The position numbers were made by a program, and so were the translations under genes. This document shows positions 1-32,516 of a stretch of 32,516 nt of DNA, one piece after another. Numbering within the stretch: position 1 is the stretch's first letter; the number at the start of each line of letters is the position of its first letter. The stretch comes from a virus (taxonomy: Duplodnaviria > Caudoviricetes): the IMG/VR virus record IMGVR_UViG_3300033508_000213, positions 1 to 32,516 of that record; one strand, given 5' to 3'. The notes beneath the pieces were generated by a model. That model had not been told where the DNA came from and searched no databases. It was given only the letters and a program-made list of their open reading frames with translations.

Positions 1-3000
1 AGGAAGTCCTTCGTCGGCATGCGGTAGGCGGCATTGAGTCCCGCGCCGAGAAAGTTTTTGGCAATGGTGGACGCTTTCCACGCCAGTGCGAGATAGGCTT
101 GCGAGGAAATCACGGTTTCCATGAGCCAGCTGGATTTCGGATTGTTGAAGCCATTGCCATCGATGGCCTGCATCCACTTTTGCAGCGCGTTGGCCGCCTC
201 CGGACTGCGTGCCATGAGAGCTTCCTTCACCTCCGGGCGCCCAAGCACGCCGTGGATTTCCCGCGAGATTTCCGCCAGGGCCTTCCAGTGTTCCGTTTGG
301 TTGAGGTGATTGAAATAGATCTTGAAGGCGCTTTCCGCCCTCGGCTTGGCGAGGTGCCGCTTGCGGTCCTTGAGGAATCCTTGCTTGAAACCGCCCTCCA
401 CGATGCCGCCGCCATCGACATTCATCGGCGACTCGTCGCCCTGGGAGAAGAATTTCCCGGGCGTGTAGTTTTCCGTCTGTTTCAGATCGACGCCGAACAT
501 GCGGGCGAAGAGTGCGCGCAGCGGTTCGTAGTTCCCGGCGTATTCGCTGGCGAGGTGCTCGCGCATGCCTTGTGCGGCAGTGCTGAATTGGGCTTCGAGT
601 TCCGCTTGAAACTCCTCGCCCATGCCATGCAAGCGCATGCCGGGCCGATAGCCGTCCTGCGCCCACATCATGCTCAGATAGATCGCTTCCGTGGTGGTGA
701 ATTCTACGGGGTCCGCTGGCTTACGCGTGACGCGTTGCAGAGTGAGGAATTCTTTCTGGCTGTCTGCCGGCAGTGCCTCGAATTGTTCGGTGAGTTGCGC
801 GCTTTCCTGCGCCGTGAGACCGAGGCTCTTCTTCTTCTCCGCATCAAAGAAGGTGTCAATTGGCACCTTGAACGTTTCATGAATCTCCGGGCGCACCGAT
901 GCCTTGATATCGGCGACGTTCTCCATATCCCACAGCATGCGACGGGCGGCCCGGCCTTTCAGTCCGGTCGCTTGTTCCATGGCGGTTTTCCAGCGTTTTT
1001 GCGCTGCAATAATCGCCCCGGTGCGGGCGCGGAACGCCTCGCGGGTGGCGGTGGCCCAGCGCTTTGCAAGCACGCTGTCCCGGCCAAAGGTCTTTTCCAG
1101 CACCTCGCGGAAAGACAGCATCGACCACGCGATATCCTTGGTTTTGCCGCGCAGCGTCTTGGCCGCCTTGCGCGTCTCGGCCACATCAGAATCTTTCGGA
1201 TTCCCTAACTCCTTGAGCGCTTGAGTGCCAAGGGCGCGCACTGCCGTGATGCGGGCTTCTTCCGTGGTGCGCCAGGCGTTGCGGTTGGTTTCGTAAACTT
1301 CGCGGAGTTGTTCGATGGCGCGGCCCATTTCCGCCGCGCTCTTATCGGCGAACGCGCCGTAGGTCATGAGAATCTGGTAACGTTCGGCGGCGTTGGCCAG
1401 TTCGTCGTCGGTCATTTCATCCATCTTGCTATCGAGCACGGCCATTGCCCCAGTGATGTCATCGGCGCTCATGTGGCGCACTTGCTTAACCTGTTCGAAA
1501 TACCGGTGGCCTTCCGCCCCGAGTTTGCCCTTGGCTTTTTTGCCAGCCTCGCGCTTGGCGTCGGACCGCTCAATGAGCTTGTCGAGCATCTTGCCGTATT
1601 CCTTGCCGAGCCACTTTTCGATTTCTGCATCCGCCTTGGCGATGCGTTCGTTGAGGAATTTCAGGCGGGCCTCGTCGGTGCCGAGCTTGGCGAGTTGGGT
1701 GTAGCCGCCGATGCGGCCGCGCACTTCGGGCGGGAGCACGGACAAGATGCCGTCGAGCATGGCGAGGGCGCGCAACAGGCGCTGGCGGGGCGAGTAGTTG
1801 GCAGCCTCTTCCTTGAGGCGTTCGTTTTCCCAGGCGTTGGCTTCCTCCTTGGCTTGCAGGCGGGCCTTGCGCAGGTCCTCTTGCGCGGCCTTCATGAATT
1901 CCCTCATCTTCGTCACGCTCTTTGCCTCGCGCTGGAGAGCGTCCCACATGGCGTCTGGAGTGGGGGAGTTGATCAAGCCCGCGTCGAAGAGTTCTTGCGC
2001 GGCTTGATCCGGCATGAGTTCGCCACCGAAGAGCGAGCGGGAGGCCGCCCCCGCGCCGTCGTAGTCGCCTTGTTTTTTCGGATCGAAAAACGTCTCGCCC
2101 CGCGCGGCTGCCGCCGACTGCGACATGAGACGGCCGCGCAATGGCGTGTCCGGGTTGGCTAGGTAGCCATGCACCGGTTGCGCTTTGAGTTGCGCCAGCT
2201 CCTTTTGATCCAGAATCCCGCCGTGGCGGGCGTGCGCCTCGTCTTCGAGCTCTTCCCGGCGCAGGGCTTCGCGCATGTTGCGCTCCTTGCGAATCGATGC
2301 GGACTTGCGCGGGTCTTCGATGGCCTTGCGTTTGTAGCCCTTGCCGAAGGCGATGCCGAGCTCGTCCTTGTCGCGCTTGAGTGCGCCGAGCTTGTCGAGC
2401 ATGCGGGTGAACATGGCGGCCTTGACGCGTGGGTCCTTGATGCGGGCGGCGGCGTTGAGTTGCAGGCCCTCGACCATCGACGCGGGCGCGAGGGAAAGCG
2501 GAGAGGATTCAGACGCTACTTTGACGGCAGCGGGAAGTGTGTCCTTGATTTCCTCCAAAAAACCGCCTATGGTTTGAGCGGGTCCGGGCTTTGAGGACGC
2601 TGAAGATTCTCCGGAATCCGAAAGCGACTCCTCTGGAAGTCCGGGCCTGTTTGTTTTATCGAACAAGCCAAATTCATAAAAGACGGATGCTTCGCCGCTT
2701 TTCGGATCAAGAGCGTTGAACCATGCGACCGCCGCCTTGCCATCGATCACAACTGGCATCGCAAAATAGCTCACTGCGTCATAAGTGGCTTCCTTGCCAC
2801 CTTTCGAAGGGATAGCCCCAAGATAAACAGACTCCTCTGTGATCCCTTCGATTTCTTTTGCCGCCCGGAATGCGGTTTCTTTGCGTAACTTGCTCGGTGC
2901 CTCCCGTTTGCTGGTGCCCGTGAAAGTGATGCTACGTTCGCTGTCACGATTGGTCAGAGTCTTGCCAACCAAATGATTTGCAATGTGTTCCCTAATGGCT

Positions 3001-5981
3001 TTATGCCAGTCCTTTTTTGCCCCGGGCAGCGCCGCCGTGGTAATCACCAGTGGTTTGATTGGTCGTGAATTGCGCTCCACGCTGGAAGGCACCAGACTGA
3101 ACGGCGCGTCCACCTCCAGCGCCGCTTCGCCAACGAGCGCGGCGGCCTCATCGCGGGCCATGCCGTTGTGTTCCGCCTGGTGATCGCGGCCGGTGAGCTT
3201 GTCGAGGAAGGCCTCGTAGCTGGCCATGTCGAAGCGGCCTTCACGAAAGCCCTTCTGCATGGCGAGGACGCGCGCGGAGGAAAGCCCGAAGACGCCGCGT
3301 GCGCCGTCGAGGAGGGCGCGGAACTTGCCCAGGCGTTTTTCGCCGACGAGTTTCGAGAGCGCGAGCAGGTTGCGCGAAATGATGCCGGGGGAGATTTTAA
3401 GAGTCTTGTCATCCTTGGCGCGCTTGCGGGTGCGGAGGATTTCCGCCTCGGCGATGTGGGAAATCCCTTCGTTGATCATGTCGTCGGTGATGTCCGCCTC
3501 CGCAATTCCTTCGGGCAGCAAGGCGAGTTTTTGCCCGGCGTTGCGGCCCTTGGTCAGCACCTTGCCTTGCATCACGGTATTGACGGCTTTCACGAATTGC
3601 AGCTTGTCGGCGCGGTTGATCGCGCCCGCTGCTTCCGCCCGGCTCACCATGCCGTGCACGGTCTCATGCACGATGGTTGTCACGCTCGCCCCGTGAAACA
3701 GGCGGTTGGTGAAGGTCCGCACCAAGCCGCGCGCTTCCGCTACGTTGCGGCCGAGCGCGGCGTAGGTGGTGGAGCCATCGCCGCCGTTGACTTGTTCTTG
3801 CATGGCCGCCTGCCGGGTGAACTGGTCGATGCTGGCCGGGTCTTCCGCCGCTGCGACCGCCTCGGTGTAAACCGTGCTCAGCTCAAAACTGTTCTTGGCA
3901 TTCGGGTCCCCGGCCATCGCCAGCGCCTCGTCCCCGGCTTCCAGCATCGTGGCCAGATAGGCCACGCGCTCAGACTTCACGTCATCGAGGGCGGCGCTGT
4001 GCGCCATGGCAATGCGCATCGCCCCGGGCATGTCGGGAGCCGTGCCGACTTCCTCCTTGGTCTCGCTATCGAGCACGGCGAAGCCCTCTCCGGAGCGGAT
4101 GATGTCTGGCACCAGCCCGGAGGCTTTCGCGGCTTCCATGGCGGCGCGTTGGGTGGCGGCCTCGGCTTCAAGTTTTTCGTTAGCCAGCTTGGCCGCCTCT
4201 CCCTGCGGATCGAGGGTGGCTAGCATGCCGTCTGCGGCCTCGACCTGAGCCCCCATGCCATCCGCCATGCGGAAATTCGAAATGCCTTCCGGGGTGGCAC
4301 CAGCTGCAAGCAGTTGCGTGTCTGAGGCGGCTTGAAGCTCAGCGATGCGGGAGCGGTCCGCAATCACCCCTTTACCGCCCAGGATGATCGAGATTGGAAG
4401 CATGGTGAGGATGTTTTGCGCGCTGTCTTTCCAATAGCCATCGAACACCCCGTTCTTGCCGTTCTGCCAATCGATATGATCCACATCCATCTTGAGCGCC
4501 GCCGCTGCGTTCTGCACCAGATCCGGCAGCAGGCCTTGCCATTGCTCTATGGTGCCCTCTTGCATCGCGCCCGCCGTGACGCGGGCGAGCATGACAGCAC
4601 TCTTGCTTTTCATGCGCCTGGTGGCGGCCTGCATGGCCTTTTCGAAAATGGGCAGCTTGCCCGCGAAGGCTTTGATTTGCAGCTTCTCCAAGAGGAGTTC
4701 CGGCACGGCGACGATGGGCGCGAGGGTCAGCGCCTTGTCGGACGCTTCCTCGTAGGAATCGCCCACAGCTTCGAAACGGCCCCGGAATTCTTGATAGGCG
4801 CTTTCGTGCGCATTTGCGGCAAAGGCCATTTGCCCGAAATAAGGAACGGCGGCGGCCGCCGTGGTCGCCAGTGCCCCGGGCGCGGAATATAAGGCGGACT
4901 CGGCCACGCGCGCCCATGATCCGTCATCGCTTAGCCAGTCGATCTTGTCGAAGGAAGTTTGTTCGGCGCGTATGACGTCGGCTACAAAGTCAGCGCGCTG
5001 GCGGTCGGCGGCGTCGGCCGCAACCCGTTCGGGGGACGTATCTTCAGCGAGCCCCATTTGCAGAAAGGAATCATAATAATCCTTCTCGGCCGCCGTGACA
5101 GCGAATTGCCCCACATCCCGCCCGGTCTGTTGTTTGAGGTTGGCCCAGAGTTCCTTGCGTTCCGGCTCCGGCAGCGCCTCGCTGGCCGTTTTCAGGGCCT
5201 TCATGAATTCCCCCCGGGTGGCGGCATCAGGCATCGCGCGATAAGCGTTTTCTGCCGCAGCGCGCACGCCGGACTTGGCGCGGAAGGCCCCGAACACATC
5301 CGCCAGCGGCTCGGCAAAGGGTTCCATCTTCTCGCGCAGATGGTTCCGCTGTTCGTAGAACCTCGAATGCAAATCCGCATCCTTGCCCGGCTTGTATGCG
5401 GGGGATGCTTGGAACTTTTCCCGGACCCCGGCCCAGACGCCCGCGTTGTGCGTCGGATCGACCATGGAAATGGCCGCCGCCTTCGCCGCCTCACTGGCCA
5501 GCGAGGTGTAGAGCTCCTTTTCCTCCTTGCGCCCCTGTGCGGCCTTGACGAGCTCGCCGTGGAATTCATCGGCATCGAGCGCCCCCTTGCCGCCGAATTC
5601 CTTATGCGCGATGCTGGCGCGGTAAAGATCCGCAGCATCGGCGGATAGGTCAGGTTGGCCGGTCTTGAGGCGCAGGTAGCCATGCACCACGAACGCGCGC
5701 TTGTCTTTTTCCTGATCATCGCTGAACTGGTTGGGCGGGAGCGGATGCTTCTTGAAAAAATCAGGGTCCAGCAAGGCGGAATCCAGCTTTTCCAGATAGG
5801 CGCGTTGTTTCTTGCGCGCCTCCTGCATGCGCGCGGCTTCCTGTTCCTCCCATGGCCGGGCCATTTCCTCCGCCATCGGCGAGGCAGCGGATTGCGGGAT
5901 GCCAGCGGTAAGCGGCAGCGTGGCCCCGAGTGGCGAGGTGCTGGCGGAGGCGAAGCCCCCTTCAAGGGATGCGGTGATCAT
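1..5981 (-). CDS. Giant internal virion / polyvalent protein (>1990 aa, 3' end outside window) with HExxH metallopeptidase and LPD3-like domains
   Basis: Missing from the ORF track because it runs off the edge. My manual translation from ATG 5981 (ATGA overlap with the upstream gene stop) reads MITASLEGGF... to ...YRMPTKDF at position 3 with no stop found. HETVH at 3654-3668. Last gene of the internal-virion block, in the T7 gp16 position. Confidence 0.85.
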   Translation of the reverse strand, partial: MITASLEGGFASASTSPLGATLPLTAGIPQSAASPMAEEMARPWEEQEAARMQEARKKQRAYLEKLDSALLDPDFFKKHPLPPNQFSDDQEKDKRAFVVHGYLRLKTGQPDLSADAADLYRASIAHKEFGGKGALDADEFHGELVKAAQGRKEEKELYTSLASEAAKAAAISMVDPTHNAGVWAGVREKFQASPAYKPGKDADLHSRFYEQRNHLREKMEPFAEPLADVFGAFRAKSGVRAAAENAYRAMPDAATRGEFMKALKTASEALPEPERKELWANLKQQTGRDVGQFAVTAAEKDYYDSFLQMGLAEDTSPERVAADAADRQRADFVADVIRAEQTSFDKIDWLSDDGSWARVAESALYSAPGALATTAAAAVPYFGQMAFAANAHESAYQEFRGRFEAVGDSYEEASDKALTLAPIVAVPELLLEKLQIKAFAGKLPIFEKAMQAATRRMKSKSAVMLARVTAGAMQEGTIEQWQGLLPDLVQNAAAALKMDVDHIDWQNGKNGVFDGYWKDSAQNILTMLPISIILGGKGVIADRSRIAELQAASDTQLLAAGATPEGISNFRMADGMGAQVEAADGMLATLDPQGEAAKLANEKLEAEAATQRAAMEAAKASGLVPDIIRSGEGFAVLDSETKEEVGTAPDMPGAMRIAMAHSAALDDVKSERVAYLATMLEAGDEALAMAGDPNAKNSFELSTVYTEAVAAAEDPASIDQFTRQAAMQEQVNGGDGSTTYAALGRNVAEARGLVRTFTNRLFHGASVTTIVHETVHGMVSRAEAAGAINRADKLQFVKAVNTVMQGKVLTKGRNAGQKLALLPEGIAEADITDDMINEGISHIAEAEILRTRKRAKDDKTLKISPGIISRNLLALSKLVGEKRLGKFRALLDGARGVFGLSSARVLAMQKGFREGRFDMASYEAFLDKLTGRDHQAEHNGMARDEAAALVGEAALEVDAPFSLVPSSVERNSRPIKPLVITTAALPGAKKDWHKAIREHIANHLVGKTLTNRDSERSITFTGTSKREAPSKLRKETAFRAAKEIEGITEESVYLGAIPSKGGKEATYDAVSYFAMPVVIDGKAAVAWFNALDPKSGEASVFYEFGLFDKTNRPGLPEESLSDSGESSASSKPGPAQTIGGFLEEIKDTLPAAVKVASESSPLSLAPASMVEGLQLNAAARIKDPRVKAAMFTRMLDKLGALKRDKDELGIAFGKGYKRKAIEDPRKSASIRKERNMREALRREELEDEAHARHGGILDQKELAQLKAQPVHGYLANPDTPLRGRLMSQSAAAARGETFFDPKKQGDYDGAGAASRSLFGGELMPDQAAQELFDAGLINSPTPDAMWDALQREAKSVTKMREFMKAAQEDLRKARLQAKEEANAWENERLKEEAANYSPRQRLLRALAMLDGILSVLPPEVRGRIGGYTQLAKLGTDEARLKFLNERIAKADAEIEKWLGKEYGKMLDKLIERSDAKREAGKKAKGKLGAEGHRYFEQVKQVRHMSADDITGAMAVLDSKMDEMTDDELANAAERYQILMTYGAFADKSAAEMGRAIEQLREVYETNRNAWRTTEEARITAVRALGTQALKELGNPKDSDVAETRKAAKTLRGKTKDIAWSMLSFREVLEKTFGRDSVLAKRWATATREAFRARTGAIIAAQKRWKTAMEQATGLKGRAARRMLWDMENVADIKASVRPEIHETFKVPIDTFFDAEKKKSLGLTAQESAQLTEQFEALPADSQKEFLTLQRVTRKPADPVEFTTTEAIYLSMMWAQDGYRPGMRLHGMGEEFQAELEAQFSTAAQGMREHLASEYAGNYEPLRALFARMFGVDLKQTENYTPGKFFSQGDESPMNVDGGGIVEGGFKQGFLKDRKRHLAKPRAESAFKIYFNHLNQTEHWKALAEISREIHGVLGRPEVKEALMARSPEAANALQKWMQAIDGNGFNNPKSSWLMETVISSQAYLALAWKASTIAKNFLGAGLNAAYRMPTKDF

Positions 5982-7669
5982 GGTTCGGGAAGATCGATAG
6001 TGAAAGTGGAAGGGGCCGCCATTTCCTCGCGGGTCGGCAGCACGCCAAATGCGGGGTCAAAGCCGGATTCATCGATGCCGGCATCCATGGCGGATTGCCA
6101 ACGGGTAGGACCCACGGCGCGGGCCATCTCCGCTTTCACCTTGGCGTCGTCTTCGGCATCCTTCGGATGGGCGGCGGCCCATTTTTCCATGTGGTCAAGT
6201 ACCCGGCCATAAGCGGCAATCGCGTTCATGCGTCCGGCTTGCGCTTTTTGGGATTCCTCCGGGGTCTTGGGAATGACGTCCTTGCGTTCGATAATCGCTT
6301 GGGCGGTCCGCTGAGTGTATTCGTCAGCGGTCTTGTTTCCCGAAAACTTCGGATACAGCCTTAGAAACGCTGCCTTCCGCTTATCCTTGGAGAGCTCCGG
6401 ATTCATGATCTCATCAGCCTGATCAGGGGATGCCCCCAGCGCCTGCAACTTCGCGCCGTCCTGAAAGAAGTCATCGCCGATGGCATCATCCACCGTCTGC
6501 GGCTTGTCGATCAGTGCTGCCCCGAAAAGACCGCCCTTGGCCGTCTCCTTGAGTATGCCGAGATTCAGCTTCAATGCGGTAGGCGGATCTGTTTTTCCGG
6601 TGAGTTTCGCCTTCATCTGCGCACTCAGTGAGGACTTGATAGGCCCCTCTTCGATGCGCTCCAAATAGCTCTGAAGATCGTATTGCCGGGATACGTCGTC
6701 AGTATCCAGATTATCCAGCCCGGTGGACACCATGCCAATCATGCGCTCCTGGTAGGGCTTACTTTTCCAGCTGTCTTGGAGAGCTTTATTCGTGGATTTC
6801 TCCATGTCATCGCCGATTTTCTGGATGAGGTTCGCGCCGAGCTCATCCTCCCATTCTTTGAGTTGATCGCGCTTCACGATCTTTTTCGCGGCGATGGCAT
6901 CACTGATGTTGTTGAGAATTCCCGCCTGCTCTTGCGCACGGGCTACGCGGGCGCGGTCGCGGTGTTTGGCATAGAGTTCCTTGTCCGCCCCTTCGGGTGG
7001 TTCGGGCGATTCGTAATCCTTCCAGACCTCGATGGGGTTGGCGTTGATGCGCGCTTGCTCCGCATCGAAGGCGGCCTTGGTTTGGTGATTTTTGGCGTGC
7101 TTGCGGTTGGCTTGAATGTCGGACTTCTCCTCTTCAGGCAGCAGGAGCTTTTTCCCGGCCTCACGCAGGCGCTGCTCGGCCTGATCATGAAGTCCAGCGT
7201 CTTGGAGCTCGCGCACTTCATTGGTCAGTGCCTGCCTGGCCCGCGCGACGGTTTGGCGTGTCTTGTCGAGCATCACATCGTTCTGCGAGGTTTGCGCCCA
7301 GCCTTGGAAGGTGGCATCCAGTTCCGCTTTCATGAACGGGCTCATGCGTTCTTGGAAAACCTTCTCGCGCGCCTTGCCGACGCGCTCCCCCATATCCGCC
7401 TCCCACGCCGATTCATCGGGATTCTGCATGCGGAATTCCTGATGCTCGGCAAAGGCTTGCTGCATGGCCAGGCGGGCATTGCTTTTTACGCCCTGATCCT
7501 GCGCGTCTTGGAATTTTAAGCCGATGTCACCCACCGTCTCAGCGGCGCGGGTAACGTCATTGCCTGCTTTCTGCATTGCATTGCCGACGGCCATCGCCGC
7601 GCCCATGGATGGGGTGGCAGGGTCATAGCGGCCGGAAAGGTTGGGATTGAGGTCGGGGATCAGTGCCAT
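5978..7669 (-). CDS. Putative internal virion (ejection) protein
   Basis: 563-aa helical, Ala/Gln/Glu/Lys-rich ORF located between the small internal protein and the giant protein, as in podovirus gene order. Confidence 0.6.
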   Translation of the reverse strand: MALIPDLNPNLSGRYDPATPSMGAAMAVGNAMQKAGNDVTRAAETVGDIGLKFQDAQDQGVKSNARLAMQQAFAEHQEFRMQNPDESAWEADMGERVGKAREKVFQERMSPFMKAELDATFQGWAQTSQNDVMLDKTRQTVARARQALTNEVRELQDAGLHDQAEQRLREAGKKLLLPEEEKSDIQANRKHAKNHQTKAAFDAEQARINANPIEVWKDYESPEPPEGADKELYAKHRDRARVARAQEQAGILNNISDAIAAKKIVKRDQLKEWEDELGANLIQKIGDDMEKSTNKALQDSWKSKPYQERMIGMVSTGLDNLDTDDVSRQYDLQSYLERIEEGPIKSSLSAQMKAKLTGKTDPPTALKLNLGILKETAKGGLFGAALIDKPQTVDDAIGDDFFQDGAKLQALGASPDQADEIMNPELSKDKRKAAFLRLYPKFSGNKTADEYTQRTAQAIIERKDVIPKTPEESQKAQAGRMNAIAAYGRVLDHMEKWAAAHPKDAEDDAKVKAEMARAVGPTRWQSAMDAGIDESGFDPAFGVLPTREEMAAPSTFTIDLPEP

Positions 7670-7674
7670 GGGGT

Positions 7675-8265
7675 TTATCTTACAGGGATTGCTTTAGGGG
7701 CATTGCTGGTGTCGGTGCCGGTGTTGGTGCCGGTGTTGGTGCCGGTGCCAAACGCGCCGGACTTGTAGGCGTTGCCAGCGATGCCAGCGGTATCAGATAG
7801 CAAGGTGCCGTAAGCACTGATGCGGGTAGCGGCCGCTTGTTGGCGGCCTTCCCACAGCGCCACCGCGCCGGAACGGCGTTGGTTGCTGGCCTCCATGGCA
7901 TTGCCTCGGGCCGCGTCTTGAATCCGCAGCTCCATGCCGCCCGCCGTCTCCGCGAAGACGTCCATGCTGGAACCATCCATCACCACGCCACTGGTGCCAT
8001 GATCCGCCCGCAGCCGGGCGAGAGCGCGGCGTTTGTTGATGCGTTCCCGTTTGATGGCCTCCGCGCCTTCCAGCTCGGTATTGCGCGCGGCCATTTCGGC
8101 GGCCTTGTTCTGAGCCTTGGCGTTGTCCTCGGCGGCTTCGGCGGCGTTCTTGCTGCCTTGGTAGGAAACGGCCGCACCGGCTGCCGCGCTTATTGCGCTT
8201 ATTGCGGCGAAGACATAAAAAAGATCGTCGAATACGAATACGGCAAGCCAGGTGAAAGGGTCCAT
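7675..8265 (-). CDS. Putative small internal virion protein (T7 gp14 position)
   Basis: Hydrophobic Ala/Gly-rich N-terminus, coiled-coil centre, SGV..GSS motif; synteny. Confidence 0.6.
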   Translation of the reverse strand: MDPFTWLAVFVFDDLFYVFAAISAISAAAGAAVSYQGSKNAAEAAEDNAKAQNKAAEMAARNTELEGAEAIKRERINKRRALARLRADHGTSGVVMDGSSMDVFAETAGGMELRIQDAARGNAMEASNQRRSGAVALWEGRQQAAATRISAYGTLLSDTAGIAGNAYKSGAFGTGTNTGTNTGTDTSNAPKAIPVR

Positions 8266-8268
8266 AAG

Positions 8269-8664
8269 TTAGAGATTCTTTACAAGGTGAGTGCAGCCGG
8301 TGGCGGCGATGGTGAAGCCGCAGGCTTGCGCTTCCCGCAGCATGCCCGCACGTTCCACTGAAGCGAAGAGGACGCGGGCACCGCCAGCCCGGGCCGTATC
8401 GGCAAGCGAAAGAAACACCGCCCGGCAGGCGGCACGGGTGAGGGCGGGACCGCAGCCCGGCTTACTCACCAGCCAATCGAGCATGGCCACCCGGCAGCTG
8501 GGGGGCGTGTAAAGCCACGCGGCCGCCAGCGGTTCGCCTGCCTCATCCAGCGCACAGGCCCCGGCAGGCGGCAGCAGGTCGGCAGGCATCGGGCCATCGT
8601 CGCGCGCGGGCCACCACGGCAGGATTTTTCCCAGCGTCTCGGAAGTAACGGGTTCAACGCGCAT
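8269..8664 (-). CDS. GNAT-fold acetyltransferase-like protein (T7 gp13 position)
   Basis: ATG 8664 (MRVEPVTSE) overlaps the tail B stop; GNAT-like pattern ending ...QACGF; synteny. Confidence 0.5.
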   Translation of the reverse strand: MRVEPVTSETLGKILPWWPARDDGPMPADLLPPAGACALDEAGEPLAAAWLYTPPSCRVAMLDWLVSKPGCGPALTRAACRAVFLSLADTARAGGARVLFASVERAGMLREAQACGFTIAATGCTHLVKNL

Positions 8665-11200
8665 CGCCAAAGTAGTTGAGTTTGATTGCCAGTGAGCGGA
8701 TGCCGAAGGGGAAGGGCTCATCGGAGATCACGCAGAAATCCCCGGCAGTGCTGTGGCCGCCGTCGAATTGTTTTTCCCCGGTCTCGCCGGAAAACAACGC
8801 GGCGGACGATCCGGCATTGATGGGGTCGAACTTCGTGCCGTCCGGGTTTTCGCCCATCTTGCCCCCACGGGCGCGGTGCAGGCTCAGGGTGAGCGAGTGA
8901 ATGCGCGCCTCGCGGCTGCGGCTTGAGCCATTGTCCATGCTGGTTTCGGGGGTCATGGGCATCAGCTTCGCGGCATAGGGTAGGCCCACGGTCACCGGCC
9001 CGGTCTTGCCCGTGAAGAACTCGGCGGACAAAACAGCGGGGGCGAGGGCGGTGCCGTTGTTCCAGCCTGCCACGGTTTGGCCGTCCAAGTGGTGGCCGGT
9101 GAGCGAGTAGGGGGAAGTCAAGACCGTGTAGGAATCCAGCCAGCGCCCGTCGTCGGCGGCATTCAGCAAGCCTGGGGCCATCCGCTCGATGCAAACTTGA
9201 CCGTTGCGCAAGGCGGCTATCCAAACCTCATCCTCGCCCGGCTTGCGCAGGCAAGCCACGGAAAGCACGGTGCCGGTGGTCGGGTGGCGGGACCAGCCTG
9301 CGATGTTCTGGCCGCGCTCGTAGGTCATGGAGAACAGCTTGCCACCTGCCACGAACCAGGCGATTTGAAAGGGATTGTGGGTGAGCGCGAAGTCGATAAT
9401 CGGCCCATCGCTGAAAAGGTGCTCGGCGAGCAGGGTTAGATTGCCGTCTTCGTAGCGGTCCGAGTCAAAGCGGTAAGACAATTCGCGCAACGCCCGGCCG
9501 CCATTCTGCACGAACAGGGTGGCGGCGTTCGTCCGCAATGCCCCCGGCGCTTCCGCGTGCGACCCGATGGATGAGTTACGGGTGGCCATGCCGAATTCCG
9601 GGGTGATCGCCTTATCTTCCGTTTCTCCCCGTAGGGAAAATTCCGCCACTCCTGAGCCGATGATAAGCGAGCGGTCACTCGCTAACCAACTAATCGGCTC
9701 GCGTTGGCCGATCATCACGGTATGGGCAAACGCTTGGTCGGCATCCGTGCCGTGTTCGAAATTCGAGTAATCATCGGACGCACTGCCCCACACGGTATGC
9801 GTACGGCGCGCGGTGGAAGCGAGGATCAGGCGGCCTTGATGGATTTCGAGCGCGCGCGGATACCCTTGATAGCCGCTCCATGCGCCTTCCGCCCAATAGC
9901 GCGTCGTCACGTTTTCGACCGGAGAAACCACTTCGACTATTGCGTTCATCGAGTCGGTCACCGTGAGGATTTTCACCACCCCGCGCATGTAGGCGTCTTC
10001 CGCAGAAAGGATGGCATGCGCCCCGGTGGTTCCGCCCTGGTGGTTGCTGTATTTGATGCGCAGCAAGACCCGCCCGTCCGTCTCGCCCTCGGCGCTGGCG
10101 TTGCGCGGGGAGGCAGTGGAGGATTGAAAGGTGCGAATCGCCACATACGTGACGCCGCCGTCCGTGGATTCCTCGACGTGATAGGTGCCATACCACGTGC
10201 CTGCGGTGGTGAAGGTCCAGCGCCCGTTCACCTTGAGTACGGCAGAATAGAGCGGGGCCGTAGTCGTCACCCCATACGCCCGCACCGTTTCAAATTGCCA
10301 CGGTTCCCGTTTGGTTGAGATTTGGAATAATGCCCCGGCGTGGCTCGCATCAAACAAGGCCTTGTTGGAAATGAGGGAAATTTCCTGCCCAGCAGGGGCC
10401 GCGCTGTCGAGTGTGGACTCGTTGGAAGGAAGCCAAATGAGTTTGAACCCATCGAATTTAAGGATCCTGTTATCGTAATAGTTCCTGGTCGGGGCCGTGT
10501 TTCCCTGGGAAGGGGTTGACCCGCCTGTTTTGGCTTCGTCATAGCCGATGAAGGTAATCACCCGGGTTGTGCTGGTGGTGTGTTTTACCTGACAGGTGTA
10601 GGTGATTCCCAGATGAGTGACCTTGGCGCCGACGTTGATAGTGGCAGTCGTGGAAGTCCACGCGTTTGCTACTGGGCTCGCCGGATAGGACGCTTGAAGG
10701 GTGTGGGCATCGTCGGTGTTTTCCGGTAAAAACGGAGCTTTGCTATTCGGGACTAAGCCCGCCATTGCCCAGCTGTCGTTCGCGAAGCGTCGGAGTTGTG
10801 TCGGCTCATATTCGGGATGGGTGAAAAACATCACGTCGTTGATTTGCTTCCATCGCAGCAATGGCAGCTGCCCGCCCGTCCAAGGAATGGCAACCTCCAG
10901 ATCCACGCCGCCCGATTGCACCGCGCTCCCCGCCGCAAAGACCTTCATCACTCCGCCGCCTAGCGCGAGGATCAAGGAATCATCGCCTTGGATTTCAAAT
11001 TCGACCAAGCGCACGGTTGAGCCTTTCCCCTTGCCGCAAGACTCGAGGCCCGGTCGCTTGCACACCCCGCCTTGTGGGCGAATGATGAAGTTTTCCAAGC
11101 GGCGGCATGCGCTGGTGTATTTCGCAAGATCGGAGCGGCCATCGAGCCAGGGCGACCACTCGCCCCCGTCGAAAGTGAGTTGATGTTTGACGATAGGCAT
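8654..11200 (-). CDS. Tail tubular protein B / nozzle (T7 gp12-like)
   Basis: 848 aa; N-terminal FDGGEWSP..GRSDLAKY...LENFIIRPQGGVCKRPG, plus GYP....HQGRL and AGWSRH motifs typical of podovirus nozzles. Confidence 0.85.
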   Translation of the reverse strand: MPIVKHQLTFDGGEWSPWLDGRSDLAKYTSACRRLENFIIRPQGGVCKRPGLESCGKGKGSTVRLVEFEIQGDDSLILALGGGVMKVFAAGSAVQSGGVDLEVAIPWTGGQLPLLRWKQINDVMFFTHPEYEPTQLRRFANDSWAMAGLVPNSKAPFLPENTDDAHTLQASYPASPVANAWTSTTATINVGAKVTHLGITYTCQVKHTTSTTRVITFIGYDEAKTGGSTPSQGNTAPTRNYYDNRILKFDGFKLIWLPSNESTLDSAAPAGQEISLISNKALFDASHAGALFQISTKREPWQFETVRAYGVTTTAPLYSAVLKVNGRWTFTTAGTWYGTYHVEESTDGGVTYVAIRTFQSSTASPRNASAEGETDGRVLLRIKYSNHQGGTTGAHAILSAEDAYMRGVVKILTVTDSMNAIVEVVSPVENVTTRYWAEGAWSGYQGYPRALEIHQGRLILASTARRTHTVWGSASDDYSNFEHGTDADQAFAHTVMIGQREPISWLASDRSLIIGSGVAEFSLRGETEDKAITPEFGMATRNSSIGSHAEAPGALRTNAATLFVQNGGRALRELSYRFDSDRYEDGNLTLLAEHLFSDGPIIDFALTHNPFQIAWFVAGGKLFSMTYERGQNIAGWSRHPTTGTVLSVACLRKPGEDEVWIAALRNGQVCIERMAPGLLNAADDGRWLDSYTVLTSPYSLTGHHLDGQTVAGWNNGTALAPAVLSAEFFTGKTGPVTVGLPYAAKLMPMTPETSMDNGSSRSREARIHSLTLSLHRARGGKMGENPDGTKFDPINAGSSAALFSGETGEKQFDGGHSTAGDFCVISDEPFPFGIRSLAIKLNYFGDAR

Positions 11201-11206
11201 AAAAAA

Positions 11207-11854
11207 TCAGGCTTCCAGTTGGTCGGAGAAGAAATCGCCGCGCACGCCGAGCAAGGAACCGGCGAGGAATTCGGACATTGGGTGGTTTTCGTTGGACTGG
11301 GTGTCCTGCCCGTCCGCCGTGCGGGCGGCGGGCAGCGCGTTGCCCTCGTAAAGTTGGCGGAGATCCGCCTCCATCCGCTCGGAACCGGTGATCGCTCGCG
11401 CCAGCTTACTGGCCAGTAAGGTGACCAGCGCCTCCACAAACAGCGCGTCGTGGAGCGTGGGAGCGTCTTGGAGTTGCACATAATCCACGCGAATGGATTC
11501 ATAGCCTCCGGAAACGATGGTACGGGCCCCCGCGATGGTCCGGAAATCAAACCGATCAATCACCGTGCCCTCAGGATTTGTGATGCGGCGCAGCTTCACG
11601 AAATCGGCAGGTAGCGGAAACGCCGCCGTCCATCCGGTGAGATCCACTGACGAGGGGGCGGGGGCGTCTAGCGGCTCAGATTCCGCCACGACCATGGCGA
11701 AGCTCCAGAAGTGAGCCCGCAGGATTTCCTTGAGCGAGGGCAGATAGTGCAGATTCGCCAGACGGGCCGCTTTGCTGGTCGTGTCGGCAATATCGGTGAT
11801 CAGGCTTTCCCCGATCTTGGAAAGCGCCATGTTGGCGATGTCAGTCTTGGTCAT
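11207..11854 (-). CDS. Tail tubular protein A / adaptor (T7 gp11-like)
   Basis: MTKTDIANMALSKIG, H.WSFA and F.LPADF motifs; directly upstream of tail B. Confidence 0.85.
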   Translation of the reverse strand: MTKTDIANMALSKIGESLITDIADTTSKAARLANLHYLPSLKEILRAHFWSFAMVVAESEPLDAPAPSSVDLTGWTAAFPLPADFVKLRRITNPEGTVIDRFDFRTIAGARTIVSGGYESIRVDYVQLQDAPTLHDALFVEALVTLLASKLARAITGSERMEADLRQLYEGNALPAARTADGQDTQSNENHPMSEFLAGSLLGVRGDFFSDQLEA

Positions 11855-11865
11855 GGATGGTTTCT

Positions 11866-11912
11866 AAAAAAAGAAACCCGGCGGGCACGTGGGTTATGCG
11901 TGCGCCGCCGGG
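11866..11912 (-). terminator. Rho-independent terminator after the capsid and decoration genes
   Basis: Minus strand CCCGGCGG-C-GCACG loop CGTGC-CCGCCGGG followed by TTTCTTTTTTT. Confidence 0.75.
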
Positions 11913-11951
11913 CGGTTGTTGGGGAGGGGGGAACTAGCAGCTGCCGGGCGG

Positions 11952-12422
11952 TCAGTAAGTTTGACCATAGACGATCCGGGCGCGGAGCGTCTTCGCCGTG
12001 GTGGCAATGGTCAGGTCAGCCGTCGGCACGAACTGAATCCACGATTCCTTGGCGACTACCAGAGTATCCGCCACCTCAGGGATGCACGCGGTTTCCGTGG
12101 CAGCGAGGTTGACGACTACGCCGGTGATTTCTTGCACCGCGCTGCCGTCAAGCGGCACGATTTGGAGTTTCCCGGCAATGGTGGCCGTGTGGTCGGTGGA
12201 CAGCATCGACAAGGACGGGATGATGCGCGAGCCAGCGGGGAGCTTGCCGAAGCGCACGTAATCCGTCGCAGCAACCACCGCAGGCGCGCCCACTGGAATG
12301 CTCGCTTTGTCGTCGAGGATTCGCAGGTTTGCAGCGGATTGCGGTGCGTGAGAGCCCGCGCTTGGCCCCTTGATGAGGGCGGCGGCTTGCAGGGCGGCGA
12401 TAGTGGATAAAACAACAGACAT
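11952..12422 (-). CDS. Putative capsid decoration/cement protein
   Basis: 156 aa, beta-rich, immediately downstream of the major capsid gene and before the terminator. Confidence 0.55.
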   Translation of the reverse strand: MSVVLSTIAALQAAALIKGPSAGSHAPQSAANLRILDDKASIPVGAPAVVAATDYVRFGKLPAGSRIIPSLSMLSTDHTATIAGKLQIVPLDGSAVQEITGVVVNLAATETACIPEVADTLVVAKESWIQFVPTADLTIATTAKTLRARIVYGQTY

Positions 12423-12457
12423 GATATTGGTTCTTTCTGGTAGGGTTAAAGGTTAGA

Positions 12458-13396
12458 TCAGCCGTCCTGTTCGCAGTAGATGTTGACGACGCGGTCTTCG
12501 TCCTTGCGGCAGGCACCGGCTTTGATGCGGGAATAGACCTGCACCGCTTGGGACTGCGTAGGCAGCACGTCGATGGAGGTTTTGACGTCATACCAGAAAT
12601 CCAGATGGACACCGGTATTGATCCACATCGGGCACTCGCGGCGGATCTTGCCACCACCCAGAGAGGTGACCGGCAAGCGTTCGCTGCGCAGGAAGTGGAT
12701 GCCCATGAAGTAATCGACTTCACCTTCCACCAAGGCTTTCACCTTGTTGTAATCGGCGCTGCCGGTTTGCTCCACGTCGTAAAGCAAGTTGTCGAGCTCG
12801 TCTTGAGAGACGCCCATGCAGATCTTGGCCCCGGCATCCTTGCTCTCTTGGCCATAGACTTCGAGTTTGCCGAAGCGGCCCTTGCCACGCACCAGCTTGG
12901 CGAGGGTCAAGCCAGTGTTGGCGCTGCCACCGTCGCGGCGGTAGTTGATGGCGATGATTTGCGCGGCAGGCAGCGCAATCGAAGACATGTTGTCCTCGAT
13001 GCCTTCGAGGTTCGGGCCCAGGATGCCCGCGATGAAGATATCATCGAGCTTGCGGTTGGCAGCGGCCCCGTGCTGGGTGCTGATTTCCCCGGTGGGAGCC
13101 ACGGCAAGATCGAGTTCTTGCGCGTCATCCTCATCGAGGATGGTGGCAAGGCTCGCTTTGCGGGGGAACAAATAGCGGTGTTCCAAGAGAAGCTCTTGGC
13201 CGACGGTCGGCTGAAGCCGTCCGGTGTGATCGTTCATTTCAGCCTTTTGCACCTTGCGGTGAGCTTGGCTCTTGCCAGTGCAGCCGGTTTTGACGGTGGC
13301 GTAGGCTTTGAAACGTGATTGGAGTTGTTGGGCGACGTGCTCCATGCCCTCTTGGAACATGTTGCGCGCGGATTGCGGGATGGTGATGGGGATCAT
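12458..13396 (-). CDS. Major capsid protein
   Basis: 312 aa; QQ..SR, AANRKLDDI.I and LV.GEVDYFMGIHF..SERL motifs of podovirus capsids; follows the scaffold gene. Confidence 0.85.
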   Translation of the reverse strand: MIPITIPQSARNMFQEGMEHVAQQLQSRFKAYATVKTGCTGKSQAHRKVQKAEMNDHTGRLQPTVGQELLLEHRYLFPRKASLATILDEDDAQELDLAVAPTGEISTQHGAAANRKLDDIFIAGILGPNLEGIEDNMSSIALPAAQIIAINYRRDGGSANTGLTLAKLVRGKGRFGKLEVYGQESKDAGAKICMGVSQDELDNLLYDVEQTGSADYNKVKALVEGEVDYFMGIHFLRSERLPVTSLGGGKIRRECPMWINTGVHLDFWYDVKTSIDVLPTQSQAVQVYSRIKAGACRKDEDRVVNIYCEQDG

Positions 13397-13517
13397 TGTC
13401 GTAGTTGTTGGAATTCAATTTGTGGCCTCGCGGCCCCGGTGTGAGTTCCGATTGTCCACCTCCGCGCGGGCCTCGTTAGAGGTTGTCCGCCGCCAGCGGG
13501 TCGGCTGCTTCGCCTTG

Positions 13518-13574
13518 CTTCTACGCCTCGCCGCGCCCTCCCTTCAATCACTCTATTCCTTGCCGATACGGAAA
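13518..13574 (-). promoter_or_regulatory. Candidate activator-dependent late promoter upstream of the capsid gene
   Basis: TTTCCGTATCGGCAAG - 11 nt - TTGAAG - 18 nt - TAGAAG; same box and spacing as at 17182-17238. Confidence 0.5.
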
Positions 13575-13604
13575 AGCGGCGGGCACCCGAAGGCGCTCGC
13601 CGCT
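13571..13604 (-). terminator. Terminator-like hairpin after the scaffold gene
   Basis: AGCGGCGAGCGCC-TTCG-GGTGCCCGCCGCT-TTTC: 13-bp stem with one mismatch, UUCG tetraloop, short U tract. Confidence 0.5.
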
Positions 13605-13629
13605 CACCAATCACACAGGCAGAGAATTC

Positions 13630-14418
13630 TTAGCCGTCGATCAAGCGTTTCACCTTGGCAATCACCGTGCGGTCACCGTTGTGATAAGCCTCATAGTCCG
13701 GGTGTTTCACGTCGCGCATGATCGCGCGCGCTTCCTCCGCACCATTGACAAAGGAATTCCCCGGGGCCACCGCGCCACGCATCGAGGCTACGGCGTCCTC
13801 GGACAACATGCCCACGACTTTGCCCAGGAACGAAACCACGGGCGGATGAGAGAAAAGCGAAGCGTCCGCCGGATCGTAACCAAGTGAGGCGACCACGCTT
13901 TTGACTTGGCCAATCTTCGATTCGTAGTTGCTGCCCCATTCTTTTTTCAGGGCAGCGGTGCCGTCCTGAATCTGCTTTTCGTAAGCATCGCCGATCAAGC
14001 GTTGATTCTCCGCTTCCATTTCGATGAATGTTTGCGTGATCGCCTTCGCGGCGTCGGGCGTGATGCCGTTGGCATGGAAGGCCCCGGCAAAGCGCTTTTC
14101 GGCATCTTCTGACCAGGTGAGCCCCTCGGGCAGTGCTTCGGGCTTGAGCTGGTAGCCCTCCGGTGAGTCAGGCAGGCCGACGGGCTTGCGCGTCGAAAAC
14201 GCGGTTTCGAGATCGCGGTAGCTTTTGGCCATGTTTTCCACGTCCGGCGCGCCATCCTTCCAGAATTTCTCGGGCAGGTAGTCGGGGCGTTCGGCGCTTG
14301 GCGCGGGGGTTGGAGTTGGCTCCGGCGTTGGCGTCGGAGTGGGCTCGGGAGTCGGTGCCGGGGTTGGCTCGGGAGTCGGTGCCGGGGTTGGCTCTGGGGT
14401 GGGTGTGGGGGTGCTCAT
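13630..14418 (-). CDS. Capsid scaffolding protein
   Basis: [10 protein letters not shown]...KSY.DLE, P.SPEGY and LKKEWG..Y motifs; lies between portal and capsid. Confidence 0.8.
14303..14411 (-). repeat. Coding tandem repeat (about 24 bp; PTPAPTPE) at the scaffold N-terminus
   Basis: ggctcgggagtcggtgccggggtt repeated with variants. Confidence 0.8.
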
Positions 14419-14891
14419 GCGTCAGTGGATTCGGGTTTCACCTCTGCGGCGGCCTTCTTGGCTAGCTTCGGCGCTTTCGGCTCCTTGGCTGGCTTCGGTT
14501 CGTCTATGGGTTCGTCGGTAGGATCGACGGGGGCAACGCCCGAGCCCGAGCTATACTCGACACGCCCTTGATAGAGTCGGTCAAAGTCCGTGCGGGTGAA
14601 GTGCTTGCGGGCATGGTCAACGGCAGCGGGCGAGAGCATGCCTAGGCCGGGGTCCATCGCTTCGCGCACTTCGTGCGGGAAGTCTGGCAGCGGGGCCACG
14701 GCGGCGAGCGCTTCGTTGCCGATGAGGATTTTCACCGGGATGCCATGCGCACGCATGAAATGGGCCTTCACCTTGTCGGTGAGGTCGGCGAATTCGGCGC
14801 GCAGTCGCACAGACTTGGTGCCGACGTCGTATTTGCCGATGTGCTCATCATCGGCGAAGACATGGCGCATTTGATAGATATGGAGTTTCAT
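14415..14891 (-). CDS. Hypothetical protein
   Basis: ATG 14891 (MKLHIYQ) follows an A/C-rich leader; the upstream start in the ORF track falls inside the tRNA; ATGA overlap with the scaffold gene. Confidence 0.65.
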
Positions 14892-14930
14892 GGTTGGTGT
14901 TGGTGTTTGGTTGGTTGCATGAGAGAGAAG

Positions 14931-15005
14931 TTGCGGGGGTCGGATTTGAACCGACATGCTGGAGGTTATGAGGCTCCGGTCTTACCTATCAACGGTCACC
15001 CCGCT
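14931..15005 (-). tRNA. tRNA-Met(CAT)-like, resembling initiator tRNA but atypical; possibly a pseudo-tRNA
   Basis: AGCGGGG...GGAGC-CTCATAA-CCTCC-AGCAT-GTCGG-TTCAAAT-CCGAC-CCCCGCA-A. Perfect T arm, 1:72 mismatch, weak D arm, no encoded CCA. Confidence 0.7.
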
Positions 15006-15014
15006 ATTAGAAAA

Positions 15015-15320
15015 TCAATCATCCTCTGCCCCCGGTTGGGGCGTGCGGATGCCCGCCGCTGCGGCGTTGAGGATATCGGAAAACACGGAACGCACGCCGT
15101 CTCGGTAAGCTGCGGTGGCCGCATTCATGCCGTCCTCAGCGCTGAACACGCTGCCCATGAAGTTGTGCTTGGCGAGGGCTAGGCGCAGCCATTCCTTGCC
15201 GTTGTCGGTCGTGAATAGCTTGCGCGTCAGGCGTTCAAACTTCGCGCCCAGCTTCGCAGCATCCGCTTGTTGTTGGCGGGCCTGGTCAAACAAGGCAAGA
15301 GGGTCGGATATTTCGATCAT
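15015..15320 (-). CDS. Small protein downstream of the portal (Bbp19-like)
   Basis: LFTTDNGKEWL...AYRDG.RSV pattern typical of this position; ATGA overlap with the portal gene. Confidence 0.65.
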   Translation of the reverse strand: MIEISDPLALFDQARQQQADAAKLGAKFERLTRKLFTTDNGKEWLRLALAKHNFMGSVFSAEDGMNAATAAYRDGVRSVFSDILNAAAAGIRTPQPGAEDD

Positions 15321-16975
15321 GCGGGCGGTTGTGGAATTTTCAGGCCGACCTTGTTGGCCGCGTCGGCGGCGAGTTGGGCTTGTTCGAGCTCTGCTTGTTG
15401 CGCTTGTGCCTCTGCCCGGGCGCTGCGGATTTCCTCCATCGCCTTTGCCTTGCGAATCACGGACTCGGGCACGCCGTCATTGCGGCCGTTGAGGCGCAAG
15501 TATTCGTCCACATCGATGTTGTCGAACGCATCCGGGACGAGTTGCGCGATGGCAACGGCACGCTCGACCAAGCGGTCGGCAGCGGCGCTTTCAGATTGGC
15601 GGATGGCCAGCGCCACCCGGGATTGATAGACCACCTTGGGCGGGGGCACCTCCGTCAAGCCGTCACGCGTCTTGCGCATCACGGTCTGAGGAATGTCATT
15701 CACTTGGCCAAACGCTCCTGCACGGAATAGCACGTTAAAAATCCGCTCCATCGCCACTTGGAAATCCGCCGTAAAGCGCGTGAACGAAGGTGAGAACGGC
15801 ATAAGCTTTTCAGCCGCCAGCTCGGACACTTCGCGCGCCGTCATCTGCTTTTCCCGCTCGGCGAACATGCGGAACAGGTCGGTGTGAAAGGCGCGGCGGA
15901 TCGTTTCGCGGGCGTCCTGAAGTTCTTCCAGCAAACCATCGTCGCGGGAATTGGTCAGCCATTCTTGCGGAAGGGATGAAGCGTGACTGGTCGCGCGAAA
16001 CACCGTGCGGCCACCGGGCCGAGCATCCACATTGCCGATCAGGTTGTCAGGGATGAGCACCGGGGGCACCGCCTTCTTTTGCGCCACCACGCCCAGGATT
16101 TGCTTGAGCTTGTTCGCATCGAGCACGGCGGCTTTGACTTGTTCAAAGGGCGCGTAACCATATTGCTGGCGCGAGCCGGTGCGCTTGAGGTAGCGGGAAA
16201 CCATGTATGGCATTTCCGGGAATCCGCTGCGTTTGAGCACGCTCTTGCCGTCTTCGGCCACCCACACGCTGGCGAATGGCATGTTGAACACATCGAGCTT
16301 GGTCTTGTCCCGCGTGATCCGGGGAAACACCGCATGCACCACGTAGTGATCGCCGTTGACGCCCTTTTCTTTGAACTTTTGCCACGAGCTGGCGAGCTTC
16401 GCATTGGCGGCGATCACTTCCTCGCCGAATTCCTGTGCCAGCTGGCGGATCGAGTAAGCACGGCGCAAGAACACCGTGTCCACATTGCCCTCCGAATCCT
16501 CTTCCACACAGAACGAGCCAATCGGGTGGGATTGAAATGAAATCTTGTTTTCCGCATGAGGCATCGCGCCCAAGCAACACAGCCCGAAGCCGCTGCGGTC
16601 CTCAAAGCACTCATTGAGCGAGGTGTGGAAATTCCCCGCAGCCAGGATCGTGCGCGCCTTCTCGCTTTGCTCGTGATACCAGCCGTCCGCTTCATCGCTC
16701 TTGATGTCCTCGGGGGCTTCCCAGGCGAACCACTGCGTGCCGGCCGGGGTGATCGCGGAGCTGTGACCGCTCGCCAACACCGAGACGGCCTCAATCGCCG
16801 TGGTGTCGTAAAGCATGTTGGCGGTGTTTGTGCCAGATCCCGCGCCAGCCGTGCGCGAAATGTTGCCTTTGCGTGGTAACGCGAAGTCGCTCACTTGCTG
16901 CCAAGTGGAATCCCACGGCGCGCGCTCGGCCATCATGCCCGACCAACGCGCCAAAATGGTTTTAGCGTCCTCCAT
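15317..16975 (-). CDS. Portal protein (head-tail connector, T7/BPP-1 type)
   Basis: W...WQQVSDFALP, LYDTTA, SGFPEMPY.VSR...YG..P and MTAREV motifs; start set at MEDAKTIL, just after the upstream gene stop. Confidence 0.9.
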   Translation of the reverse strand: MEDAKTILARWSGMMAERAPWDSTWQQVSDFALPRKGNISRTAGAGSGTNTANMLYDTTAIEAVSVLASGHSSAITPAGTQWFAWEAPEDIKSDEADGWYHEQSEKARTILAAGNFHTSLNECFEDRSGFGLCCLGAMPHAENKISFQSHPIGSFCVEEDSEGNVDTVFLRRAYSIRQLAQEFGEEVIAANAKLASSWQKFKEKGVNGDHYVVHAVFPRITRDKTKLDVFNMPFASVWVAEDGKSVLKRSGFPEMPYMVSRYLKRTGSRQQYGYAPFEQVKAAVLDANKLKQILGVVAQKKAVPPVLIPDNLIGNVDARPGGRTVFRATSHASSLPQEWLTNSRDDGLLEELQDARETIRRAFHTDLFRMFAEREKQMTAREVSELAAEKLMPFSPSFTRFTADFQVAMERIFNVLFRAGAFGQVNDIPQTVMRKTRDGLTEVPPPKVVYQSRVALAIRQSESAAADRLVERAVAIAQLVPDAFDNIDVDEYLRLNGRNDGVPESVIRKAKAMEEIRSARAEAQAQQAELEQAQLAADAANKVGLKIPQPPA

Positions 16976-16976
16976 G

Positions 16977-17174
16977 TTAGCCGCCCAAAAGGGTTTTCTT
17001 GCTGCCGCCCTCAGCCGCTGCGGCGGGGGCAAGCAAGGTTGAGGAGTAGCCCGCGCGGCGGCGTTGGCGCTGGCGTTGGTCATCCTCCGCATAAGCCTTG
17101 TCTTGCCCGGTCACAGTTACTGGGGGCGGCGGCGGCTTGGGTGCATCAATCTTTTTCGGTTTGGAAAAGCCCAT
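16977..17174 (-). CDS. Small Pro-rich virion-associated protein upstream of the portal
   Basis: MGFSKPK..PPPPP...RRRAG..STLL...KTLLGG; typical pre-portal gene. Confidence 0.7.
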   Translation of the reverse strand: MGFSKPKKIDAPKPPPPPVTVTGQDKAYAEDDQRQRQRRRAGYSSTLLAPAAAAEGGSKKTLLGG

Positions 17175-17181
17175 GCCTGCC

Positions 17182-17238
17182 GTGATACTCGCGCGGCCCG
17201 CGCTGCGGCAAGCCGTCGCTTGCTTGCCGATACGGAAA
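17182..17238 (-). promoter_or_regulatory. Candidate activator-dependent late promoter upstream of the portal block
   Basis: TTTCCGTATCGGCAAG - 11 nt - TTGCCG - 18 nt - TATCAC - 7 nt - ATG. Confidence 0.5.
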
Positions 17239-17241
17239 CCT

Positions 17242-18573
17242 TCAGCCAAGCGGGGAGATCACAATGCCGTGCCATGTCTCCGGGTCGCCGAGGCCAGGGA
17301 TAGGCGAGATCAAACGCCCTTGGCCGTGATTGCTGCCACCATACTTCACTAGCCCGCAATCAATCGCTTCCGCCATGTAGCCCAGCGCATCGCACGGGTG
17401 AGACGTCCAATCGTGATAGGGCTTATCCGAGAACATCTTTTTCTTCGCATCATAGGCCGTGTGGTATTCCTCCATCGCCTTGAGCCCAAGCTTGCAGCCC
17501 TTGGCGTCGAAGCTCATGGCCGGGATCAAGGAAATGATTCGATGAATCCGCGCGGTCGGGTCGCTGGTCCGGGGCAGCGTCCGCACATTGTGCAGCCCGG
17601 CAACCTCCAATTCCTGTTGGTAGGTGATGCCGGATTTTTGGATTGCCGCGCCATCGTGCGGGATGCAATGCCCGGCATAGTCGTAGCCGCGCGCGGTCAT
17701 GGCCGCCACCCGTTGCGCCGTGGTCCAGTCGGTGGCGGTGTCGCAGTGCAGCACCTTGATTTCATTGCGCAGAAATTGCACGCTCCACACGGCGGTATTG
17801 CGCGGGCTGCCCAGGTCCCAGAACGTCCAGACCGGCAGCCCCGCGTCATGCGGCAACGGGCCGATTTGGTCTTTCGCCCGGATCTTGGCCAGTGCTGCCG
17901 CATAGATCGCCCCTTGCAAGGCAATCGCGAAGTCGCACTCCCATTCCTGAAGATAAATCGGCTCCGGCGTGCTCGCGCGGATGTCACGCAATTCCTCCGG
18001 GTCGATAATCCCGCTCTCGCTCGCCCTCAGTATCAGTGAGAACCAATTACCATCCTCGTTTTCCTCCGCCTTCTTGTGCGTGTCAAAGAACGAATTCTTG
18101 CCTTTCGGGGTGCCGATGAACGTTGCCCAGCCCTTGTAATCGGTGAGGCACGGCCGGATCACCTCATCCCATGCACGCGGGTCGATGTCGCCGCTCTCGT
18201 CGATCACCACGCCGTCAAAATAAAGCCCGCGCATCCGCTCGTAGTTGTCGCCCGAGTAAAGCCGGATCGTCCACTTGTCCGGCAATCCTAGTGTGAGCTC
18301 GCTCTTGTTGATTTCAATCCCCGGGATCTTCGAGGCGTAGCGGACCAGATACGCCCATGCAATGTCCTTAGCTTGGTCGCGCGTCGGCGCGATGTAGGCA
18401 TACCGCAGCGGCGGACCGGGCCGCTGGTGCGTGTTCGCGCGGTGAATCAGGTCCTGAATGCAGCAAAACGTTTTTCCGCCGCGCCGGTGCACCACCAGGC
18501 ACGCCCAACGCGCCACCCGCTTCAGGTAAGCCCGGAATTGCTTGCGCGGCACGATCTTGATTTTCACCTTCAT
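17242..18573 (-). CDS. terL: Terminase large subunit
   Basis: Walker A HRRGGKT, Walker B VVIDE, FIGTPKG, RNase H-like WDLG and HDWTSHPCDA. Confidence 0.93.
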   Translation of the reverse strand: MKVKIKIVPRKQFRAYLKRVARWACLVVHRRGGKTFCCIQDLIHRANTHQRPGPPLRYAYIAPTRDQAKDIAWAYLVRYASKIPGIEINKSELTLGLPDKWTIRLYSGDNYERMRGLYFDGVVIDESGDIDPRAWDEVIRPCLTDYKGWATFIGTPKGKNSFFDTHKKAEENEDGNWFSLILRASESGIIDPEELRDIRASTPEPIYLQEWECDFAIALQGAIYAAALAKIRAKDQIGPLPHDAGLPVWTFWDLGSPRNTAVWSVQFLRNEIKVLHCDTATDWTTAQRVAAMTARGYDYAGHCIPHDGAAIQKSGITYQQELEVAGLHNVRTLPRTSDPTARIHRIISLIPAMSFDAKGCKLGLKAMEEYHTAYDAKKKMFSDKPYHDWTSHPCDALGYMAEAIDCGLVKYGGSNHGQGRLISPIPGLGDPETWHGIVISPLG

Positions 18574-19046
18574 TCCGCGTCGTCACCCCCGATGGTTACT
18601 TCGATGTCCACGCTCCCGCTATGTGCCACGTCGAGCTTGTCGCCGTAGCGTTTCGGGTCCCACTTCGAGAGCAGCTTGAGCCGCGTCTCAATCTGCAACT
18701 TCCGGTGCCCCAGCATGTCGCCGCGCTTGATTTCGGTGCCCCACTCCTTTTCCACCTCTTCCATTCCCAACACCGGATTGTCGGCGATCCGCAGGCACTC
18801 GGCCGCGATGGCGTCGTATCCCTCAATCCGCGCGCGCGCGATGCTGGCGGAAAACGTTTCGTCCGCCCCCATCCAATCGGTAACGGTTCTAACAGCAGGC
18901 ATGCGCGGGGAGCGGCAGATTTCGGCCATCGGTTCGCCCTTGGAAAGCCGTTCGCAAATCGCCGCAGCAGTGGCGGGGGTGAACTTGCTCGGGCGTCCGC
19001 GCTTCTTGGCGGGTTTTTTGGCGGAGGGTTTGGTTTTCGCGCTCAT
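18570..19046 (-). CDS. terS: Terminase small subunit
   Basis: GRPSKF...ICERL..GE...IC...MP...TV..W HTH and KLQIETRLKLLSKWDPKRYGDK; overlaps the terL start. Confidence 0.88.
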   Translation of the reverse strand: MSAKTKPSAKKPAKKRGRPSKFTPATAAAICERLSKGEPMAEICRSPRMPAVRTVTDWMGADETFSASIARARIEGYDAIAAECLRIADNPVLGMEEVEKEWGTEIKRGDMLGHRKLQIETRLKLLSKWDPKRYGDKLDVAHSGSVDIEVTIGGDDAE

Positions 19047-19480
19047 GAATGCGGGGTGGATTGGGCCACCATCGGTGGGGCGAGCGCGAGGGAGAGTATT
19101 TTTATAAACTCATCGCGGAGGTGCGCCTCGTGCATGGCGAGCGCGGTTTGCCGTTGGCGGGCGGAATCCACGGTTTGCCAGGTGCGGTTGAACGCCCGGG
19201 CGACCATCTGCATCGGGATACCTGCCGAGCAGCAAACCGCCATGGCGAGAACGCGGGCGGCAGCCGTCGGCGGGCATTCGCGGGTCGGGCTCAGAATTGC
19301 GCGCCACTCGATGCGGCGTTCATCGGCCACGGTTTTGACCACCCGCTCAATGAGCACGCGGGCCGTGGTGATAGATTGCGCGCGGCGGTCAGCGAATGCG
19401 CAGGGCGGGGCGTCTTGCATGGCCCATGGACTAGCAGGTTGTGGCAGCCGTGTCATCGAAATATCGCAGGAAATGTGCAT
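19043..19480 (-). CDS. Putative HTH regulator resembling the DnaA C-terminal domain; candidate late activator
   Basis: ARVLAM......IPMQMVARAFNRTWQTV resembles the DnaA domain IV HTH; start uncertain, chosen after an A/C-rich leader. Confidence 0.45.
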   Translation of the reverse strand: MHISCDISMTRLPQPASPWAMQDAPPCAFADRRAQSITTARVLIERVVKTVADERRIEWRAILSPTRECPPTAAARVLAMAVCCSAGIPMQMVARAFNRTWQTVDSARQRQTALAMHEAHLRDEFIKILSLALAPPMVAQSTPHS

Positions 19481-19569
19481 TTGTAATTGATTTGTGATTT
19501 TGGGCAGGAAGTCGGAGCGGGTGTGAGTCAGCCCTCTTGCTCGCATCGTCAAATCATGATGCGATAATG

Positions 19570-19917
19570 TCATTTTCGCCCCGCGAGAAATCCCCGCAGA
19601 TGGTCGAGAGCCCATGACCACCCATGCGAAGCGGTCTTGCGGCCATCGGGTGATTCCAGCGTGATCCGGTCGATTCTGTCTCCAATCCGCACCGTCCAGC
19701 GCCGGACTTTGCCGGATCGAAAATCGGTCCATTGTAGGCATCCTAAAGCGTCCCCCTGCTTATGCGGTAGATTCTCCGCGTCGGATTCCGCTATTTCACG
19801 GAGGCGTTCGGGCAGGTCGAGCATCCGCCGTTCAGATTGAGCGCGTTGGGAGGCTTTGCCCATTGCGCTGAATCTGAGTCGCTTACGCTCGGCGCGTTGT
19901 TTTCGATAGCTTGCCAC
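19570..19917 (-). CDS. Hypothetical protein starting inside the attI-like site
   Basis: 115-aa ORF with GTG start 5 nt after the stop of the last cassette gene. Confidence 0.6.
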   Translation of the reverse strand: MASYRKQRAERKRLRFSAMGKASQRAQSERRMLDLPERLREIAESDAENLPHKQGDALGCLQWTDFRSGKVRRWTVRIGDRIDRITLESPDGRKTASHGWSWALDHLRGFLAGRK

Positions 19918-19939
19918 GGGTGTTATAATAACGTGTTCT
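19892..19939 (+). repeat. 48-bp direct repeat copy 1; attI-like site heading the array
   Basis: gcgcgttgttttcgatagcttgccacgggtgttataataacgtgttct, identical at 21931-21978; ends in core GTTCTGC (19935-19941); no attC-type palindrome. Confidence 0.7.
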
Positions 19940-20573
19940 GCATAAAGAGATCCGCATCGAGTTCGGCCTGCAGTCGCCGCCTCGCGGTTTCAAAGTGCTT
20001 CGGGTCGCGCTCGATTCCCACGAAGGGGCGGCGGGCGCGGATAGCGGCGATTCCCGTTGTCCCCGTCCCCATGAAGGGATCGACCACGGCACCGGGCGGC
20101 ATGAGTTCCATCAGCTTTGCCATGAGCTTGTCCGGTTTCACCGATGGATGGCCGTGATCGTCGTGGTAGTTCGGCACCGCGATCACGTCGTTTTTCAGCG
20201 CGGGGATGTTGTAGAAGAGGATCGGTTCCCAGTTGTTGAAGCCTTTCAGCTTTCCATTCCGTTGCGTCGATCCTTGGCGCACCCATGCGCCTATCCAGTC
20301 CGGCGTCGGATAGTCACGCATCCCCACCACTCCGCAGAAGGTGGCCACGGGCGAAGTGCCAGCCAGCGGCAGCCAGTTCGGGATTTCCTCGTCCCAGTCC
20401 GCTTTCTTCATGCCATAGGGCGGGTCGGTGATGATGACGCCGAGTTGCAGCGTCGGGAGGATTTCCATGCAGTCACCCAGGAACAACACCACCGAAGAAT
20501 GCAGAACAAGACGCTGCATGGAACGCCGAGGAGCGTCCTTGTCGAGTTCGAGAGTCTTGGGGTCGGCGTCCAT
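19923..20573 (-). CDS. DNA methyltransferase, N6/N4 beta class (cassette 1)
   Basis: ITDPPY, HPSVKP, VVDPFMGTGTT; ATG lies inside the attC-1 arm. Confidence 0.88.
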   Translation of the reverse strand: MDADPKTLELDKDAPRRSMQRLVLHSSVVLFLGDCMEILPTLQLGVIITDPPYGMKKADWDEEIPNWLPLAGTSPVATFCGVVGMRDYPTPDWIGAWVRQGSTQRNGKLKGFNNWEPILFYNIPALKNDVIAVPNYHDDHGHPSVKPDKLMAKLMELMPPGAVVDPFMGTGTTGIAAIRARRPFVGIERDPKHFETARRRLQAELDADLFMQNTLL

Positions 20574-20590
20574 GAGCTTAAGCGTTCGCC
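20501..20590 (+). repeat. attC-like site 1
   Basis: R'' GCAGAAC; GCT[G]CATGG[A]ACGCCGA pairs with TCGGCGTCCATGAGC; R' GTTCGCC. Confidence 0.88.
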
Positions 20591-20868
20591 AGACCAATAA
20601 TATCCCCCTCTTCGTCAAACTCGAAGAGATGATCGCACTCGTCCCACCTCTTCTCTTCTCGGATACACGCAGCTTCAGCCCGCCTCATTTCATCGCGGTC
20701 ATCAGTGGCGGTAGATACCATCATCGCGCCCTCCCATTCCGCGAAGGATGCACGGTATTCTTCGACCGTCCGTATTGGCGGCAAAGGCGAACAAATCGTC
20801 ACATCCAACCCCTCATCACGGGGTTGTTCAACGGTTTCTGGCTTCGATTTTATTTCTTGGTTTGGCAT
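20578..20868 (-). CDS. Hypothetical protein (cassette 2)
   Basis: 96-aa ORF filling the interval between attC-1 and attC-2. Confidence 0.65.
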   Translation of the reverse strand: MPNQEIKSKPETVEQPRDEGLDVTICSPLPPIRTVEEYRASFAEWEGAMMVSTATDDRDEMRRAEAACIREEKRWDECDHLFEFDEEGDIIGLANA

Positions 20869-20912
20869 AGTTTCATTTCTTCGGTTCGGGGTGGATGGAC
20901 TCGGCGTTCTCC
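20786..20912 (+). repeat. attC-like site 2
   Basis: R'' GGCGAAC; GTC[A]CATCC[A]ACCCC pairs with GGGGTGGATGGAC; R' GTTCTCC. Confidence 0.88.
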
Positions 20913-21352
20913 AAGAGATTTGCTACGGCGGCGCGTGGAGTATCTCCGAAGCCTGCGACCGACTCTTGCAGGTTTACGAATCCATCGAGAGTCGCGCACC
21001 ATGCGTTGCCGTCGAGATACACATTGACCTGCGTTTGCCACCAATCAGGAGCCGTGCCTGCGCTGCACGCGAAGTTGCCCGCGGAGCTTGGGCAATAGTC
21101 GTTGTGACATGCCCAGCCGCCGCCGTAGGTCGAAGTTGGACTTCCGCAGTTTGGGCATGGCCCGCGCATGAAGTGGCTCGGAGCGTGATTCCAAGAGTCC
21201 CAGCGGATTGCTTCACCGAATGCCCATCGGTACTTTCCAGTGTCATACACCTTACCCGGAACAAGATGGAGAACAAGTCGCGGCAGATCAACCGCCGGGA
21301 CGTTCGTAGTTTGGACGGTTTCCGCCGCCTCGGGGTCTTGTGGTTTATCCAT
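20873..21352 (-). CDS. Hypothetical protein with a putative Zn-ribbon (cassette 3)
   Basis: CPNC...WACHNDYC; 159 aa. Confidence 0.65.
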   Translation of the reverse strand: MDKPQDPEAAETVQTTNVPAVDLPRLVLHLVPGKVYDTGKYRWAFGEAIRWDSWNHAPSHFMRGPCPNCGSPTSTYGGGWACHNDYCPSSAGNFACSAGTAPDWWQTQVNVYLDGNAWCATLDGFVNLQESVAGFGDTPRAAVANLLENAESIHPEPKK

Positions 21353-21399
21353 GATTTTTCGTGCCGGAGTCCGGCGGTGTCTGCGCTATTGCGTTCTGC
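21268..21399 (+). repeat. attC-like site 3
   Basis: R'' GGAGAAC; GCG[G]CAGA[T]C[A]ACCGCCGG pairs with CCGGCGGTGTCTGCGC; R' GTTCTGC. Confidence 0.85.
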
Positions 21400-21614
21400 T
21401 TTTTAAGGTGAGCTTGCCACGCTTTGTATGCCCAAGGTCGGAGAATTTCCTCGGTGATCGTTTCCCCTTCGGCGTGGTCGAGGAGCCAACAAGCGAACCA
21501 TTCAAGTCCGCTATAGAACTCGCCGCCAACCGCAGAACAAGTCGTCTCATCCAACCCCTCATCTGGTGGCTCTTCGTCGTCTTCCAGCATATCAATGAAT
21601 ACATCTTCACTCAT
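21345..21614 (-). CDS. Hypothetical acidic protein (cassette 4)
   Basis: Start MSEDVF inside attC-4; 89 aa. Confidence 0.6.
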   Translation of the reverse strand: MSEDVFIDMLEDDEEPPDEGLDETTCSAVGGEFYSGLEWFACWLLDHAEGETITEEILRPWAYKAWQAHLKKQNAIAQTPPDSGTKNHG

Positions 21615-21658
21615 GGTCGTTTGGCTTCTATTCGGTGTGGATGGACTCAGCGTTCGTT
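21532..21658 (+). repeat. attC-like site 4
   Basis: R'' GCAGAAC; GTC[T]CATCC[A]AC pairs with GTGGATGGAC; R' GTTCGTT. Confidence 0.85.
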
Positions 21659-21877
21659 TTACAAAAGGCGTTTGATAATCGGGAGCATAAGACCAATACA
21701 GATCGGTCGCCACCATTCAAGATCGCCGGGGCATTTTGCCAGCCACAGAACGGCAGCAATGCAGGCGATCAGTGCGATGGATTCCAAAAGAAAACGAACA
21801 AGGCGTCTCATCCAACCATCACTACGCTGAGTGTCGGCGGGGTCTTCTAGGTGGGGATTGCGTTGTGTGTATTGCAT
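21659..21877 (-). CDS. Small putative membrane protein (cassette 5)
   Basis: 72 aa with two hydrophobic segments; its stop abuts R' of attC-4. Confidence 0.6.
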   Translation of the reverse strand: MQYTQRNPHLEDPADTQRSDGWMRRLVRFLLESIALIACIAAVLWLAKCPGDLEWWRPICIGLMLPIIKRLL

Positions 21878-21917
21878 AGTTTTGTGTCAGTGATGGTGGA
21901 TGGACTCGACGTTCTGG
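21793..21917 (+). repeat. attC-like site 5
   Basis: R'' AACGAAC; GTC[T]CATCC[A]ACCATCACT pairs with AGTGATGGTGGATGGAC; R' GTTCTGG. Confidence 0.88.
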
Positions 21918-21930
21918 GAAGAGATCACTT

Positions 21931-21978
21931 GCGCGTTGTTTTCGATAGCTTGCCACGGGTGTTATAATAACGTGTTCT
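21931..21978 (+). repeat. 48-bp direct repeat copy 2; internal attI-like site
   Basis: Identical to 19892-19939; core GTTCTCT at 21974-21980. Confidence 0.7.
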
Positions 21979-22894
21979 CTGCCTGACTGTCGGGCTTCCC
22001 GTCAGCGGTTTCGGCAGCGATTCTTTGGCTTTCAGACGCAAGCGCGTCGGACTCCGCCATACAAAAGAGTCCGCACGATACAGCGAAGTCAGGCCCGGTC
22101 GGGTCTCCCTCCTCGATCTCGTCAAGATAGATTTCGGAGCGCACTCCTTTGCGGGTGATCCGGTTGATGGCCACGCCGAACTCGCGTTCGTATCCCGCGA
22201 TCCGCCAGTAGATTTCGGGGAAGTGTTTTCGGGTGCGTTTCCAGTAGTTGATATTGTCGCGGGCTTTCACGCACCCGATGCAGTTGTTGTTGAGGAAGCC
22301 CAGCAGATACATCAGCGGCAGCGCGATTCCCTGCCGCGCCAGAATGCCGAAGCAGTCTTCCTTGGTGAGGTGTTTTTCCACCAGCGGGCATTCGAGGATT
22401 CTTTCGGTGTTGAGAGCCTGCCACTGAGCCACGCGCCGCCGTTCGGTGGCGGTGTATCCGTAGATTTCCACGTCGCCGACTCGCCACACCTTGTCACCAG
22501 GGGTGCGCTTCATCTCCCCCGTGCATGGCGCTCCTTGATGGCTGACTAAGAACCGGCGAGCCTCGAACACTTCCCATGTCGTGTCGTATTTATCCGACTT
22601 CAGGATTGTCACCGGCTTTCCGAACCACGCTTCGCATTCGCCTATGAAGCGGAGATTGTCGGGATGTTCGGCACCGGGATTGGTGTAGTAGATTTCCACG
22701 GCATCTCCGTATTTCTCGATTGCCATCTTCGTGGCCACCGCAGACGCGGCACCGCAAGAGAATCGTGAGATCACCCGGCCTGAGCGACGAAGAGAAGAGA
22801 TGCCGGAAGATGACGGCAGAGAACAAGAGATCGCTGCCAATGACTCCCGCGAGGGAGTCGGTGACGAGGCGGAGTTGTAGGGCGCGGGATTCAT
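21962..22894 (-). CDS. PAPS-reductase / adenine nucleotide alpha-hydrolase family protein (cassette 6)
   Basis: PP-loop-like FSCGAASA, EHPDN.RF, APCT..MK, NNCIGCVK; start MNPAPYN with ATGA overlap inside attC-6. Confidence 0.75.
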   Translation of the reverse strand: MNPAPYNSASSPTPSRESLAAISCSLPSSSGISSLRRSGRVISRFSCGAASAVATKMAIEKYGDAVEIYYTNPGAEHPDNLRFIGECEAWFGKPVTILKSDKYDTTWEVFEARRFLVSHQGAPCTGEMKRTPGDKVWRVGDVEIYGYTATERRRVAQWQALNTERILECPLVEKHLTKEDCFGILARQGIALPLMYLLGFLNNNCIGCVKARDNINYWKRTRKHFPEIYWRIAGYEREFGVAINRITRKGVRSEIYLDEIEEGDPTGPDFAVSCGLFCMAESDALASESQRIAAETADGKPDSQAENTLL

Positions 22895-22915
22895 GGCAGG
22901 ATACTGACGTTCTCC
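22818..22915 (+). repeat. attC-like site 6
   Basis: R'' AGAGAAC; ATC[G]CTGCC[A]ATGA pairs with TCATGGCAGGAT; R' GTTCTCC. Confidence 0.85.
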
Positions 22916-23523
22916 AGATAATGTCCCGCGATTCCGCAGGCTTTCAATTTGGCGGCACATTCGCTGCCGTAGGCTATCAGCACGCTTGGAGCGCCAGCGG
23001 TGCCGCCGCGTTTCCCCTCCTTCGTGTAGAAGTTGATCCGTCCTTTCACCCAGAGGAATGCGCTGGCATGTTGCCACACCCACGGGAAGAATGCTTTCGT
23101 TTCGGTGCGGGCGAAGATGAGCGCGATTCCGTCGCCGTGATTGGCCAGCCTCCGCATCCACCGCTCAGTTTCGTTCCCGTATGGCGGGTTCATCCACACG
23201 CGGCCTTCCCATGGCTTCAGTAGTCCATTGTCGGCCATGGTGTAGTGCTTCGCGGCGGTGTCCCATGGGCGGGGCATTGGCGAGCATGGGTCCAAGTCGA
23301 ACGGCCCAAGTGCGCGGATGATTTCCGGCGGTGTCAGCCAGTCTTCTTTCCCGGTAGTCCGGTCATGCGCGAATCCAATATCCAAGACGGCCTGCGATGG
23401 AGAACAAGTCGCTGGTGGACAACCGCCTTCTGCGGTGTCTTCAAGTTGTAGGGTATCAGGAGTTTTCATACTTCGTTGGAGTCTTGTGTCTGCGGATTTT
23501 GGGGGAGTAGCGGAGATGGTCAT
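22891..23523 (-). CDS. Phage Dam-type N6-adenine DNA methyltransferase (cassette 7)
   Basis: DWLTP, FDLDPC, NGL..PW.GRVWMNPPY, ARTET, GRINF; alternative start at 23469. Confidence 0.85.
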   Translation of the reverse strand: MTISATPPKSADTRLQRSMKTPDTLQLEDTAEGGCPPATCSPSQAVLDIGFAHDRTTGKEDWLTPPEIIRALGPFDLDPCSPMPRPWDTAAKHYTMADNGLLKPWEGRVWMNPPYGNETERWMRRLANHGDGIALIFARTETKAFFPWVWQHASAFLWVKGRINFYTKEGKRGGTAGAPSVLIAYGSECAAKLKACGIAGHYLENVSILP

Positions 23524-23580
23524 TGTTTGGAGTCGGCTGGTTGGTTCATGCCCACGGGCCGGATTTGCTCATCGTTCACC
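23399..23580 (+). repeat. attC-like site 7 (hybrid; arms do not pair)
   Basis: R'' GGAGAAC with a typical left arm and R' GTTCACC, but the arms are not complementary and the site is long (182 bp). Confidence 0.65.
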
Positions 23581-24137
23581 AGAGATTTCAGAGCTGTCGC
23601 CAAGAGCCGCGCCGATTGGCGGGCGTCGGCCAGTGGCTCATGCGCCGGGAGTTCATGTGGAAGTCGCTCGTAGGTGGCCATCGGGTCCATTCCCGCAGCG
23701 AGCATGATCGACGCGATCTCGTGCATTGGATACGGACCATCCCAGTTGCGGGAACCGTCATCCCGGATGCACGCGCTCACGAATGACGCTTCGACGGGCC
23801 AGCCGCATTCCACGAACATCCTCGCCTTTTGCTCCACGGCTTTCATCCACTCATGCCAGAAGGCATCGCGGACACCTCTGGGATTGGTGATATTCTTCGA
23901 TGCCGTGCTTTGGGTCACATTCGCCATGACCCATTCACGATCCGAGAACTCGCCATCGGCGCGGTCTGGATGACAGTGATAGGCGAACTCATGGAGCGGC
24001 GATCCGTCTTCATCATAGATTCCCCCGGCTACGGAGAAGGCTTGCCCGTGAAGGCCGATAGATTCCACGTCGAACACGAAGAATGGTACACAAGTGCCTG
24101 ATCCCAACGGGGACCGCTCTGTTGTCGAAGTTTTCAT
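23520..24137 (-). CDS. DEDDh (DnaQ-like) 3'-5' exonuclease (cassette 8)
   Basis: ExoI FVFDVES, ExoIII HEPLADA. Confidence 0.75.
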   Translation of the reverse strand: MKTSTTERSPLGSGTCVPFFVFDVESIGLHGQAFSVAGGIYDEDGSPLHEFAYHCHPDRADGEFSDREWVMANVTQSTASKNITNPRGVRDAFWHEWMKAVEQKARMFVECGWPVEASFVSACIRDDGSRNWDGPYPMHEIASIMLAAGMDPMATYERLPHELPAHEPLADARQSARLLATALKSLVNDEQIRPVGMNQPADSKQ

Positions 24138-24205
24138 TTTGTTTGGTAGTTTGATTTGATTGCGGAGTGGCGTTGTCCGCCGGTCCCTCCACTTGGACGT
24201 TATGC
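24085..24205 (+). repeat. attC-like site 8 (hybrid/degenerate)
   Basis: R'' degenerate GGTACAC; left arm CCTGATCCCAACGGGGAC is a near copy of the attC-9 left arm; R' GTTATGC. Confidence 0.65.
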
Positions 24206-24991
24206 CAAGAGATCGCGCTGAACGGTTTGCACGCGTCGGTTGGCGGTTTCACAGTGATCCGCATCCCGTTCGATGCAGACGAAGTGCCGGTCGGTCATGC
24301 GAGCCGCTTCGGCCAGCGTGCCACTCCCAGCGAAGGGATCGAGGATCGTCCCGCCAGGCGGGCAGACGACGCGGCAGAGTTGCGCGATGAGATCCACGGG
24401 CTTTTGCGTTTGATGCTCCTTGTCGTCGGCTCTCACGCGGTTGCACCGCAGCACGTTCGCGGTTCCCTTGTTGTGGTATTTCGGGCTTCCGGCGGTCATG
24501 TGCATCACCAGTTCATGGCAGGCACGGAAGCCGTTCCCGAGTCCCATGTTGCCCTTGTCCCACACGATCAGGTTTTGATACCGGAAGCCTGCGGATTCCA
24601 CGGCGGGAATCAGGTTCGGGATCATGCGCCAATCGCAGAAGATCAGCAGCGATCCCTCGCCTTTCAGTAGCCGCATGGATTCCACCGCCATTTCACGGAT
24701 CAGCCACACAAGGCCAGCGGTTCCCATGTTGTCCCCCACGAACCATCCGAAGTTGCGGATATTCTCAGAGCGTAGCCCTTGCCCTTTCGCTGCCGTCCGT
24801 TGCGCTTCACCCACGGAGCCGGAGCAGTAGGGCGGATCGGTGATGACCGCATCGATGCAGCCATCAGGCATCCCGCGCATGATTTGGAGACAGTCGCCGT
24901 GCAGGATTGTATCCACCGGCAAAGAGGCATAACAAGAGTCTGATCCCAACGGGGACTCGCCTTGCTGTTCAAGTTCAGGGGTGGTTATCAT
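24200..24991 (-). CDS. DNA methyltransferase, N6/N4 beta class (cassette 9)
   Basis: ITDPPY, IVWDK, HQTQKP, ILDPFAGSGT; start MITTPE inside attC-9; TAA stop within the core of attC-8. Confidence 0.9.
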   Translation of the reverse strand: MITTPELEQQGESPLGSDSCYASLPVDTILHGDCLQIMRGMPDGCIDAVITDPPYCSGSVGEAQRTAAKGQGLRSENIRNFGWFVGDNMGTAGLVWLIREMAVESMRLLKGEGSLLIFCDWRMIPNLIPAVESAGFRYQNLIVWDKGNMGLGNGFRACHELVMHMTAGSPKYHNKGTANVLRCNRVRADDKEHQTQKPVDLIAQLCRVVCPPGGTILDPFAGSGTLAEAARMTDRHFVCIERDADHCETANRRVQTVQRDLLA

Positions 24992-25048
24992 GATTTTTGA
25001 GGTGTCGGAGTGGCGCTGCCGTCCCCGTGGGATAGGCCAGCGTTCTCG
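24927..25048 (+). repeat. attC-like site 9
   Basis: R'' GCATAAC; CT[G]ATCCC[A]ACGGGGAC pairs with GTCCCCGTGGGATAG; R' GTTCTCG. Confidence 0.88.
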
Positions 25049-25323
25049 GAATAAACCCACCCTTCGTTTCCGGCGGATTGCAGTATTGCCAGAGCTTCGC
25101 ATTGCGCGGCGATTAGCTCGTTACCATCTGCCACGGTGATCGGCTGGACCAATCCGCATCGCTCGTCGGTAGCGCGATCCTGACACGCGACATAAACGTC
25201 AGCGGCTTCATAGAGCCTGCGGAGGGCATTCAAGACCCGCGAATAAGTCGCTCCTGAGCAACCATCACCGGCCTCCTGTTGTGGTGAGTCTTCGGGCTTC
25301 GATGTATCATTTTCGGTTTGCAT
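24988..25323 (-). CDS. Hypothetical protein (cassette 10)
   Basis: 111-aa ORF; ATGA-coupled to the next gene. Confidence 0.65.
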   Translation of the reverse strand: MQTENDTSKPEDSPQQEAGDGCSGATYSRVLNALRRLYEAADVYVACQDRATDERCGLVQPITVADGNELIAAQCEALAILQSAGNEGWVYSENAGLSHGDGSATPTPQKS

Positions 25324-25369
25324 AGTTTTTCGTGGTTAGTGGTGAGGGTGCCAGAGCTAGTCGTTCTCG
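25238..25369 (+). repeat. attC-like site 10
   Basis: R'' degenerate CGCGAAT; GCT[C]CTG[A]GC[A]ACCATCACC pairs with GGTGAGGGTGCCAGAGC (one mismatch); R' GTTCTCG. Confidence 0.8.
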
Positions 25370-25860
25370 GAAGAAATCCGTTTCCGGCTGGCCCGCTCAT
25401 CTCGGCGGCGCATCGCTTCGGCGAACTTCGCTCCCCATGCAGAGATTTCCCCGGCGAGGTGCCGATATTCCGCAACATCCTCCGGCGCTTCCGATCCGCT
25501 TTTCACTCGCTCTAAAATGTCCGCGAGCATTTCCTTCGCAGTCACGCTTTCGAGCTGCTTGATTCTCTCGTGTTGGCGGATGCTGTGAGCCTGCGCACGG
25601 TTGCGCTCAGCCATGAGCTTTTCCACCATCGGCGCACGGTCTTTCAGATCCGGGCGGGCGGCGATGATCCGTTTGATTGCGACCTGGTTGTCGTGGTTGG
25701 CTTTCCACATATCGCGTTCGACTTCGGCTCGGGCGGCCATTTCTACCGCGCATTCCCATTTGTTCCTCCAGCCCTGTTCATGGCACTCGGAAGACCGAGA
25801 ACAAGGCACTGGAGAGGAACCGCCTTCAGCGGCTTCGTTGAGTTGTGGGGTAGCATTCAT
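25357..25860 (-). CDS. Hypothetical coiled-coil protein (cassette 11)
   Basis: 167-aa ORF; start inside attC-11. Confidence 0.65.
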   Translation of the reverse strand: MNATPQLNEAAEGGSSPVPCSRSSECHEQGWRNKWECAVEMAARAEVERDMWKANHDNQVAIKRIIAARPDLKDRAPMVEKLMAERNRAQAHSIRQHERIKQLESVTAKEMLADILERVKSGSEAPEDVAEYRHLAGEISAWGAKFAEAMRRRDERASRKRISSEND

Positions 25861-25914
25861 TGATTTTCTTTGGTGGAGGTTTCCGTCGGCGGTCCCTCAG
25901 TTTTGGCGTTCTGC
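25796..25914 (+). repeat. attC-like site 11
   Basis: R'' CGAGAAC; ACTG[G]AG[A]GG[A]ACCGCC pairs with GGCGGTCCCTCAGT; R' GTTCTGC. Confidence 0.85.
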
Positions 25915-26174
25915 CCAAGACCGAGGATGTATTCGGCGTCGATTTGCAGGACGAATAAGAGCGTCCAGAAGTTTTCAAGGTTCGGCATTCTTCGACCTGT
26001 TTCCCAATGCGATATTGCAGCGGCGGGTAACCCCGTCCGCTTTGCAAGGTCGGCTTGCGACCATTGGTTGAGTTCGCGTGCCTCGCGTAGTCGTGAGCCT
26101 GTGAACTTTCGGTCAAGGAAGAATAAGACATGGGAGGCAACGCCTCGGGGGTATGTTTTCGGATCGTAGCTCAT
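25857..26174 (-). CDS. XRE-family HTH transcriptional regulator (cassette 12)
   Basis: RLREARELNQWSQADLAKRTGLPAAAISHWETGRRMP; start MSYDPK inside attC-12. Confidence 0.85.
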   Translation of the reverse strand: MSYDPKTYPRGVASHVLFFLDRKFTGSRLREARELNQWSQADLAKRTGLPAAAISHWETGRRMPNLENFWTLLFVLQIDAEYILGLGQNAKTEGPPTETSTKENQ

Positions 26175-26204
26175 TTGTGGCGTGCCTCCATATTGGCGTT
26201 CAAA
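26118..26204 (+). repeat. attC-like site 12 (terminal; R' overlaps the ssb stop codon)
   Basis: R'' degenerate GAAGAAT; ATG[G]GAGGC[A]ACGCC pairs with GGCGTGCCTCCAT; R' GTTCAAA. Confidence 0.82.
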
Positions 26205-26643
26205 ACGGTAAATCTTCCCCGTCGTCGTAAGTGGCGGGTTGGCTTGTTGGCGCGGGCGGCATGCCTGGGGAGGTGCTAGGCTGGCTGTAATGGGGATTCT
26301 GGTATCCCTCCCGGTCGGATGGAGGAACGCTGTCACGCTTCGGTTCGATCAGGTGCATGCTCTCGCACGTCACCTTTGTTTTCCGTTGCTTCTTACCAGA
26401 TTTGTCTTCCCATTCCTCCTGCGAGAGGTGGCCTGTGATGCCCAGTCGGTCGCCCTTCTGGACGGCCTTCTTTGCAAGGTCGGCTGTCGCGCCCCATAGC
26501 GTGACGCCAACCCACACGGTTTTCTTATTTTCTCCCCATCCGTCATCCACGGCCAGCGTGAGCTGTGCCACGGACTTGCCGCTGGGGGTGTATCTCAATT
26601 CTACTTCGCCGCCGACGCGGCCGATGATGTTTACGTTGTTCAT
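26200..26643 (-). CDS. ssb: Single-stranded DNA-binding protein
   Basis: MNNVNIIGR...ELRYTPSGK, OB fold, C-terminal DLPF. Confidence 0.95.
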   Translation of the reverse strand: MNNVNIIGRVGGEVELRYTPSGKSVAQLTLAVDDGWGENKKTVWVGVTLWGATADLAKKAVQKGDRLGITGHLSQEEWEDKSGKKQRKTKVTCESMHLIEPKRDSVPPSDREGYQNPHYSQPSTSPGMPPAPTSQPATYDDGEDLPF

Positions 26644-27365
26644 GCGTGTTCTATGGTTGAGGCTTCAATCAGGCGGCCCATGAGAGGCGCGCCTCGGTCG
26701 CGGGTGAGTTGGTTGCTGGCGAGCATTTCGAGCGGGCTCGTGTTCGAGGTCCAGAGTACTGGCAGATCATGCGTCTTGCGGTGATCGAGCACGCCGAAGA
26801 GGTAGCGCTCGACGGCTGGTGTCCATGTGTTCTTGCCGATGTCGTCGAGGATCAGTATCCCCGCGTTGCGGCAGCGCCCCATGTATTTCTGTGCCTCTTT
26901 GGCCTCCGGTCGGTCACCGCGCATGTCGTCAACCCTATCCTGAAACTCAACGGCCGTAGTCCACACCAGTCGGTGGCCGGCGAGAATCAGACGCTTGGCG
27001 AGCAGAGCAAGACACCGGGTCTTGCATTCCCCCGCCCCGCCGACGATTCCAAGCCATTTCAGGCGTGACGGTTGCCAGGCTTCCACACGGAGCCACAGCC
27101 CCGCATTGAACTGCGGATGGTTGATCCGGGTCCGGATCATTTCAGGCGGTATCGAGTCGAGCCGGGCCTCGCGGGCCGATAGCTCGCGCTGCCGCTCCAA
27201 GTGTTCTTTCCGCATGCGCTCGTCATCGGCTTCACGGGCCGAGCACTCGTCGCATTGGTTCGCGCGGACTATTTTGGGAAACAGGCGGGCGAGTTCCGCA
27301 AGCTCTTCGCTCACAGGTTTTCCACAGGAACAAAGCCCGGGCATGGCTGAAATGGTTGTGCTCAT
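26640..27365 (-). CDS. DnaC/IstB-like ATPase (helicase loader)
   Basis: N-terminal CxC...CxxC, variant Walker A GGAGECKT, Walker B LILDDIG, WTSN, RL. Confidence 0.8.
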   Translation of the reverse strand: MSTTISAMPGLCSCGKPVSEELAELARLFPKIVRANQCDECSAREADDERMRKEHLERQRELSAREARLDSIPPEMIRTRINHPQFNAGLWLRVEAWQPSRLKWLGIVGGAGECKTRCLALLAKRLILAGHRLVWTTAVEFQDRVDDMRGDRPEAKEAQKYMGRCRNAGILILDDIGKNTWTPAVERYLFGVLDHRKTHDLPVLWTSNTSPLEMLASNQLTRDRGAPLMGRLIEASTIEHA

Positions 27366-27372
27366 TGGGATA

Positions 27373-28188
27373 TCAATCGGTGATGGTTGAGGCGCGTCCG
27401 CCCAGTAGCTTCTTGGCGTCTTCGATGCTCATCTGCCCCTGGCCGTTGGTTTGGTTGCCCTGCCGTCGTAGGGTTTCCGGATCGTCCCGCCAGCGTGTGG
27501 CGCGAAAGAAGGCTTCGGCGCTGGGCACATAGCGGTTGAGGTGTCCGCTGGGCAGCGTGCGGATCACCGCAGCTGCGGCCCGGGTTCCCGCTAGCATCGC
27601 CTCGAAGTCTTCGCCATCCGCCAAGTGCTTGGCGATGATGGCCAGAGCCTCGGCGGTTTTCTCGCGGCGGGGATAGGCATCGACGATAGATTTCGGATCT
27701 CCCGCCGGAGGCTTCGCAGATGATTTTTCCTCGCCCGCGCTCTCTCTCTCTATTCCCTTCCTTTCCTTTCCTTTCCTTTCCGTTTCGGCGATTTTGAACC
27801 GCTCGGTTTGTGGTGGGTTGTCCGATTTGAAACCGGGTGGTTTTGTTTCGGTTTCGGGATTGGTTTCCTTTTTCGGTCTCCCTCCTTTCTTTCCATTCAA
27901 CCGATTGGTTTGCACTTCGGTTTCCTTTTCGATCGGATAGAACGCAACTATTAGACTGCCTTCGCTCCATGTCCAAAGGTCGGATTCCGTTTCCACTTCA
28001 CGTTTGGTAACCCGCACCAACTGTTGCCACTTCCGATCTTTCCAGTCGCGGCAGTTGTCGATCACTCCGCCATTCTCCTGGCCGATGCAAAAGCGCAATA
28101 GTTTGATCCATGCTGCTTGATTCATCGGTTCCTCGCCCACAAACTCCGGAGAGTCGAGCACGCTGCTGTGTAAGTTGAGCCATTCCAT
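27373..28188 (-). CDS. Phage replication initiator (replisome organizer)
   Basis: Start MEWLNL; NGKKGGRPK and KGKERKG linkers, C-terminal AYPRR...YVP....F....RW.D; directly upstream of the DnaC-like gene. Confidence 0.7.
   Translation of the reverse strand: MEWLNLHSSVLDSPEFVGEEPMNQAAWIKLLRFCIGQENGGVIDNCRDWKDRKWQQLVRVTKREVETESDLWTWSEGSLIVAFYPIEKETEVQTNRLNGKKGGRPKKETNPETETKPPGFKSDNPPQTERFKIAETERKGKERKGIERESAGEEKSSAKPPAGDPKSIVDAYPRREKTAEALAIIAKHLADGEDFEAMLAGTRAAAAVIRTLPSGHLNRYVPSAEAFFRATRWRDDPETLRRQGNQTNGQGQMSIEDAKKLLGGRASTITD
27797..27911. repeat. Iteron-like repeats (candidate replication origin)
   Basis: AACCG-N3-GGTTT at 27797, 27831 and 27899, next to a (CTTTC)n tract. Confidence 0.5.
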
Positions 28189-28190
28189 AA

Positions 28191-28544
28191 TTAAAATTCT
28201 TCGGTTTCCCATCCGCCGCCATCCTTCTTAGCCCGGGCTTTCACGGCGATGAACCGGAACGGGTAGAGGTCGGCGGCAATCTTGATCTTGGCCCTGGCGT
28301 CATCTTGCCAGAACCCCTTTACTTCGTGCATTTCCAAGTGCCCGCTCGCCAACATCACTGCGAAGTCCGGCGAGTAGAACGTGTTATCGGCGAGGCGTAG
28401 CTTCACTCCCTCAAACTTGAACCAAGCCACCTCACCAGCATGCTGGAGAAGTTTCAGACGGTCGGCATAGGCCTGCTCGGTTTTGTTCAGCTCGCCGGTC
28501 TTGAGACGGCCGAGGGCAAAGTTGCGTTTTTGAAAGCGGTTCAT
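28191..28544 (-). CDS. PD-(D/E)XK endonuclease (DUF1064-like)
   Basis: YSPDF...HEVKG motif. Confidence 0.75.
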   Translation of the reverse strand: MNRFQKRNFALGRLKTGELNKTEQAYADRLKLLQHAGEVAWFKFEGVKLRLADNTFYSPDFAVMLASGHLEMHEVKGFWQDDARAKIKIAADLYPFRFIAVKARAKKDGGGWETEEF

Positions 28545-29200
28545 GACAGCGCGAGTTCTCTCGCCTCCTTCCCGAGAAGCATCGGCATGATCTCAGCGCG
28601 GCGGCTGCCGTAATAGATCACGAAGCGGTCGAGCGCGTCGGCCATTTTTGCCGTGTAGGCCTCCGGTTCGCAAAGCGCGATGGGCATCGCCATTCCCGGA
28701 CAGTAGCTGGCGAAATACCAAGGGATTCCCAGTGCTGCCATGGAGAAATGCACCTGCGGAAAGTAGGTTTTCGGCAAACCGCCTTCGATCACATACGCGG
28801 CGTGGTTCTTGGCCATCGGGCATTTCAATTCGAGACCGGCCACCAGAATTCCGTCTCGATAGATCAAACCATCCGGCGAGCATCCAACGACTCCACCGTA
28901 GCGGTTTTCATTCGTCACGAATCCAACCTCGGTCACCTCCAACCCCATGACCCGGGTGAATTCGGCGCGGGCGTCCGCTTCCAGTTCGTTGCCCCGTTCG
29001 GTGTGCGCATTGCCCATGAACGCAGGCAGCTCGTCGGGCCTGATGCATTCCGCCGTTAGCTCGATCGCATAGGAATCCCACTGACTCGAATCCTTGCCGG
29101 TGGGGGTTAGGATTTTCTCAGCGTTCGATGCGGTCACACGTCCCTTGCGAGCGCGGAACCATTCCTCGGATTGCTGAATCATTTCGGGCCAGATCTTCAT
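28541..29200 (-). CDS. YqaJ / lambda-exonuclease family protein
   Basis: QQSEEWFRARKGRVTAS, GCSPDG, LELKCP, Y.PQV; AGGAGG upstream of ATG 29200. Confidence 0.88.
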   Translation of the reverse strand: MKIWPEMIQQSEEWFRARKGRVTASNAEKILTPTGKDSSQWDSYAIELTAECIRPDELPAFMGNAHTERGNELEADARAEFTRVMGLEVTEVGFVTNENRYGGVVGCSPDGLIYRDGILVAGLELKCPMAKNHAAYVIEGGLPKTYFPQVHFSMAALGIPWYFASYCPGMAMPIALCEPEAYTAKMADALDRFVIYYGSRRAEIMPMLLGKEARELALS

Positions 29201-29496
29201 ACGCCCTCCTTTTCTGCAAAGTCTACCCACTTGGCCACGATTGCGGCCATGTTAGATAATCTCGATTCAAGTTTTGCGAACTCCTCCAAGGCATCATTCG
29301 CAACCATGGCGGCACCGCAAACGTTGTCGTCGTTCGTGTCTGAAATCGCCTCGCGGAGCAATCCGGCAATCGTTCCAATTTCTTCGATCACGCATGGGAT
29401 TTCCCATCGAACGTCATTAAGCATGTCAGAGCAGATCGGATCATCGTCTCCGCAATCGCAGCGATCACCCTCGCATGTTGGAAGATGTGATTTCAT
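29197..29496 (-). CDS. Hypothetical protein
   Basis: 99-aa ORF with ATGA overlaps on both sides. Confidence 0.6.
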   Translation of the reverse strand: MKSHLPTCEGDRCDCGDDDPICSDMLNDVRWEIPCVIEEIGTIAGLLREAISDTNDDNVCGAAMVANDALEEFAKLESRLSNMAAIVAKWVDFAEKEGV

Positions 29497-30521
29497 GCGG
29501 TTGCACCCTCCTTCGTGTTGATTTCCTTCCAGAGCGCGTTCACGCCGCTGCCGAATGCCGCGATGCGCTCCTTATTGGATTGATGCGTCAGGCGCTCACG
29601 GTGCTCTTTGATGAGGGCAAACGCGGCGATCACCGTCGCCGTCATTTGCCGCCACTCATCCGCCTCGCTGATGATAACCTGCTGCGCCACTTCCGCTTGA
29701 AACGGCACCACGTTGGCCGTGTTCCCTACCGGGATGCTGCCGATCTTCGGCGGAGCGGGCAGATTGTGCGGGTTCATCTTGTCCACTGGTGCAGGCGCGG
29801 TGGCCTTGGCGAGTTCCGCCTGTGCCTTCGCCGTTTCGGCGCGGGCCTTGGCCGCCTCAGCTTCCAGCAGGCGCTTTTCCTCCGCCGCTCGTTTGGCCTC
29901 GAACCTGCGGCGAAGTTCCGCTTCCAGTCCCTCGGGTTTTTCAAGTTCCAGCGTTCGCCGGTCCATCGTCATATCCGTGCCGTGACCGCGCTCGAACGTG
30001 TCGAGGATCTCCCGGCATTTGGCGATGAGCACCTGTTGAGAGGACGCGTAGATCCGCAGCGCCGTCCGCATGCTGTCGAGCGTCCGCTTGCCCTTGATCT
30101 GGGTTTGCAGGCCGGGGAGGTAATGTTTCCGCACAAGGCCCGGATCGATGCCCATGGCGTGGAACGTCTCGGCCGCTTCTTGGATGAGCTCATCCTTCAC
30201 CTCGTCTTTCCGCTTCGCGATGAGCTTTTCGAGCTCGAGGCGCGGGGCGCGGATTTCTTCCGCCGTGTCGTTCAGCCCGTCCACTAACTCTTTCAACTTG
30301 TCATCGAAGGCCTGAAGTGCGGCGGCCCTGACGGTTTCCTCTGCGGCCTTGAGGGCTTTGCAGTCGATTTCCGCCTGTCCGAATTGCTCGTCAGTCTGAA
30401 GATCCCGGTTGATGTTACTCAGAGCCTCGCGCACCAATTCGCGGAACTCTGGCAGATTGTTGGTGATGATTTCACCGCGTGCTTCGACGGTGAGGGGAAT
30501 GATACTGAATGCGTTTTTCAT
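29493..30521 (-). CDS. Hypothetical coiled-coil protein in the recombination module
   Basis: 342-aa helical ORF between the recombinase and exonuclease genes. Confidence 0.7.
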   Translation of the reverse strand: MKNAFSIIPLTVEARGEIITNNLPEFRELVREALSNINRDLQTDEQFGQAEIDCKALKAAEETVRAAALQAFDDKLKELVDGLNDTAEEIRAPRLELEKLIAKRKDEVKDELIQEAAETFHAMGIDPGLVRKHYLPGLQTQIKGKRTLDSMRTALRIYASSQQVLIAKCREILDTFERGHGTDMTMDRRTLELEKPEGLEAELRRRFEAKRAAEEKRLLEAEAAKARAETAKAQAELAKATAPAPVDKMNPHNLPAPPKIGSIPVGNTANVVPFQAEVAQQVIISEADEWRQMTATVIAAFALIKEHRERLTHQSNKERIAAFGSGVNALWKEINTKEGATA

Positions 30522-30553
30522 AAGTGTGTCGTGTGTTCGGTTAGGTTTGGGAA

Positions 30554-31288
30554 TTACATCAGGGTTTTGACCTCGGCTTGCTCGTCACCCCACGGGGCGT
30601 CCGACATGCTGGAGAGGTCTTGCGGGGCGGCTTCCTCCGTTTGAGCCGTGCCAGCGGCTTCTTTCGGGGATTCTGTTTCGAGCTTTGCAAAGGGATCGAT
30701 CACCTTGCCGTTGTTCTCACTTTGAGCCCTGACTTTTACAGGTGTCACATCGCGCAATCCCGGCGTGTCTGCGGCTTCATCCTCATCCGTGATACCAGAG
30801 AACCCGAATGCGTAGCGGGCGCATTGCATCAGCGCCTTGTGGCGCAACATCCGGTGTTCCATCTTCCACGGATCGGTGCCGCGCTTGCACTCCGATAGAT
30901 GCTCGGTAACAGAGATTGGCCGATTGCGGTCTTTGCGCCAGAGCTTGCAGGTGATAGCCTCCAGCTTGCCAGCATCGCTATAATGCTCGTCAAACTCCAT
31001 GCCGTCCATTGCCGGGTGTCCGTTTACCATGGAAACCCATCCGTCGATCGACACGACGGGGACGATGCCGCCGCCCTTGGCCGGGAATGCGTATAGCTCT
31101 TTGAGAAGTGGATTGAGTCCGTAAGTATTGGCGACCACGACAAGGGCAAGAAGTTCCTCATCAGTGGCGTTTTTGAATACGGTTGCCTTGAGCGTCTGAT
31201 GCAGCTTGGCCGGATCGACGTTGATTTTGGCGGCCATGACGGCCAGCGCAGAAACCTTCGGTTGTTGTGTTGTCAGTTGTGTGTTCAT
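30554..31288 (-). CDS. RecT/Bet single-strand annealing recombinase
   Basis: YGLNPLLKELYAFP.KGGGIVPVVSIDGW, PW....RMLRHKALMQCARYAFGFSGI; start MNTQLTT. Confidence 0.9.
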   Translation of the reverse strand: MNTQLTTQQPKVSALAVMAAKINVDPAKLHQTLKATVFKNATDEELLALVVVANTYGLNPLLKELYAFPAKGGGIVPVVSIDGWVSMVNGHPAMDGMEFDEHYSDAGKLEAITCKLWRKDRNRPISVTEHLSECKRGTDPWKMEHRMLRHKALMQCARYAFGFSGITDEDEAADTPGLRDVTPVKVRAQSENNGKVIDPFAKLETESPKEAAGTAQTEEAAPQDLSSMSDAPWGDEQAEVKTLM

Positions 31289-31304
31289 TGTGTGTGCTTG
31301 TGTG

Positions 31305-31421
31305 TTAGGAGAGATAGGTGATGGCGATGATCGCCAGTAGAGAGAGCGCGCATGCGGCAATCACGCGGCCCGCCATGATCATTTTGCGTTCGCGGCGTTC
31401 CATTTCGGTGTAGCGTTTCAT
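31305..31421 (-). CDS. Small membrane peptide (38 aa)
   Basis: MKRYTEM...VIAACALSLLAIIAITYLS; ATGA-coupled. Confidence 0.5.
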   Translation of the reverse strand: MKRYTEMERRERKMIMAGRVIAACALSLLAIIAITYLS

Positions 31422-31510
31422 GGTTGGAGTCCGGGGCAGAGGTGGAGGTGGGCGATGATCAGATAGACCACGACGTTCACGGCAAGGCAGATGGCGAGGG
31501 CGACTTTCAC
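31418..31510 (-). CDS. Small hydrophobic peptide (30 aa)
   Basis: GTG start, MKVALAICLAVNVVVYLIIAHLHLCPGLQP; GTGA and ATGA overlaps with both neighbours. Confidence 0.5.
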   Translation of the reverse strand: MKVALAICLAVNVVVYLIIAHLHLCPGLQP

Positions 31511-31770
31511 CGCGCACCTCCATCCGCTAGAGATAAATTCCCGGCCTGTTTTTGTGTTCGGTAGGACTGCGGCTCGCGGATGTCAGCCCGCTCGGGAAAA
31601 AGTTGCAGCGGCGCGAGAATGGCGTTGGCCAGCTCGGCGGCCTCCTCGGTCGTAATGCGCGAATTGGCGACTAGCGCCAGCATTTCGCACGATTCCTGCC
31701 ACGCCTGGTAAAGGTCCGCGCGGATCTTTTCGCACGCGGCGAGGGTGATGGTGTCAGACGTGATGTTCAT
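31507..31770 (-). CDS. Hypothetical protein
   Basis: Start MNITSDT overlaps the upstream stop (ATGA). Confidence 0.6.
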   Translation of the reverse strand: MNITSDTITLAACEKIRADLYQAWQESCEMLALVANSRITTEEAAELANAILAPLQLFPERADIREPQSYRTQKQAGNLSLADGGAR

Positions 31771-32039
31771 GCCAGTGACGCGGGGGATTTTTCTTCGGAA
31801 AGCAGCCGTTCGATTTCCGCTGCTGGCACTCGGATCGCGCCGATGTCGGGCACCCTGCGGATCGTCCCGGCCTGAATCCGCATATAGACCGTGCGCGCTG
31901 AGACGTTCAGCTCCTTCGCCGCTTGCGCCACGGTGCGCGGCTTGCGGTTCGCCTTGCCGCCTTCCAGTCCGGCAATCACCATCGCGGCAATCTCCTTCAG
32001 CTGGTCTTGAGGCAGTCTGACTTCGAGGACAGTGCTCAT
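31767..32039 (-). CDS. Excisionase-like HTH DNA-binding protein
   Basis: TVAQAAKELNVSARTVYMRIQAGTI......GAIRVP..EIERL. Confidence 0.8.
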   Translation of the reverse strand: MSTVLEVRLPQDQLKEIAAMVIAGLEGGKANRKPRTVAQAAKELNVSARTVYMRIQAGTIRRVPDIGAIRVPAAEIERLLSEEKSPASLA

Positions 32040-32230
32040 GCCGGCCTCCTTCCTTCGTTCTTGGCTTCCCCATCTGCATTGCCAAGCTCCACGGCGGCCA
32101 CCTTTTCAAGGGCCTCGTTGAGTGCCTGGATCGGCGGCAATTGCAGGCGGGCGGATTTGGCCAGTAACCAGTCCCGTGTCCGGGGACTGAGGTCGGCCAA
32201 CGTGATCGGTAATGTCAGGGTTGCGCTCAT
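32036..32230 (-). CDS. Small DNA-binding protein in the Cro position
   Basis: 64 aa; first gene of the leftward operon, divergent from the repressor. Confidence 0.5.
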   Translation of the reverse strand: MSATLTLPITLADLSPRTRDWLLAKSARLQLPPIQALNEALEKVAAVELGNADGEAKNEGRRPA

Positions 32231-32334
32231 GTCGATGCACAAAAAGTGCATTGTTTTAATGCACTCACAAGATAAAAATGCATAATTTTATGAAAAAACT
32301 TTCAGTACTGCATAAAACCGTGTATTAAAACGGC
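32231..32334. promoter_or_regulatory. Divergent promoter/operator region (lysis-lysogeny switch)
   Basis: AT-rich; palindromes ATGCAC-N5-GTGCAT (32235-32251) and GTGCATT-N5-AATGCAC (32246-32264), plus further TGCAT half-sites. Confidence 0.65.
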
Positions 32335-32516
32335 ATGGACACGTCCAAAGAAGGCATCAAGGCATGGCTTGCCGACTATTCTGATAGGGATCGCACTTGG
32401 CTTGCTGAGAAGTGCGAAGTTGAAAAACGCACCGTGGATAATTGGCTTTCCTCTCCACAGAACATCCCCTCGAAAGCCATCCTCATCATTGAAGGCTTGA
32501 TGCGGGCCGATGCAGA
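32335..32516 (+). CDS. CI-like repressor, N-terminal HTH (truncated by the window edge)
   Basis: MDTSKEGIKAWL...DRTWLAEKCEVEKRTVDNWLS...IP; the only credible plus-strand gene, divergent from the early operon. Confidence 0.7.
   Translation, partial: MDTSKEGIKAWLADYSDRDRTWLAEKCEVEKRTVDNWLSSPQNIPSKAILIIEGLMRADA

Follow-up and report, generated by a model that had tools for sequence, protein, structure and literature searches.

Results

The window, that is, the whole stretch of viral DNA that was analysed (32,516 nucleotides), carries twelve genes on the minus strand which are separated by recombination sites and are followed by ssb (26200..26643, minus strand; PF00436), the fixed gene where the early operon enters the array. 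The RecT and YqaJ genes belong to the same operon. Family matches were obtained for five of the twelve genes. Cassette 1 encodes an N6/N4 DNA methyltransferase of 216 aa (19923..20573; PF01555, phrog_67) whose gene starts in attC1 and stops in the L box of an attI-like site. Another N6/N4 DNA methyltransferase of 263 aa is encoded by cassette 9 (24200..24991; PF01555) and a Dam-type N6-adenine methyltransferase of 210 aa by cassette 7 (22891..23523; PF05869, phrog_111). A PAPS-reductase-like protein of 310 aa is found in cassette 6 (21962..22894; phrog_424, E 1e-47) and an XRE-type helix-turn-helix regulator of 105 aa in cassette 12 (25857..26174; PF01381, E 1.7e-13). No family match was seen for cassettes 2 (20578..20868, 96 aa), 4 (21345..21614, 89 aa), 8 (23520..24137, 205 aa), 10 (24988..25323, 111 aa) and 11 (25357..25860, 167 aa), and no firm family for cassette 3 (20873..21352, 159 aa). 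Cassette 5 encodes a hydrophobic protein of 72 aa (21659..21877). Among GenBank phages, the Dam gene was the only cassette gene with a match. The cargo (three DNA methylases, the PAPS-reductase-like protein, the regulator and seven genes of no known family) likely serves DNA modification and counter-defence. The start codons and most stop codons of the cassette genes fall inside the att sites. In two related loci (L002 and L003), arrays likewise come within one or two genes after ssb.

The sites were located with a purpose-built arm-and-motif scanner. A first-pass annotation of this DNA had proposed twelve attC-like sites of 87–182 bp between the genes; this was borne out, and all twelve lie on the plus strand within 19892..26204. 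They are attC1 (20501..20590, crossover G at 20584), attC2 (20786..20912, G at 20906), attC3 (21268..21399, G at 21393), attC4 (21532..21658, G at 21652), attC5 (21793..21917, G at 21911), attC6 (22818..22915, G at 22909), site 7 (23399..23580, G at 23574), site 8 (24085..24205, G at 24199), attC9 (24927..25048, G at 25042), attC10 (25238..25369, G at 25363), attC11 (25796..25914, G at 25908) and attC12 (26118..26204, G at 26198), the last holding the ssb stop codon within its R'. The family of attC2 occurs also in many phage arrays and in one chromosomal integron, and for attC3 a counterpart with 93% similarity exists among the attC sites of L069. Site 7 is a hybrid of two attC halves that do not pair. 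Site 8 is a hybrid as well, with a left arm that corresponds to the right arm of site 9. The Rfam search returned no match at E ≤ 1.

Arm complementarity, scored with symmetric gap costs, was 10–17 in ten of the twelve sites, whereas the null gave 4.3 ± 2.2 (maximum 11.5 of 400). The hybrid sites 7 and 8 scored 2.5 and 1.5 and lack pairing arms. Arm sequences differ from site to site yet stay paired. The earlier statement that ten of twelve sites fold well holds for the arms and less so for the strand as a whole: over the entire bottom strand (DNA energies), the R box pairs with a probability of 0.68–0.99 in six sites and of 0.11 or less in the other six. The best-folding site is attC6 (z –4.0, R-box pairing 0.99). 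Folding differences between top and bottom strands were small, and the free-energy z-scores against shuffles were mostly weak. Because of the long loops these z-scores separate the sites poorly, so the sites were judged by the alignment of their arms and by pairing probability. The L'' arms of the ten good sites carry 24 extra bases in total and the L' arms 2. Thus the plus strand is the attC top strand, as the annotation had it, and the usual cassette orientation, with the gene along the top strand, is reversed in 12/12 genes.

In nine of the twelve sites R'' pairs perfectly with the heptamer of the preceding crossover, and in the remaining three at 5/7 positions; in none does it fit the R' of its own site at 7/7. 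When partners were permuted (200,000 times), the mean was 1.3 exact matches and the maximum 8. Three sites, attC10 and attC12 among them, have a degenerate R'' with CAC, AAT and AAT in place of AAC. The pairing of R'' with the previous R' was thereby upheld in its numbers and corrected in one respect, namely that the left partner of sites 1 and 6 is not an attC. It is a 48-bp repeat in two identical copies (19892–19939 and 21931–21978), which the annotation lacked. With attC5 as left partner of site 6, the exact-match count is 8/12.

By its sequence features the 48-bp repeat is a divergent attI. Copy 1 (19892..19941, plus strand) stands at the head of the array with an L box TTATAAT, a 5-bp spacer and G|TT at 19935, and copy 2 (21931..21980, plus strand; G at 21974) lies inside it. 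A matrix whose training set consisted solely of sites next to intI, which themselves score 18.9–30.6 bits, placed the two copies as the top two matches of the window at 14.8 bits, under the training minimum of 18.9; a third match at 32334 reached 14.3 bits. The window's attI 19-mer had no exact occurrence in a search of viral contigs from which records of its own genome may be left out. Between attC5 and the internal copy there are just 19 bases, from the start of a cassette, and a second cassette run begins with this copy. The internal copy may stem from a fusion of two arrays or from an assembly join.

A profile search of the six frames of the window found no intI or intI remnant. The near-identical contig G001 also has no intI and contains an ordinary phage integrase only; this record and that of the window are each about 60% complete, and G001 breaks within the array. 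The array is thus an attC cluster without a neighbouring intI, as in a CALIN. An intI does stand beside the array in the relatives G002, L077, L105, L106 and L138. Beyond the attI of the window, at the position of intI in many relatives, a fixed helix-turn-helix gene is located (19043..19741, minus strand); no relative of it was found except in the near-identical contig, and the Atlas lead for it was helix-turn-helix only. A promoter scan (8 sites overall against 4.6 expected) gave no sigma-70 consensus site at attI, and a role of attI as promoter is unsupported. The same applies to attC as terminator, since terminators were fewer than in shuffled sequence. No promoter reading from attI into the cassettes (Pc) was found, and the genes point towards attI.

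Cassettes behave as units bounded by G|TT in relatives and in the phage's own population. The change of context of homologous cassettes exactly at G|TT had been set beforehand as the test of the cassette reading. In G002, an identical cassette stands after attI and after an attC within one contig, the same from GTT on. The entire cassette 5 of the window recurs in another context in L060/L067 at 78.5% identity, with its limits at –3/+2 of G|TT. The likeness of L062 and L064 ends at the same –3/+2, and L119 and L120 have a common intI start and attI and diverge from GTTC on. In phage-type intervals, R'' equals the previous R' in 81/102 and its own R' in 6/102. PHROG matches in the relatives' cassettes were on the reverse strand in 16/36 and on the forward strand in 1/36, whereas in host-type cassettes the longer frame is forward in 5/6. 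Among 29 viral loci, eight (five distinct) have attI and an array with no intI within 2.5 kb, and intI is truncated in L079, L080 and L161. Nine of twelve genome matches of the attC motif had no array.

Related phages with complete integrons carry intI, an attI beside its start codon and then inverted cassettes. The attI motif is next to the intI start codon in 32 of the 34 loci having upstream sequence. The best matches of the relatives' enzyme were TIGR02249 (193.8 bits, below the cut-off of 265) and IntI4 (PDB 2a3v, E 1e-34), with which the IntI-specific insert aligned. The catalytic residues R137, K165, H267, R270, H293 and Y302 are invariant in 36 rows. In a quick tree whose phage rows were picked by likeness to the query, the phage IntI form a separate clade of 24 rows on one branch (SH-aLRT 100) inside the IntI-like rows, and none of 34 host IntI rows falls within it. 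No member of this clade was found in GenBank phages, where the best match was 33.6%. The likeliest enzyme to act on the array of the window would be an IntI of this phage-specific clade in related phages.

A rule of reading frame was found at the crossover. Genes that cross it read its AAC in frame in 65/65 cases (58 protein families); as a control, frames at the start-side AAC were split 32/20/11. In the AAC frame the stop is no more than 8 nt away from the following ATG in 32/43, compared with 6/43 in each of the other two frames. With incoming genes entering in the AAC frame and their stop usually beside the next start, any cassette order would, as far as the sequences tell, remain translatable or translationally coupled.

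The population comparison was made on contigs of several sequencing runs (X1, X3 and others), with low-similarity runs left out and the window's own sample possibly excluded. One low-depth contig of X3 joins attI copy 1 straight to cassette 3 (19934 to 20906), and another joint on one low-depth contig of X3 skips cassette 11 (25361 to 25907); what lies between is not known in either case. Among the loose contig ends listed, 9/22 fall between –1 and +5 relative to a G|TT, such as 20583 and 20587 at attC1, 25044 and 25046 at attC9 and 25367 at attC10. Other attC ends precede 23574 at site 7 in X1 and X3. Because contigs of the population show these two joints and part company at G|TT, the window is one arrangement out of a shuffled pool. 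Four of the eight joints listed are inside attC loops, and a joint 24151 to 25012, present in three of four runs, pairs the left arm of site 8 with its matching right arm. The hybrid sites and the joints in loops indicate a further influence on the array, that of homologous recombination or of assembly forks. In X1 the depth was 54–66 in the backbone and 0–54 in the cassette bins, with a drop from 66 to 38.5 at 19540.

Discussion

The array is, very probably, a set of phage integron cassettes with their own attI and backward genes, which has no integrase here and is reshuffled at G|TT by an IntI in trans. The first-pass proposal that IntI-type recombination assembles the variable region was sustained by the swaps at G|TT; it has to be amended in that the region has its own attI twice and that an IntI of the phage clade, besides that of the host, is the likeliest enzyme. 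IntI would fold and cut the bottom (minus) strand, excise circles and then insert them at attI or attC. The gene layout suggests that transcription runs leftwards from the immunity region through ssb into the array, and expression at the tail of the early operon is predicted. With such leftward transcription no Pc would be needed and the newest cassette would be read last. Each attC would act as a translation junction, its right arm carrying the stop of the incoming gene and its loop the start of its own gene.

How much of the twelve-cassette order is real is a separate question from the system itself. The system could be genuine and the array nevertheless largely an assembly mosaic of phage variants, its length, second attI and hybrid sites being artefacts; we regard this as a considerable possibility, though on balance improbable. 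No contig examined spans the whole array, and the order of the window may not be that of one molecule. X1 gives no coverage of cassettes 6 and 7, 21912–21931 (the left junction of attI copy 2) is covered by no listed piece or joint, and the joint 24151 to 25012 in three runs and the break of G001 within the array point the same way. However, X1 records cover attI–cassette 1, cassettes 3–5 and cassettes 10–12–ssb in window order, the runs compared may exclude the window's own sample, and R'' fits its left partner within each cassette, for which order is irrelevant.

The identity of the recombinase also has to be weighed. A host chromosomal IntI might shuffle the cassettes, by attC × attC or by relaxed use of the divergent attI. 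An IntI-like gene is present in 112 of 401 genomes of the likely host phylum, and a chromosomal integron beside lnt (L089) holds forward host cassettes together with three reverse-frame ones, two of them with attC families of phages. The 8/29 viral loci without intI fit this as well, and IntI1 recombines five of six phage attC sites (PMC9892861). Nevertheless, the attI of the window resembles that of the phage clade and is used in the population, and the clade contains none of the 34 host rows. As a rule, attI sites are best read by their own integrase, which speaks against the host enzyme. It is therefore an unlikely candidate, still to be taken seriously. Far less credible is that the sites are conserved linkers swapped by the phage RecT/exonuclease or by host homologous recombination, with the integron look as a relic. 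RecT and YqaJ in the operon, the hybrid sites 7 and 8, the joints within loops and the three truncated intI genes would suit it, but the breakpoints share 3–7 bases (GTT and a few more), too little for annealing, at one fixed point. Moreover, the match of R'' with the previous R' requires circles opened at G|TT, and arm sequences vary between sites while pairing persists.

Cassettes moved by an IntI of phage type, our preferred reading, have precedents in part. The R and L boxes, 5–6 bp spacers, extra bases near L'', AAC crossover, and an intI that points away from the attC array and adjoins attI are those of bacterial integrons; unlike there, the genes are oriented antisense to attC, have the direction of intI and would be expressed from the far end rather than from Pc. 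The first-pass annotation knew of no such arrangement. In fact, attC clusters in phages and IntI1 activity on them have been published (Qi et al. 2023, PMC9892861); our literature search found no paper on the inverted genes, the phage IntI clade or the frame rule. In that report, the phage CALINs are intI-less attC clusters with methyltransferase cargo, recombined at G|TT by IntI1, like the present array. Its 17 CALINs have mostly 2–4 sites in a layout described as typical, compared with 12 sites and all genes inverted here. The TJE1 methylase gene (its Tables S3 and S4) lies on the top strand and reaches its end within its attC, whereas genes here are antisense, and the complete phage integrons given there are captured Vibrio, Shewanella or class 1 elements, in contrast to a phage attI and phage IntI clade. 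Cassettes facing the promoter were stated by Nivina et al. 2016 (PMC5027507) never to have been observed; whole flipped cassettes are meant there, and here the gene alone is flipped relative to its attC. In the Treponema inverted-integrase integrons (Cury et al. 2016, PMC4889954), intI and cassette genes also share a direction, but there it is intI that is flipped against attC, while here intI and attC keep the canonical arrangement and the flip concerns the genes. An attI copy within an array is likewise known from the attI-ORF-attI and delta-attI cassettes (PMC12901181); the internal attI here differs in being preceded by only 19 bases of a cassette start and in opening a second run of cassettes.

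More broadly, we think it rather probable that phages run an integron lineage of their own, with a distinct IntI clade, an attI, a common pool of backward cassettes and attC sites as standardised translation junctions, by which unrelated phages, among them those that like this one have lost intI, rebuild anti-defence regions on demand and trade cassettes with the chromosomal integrons of hosts. Integrons are known as bacterial devices and lately, from preprints, as stores of anti-phage defence genes. Here phages apply integron chemistry to accessory genes of their own, and the integrase clade is specific to phages. This offers a site-specific route for the mosaicism of accessory regions, for which illegitimate or homologous recombination is usually held responsible. 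The frame rule matters for how cassettes arise and stay expressible, because the site provides one protein with its start and the next with its end. The cassette pool also supplies candidates for DNA-modification and counter-defence genes. If phages do have their own lineage, the recombinogenic strand becomes, through the inversion, the coding strand and probably the lagging template, and this would speed the shuffling.

Results

The first-pass annotation had claimed 12 attC-type sites, and their anatomy was borne out on the plus strand of the array (19892..26204). As it had also stated, each R'' box complements the crossover heptamer of the previous site and not its own (exact in 9/12; 200,000 permutations never reached 9). 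Its statement that ten of twelve fold well stood in part: the arms pair in 10 sites, but whole-strand folding is weaker and R box pairing is highly probable in 6/12. Extra bases in the 10 arm-pairing sites number 24 on L'' and 2 on L'. Sites 7 (23399..23580) and 8 (24085..24205) each combine two different attC halves, and loop-to-loop recombination or assembly forks are also at work, as these hybrids show. On their left side, cassettes 1 and 6 have a 48-bp repeat (19892-19939 and 21931-21978) as partner, not an attC.

The genes were likewise found opposite to attC; five of the 12 window genes match families, all on the minus strand. Among 36 cassettes of relatives with at least 330 bases, PHROG matches fell in the reverse frame in 16 and in the forward frame in one, which appears to have its own promoter. 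Rare forward cassettes within otherwise inverted arrays (L002:12220-12965 and L080:8795-9310) contain two small genes, one of them encoding an HTH regulator, and apparently have their own promoter. In host-type cassettes the longer frame is forward in 5/6. In one chromosomal integron, adjacent to lnt, three reverse-frame cassettes stand among forward ones, which suggests that phage and host pools exchange members.

Every window cassette gene starts within its own attC, and 10/12 cross the next crossover to a stop codon in the neighbouring site. From 94 cassettes examined, the count took the 69 distinct ones in which a single reverse frame stays open across the body, leaving out those with a gene stop inside the body or two open frames. 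The crossover is crossed in 65/69, and all 65 genes, representing 58 protein families, read AAC as one codon; at the start-side AAC, taken as comparison, frames divide 32/20/11. In the AAC frame the stop lies no more than 8 bases from the ATG of the same site in 32/43 cases (16 ATGA overlaps); each of the two other frames gives 6. The 11 window junctions include four ATGA overlaps and three more within 8 bases.

Whole cassettes exchange at G|TT. In G002, a close relative, one cassette occurs after intI-attI and after attC, and both copies are identical from GTT onward. A cassette 78.5% identical to window cassette 5 is present in L060/L067 and ends at -3/+2 of the crossovers; the one common to L062 and L064 (99.7%) has the same ends. 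L119 and L120 are alike through attI and diverge after GTTC. Among 102 distinct phage-type intervals, R'' fully matches the previous R' in 81 and its own R' in 6; a site was missed within some of the intervals, and one locus (L083) belongs to a bacterial bin. The G002 array also seems to have two alternative left ends (L048, L051), intI-attI versus a second attI-like site with extra cassettes, as two population variants in a single assembly. At L062:7736-9561 a single attC is oriented opposite to the adjacent attC run.

Contigs of four runs from the phage's own population were compared with the window. In run X3, one contig joins attI directly to cassette 3 and another skips cassette 11. Among 22 listed loose contig ends, nine fall between -1 and +5 relative to a crossover, and all but one of the other 13 lie in attC or within 30 bases of it. 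In run X1, depth is 54-66 in the backbone, ~10 in cassette 1, ~6 in cassette 9 and none in cassettes 6 and 7; it drops from 66 to 38.5 at 19540, near the first attI, and therefore the population also varies there. In three runs the left arm of site 8 is joined to its matching right arm. No contig of the four runs spans the whole array, and the listed pieces leave the junction ahead of the second attI uncovered. The same data warn against taking the window order as one molecule.

The 333-aa tyrosine recombinase encoded by G002 matches best the integron-integrase model (below its cut-off) and the IntI4 structure, the latter in an alignment that includes the IntI-specific insertion. Its database homologues at E <= 1e-20 number 458, and the 120 listed range from 59 to 100% identity; catalytic residues are invariant in 36 aligned rows. 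A quick tree of 81 rows places the group's 24 rows on a single branch (SH-aLRT 100), separate from 34 host IntI rows. Its members were chosen by similarity to the query, but 401 genomes of the likely host phylum gave no match above 235 bits. The attI motif of the group consists of an AT-rich L box, five bases and GTT. It is ~30-45 bases away from the intI start codon in 32/34 loci with upstream sequence (several near-duplicates), and likeness between loci stops at GTT. Relatives carry complete platforms. Six long intI loci were checked for phage context: terminases occur with replication genes in two of them, Mu-like transposition genes in another two, and primase plus ParB-like genes in the remaining two; the short metagenome contigs are of putative phage origin. 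The phage-clade IntI adjoins Mu-like transposase genes in L117 and L129, so transposable phages carry the system as well.

With a matrix from 20 intI-adjacent sites, both 48-bp repeats rank first over all window positions, scoring below the training sites, and the repeat is, judged by its sequence, attI. A third match, within 32230-32516, scores close to both and is taken as chance; this AT-rich gap with small divergent genes is probably the immunity region and early promoter. An inverted repeat with 33-base arms (19818-19891) lies immediately outside the first attI. Neither the window nor G001, a contig 99% identical to it, has intI. The attI motif was present in 29 viral loci. Eight of these (five distinct) have attI and array without intI, which is thus not rare; three have a whole or truncated intI, and in the other 18 no cassette was seen. 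In L079:10001-10450, L080:10001-10480 and L161, intI is truncated or split beside intact attI and array, and integrase decay looks common. An AT-rich viral family (L250, L252, L255, L258, L261, L263, L267, L270, L271) shares a conserved attI-like motif; the scan found neither intI nor attC there.

Discussion

The window is the entire virus record, 32,516 bases and ~60% complete, with podovirus-like head and tail genes; microbial-mat metagenomes are its best-matching datasets. Its minus strand runs RecT, YqaJ exonuclease, resolvase, replication initiator, DnaC-like loader, ssb, array, helix-turn-helix gene and terminases. G001 (L050), whose contig end falls within the array, differs outside it at window 2510-3121 and 4128-5511. 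Since it encodes an ordinary phage integrase, the window phage is probably temperate. An attC motif gave 12 genome hits, and because the three with arrays are all Verrucomicrobiota, this is the likely host phylum.

IntI would cut the folded bottom strand at AAC and excise circles for insertion at attI, following the integron biochemistry of PMC5027507. The layout suggests that early transcription comes in through ssb and would thus read the backward genes, and that standard junctions would keep every cassette order translatable. In lambdoid phages the origin lies within the initiator gene. More speculatively, a similar origin here would make the bottom strand the lagging template, a position that raises excision according to PMC5371416.

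The enzyme must be supplied in trans or by an intI-bearing variant. The main rival explanation is that a host IntI supplies the recombination. IntI1 was active on 5/6 phage attC sites in Qi et al. 2023 (PMC9892861). A phage-clade IntI fits the window attI best. In L083:6650-11550 (= L100), where array genes are inverted, and in L150, arrays of the window's attC families stand next to IntI-like genes that do not belong to the main phage clade; the cassette pool may be used by more than one integrase lineage.

Qi et al. also describe 17 phage CALINs, their phage elements having the typical layout or being captured bacterial integrons. Virus Rctr41k (L278, GenBank KX853513:4680-10101) has five attC-like sites (127-131 bp) after an IntI-like gene annotated xerD. 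The IntI-like gene, the sites and the forward genes share one strand; this inverted-integrase layout is absent from the Qi tables examined. Our literature search, with subscription journals mostly outside coverage, found no account of cassette genes that are systematically inverted, of an IntI clade in phages or of a fixed frame. The GenBank phages searched contain no member of the clade, which may therefore have been overlooked so far. On its sequence, the window array reads as a real and apparently active CALIN with attI, and it belongs to a phage-adapted form of the integron.

Follow-up and report, generated by a model that had tools for sequence, protein, structure and literature searches.

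A probable integron array in a tailed phage, with antisense cassette genes that appear locked to a single reading frame where they cross the recombination sites

Overview

A tailed-phage contig was found to carry what is quite probably an integron array, in which the bottom-strand cassette genes cross each recombination point as an in-frame asparagine (Asn) codon, so that shuffling of the IntI type would likely leave genes terminated and downstream genes started. Integrons are understood as bacterial devices in which genes that lack a promoter are placed so that Pc reads them in the sense direction. The window, i.e., the whole stretch of 32,516 nucleotides analysed here, contains 12 attC-type sites (10 intact and 2 hybrid) and two identical attI-like sites. 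Every cassette gene in it lies antisense to attC, and the strand of these genes was set by Pfam/PHROG matches. With at least two same-strand attC sites within 4 kb and no intI nearby, the array can be categorized as a CALIN, in a record that is a 32.5-kb linear piece. The cargo includes three DNA methyltransferases, a PAPS-reductase-like gene and an HTH regulator, and RecT and YqaJ are encoded within the window. The original prediction, in which the attC sites act as operon connectors, is supported by the comparisons below, and these confirmed, at the level of sequence, that the frame rule of the coding attC sites is real and general beyond the window. The attI-like sites, the phage context and the absence of intI were no part of that prediction.

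Structure of the sites and layout of the array

The attC sites were evaluated with a structure scanner, whose terms were R'' (AAC), a 5-nt spacer, L'' with an extra base at position 4, a second extra base, L' and G|TT, and which holds no frame term. Ten of the 12 window sites passed it, and the null on shuffled sequence was 0.09 matches per 6.5 kb (maximum 1 in 100 shuffles). An earlier strict scanner found only 4 array sites because its spacer was fixed at 6 nt. At the site ends, GTT is present in 12/12, and R'' is AAC in 9, AAT in 2 and CAC in 1, with unpaired spacers of 5/5-6 nt. The L''/L' arms pair at 6-7 of 7 positions in 10/12 sites, in which L'' has an extra base at position 4 and a second one is present. 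In hybrid sites 7 and 8 pairing falls to 2 and 1.5 of 7, and the left arm of attC8 is fully complementary (7/7) to the right arm of attC9. MFE folding gave the expected end-to-end stem in about half of the sites, with the bottom strand not consistently below the top; whole-site folding was weak for many sites (z +1.5 to -3.5), and their long loops are A/C-rich. An Rfam scan of 19000-27000 returned no match at E <= 1. The window sites form one family with the attC sites of Verrucomicrobiota chromosomal integrons, and this family adjoins IntI in host genomes.

The features are listed below; the strand of a site is that of its top strand, tails are written up to the stop codon, and offsets run from that stop to the next ATG.

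19570..19917, -, ORF115, conserved 115-aa gene in the slot that intI takes in complete integrons of related phages
19892..19941, +, attI-like site a; G|TT crossover at 19935; gives tail NTLL with stop at 19925-19923
19923..20573, -, cassette 1 gene, N6/N4 DNA methyltransferase; probable start within attC1; reads through as Asn into attI-like site a
20501..20590, +, attC1; tail NA; offset +7
20578..20868, -, cassette 2 gene, 96 aa; read-through
20786..20912, +, attC2; tail NAESIHPEPKK; offset +7
20873..21352, -, cassette 3 gene, 159 aa; read-through
21268..21399, +, attC3; three extra bases; tail NAIAQTPPDSGTKNHG; offset -5
21345..21614, -, cassette 4 gene, 89 aa; read-through
21532..21658, +, attC4; no gene reads in; NAESIHTE and stop retained
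21659..21877, -, cassette 5 gene, hydrophobic, 72 aa; ends at a stop of its own immediately before the crossover
21793..21917, +, attC5; no gene reads in; NVESIHHH and stop retained
21912..21974, +, gene-less 63-bp unit; copy of the attI region fused with some 19 bp from the end of a cassette
21931..21980, +, attI-like site b, identical to site a over 48 bp; tail NTLL; crossover at 21974
21962..22894, -, PAPS-reductase-like cassette gene (phrog_424); ATGA start in attC6; reads through into attI-like site b
22818..22915, +, attC6; tail NVSILP; ATGA
22891..23523, -, Dam-type adenine methyltransferase cassette gene; start at 23523 (ATGA) or 23469; read-through
23399..23580, +, attC7, hybrid, 182 bp; arms unpaired; tail NDEQ...KQ; ATGA
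23520..24137, -, 205-aa cassette gene; read-through; exonuclease-like motifs by eye, with no library match
24085..24205, +, attC8, hybrid; sole window site without an Asn-frame stop
24200..24991, -, N6/N4 DNA methyltransferase cassette gene; TAA stop shares bases with the crossover triplet; start at ATGA within attC9
24927..25048, +, attC9; tail NAGLS...QKS; ATGA
24988..25323, -, 111-aa cassette gene; read-through
25238..25369, +, attC10 (R'' AAT); tail ND; offset +36
25357..25860, -, 167-aa cassette gene; read-through
25796..25914, +, attC11; tail NAKTE...ENQ; ATGA
25857..26174, -, XRE-type HTH regulator cassette gene; read-through
26118..26204, +, attC12 (R'' AAT), final array site; NANMEARHK and stop retained, with ATGA
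26200..26643, -, SSB gene, flank; its TGA (26200-26202) overlaps the first A of the attC12 crossover AAC

The cassette 5 gene has no support from the coding score alone; its counterpart in L013/L015 is 80% identical over the entire G|TT-to-G|TT unit.

Fixed reading frame at the crossover

Ten of the 12 window genes pass the crossover with AAC as Asn, which for 10/10 in one frame gives p = 5e-5 if the sites are independent. The sequence contains every tail that the original prediction quoted, ten from read-throughs and three unread. That prediction had all ten genes reading into attC; eight do so, and two, both ending in NTLL, enter the attI-like 48-bp non-hairpin repeat instead. Judged from the sequence, each gene runs backwards through the sites in one fixed reading frame, and each therefore takes its stop codon from the neighbour's site.

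The expectation that the R' frame is non-random in a larger set was borne out: among 322 sites, the three frames were used 240 (Asn), 7 and 29 times with 46 uncalled, i.e., 240/276 of those called. Strand calls by longest open frame were unreliable in GC-rich phage loci (4/8 window cassettes miscalled) and a hexamer score was substituted, which called 212 bottom, 21 top and 13 uncalled of 246. When proteins were grouped into families (245 in all), the Asn frame was used in 212/232 of the read-through families in other viral contigs. In a coding-score set of 334 junctions, 183 read-throughs were in the Asn frame vs 4 in others; 21 more genes stop on the crossover triplet, top-strand genes follow 25/334 junctions, and 63 were uncallable. 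Independent loci fetched via the ORF115 protein gave 31 Asn, 4 other, 2 TAA and 4 uncalled. Same-family sites in Verrucomicrobiota genomes showed no bias toward the Asn frame; the phage-trained hexamer score was equivocal on the strand of 45 bacterial cassettes (23 top, 17 bottom and 5 uncalled), which the longest frame placed as 41 top and 4 bottom.

Stops, starts and coupling within the sites

Stop codons are concentrated in the Asn frame. It holds a stop in 310/329 sites of other viral contigs vs 39/64 same-family Verrucomicrobiota sites. Counted per frame with the Asn frame first, stops were present in 317/158/191 of 336 sites vs 197/189/199 after shuffling, in 161/85/106 of 172 when counted by site cluster, and in 40/20/23 of the 41 new sites from ORF115 loci; the bacterial control gave 71/69/74 of 98, or 39/40/42 of 64 minus one repeat family. 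Sites 4, 5 and 12 had been described as unread yet keeping their stop, and site 8 as lacking one. The stops are indeed there, but the TGA of the SSB gene touches site 12.

Termination is thus near-universal, while the ATGA coupling described as frequent occurs at 5/12 window attC sites (6, 7, 9, 11 and 12), which include 4 of the 8 read-into sites, and tight coupling of this kind at 59/134 in the larger set. The other four read-into sites have stop-to-start offsets of +7, +7, -5 and +36 nt. The stop-to-start distance is fixed within a cassette because its attC holds both an Asn-frame stop and a candidate start. On the start side, all three frames are used across R'', as had been predicted, but unevenly: 8 'CS', 3 'RLV' and 1 'VLF' in the window (p = 0.04) and 111/86/61 in relatives (p = 7e-4). 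From these patterns we infer that gene starts, stops and translational coupling are placed at attC.

Under a rival reading, the frame rule arose when cassettes were first made: if an integrase recombined at an AAC replacing or adjoining a gene's stop, the phase would be inherited and the stops in the sites would be ancestral leftovers. Homologues of the Dam-type gene terminate at the Asn position, with Asn there in 47/119, the 21/334 genes that stop on the crossover triplet itself fit this origin, and a few families of attC plus leader recur on different genes. We regard this by-product origin as rather unlikely. The Asn lies at varying distance from the conserved core in PAPS-like cassettes, and the stop position varies among 328 sites: it is codon 3 in 57, lies within the arm in 53 and comes further on in 202, and 16 sites have no stop. 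Moreover, the Asn-frame stop is kept in 46/46 unread sites and in the attI sites, and the bias is absent from same-family sites of hosts. Such an origin and selection on the frame are compatible with each other.

Cassette mobility and exchange of protein tails

The expectation that the start stays with its own cassette and the tail is borrowed agrees with the comparison of same-cassette pairs: 6/8 change neighbour at G|TT and their protein tails are swapped. One PAPS-like cassette family has four different tails after an identical Asn. L241 and L242 have intI and attI in common, and their first cassette and cassette order differ. It was also expected that similarity to homologues would end at the Asn; homology does so for the Dam-like gene, but in the PAPS-reductase-like gene it is lost some 21 residues before that point.

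Contigs from runs containing the window phage, among which no RNA run was listed, include cassette-exact deletions, with joints 19934->20906 and 25361->25907; the latter, lacking the cassette of the 167-aa gene, was found in contigs of X3 and X7. Loose contig ends coincide with crossovers 20584, 21974, 23574, 25042 and 25363 or fall a few bases from them, and those at attI-like site b are at 21979 and 21974. In runs X1, X3, X4 and X6 a different attC precedes 23573, the attC7 junction. Other joints, namely 24151->25012 (four runs), 21325->23486 and 21822->22816, fall within loops. Every joint was taken from assembled contigs, compared at 90% likeness, and one has a 24-nt side. The hybrid sites 7 and 8 and the joints in loops indicate that non-IntI exchange or misassembly also occurs.

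It was considered whether the array is a fossil, whose sites were once IntI substrates and now exchange through RecT/YqaJ on short shared sequence, the frame rule being ordinary operon selection. The presence of RecT and YqaJ, the lack of IntI in the window, the two hybrid sites, the duplicated attI and the joints within loops would all fit. We regard this as improbable, since most neighbour switches lie at G|TT with just 5-6 letters in common, paired arms and extra bases are retained in 10/12 sites despite coding, and intact intI genes occur in relatives. It is highly improbable that the pattern was made by attC calls, gene calls or metagenomic assembly: GC-rich DNA gives antisense shadow frames, which misled the longest-frame test, and the site 8 junction of the window is unlike the form seen in four runs, but the scanner had a low null and no frame term, strand was anchored by protein matches, identical code yields no bias in bacterial arrays, and the rule recurs in loci fetched by protein.

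attI, ORF115 and the integrase

The attI-like pair is a 48-bp repeat (19892-19939 = 21931-21978). The geometry and place of site a match the attI of related phages, and based on position, geometry and switch points an attI appears to be present at the array end. An exact search of viral contigs for the attI core gave 2 matches, both in an unrelated coding region without an array and attributed to chance. No sigma-70 consensus was listed on the + strand at attI, and promoter and terminator scans of the window gave near shuffle levels. The cassette genes sit on the bottom strand and would not be among top-strand genes driven by a Pc.

No intI or remnant was detected in the window by tblastn, and the window is thus not a complete integron. 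An IntI match was found in 7/49 related phage records, 4 of which exceed the TIGR02249 cut-off. In related phages with the complete version, intI lies downstream of attI, to its left, on the strand of the cassette genes; in all 7 mapped relatives it is opposite to the attC top strand, which differs from an inverted-integrase arrangement. A single origin of phage IntI was unsupported: among 24 rows, 14 of them viral, no fewer than 3 label changes are required (unrooted).

ORF115 has attC sites upstream in 18/19 informative relatives. Its protein had no match in Pfam, PHROG, NCBIfam, PDB sequences or Atlas. The predicted fold (mean pLDDT 87) had no significant match in PDB, viral models or a wide search, the last covering mostly residues 1-51. 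None of the 25 ORF115 records had an IntI over the cut-off, and a search of 9 host genomes and 7 IntI phages, each incomplete, turned up no ORF115. ORF115 was rejected as an integron integrase, a class defined by a tyrosine recombinase domain with the IntI insertion (115 aa, no NCBIfam match), and as an IntI fragment, for which signals were weak: hmmsearch gave no E below 0.19, and hhalign aligned 28 columns to the IntI insertion with a probability of 8.9%.

A model for the array

The sequence shows each cassette extending between successive G|TT points, with its own attC at the 5' end of its gene, and only the C-terminal tail depending on the neighbour; attI follows this rule too. In the favoured reading, a phage-borne array of antisense, Asn-crossing genes, transcription would be shared with the phage replication operon, running from SSB towards terminase, and would not start at a Pc promoter. 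Selection would purge cassettes crossing in the other two frames and retain an Asn-frame stop in every site, while the start side would be free in frame because R'' is presumably never cut. An integron integrase would perform the recombination, and some related phages encode one immediately downstream of attI; for the window phage, IntI may be supplied in trans by a Verrucomicrobiota host or a co-infecting phage, ORF115 taking the intI slot. The cargo would form a swappable anti-restriction and DNA-modification kit. A bolder proposal is tentative: a phage-domesticated integron class that shuffles its own operon, with attC/attI as standard stop/start connectors, IntI recruited several times, and an integrase-free platform in which ORF115 at attI recruits or controls IntI in trans.

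Comparison with known systems

As described for canonical integrons (PMC4889954, PMC5027507), the array has the attC anatomy, the G|TT crossover and attI at the array end, and intI is divergent from the attC top strand in relatives of the window phage. Unlike in those descriptions, the window genes are on the bottom strand (in relatives co-oriented with intI), start in their own attC and end in the neighbour's, do not need Pc, and lack intI. In Treponema-type inverted-integrase integrons, as described, intI and cassette genes are co-oriented, as in the relatives, but intI is oriented as attC (PMC4889954, PMC13323075), whereas the intI-attC geometry of the phages is regular and only the genes are reversed.

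Qi et al. (2023, PMC9892861), who described CALINs and integrons of phages, reported attC clusters lacking an integrase, as well as DNA methyltransferase cargo, in phage genomes, and IntI1 recombined five of six such sites. The window differs from that description in its antisense genes, coding attC, frame rule and platform of attI plus ORF115. For ORF-11/ORF-18 of attI1 and short ORFs in attC, it was reported that a frame crosses the crossover, the stop comes from the inserted cassette and coupling aids the next gene (PMC8876359); ORF-11/ORF-18 concern a top-strand peptide of 11-18 aa at attI only, unlike the full-length bottom-strand genes at every junction here. Synthetic attC sites embedded in proteins double as coding sequence and still recombine (Nivina et al. 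2020, PMC7439510), and the window represents a natural counterpart, whose sites serve termini rather than internal linkers. Literature searches turned up no account of the frame rule, and the supplementary attC tables of PMC9892861 could contain this orientation.

Significance

The same integron chemistry appears to be wired in reverse here, rearranging a phage operon, with recombination sites that double as protein-coding punctuation. An integrase would likely be able to reorder phage genes without breaking translation, and phage genomes may in this site-specific way become mosaic and exchange anti-restriction methyltransferases. The hundreds of frame-locked cassettes with close non-cassette homologues would make the first making of cassettes testable by comparison, and coding attC sites may serve as natural models for translation-preserving recombination sites.

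Phage setting and layout of the array

The 32,516-base virus contig makes up its entire record, in which cassette genes run antisense to the attC-type sites of an array laid out as follows.

One side of the array, minus strand: major head protein, head-tail adaptor and terminase subunits
Other side, minus strand: SSB, IstB/DnaC-like ATPase, YqaJ and RecT
26200-26643: SSB gene, array bound at one end
19570-19917, minus strand: 115-aa open reading frame (ORF115), array bound at the other end
Sites 1-12 (left to right), top strand on plus: attC-type sites, R'' left and G|TT right
19935 and 21974: two extra crossover points, each terminating an exact 48-bp repeat without hairpin

Ten of the 12 sites satisfied the structure scanner, forming 6-7 of the seven pairs between the L boxes and having one extra base at L'' position 4 plus a second one; the scanner gave 0.09 matches per 6.5 kb in shuffled sequence; in sites 7 and 8 the arms do not match each other. 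Since whole-site folding energies are modest and frequently not better than those of shuffles, the argument for attC is built on the geometry of the boxes and on the switch points rather than on energy. Site 7 (23399-23580) looks like an in-frame deletion fusion of one attC's right arm and leader to another's loop and left arm, with the ATGA overlap kept; a close homologue begins at the second ATG (23469). An isolated attC-like match (score 14.6) lies outside the array on the opposite strand (29157-29273, minus). In viral locus L016, three near-identical 44-bp minimal attC-like sites (119-162, 986-1029, 2724-2767) alternate with long sites.

Frame-locked crossovers in phage arrays

In 10 of the 12 cassette genes the GTT/AAC crossover is read as an Asn codon, and the stop follows 2-18 codons further. 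The original prediction had all ten ending inside a neighbouring attC; all ten read-throughs are present, but two enter the 48-bp attI-like repeat and eight an attC. The gene at 24200 ends in a TAA overlapping the crossover triplet, and that at 21659 has a stop of its own. A check of the sequence bore out that sites 4, 5 and 12 retain an Asn-frame stop and that site 8 is without one. By sequence reading, all 12 sites contain an in-frame ATG 15-39 codons before R''. R'' is crossed in all three frames, as claimed, but unevenly (8/3/1), and the ATGA overlap described as frequent is found at five window sites.

Frame-locked antisense cassettes are real and general across viral contigs. Comparison loci were gathered by protein and pattern scans of such contigs, with no frame term in the scanner. 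As predicted, frame usage at R' was non-random in this larger set: by longest open frame, 240 of 322 unique array sites with room were in the Asn frame, 7 and 29 in the other two (14 of the 29 with a TAA stop at the junction) and 46 uncalled. The 285 called proteins formed 245 families, and 212 of 232 read-through families used the Asn frame. By coding score, 183 of 334 junctions were read through in the Asn frame and 4 in another. At 11 the gene ended on a TAA at the junction and at 48 it had a stop of its own, which in 10 cases overlapped the first A; 25 had a top-strand gene and 63 were uncalled. Frames at R'' were 111/86/61, with 62 uncalled (n = 320). In-site stops by frame numbered 317, 158 and 191 in 336 sites versus 197, 189 and 199 in shuffles, or 161/85/106 per site cluster (n = 172). 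The Asn-frame stop was kept in all 46 sites not read into, and ATGA overlaps occurred at 59 of 134 viral junctions with stop and ATG both within the site. Top-strand HTH-like or two-gene units, a minority, stand amid antisense arrays in three viral loci (L238 11070-11549, L241 10391-10823, L243 14293-14520; top-strand coordinates).

Bacterial arrays of the same attC family

A genome scan returned 11 matches, eight labelled Verrucomicrobiota; no site in the other three satisfied the scanner. The Verrucomicrobiota arrays share the attC family of the phage arrays and have IntI in the canonical divergent position. Most of their cassette genes lie on the top strand, 41 of 45 when judged by longest frame and less clearly by the phage-trained coding score. 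Their bottom-strand stops by frame numbered 71/69/74 in 98 sites; leaving out one repeat family, the counts were 39/40/42 in 64. The Asn-frame stop occurred in 310 of 329 phage sites versus 39 of 64 Verrucomicrobiota sites with that family left out (Fisher p = 3e-11). Because these same-family sites are unbiased, the stop bias is a property of phage arrays, not of the attC family. On attC likeness only, the phage host would be placed in the Verrucomicrobiota. Several Verrucomicrobiota IntI reading frames (L227 6967-8235, L220, L223, L228) have N-terminal extensions of ~100 aa or more.

Cassette mobility and borrowed tails

The proposal that the C-terminal tail is borrowed from the neighbour held: in six of eight pairs sharing one cassette end the left neighbour differs; the break falls at G|TT, and the tail after Asn differs wherever a gene was called. 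PAPS-like cassette homologues carry four different tails behind one and the same Asn. Window cassette 5 matches viral loci L013/L015 from crossover to crossover, and L241 and L242 have intI and attI in common and differ in first cassette and order.

Joints were also drawn from contigs of sequencing runs (X1-X3, X6 and X7 among them) matching the window phage at 90% likeness, where misassembly is possible. Joint 19934->20906 (X3) removes whole cassettes and 25361->25907 (X3, X7) a whole cassette; loose contig ends lie at, or a few bases from, five window crossovers, and some joints fall inside attC loops. Joint 24151->25012 (X1, X2, X3, X6) restores a matching right arm to the left arm of site 8, and by eye the site so formed carries a TGA in the Asn frame at codon 13 and, immediately after it, an ATG in the downstream gene's frame. 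Given these matching arms and this TGA, the sole exception in the window, site 8, is a hybrid, and its intact form keeps to the rule.

A shared attC-encoded leader (MQTENDTSKP..., MDAD...) precedes different gene bodies across phages (L241, L242; window 20501-20573, 25238-25323), which suggests that attC sites are reused in making new cassettes.

Homology was predicted to begin after the R''-encoded residues and to end at the Asn. For the Dam-like protein, 120 homologues can be aligned over residues ~25 to 185 of its 191 (R'' ~21, Asn 186), and the short ones start at a Met that has no counterpart in the window protein; the PAPS-like alignment spans ~35 to 286 of 310 (R'' 24, Asn 307). The start agrees in both, whereas the end agrees exactly for Dam and not for the PAPS-like protein. 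Among Dam homologues (P0121-P0240), Asn stands at the usual protein end in 47 of 119, and the residue after it is often Q, K, P, N or R, which the sites studied rarely encode; other site families or R'' read-through may be involved.

IntI, attI and ORF115

TIGR02249 matched in 7 of 49 array-bearing phage records, four exceeding the cut-off. In all seven, intI is placed to the left of the array and coded on the same strand as the cassette genes, with an attI-like TA(T/G)AAT-N5/6-G|TT a few tens of bases upstream; these sites also supply an Asn-frame stop (e.g., after NS, NREL or NTDSTT). The 48-bp repeat of the window is called attI-like because its geometry and place equal theirs. No IntI or remnant was found in the window, where ORF115 occupies the intI slot.

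ORF115 has 267 homologues and matched no known family or fold; hhalign gave a weak likeness (8.9%) to the IntI-specific insertion. Its alignment fetched 25 viral loci (three already in the comparison set, some near-duplicates), 21 with the attI-like motif directly upstream. Of the 19 loci whose upstream sequence reached 1.5 kb or more, 18 have attC sites on the expected strand, and the rule recurs in 41 new sites (stops by frame 40/20/23). None of the 25 records contained an IntI over the TIGR02249 cut-off; in one of them, another part of the contig gives a 193-bit match. Across the family (window 19570-19917; L043, L089, L101, L111, L112, L255-L278), ORF115 occupies the intI slot directly downstream of attI, with varied genes beyond.

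Mid-array, 21912-21978 holds an exact duplicate of the 48-bp attI region, including the first ORF115 codons, joined to ~19 bp of cassette end; attI-for-attC replacements in class 1 integrons resemble it. The attI carries TG-T-TATAAT on the plus strand (19915-19930, 21954-21969), antisense to cassette genes, and TATAAT/TAGAAT recurs in attI of IntI-bearing phages; a binding box is one possible reading of this motif, an extended -10 promoter another.

Implications for cassette shuffling

Phage CALINs carrying methyltransferases and recombined by IntI1 (PMC9892861), ORF-11 taking its stop from across attI1 (PMC8876359) and synthetic coding attC sites (PMC7439510) have been described. A literature search that reached few subscription papers found no published account of antisense, frame-locked cassettes.

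Selection would be the cause of the frame rule. The chief alternative, as to where the phase comes from, is that insertion outside att sites, a known process (10.1101/2022.09.11.507474), could seed new cassettes. The array would be transcribed together with the phage operon, in-site ATGs would serve as starts and IntI would be supplied in trans.

At the sequence level, the swapped tails and the architecture, with attC at the gene's 5' end and stop and start in one attC, are demonstrated. As the cut falls at R' only, each cassette brings its own attC at the 5' end of its gene, and the frame at the uncut R'' is free. Since stop and start share one attC, their spacing stays constant under shuffling. 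All that this demands of the upstream gene is that it reach the crossover in the Asn frame or terminate before it.
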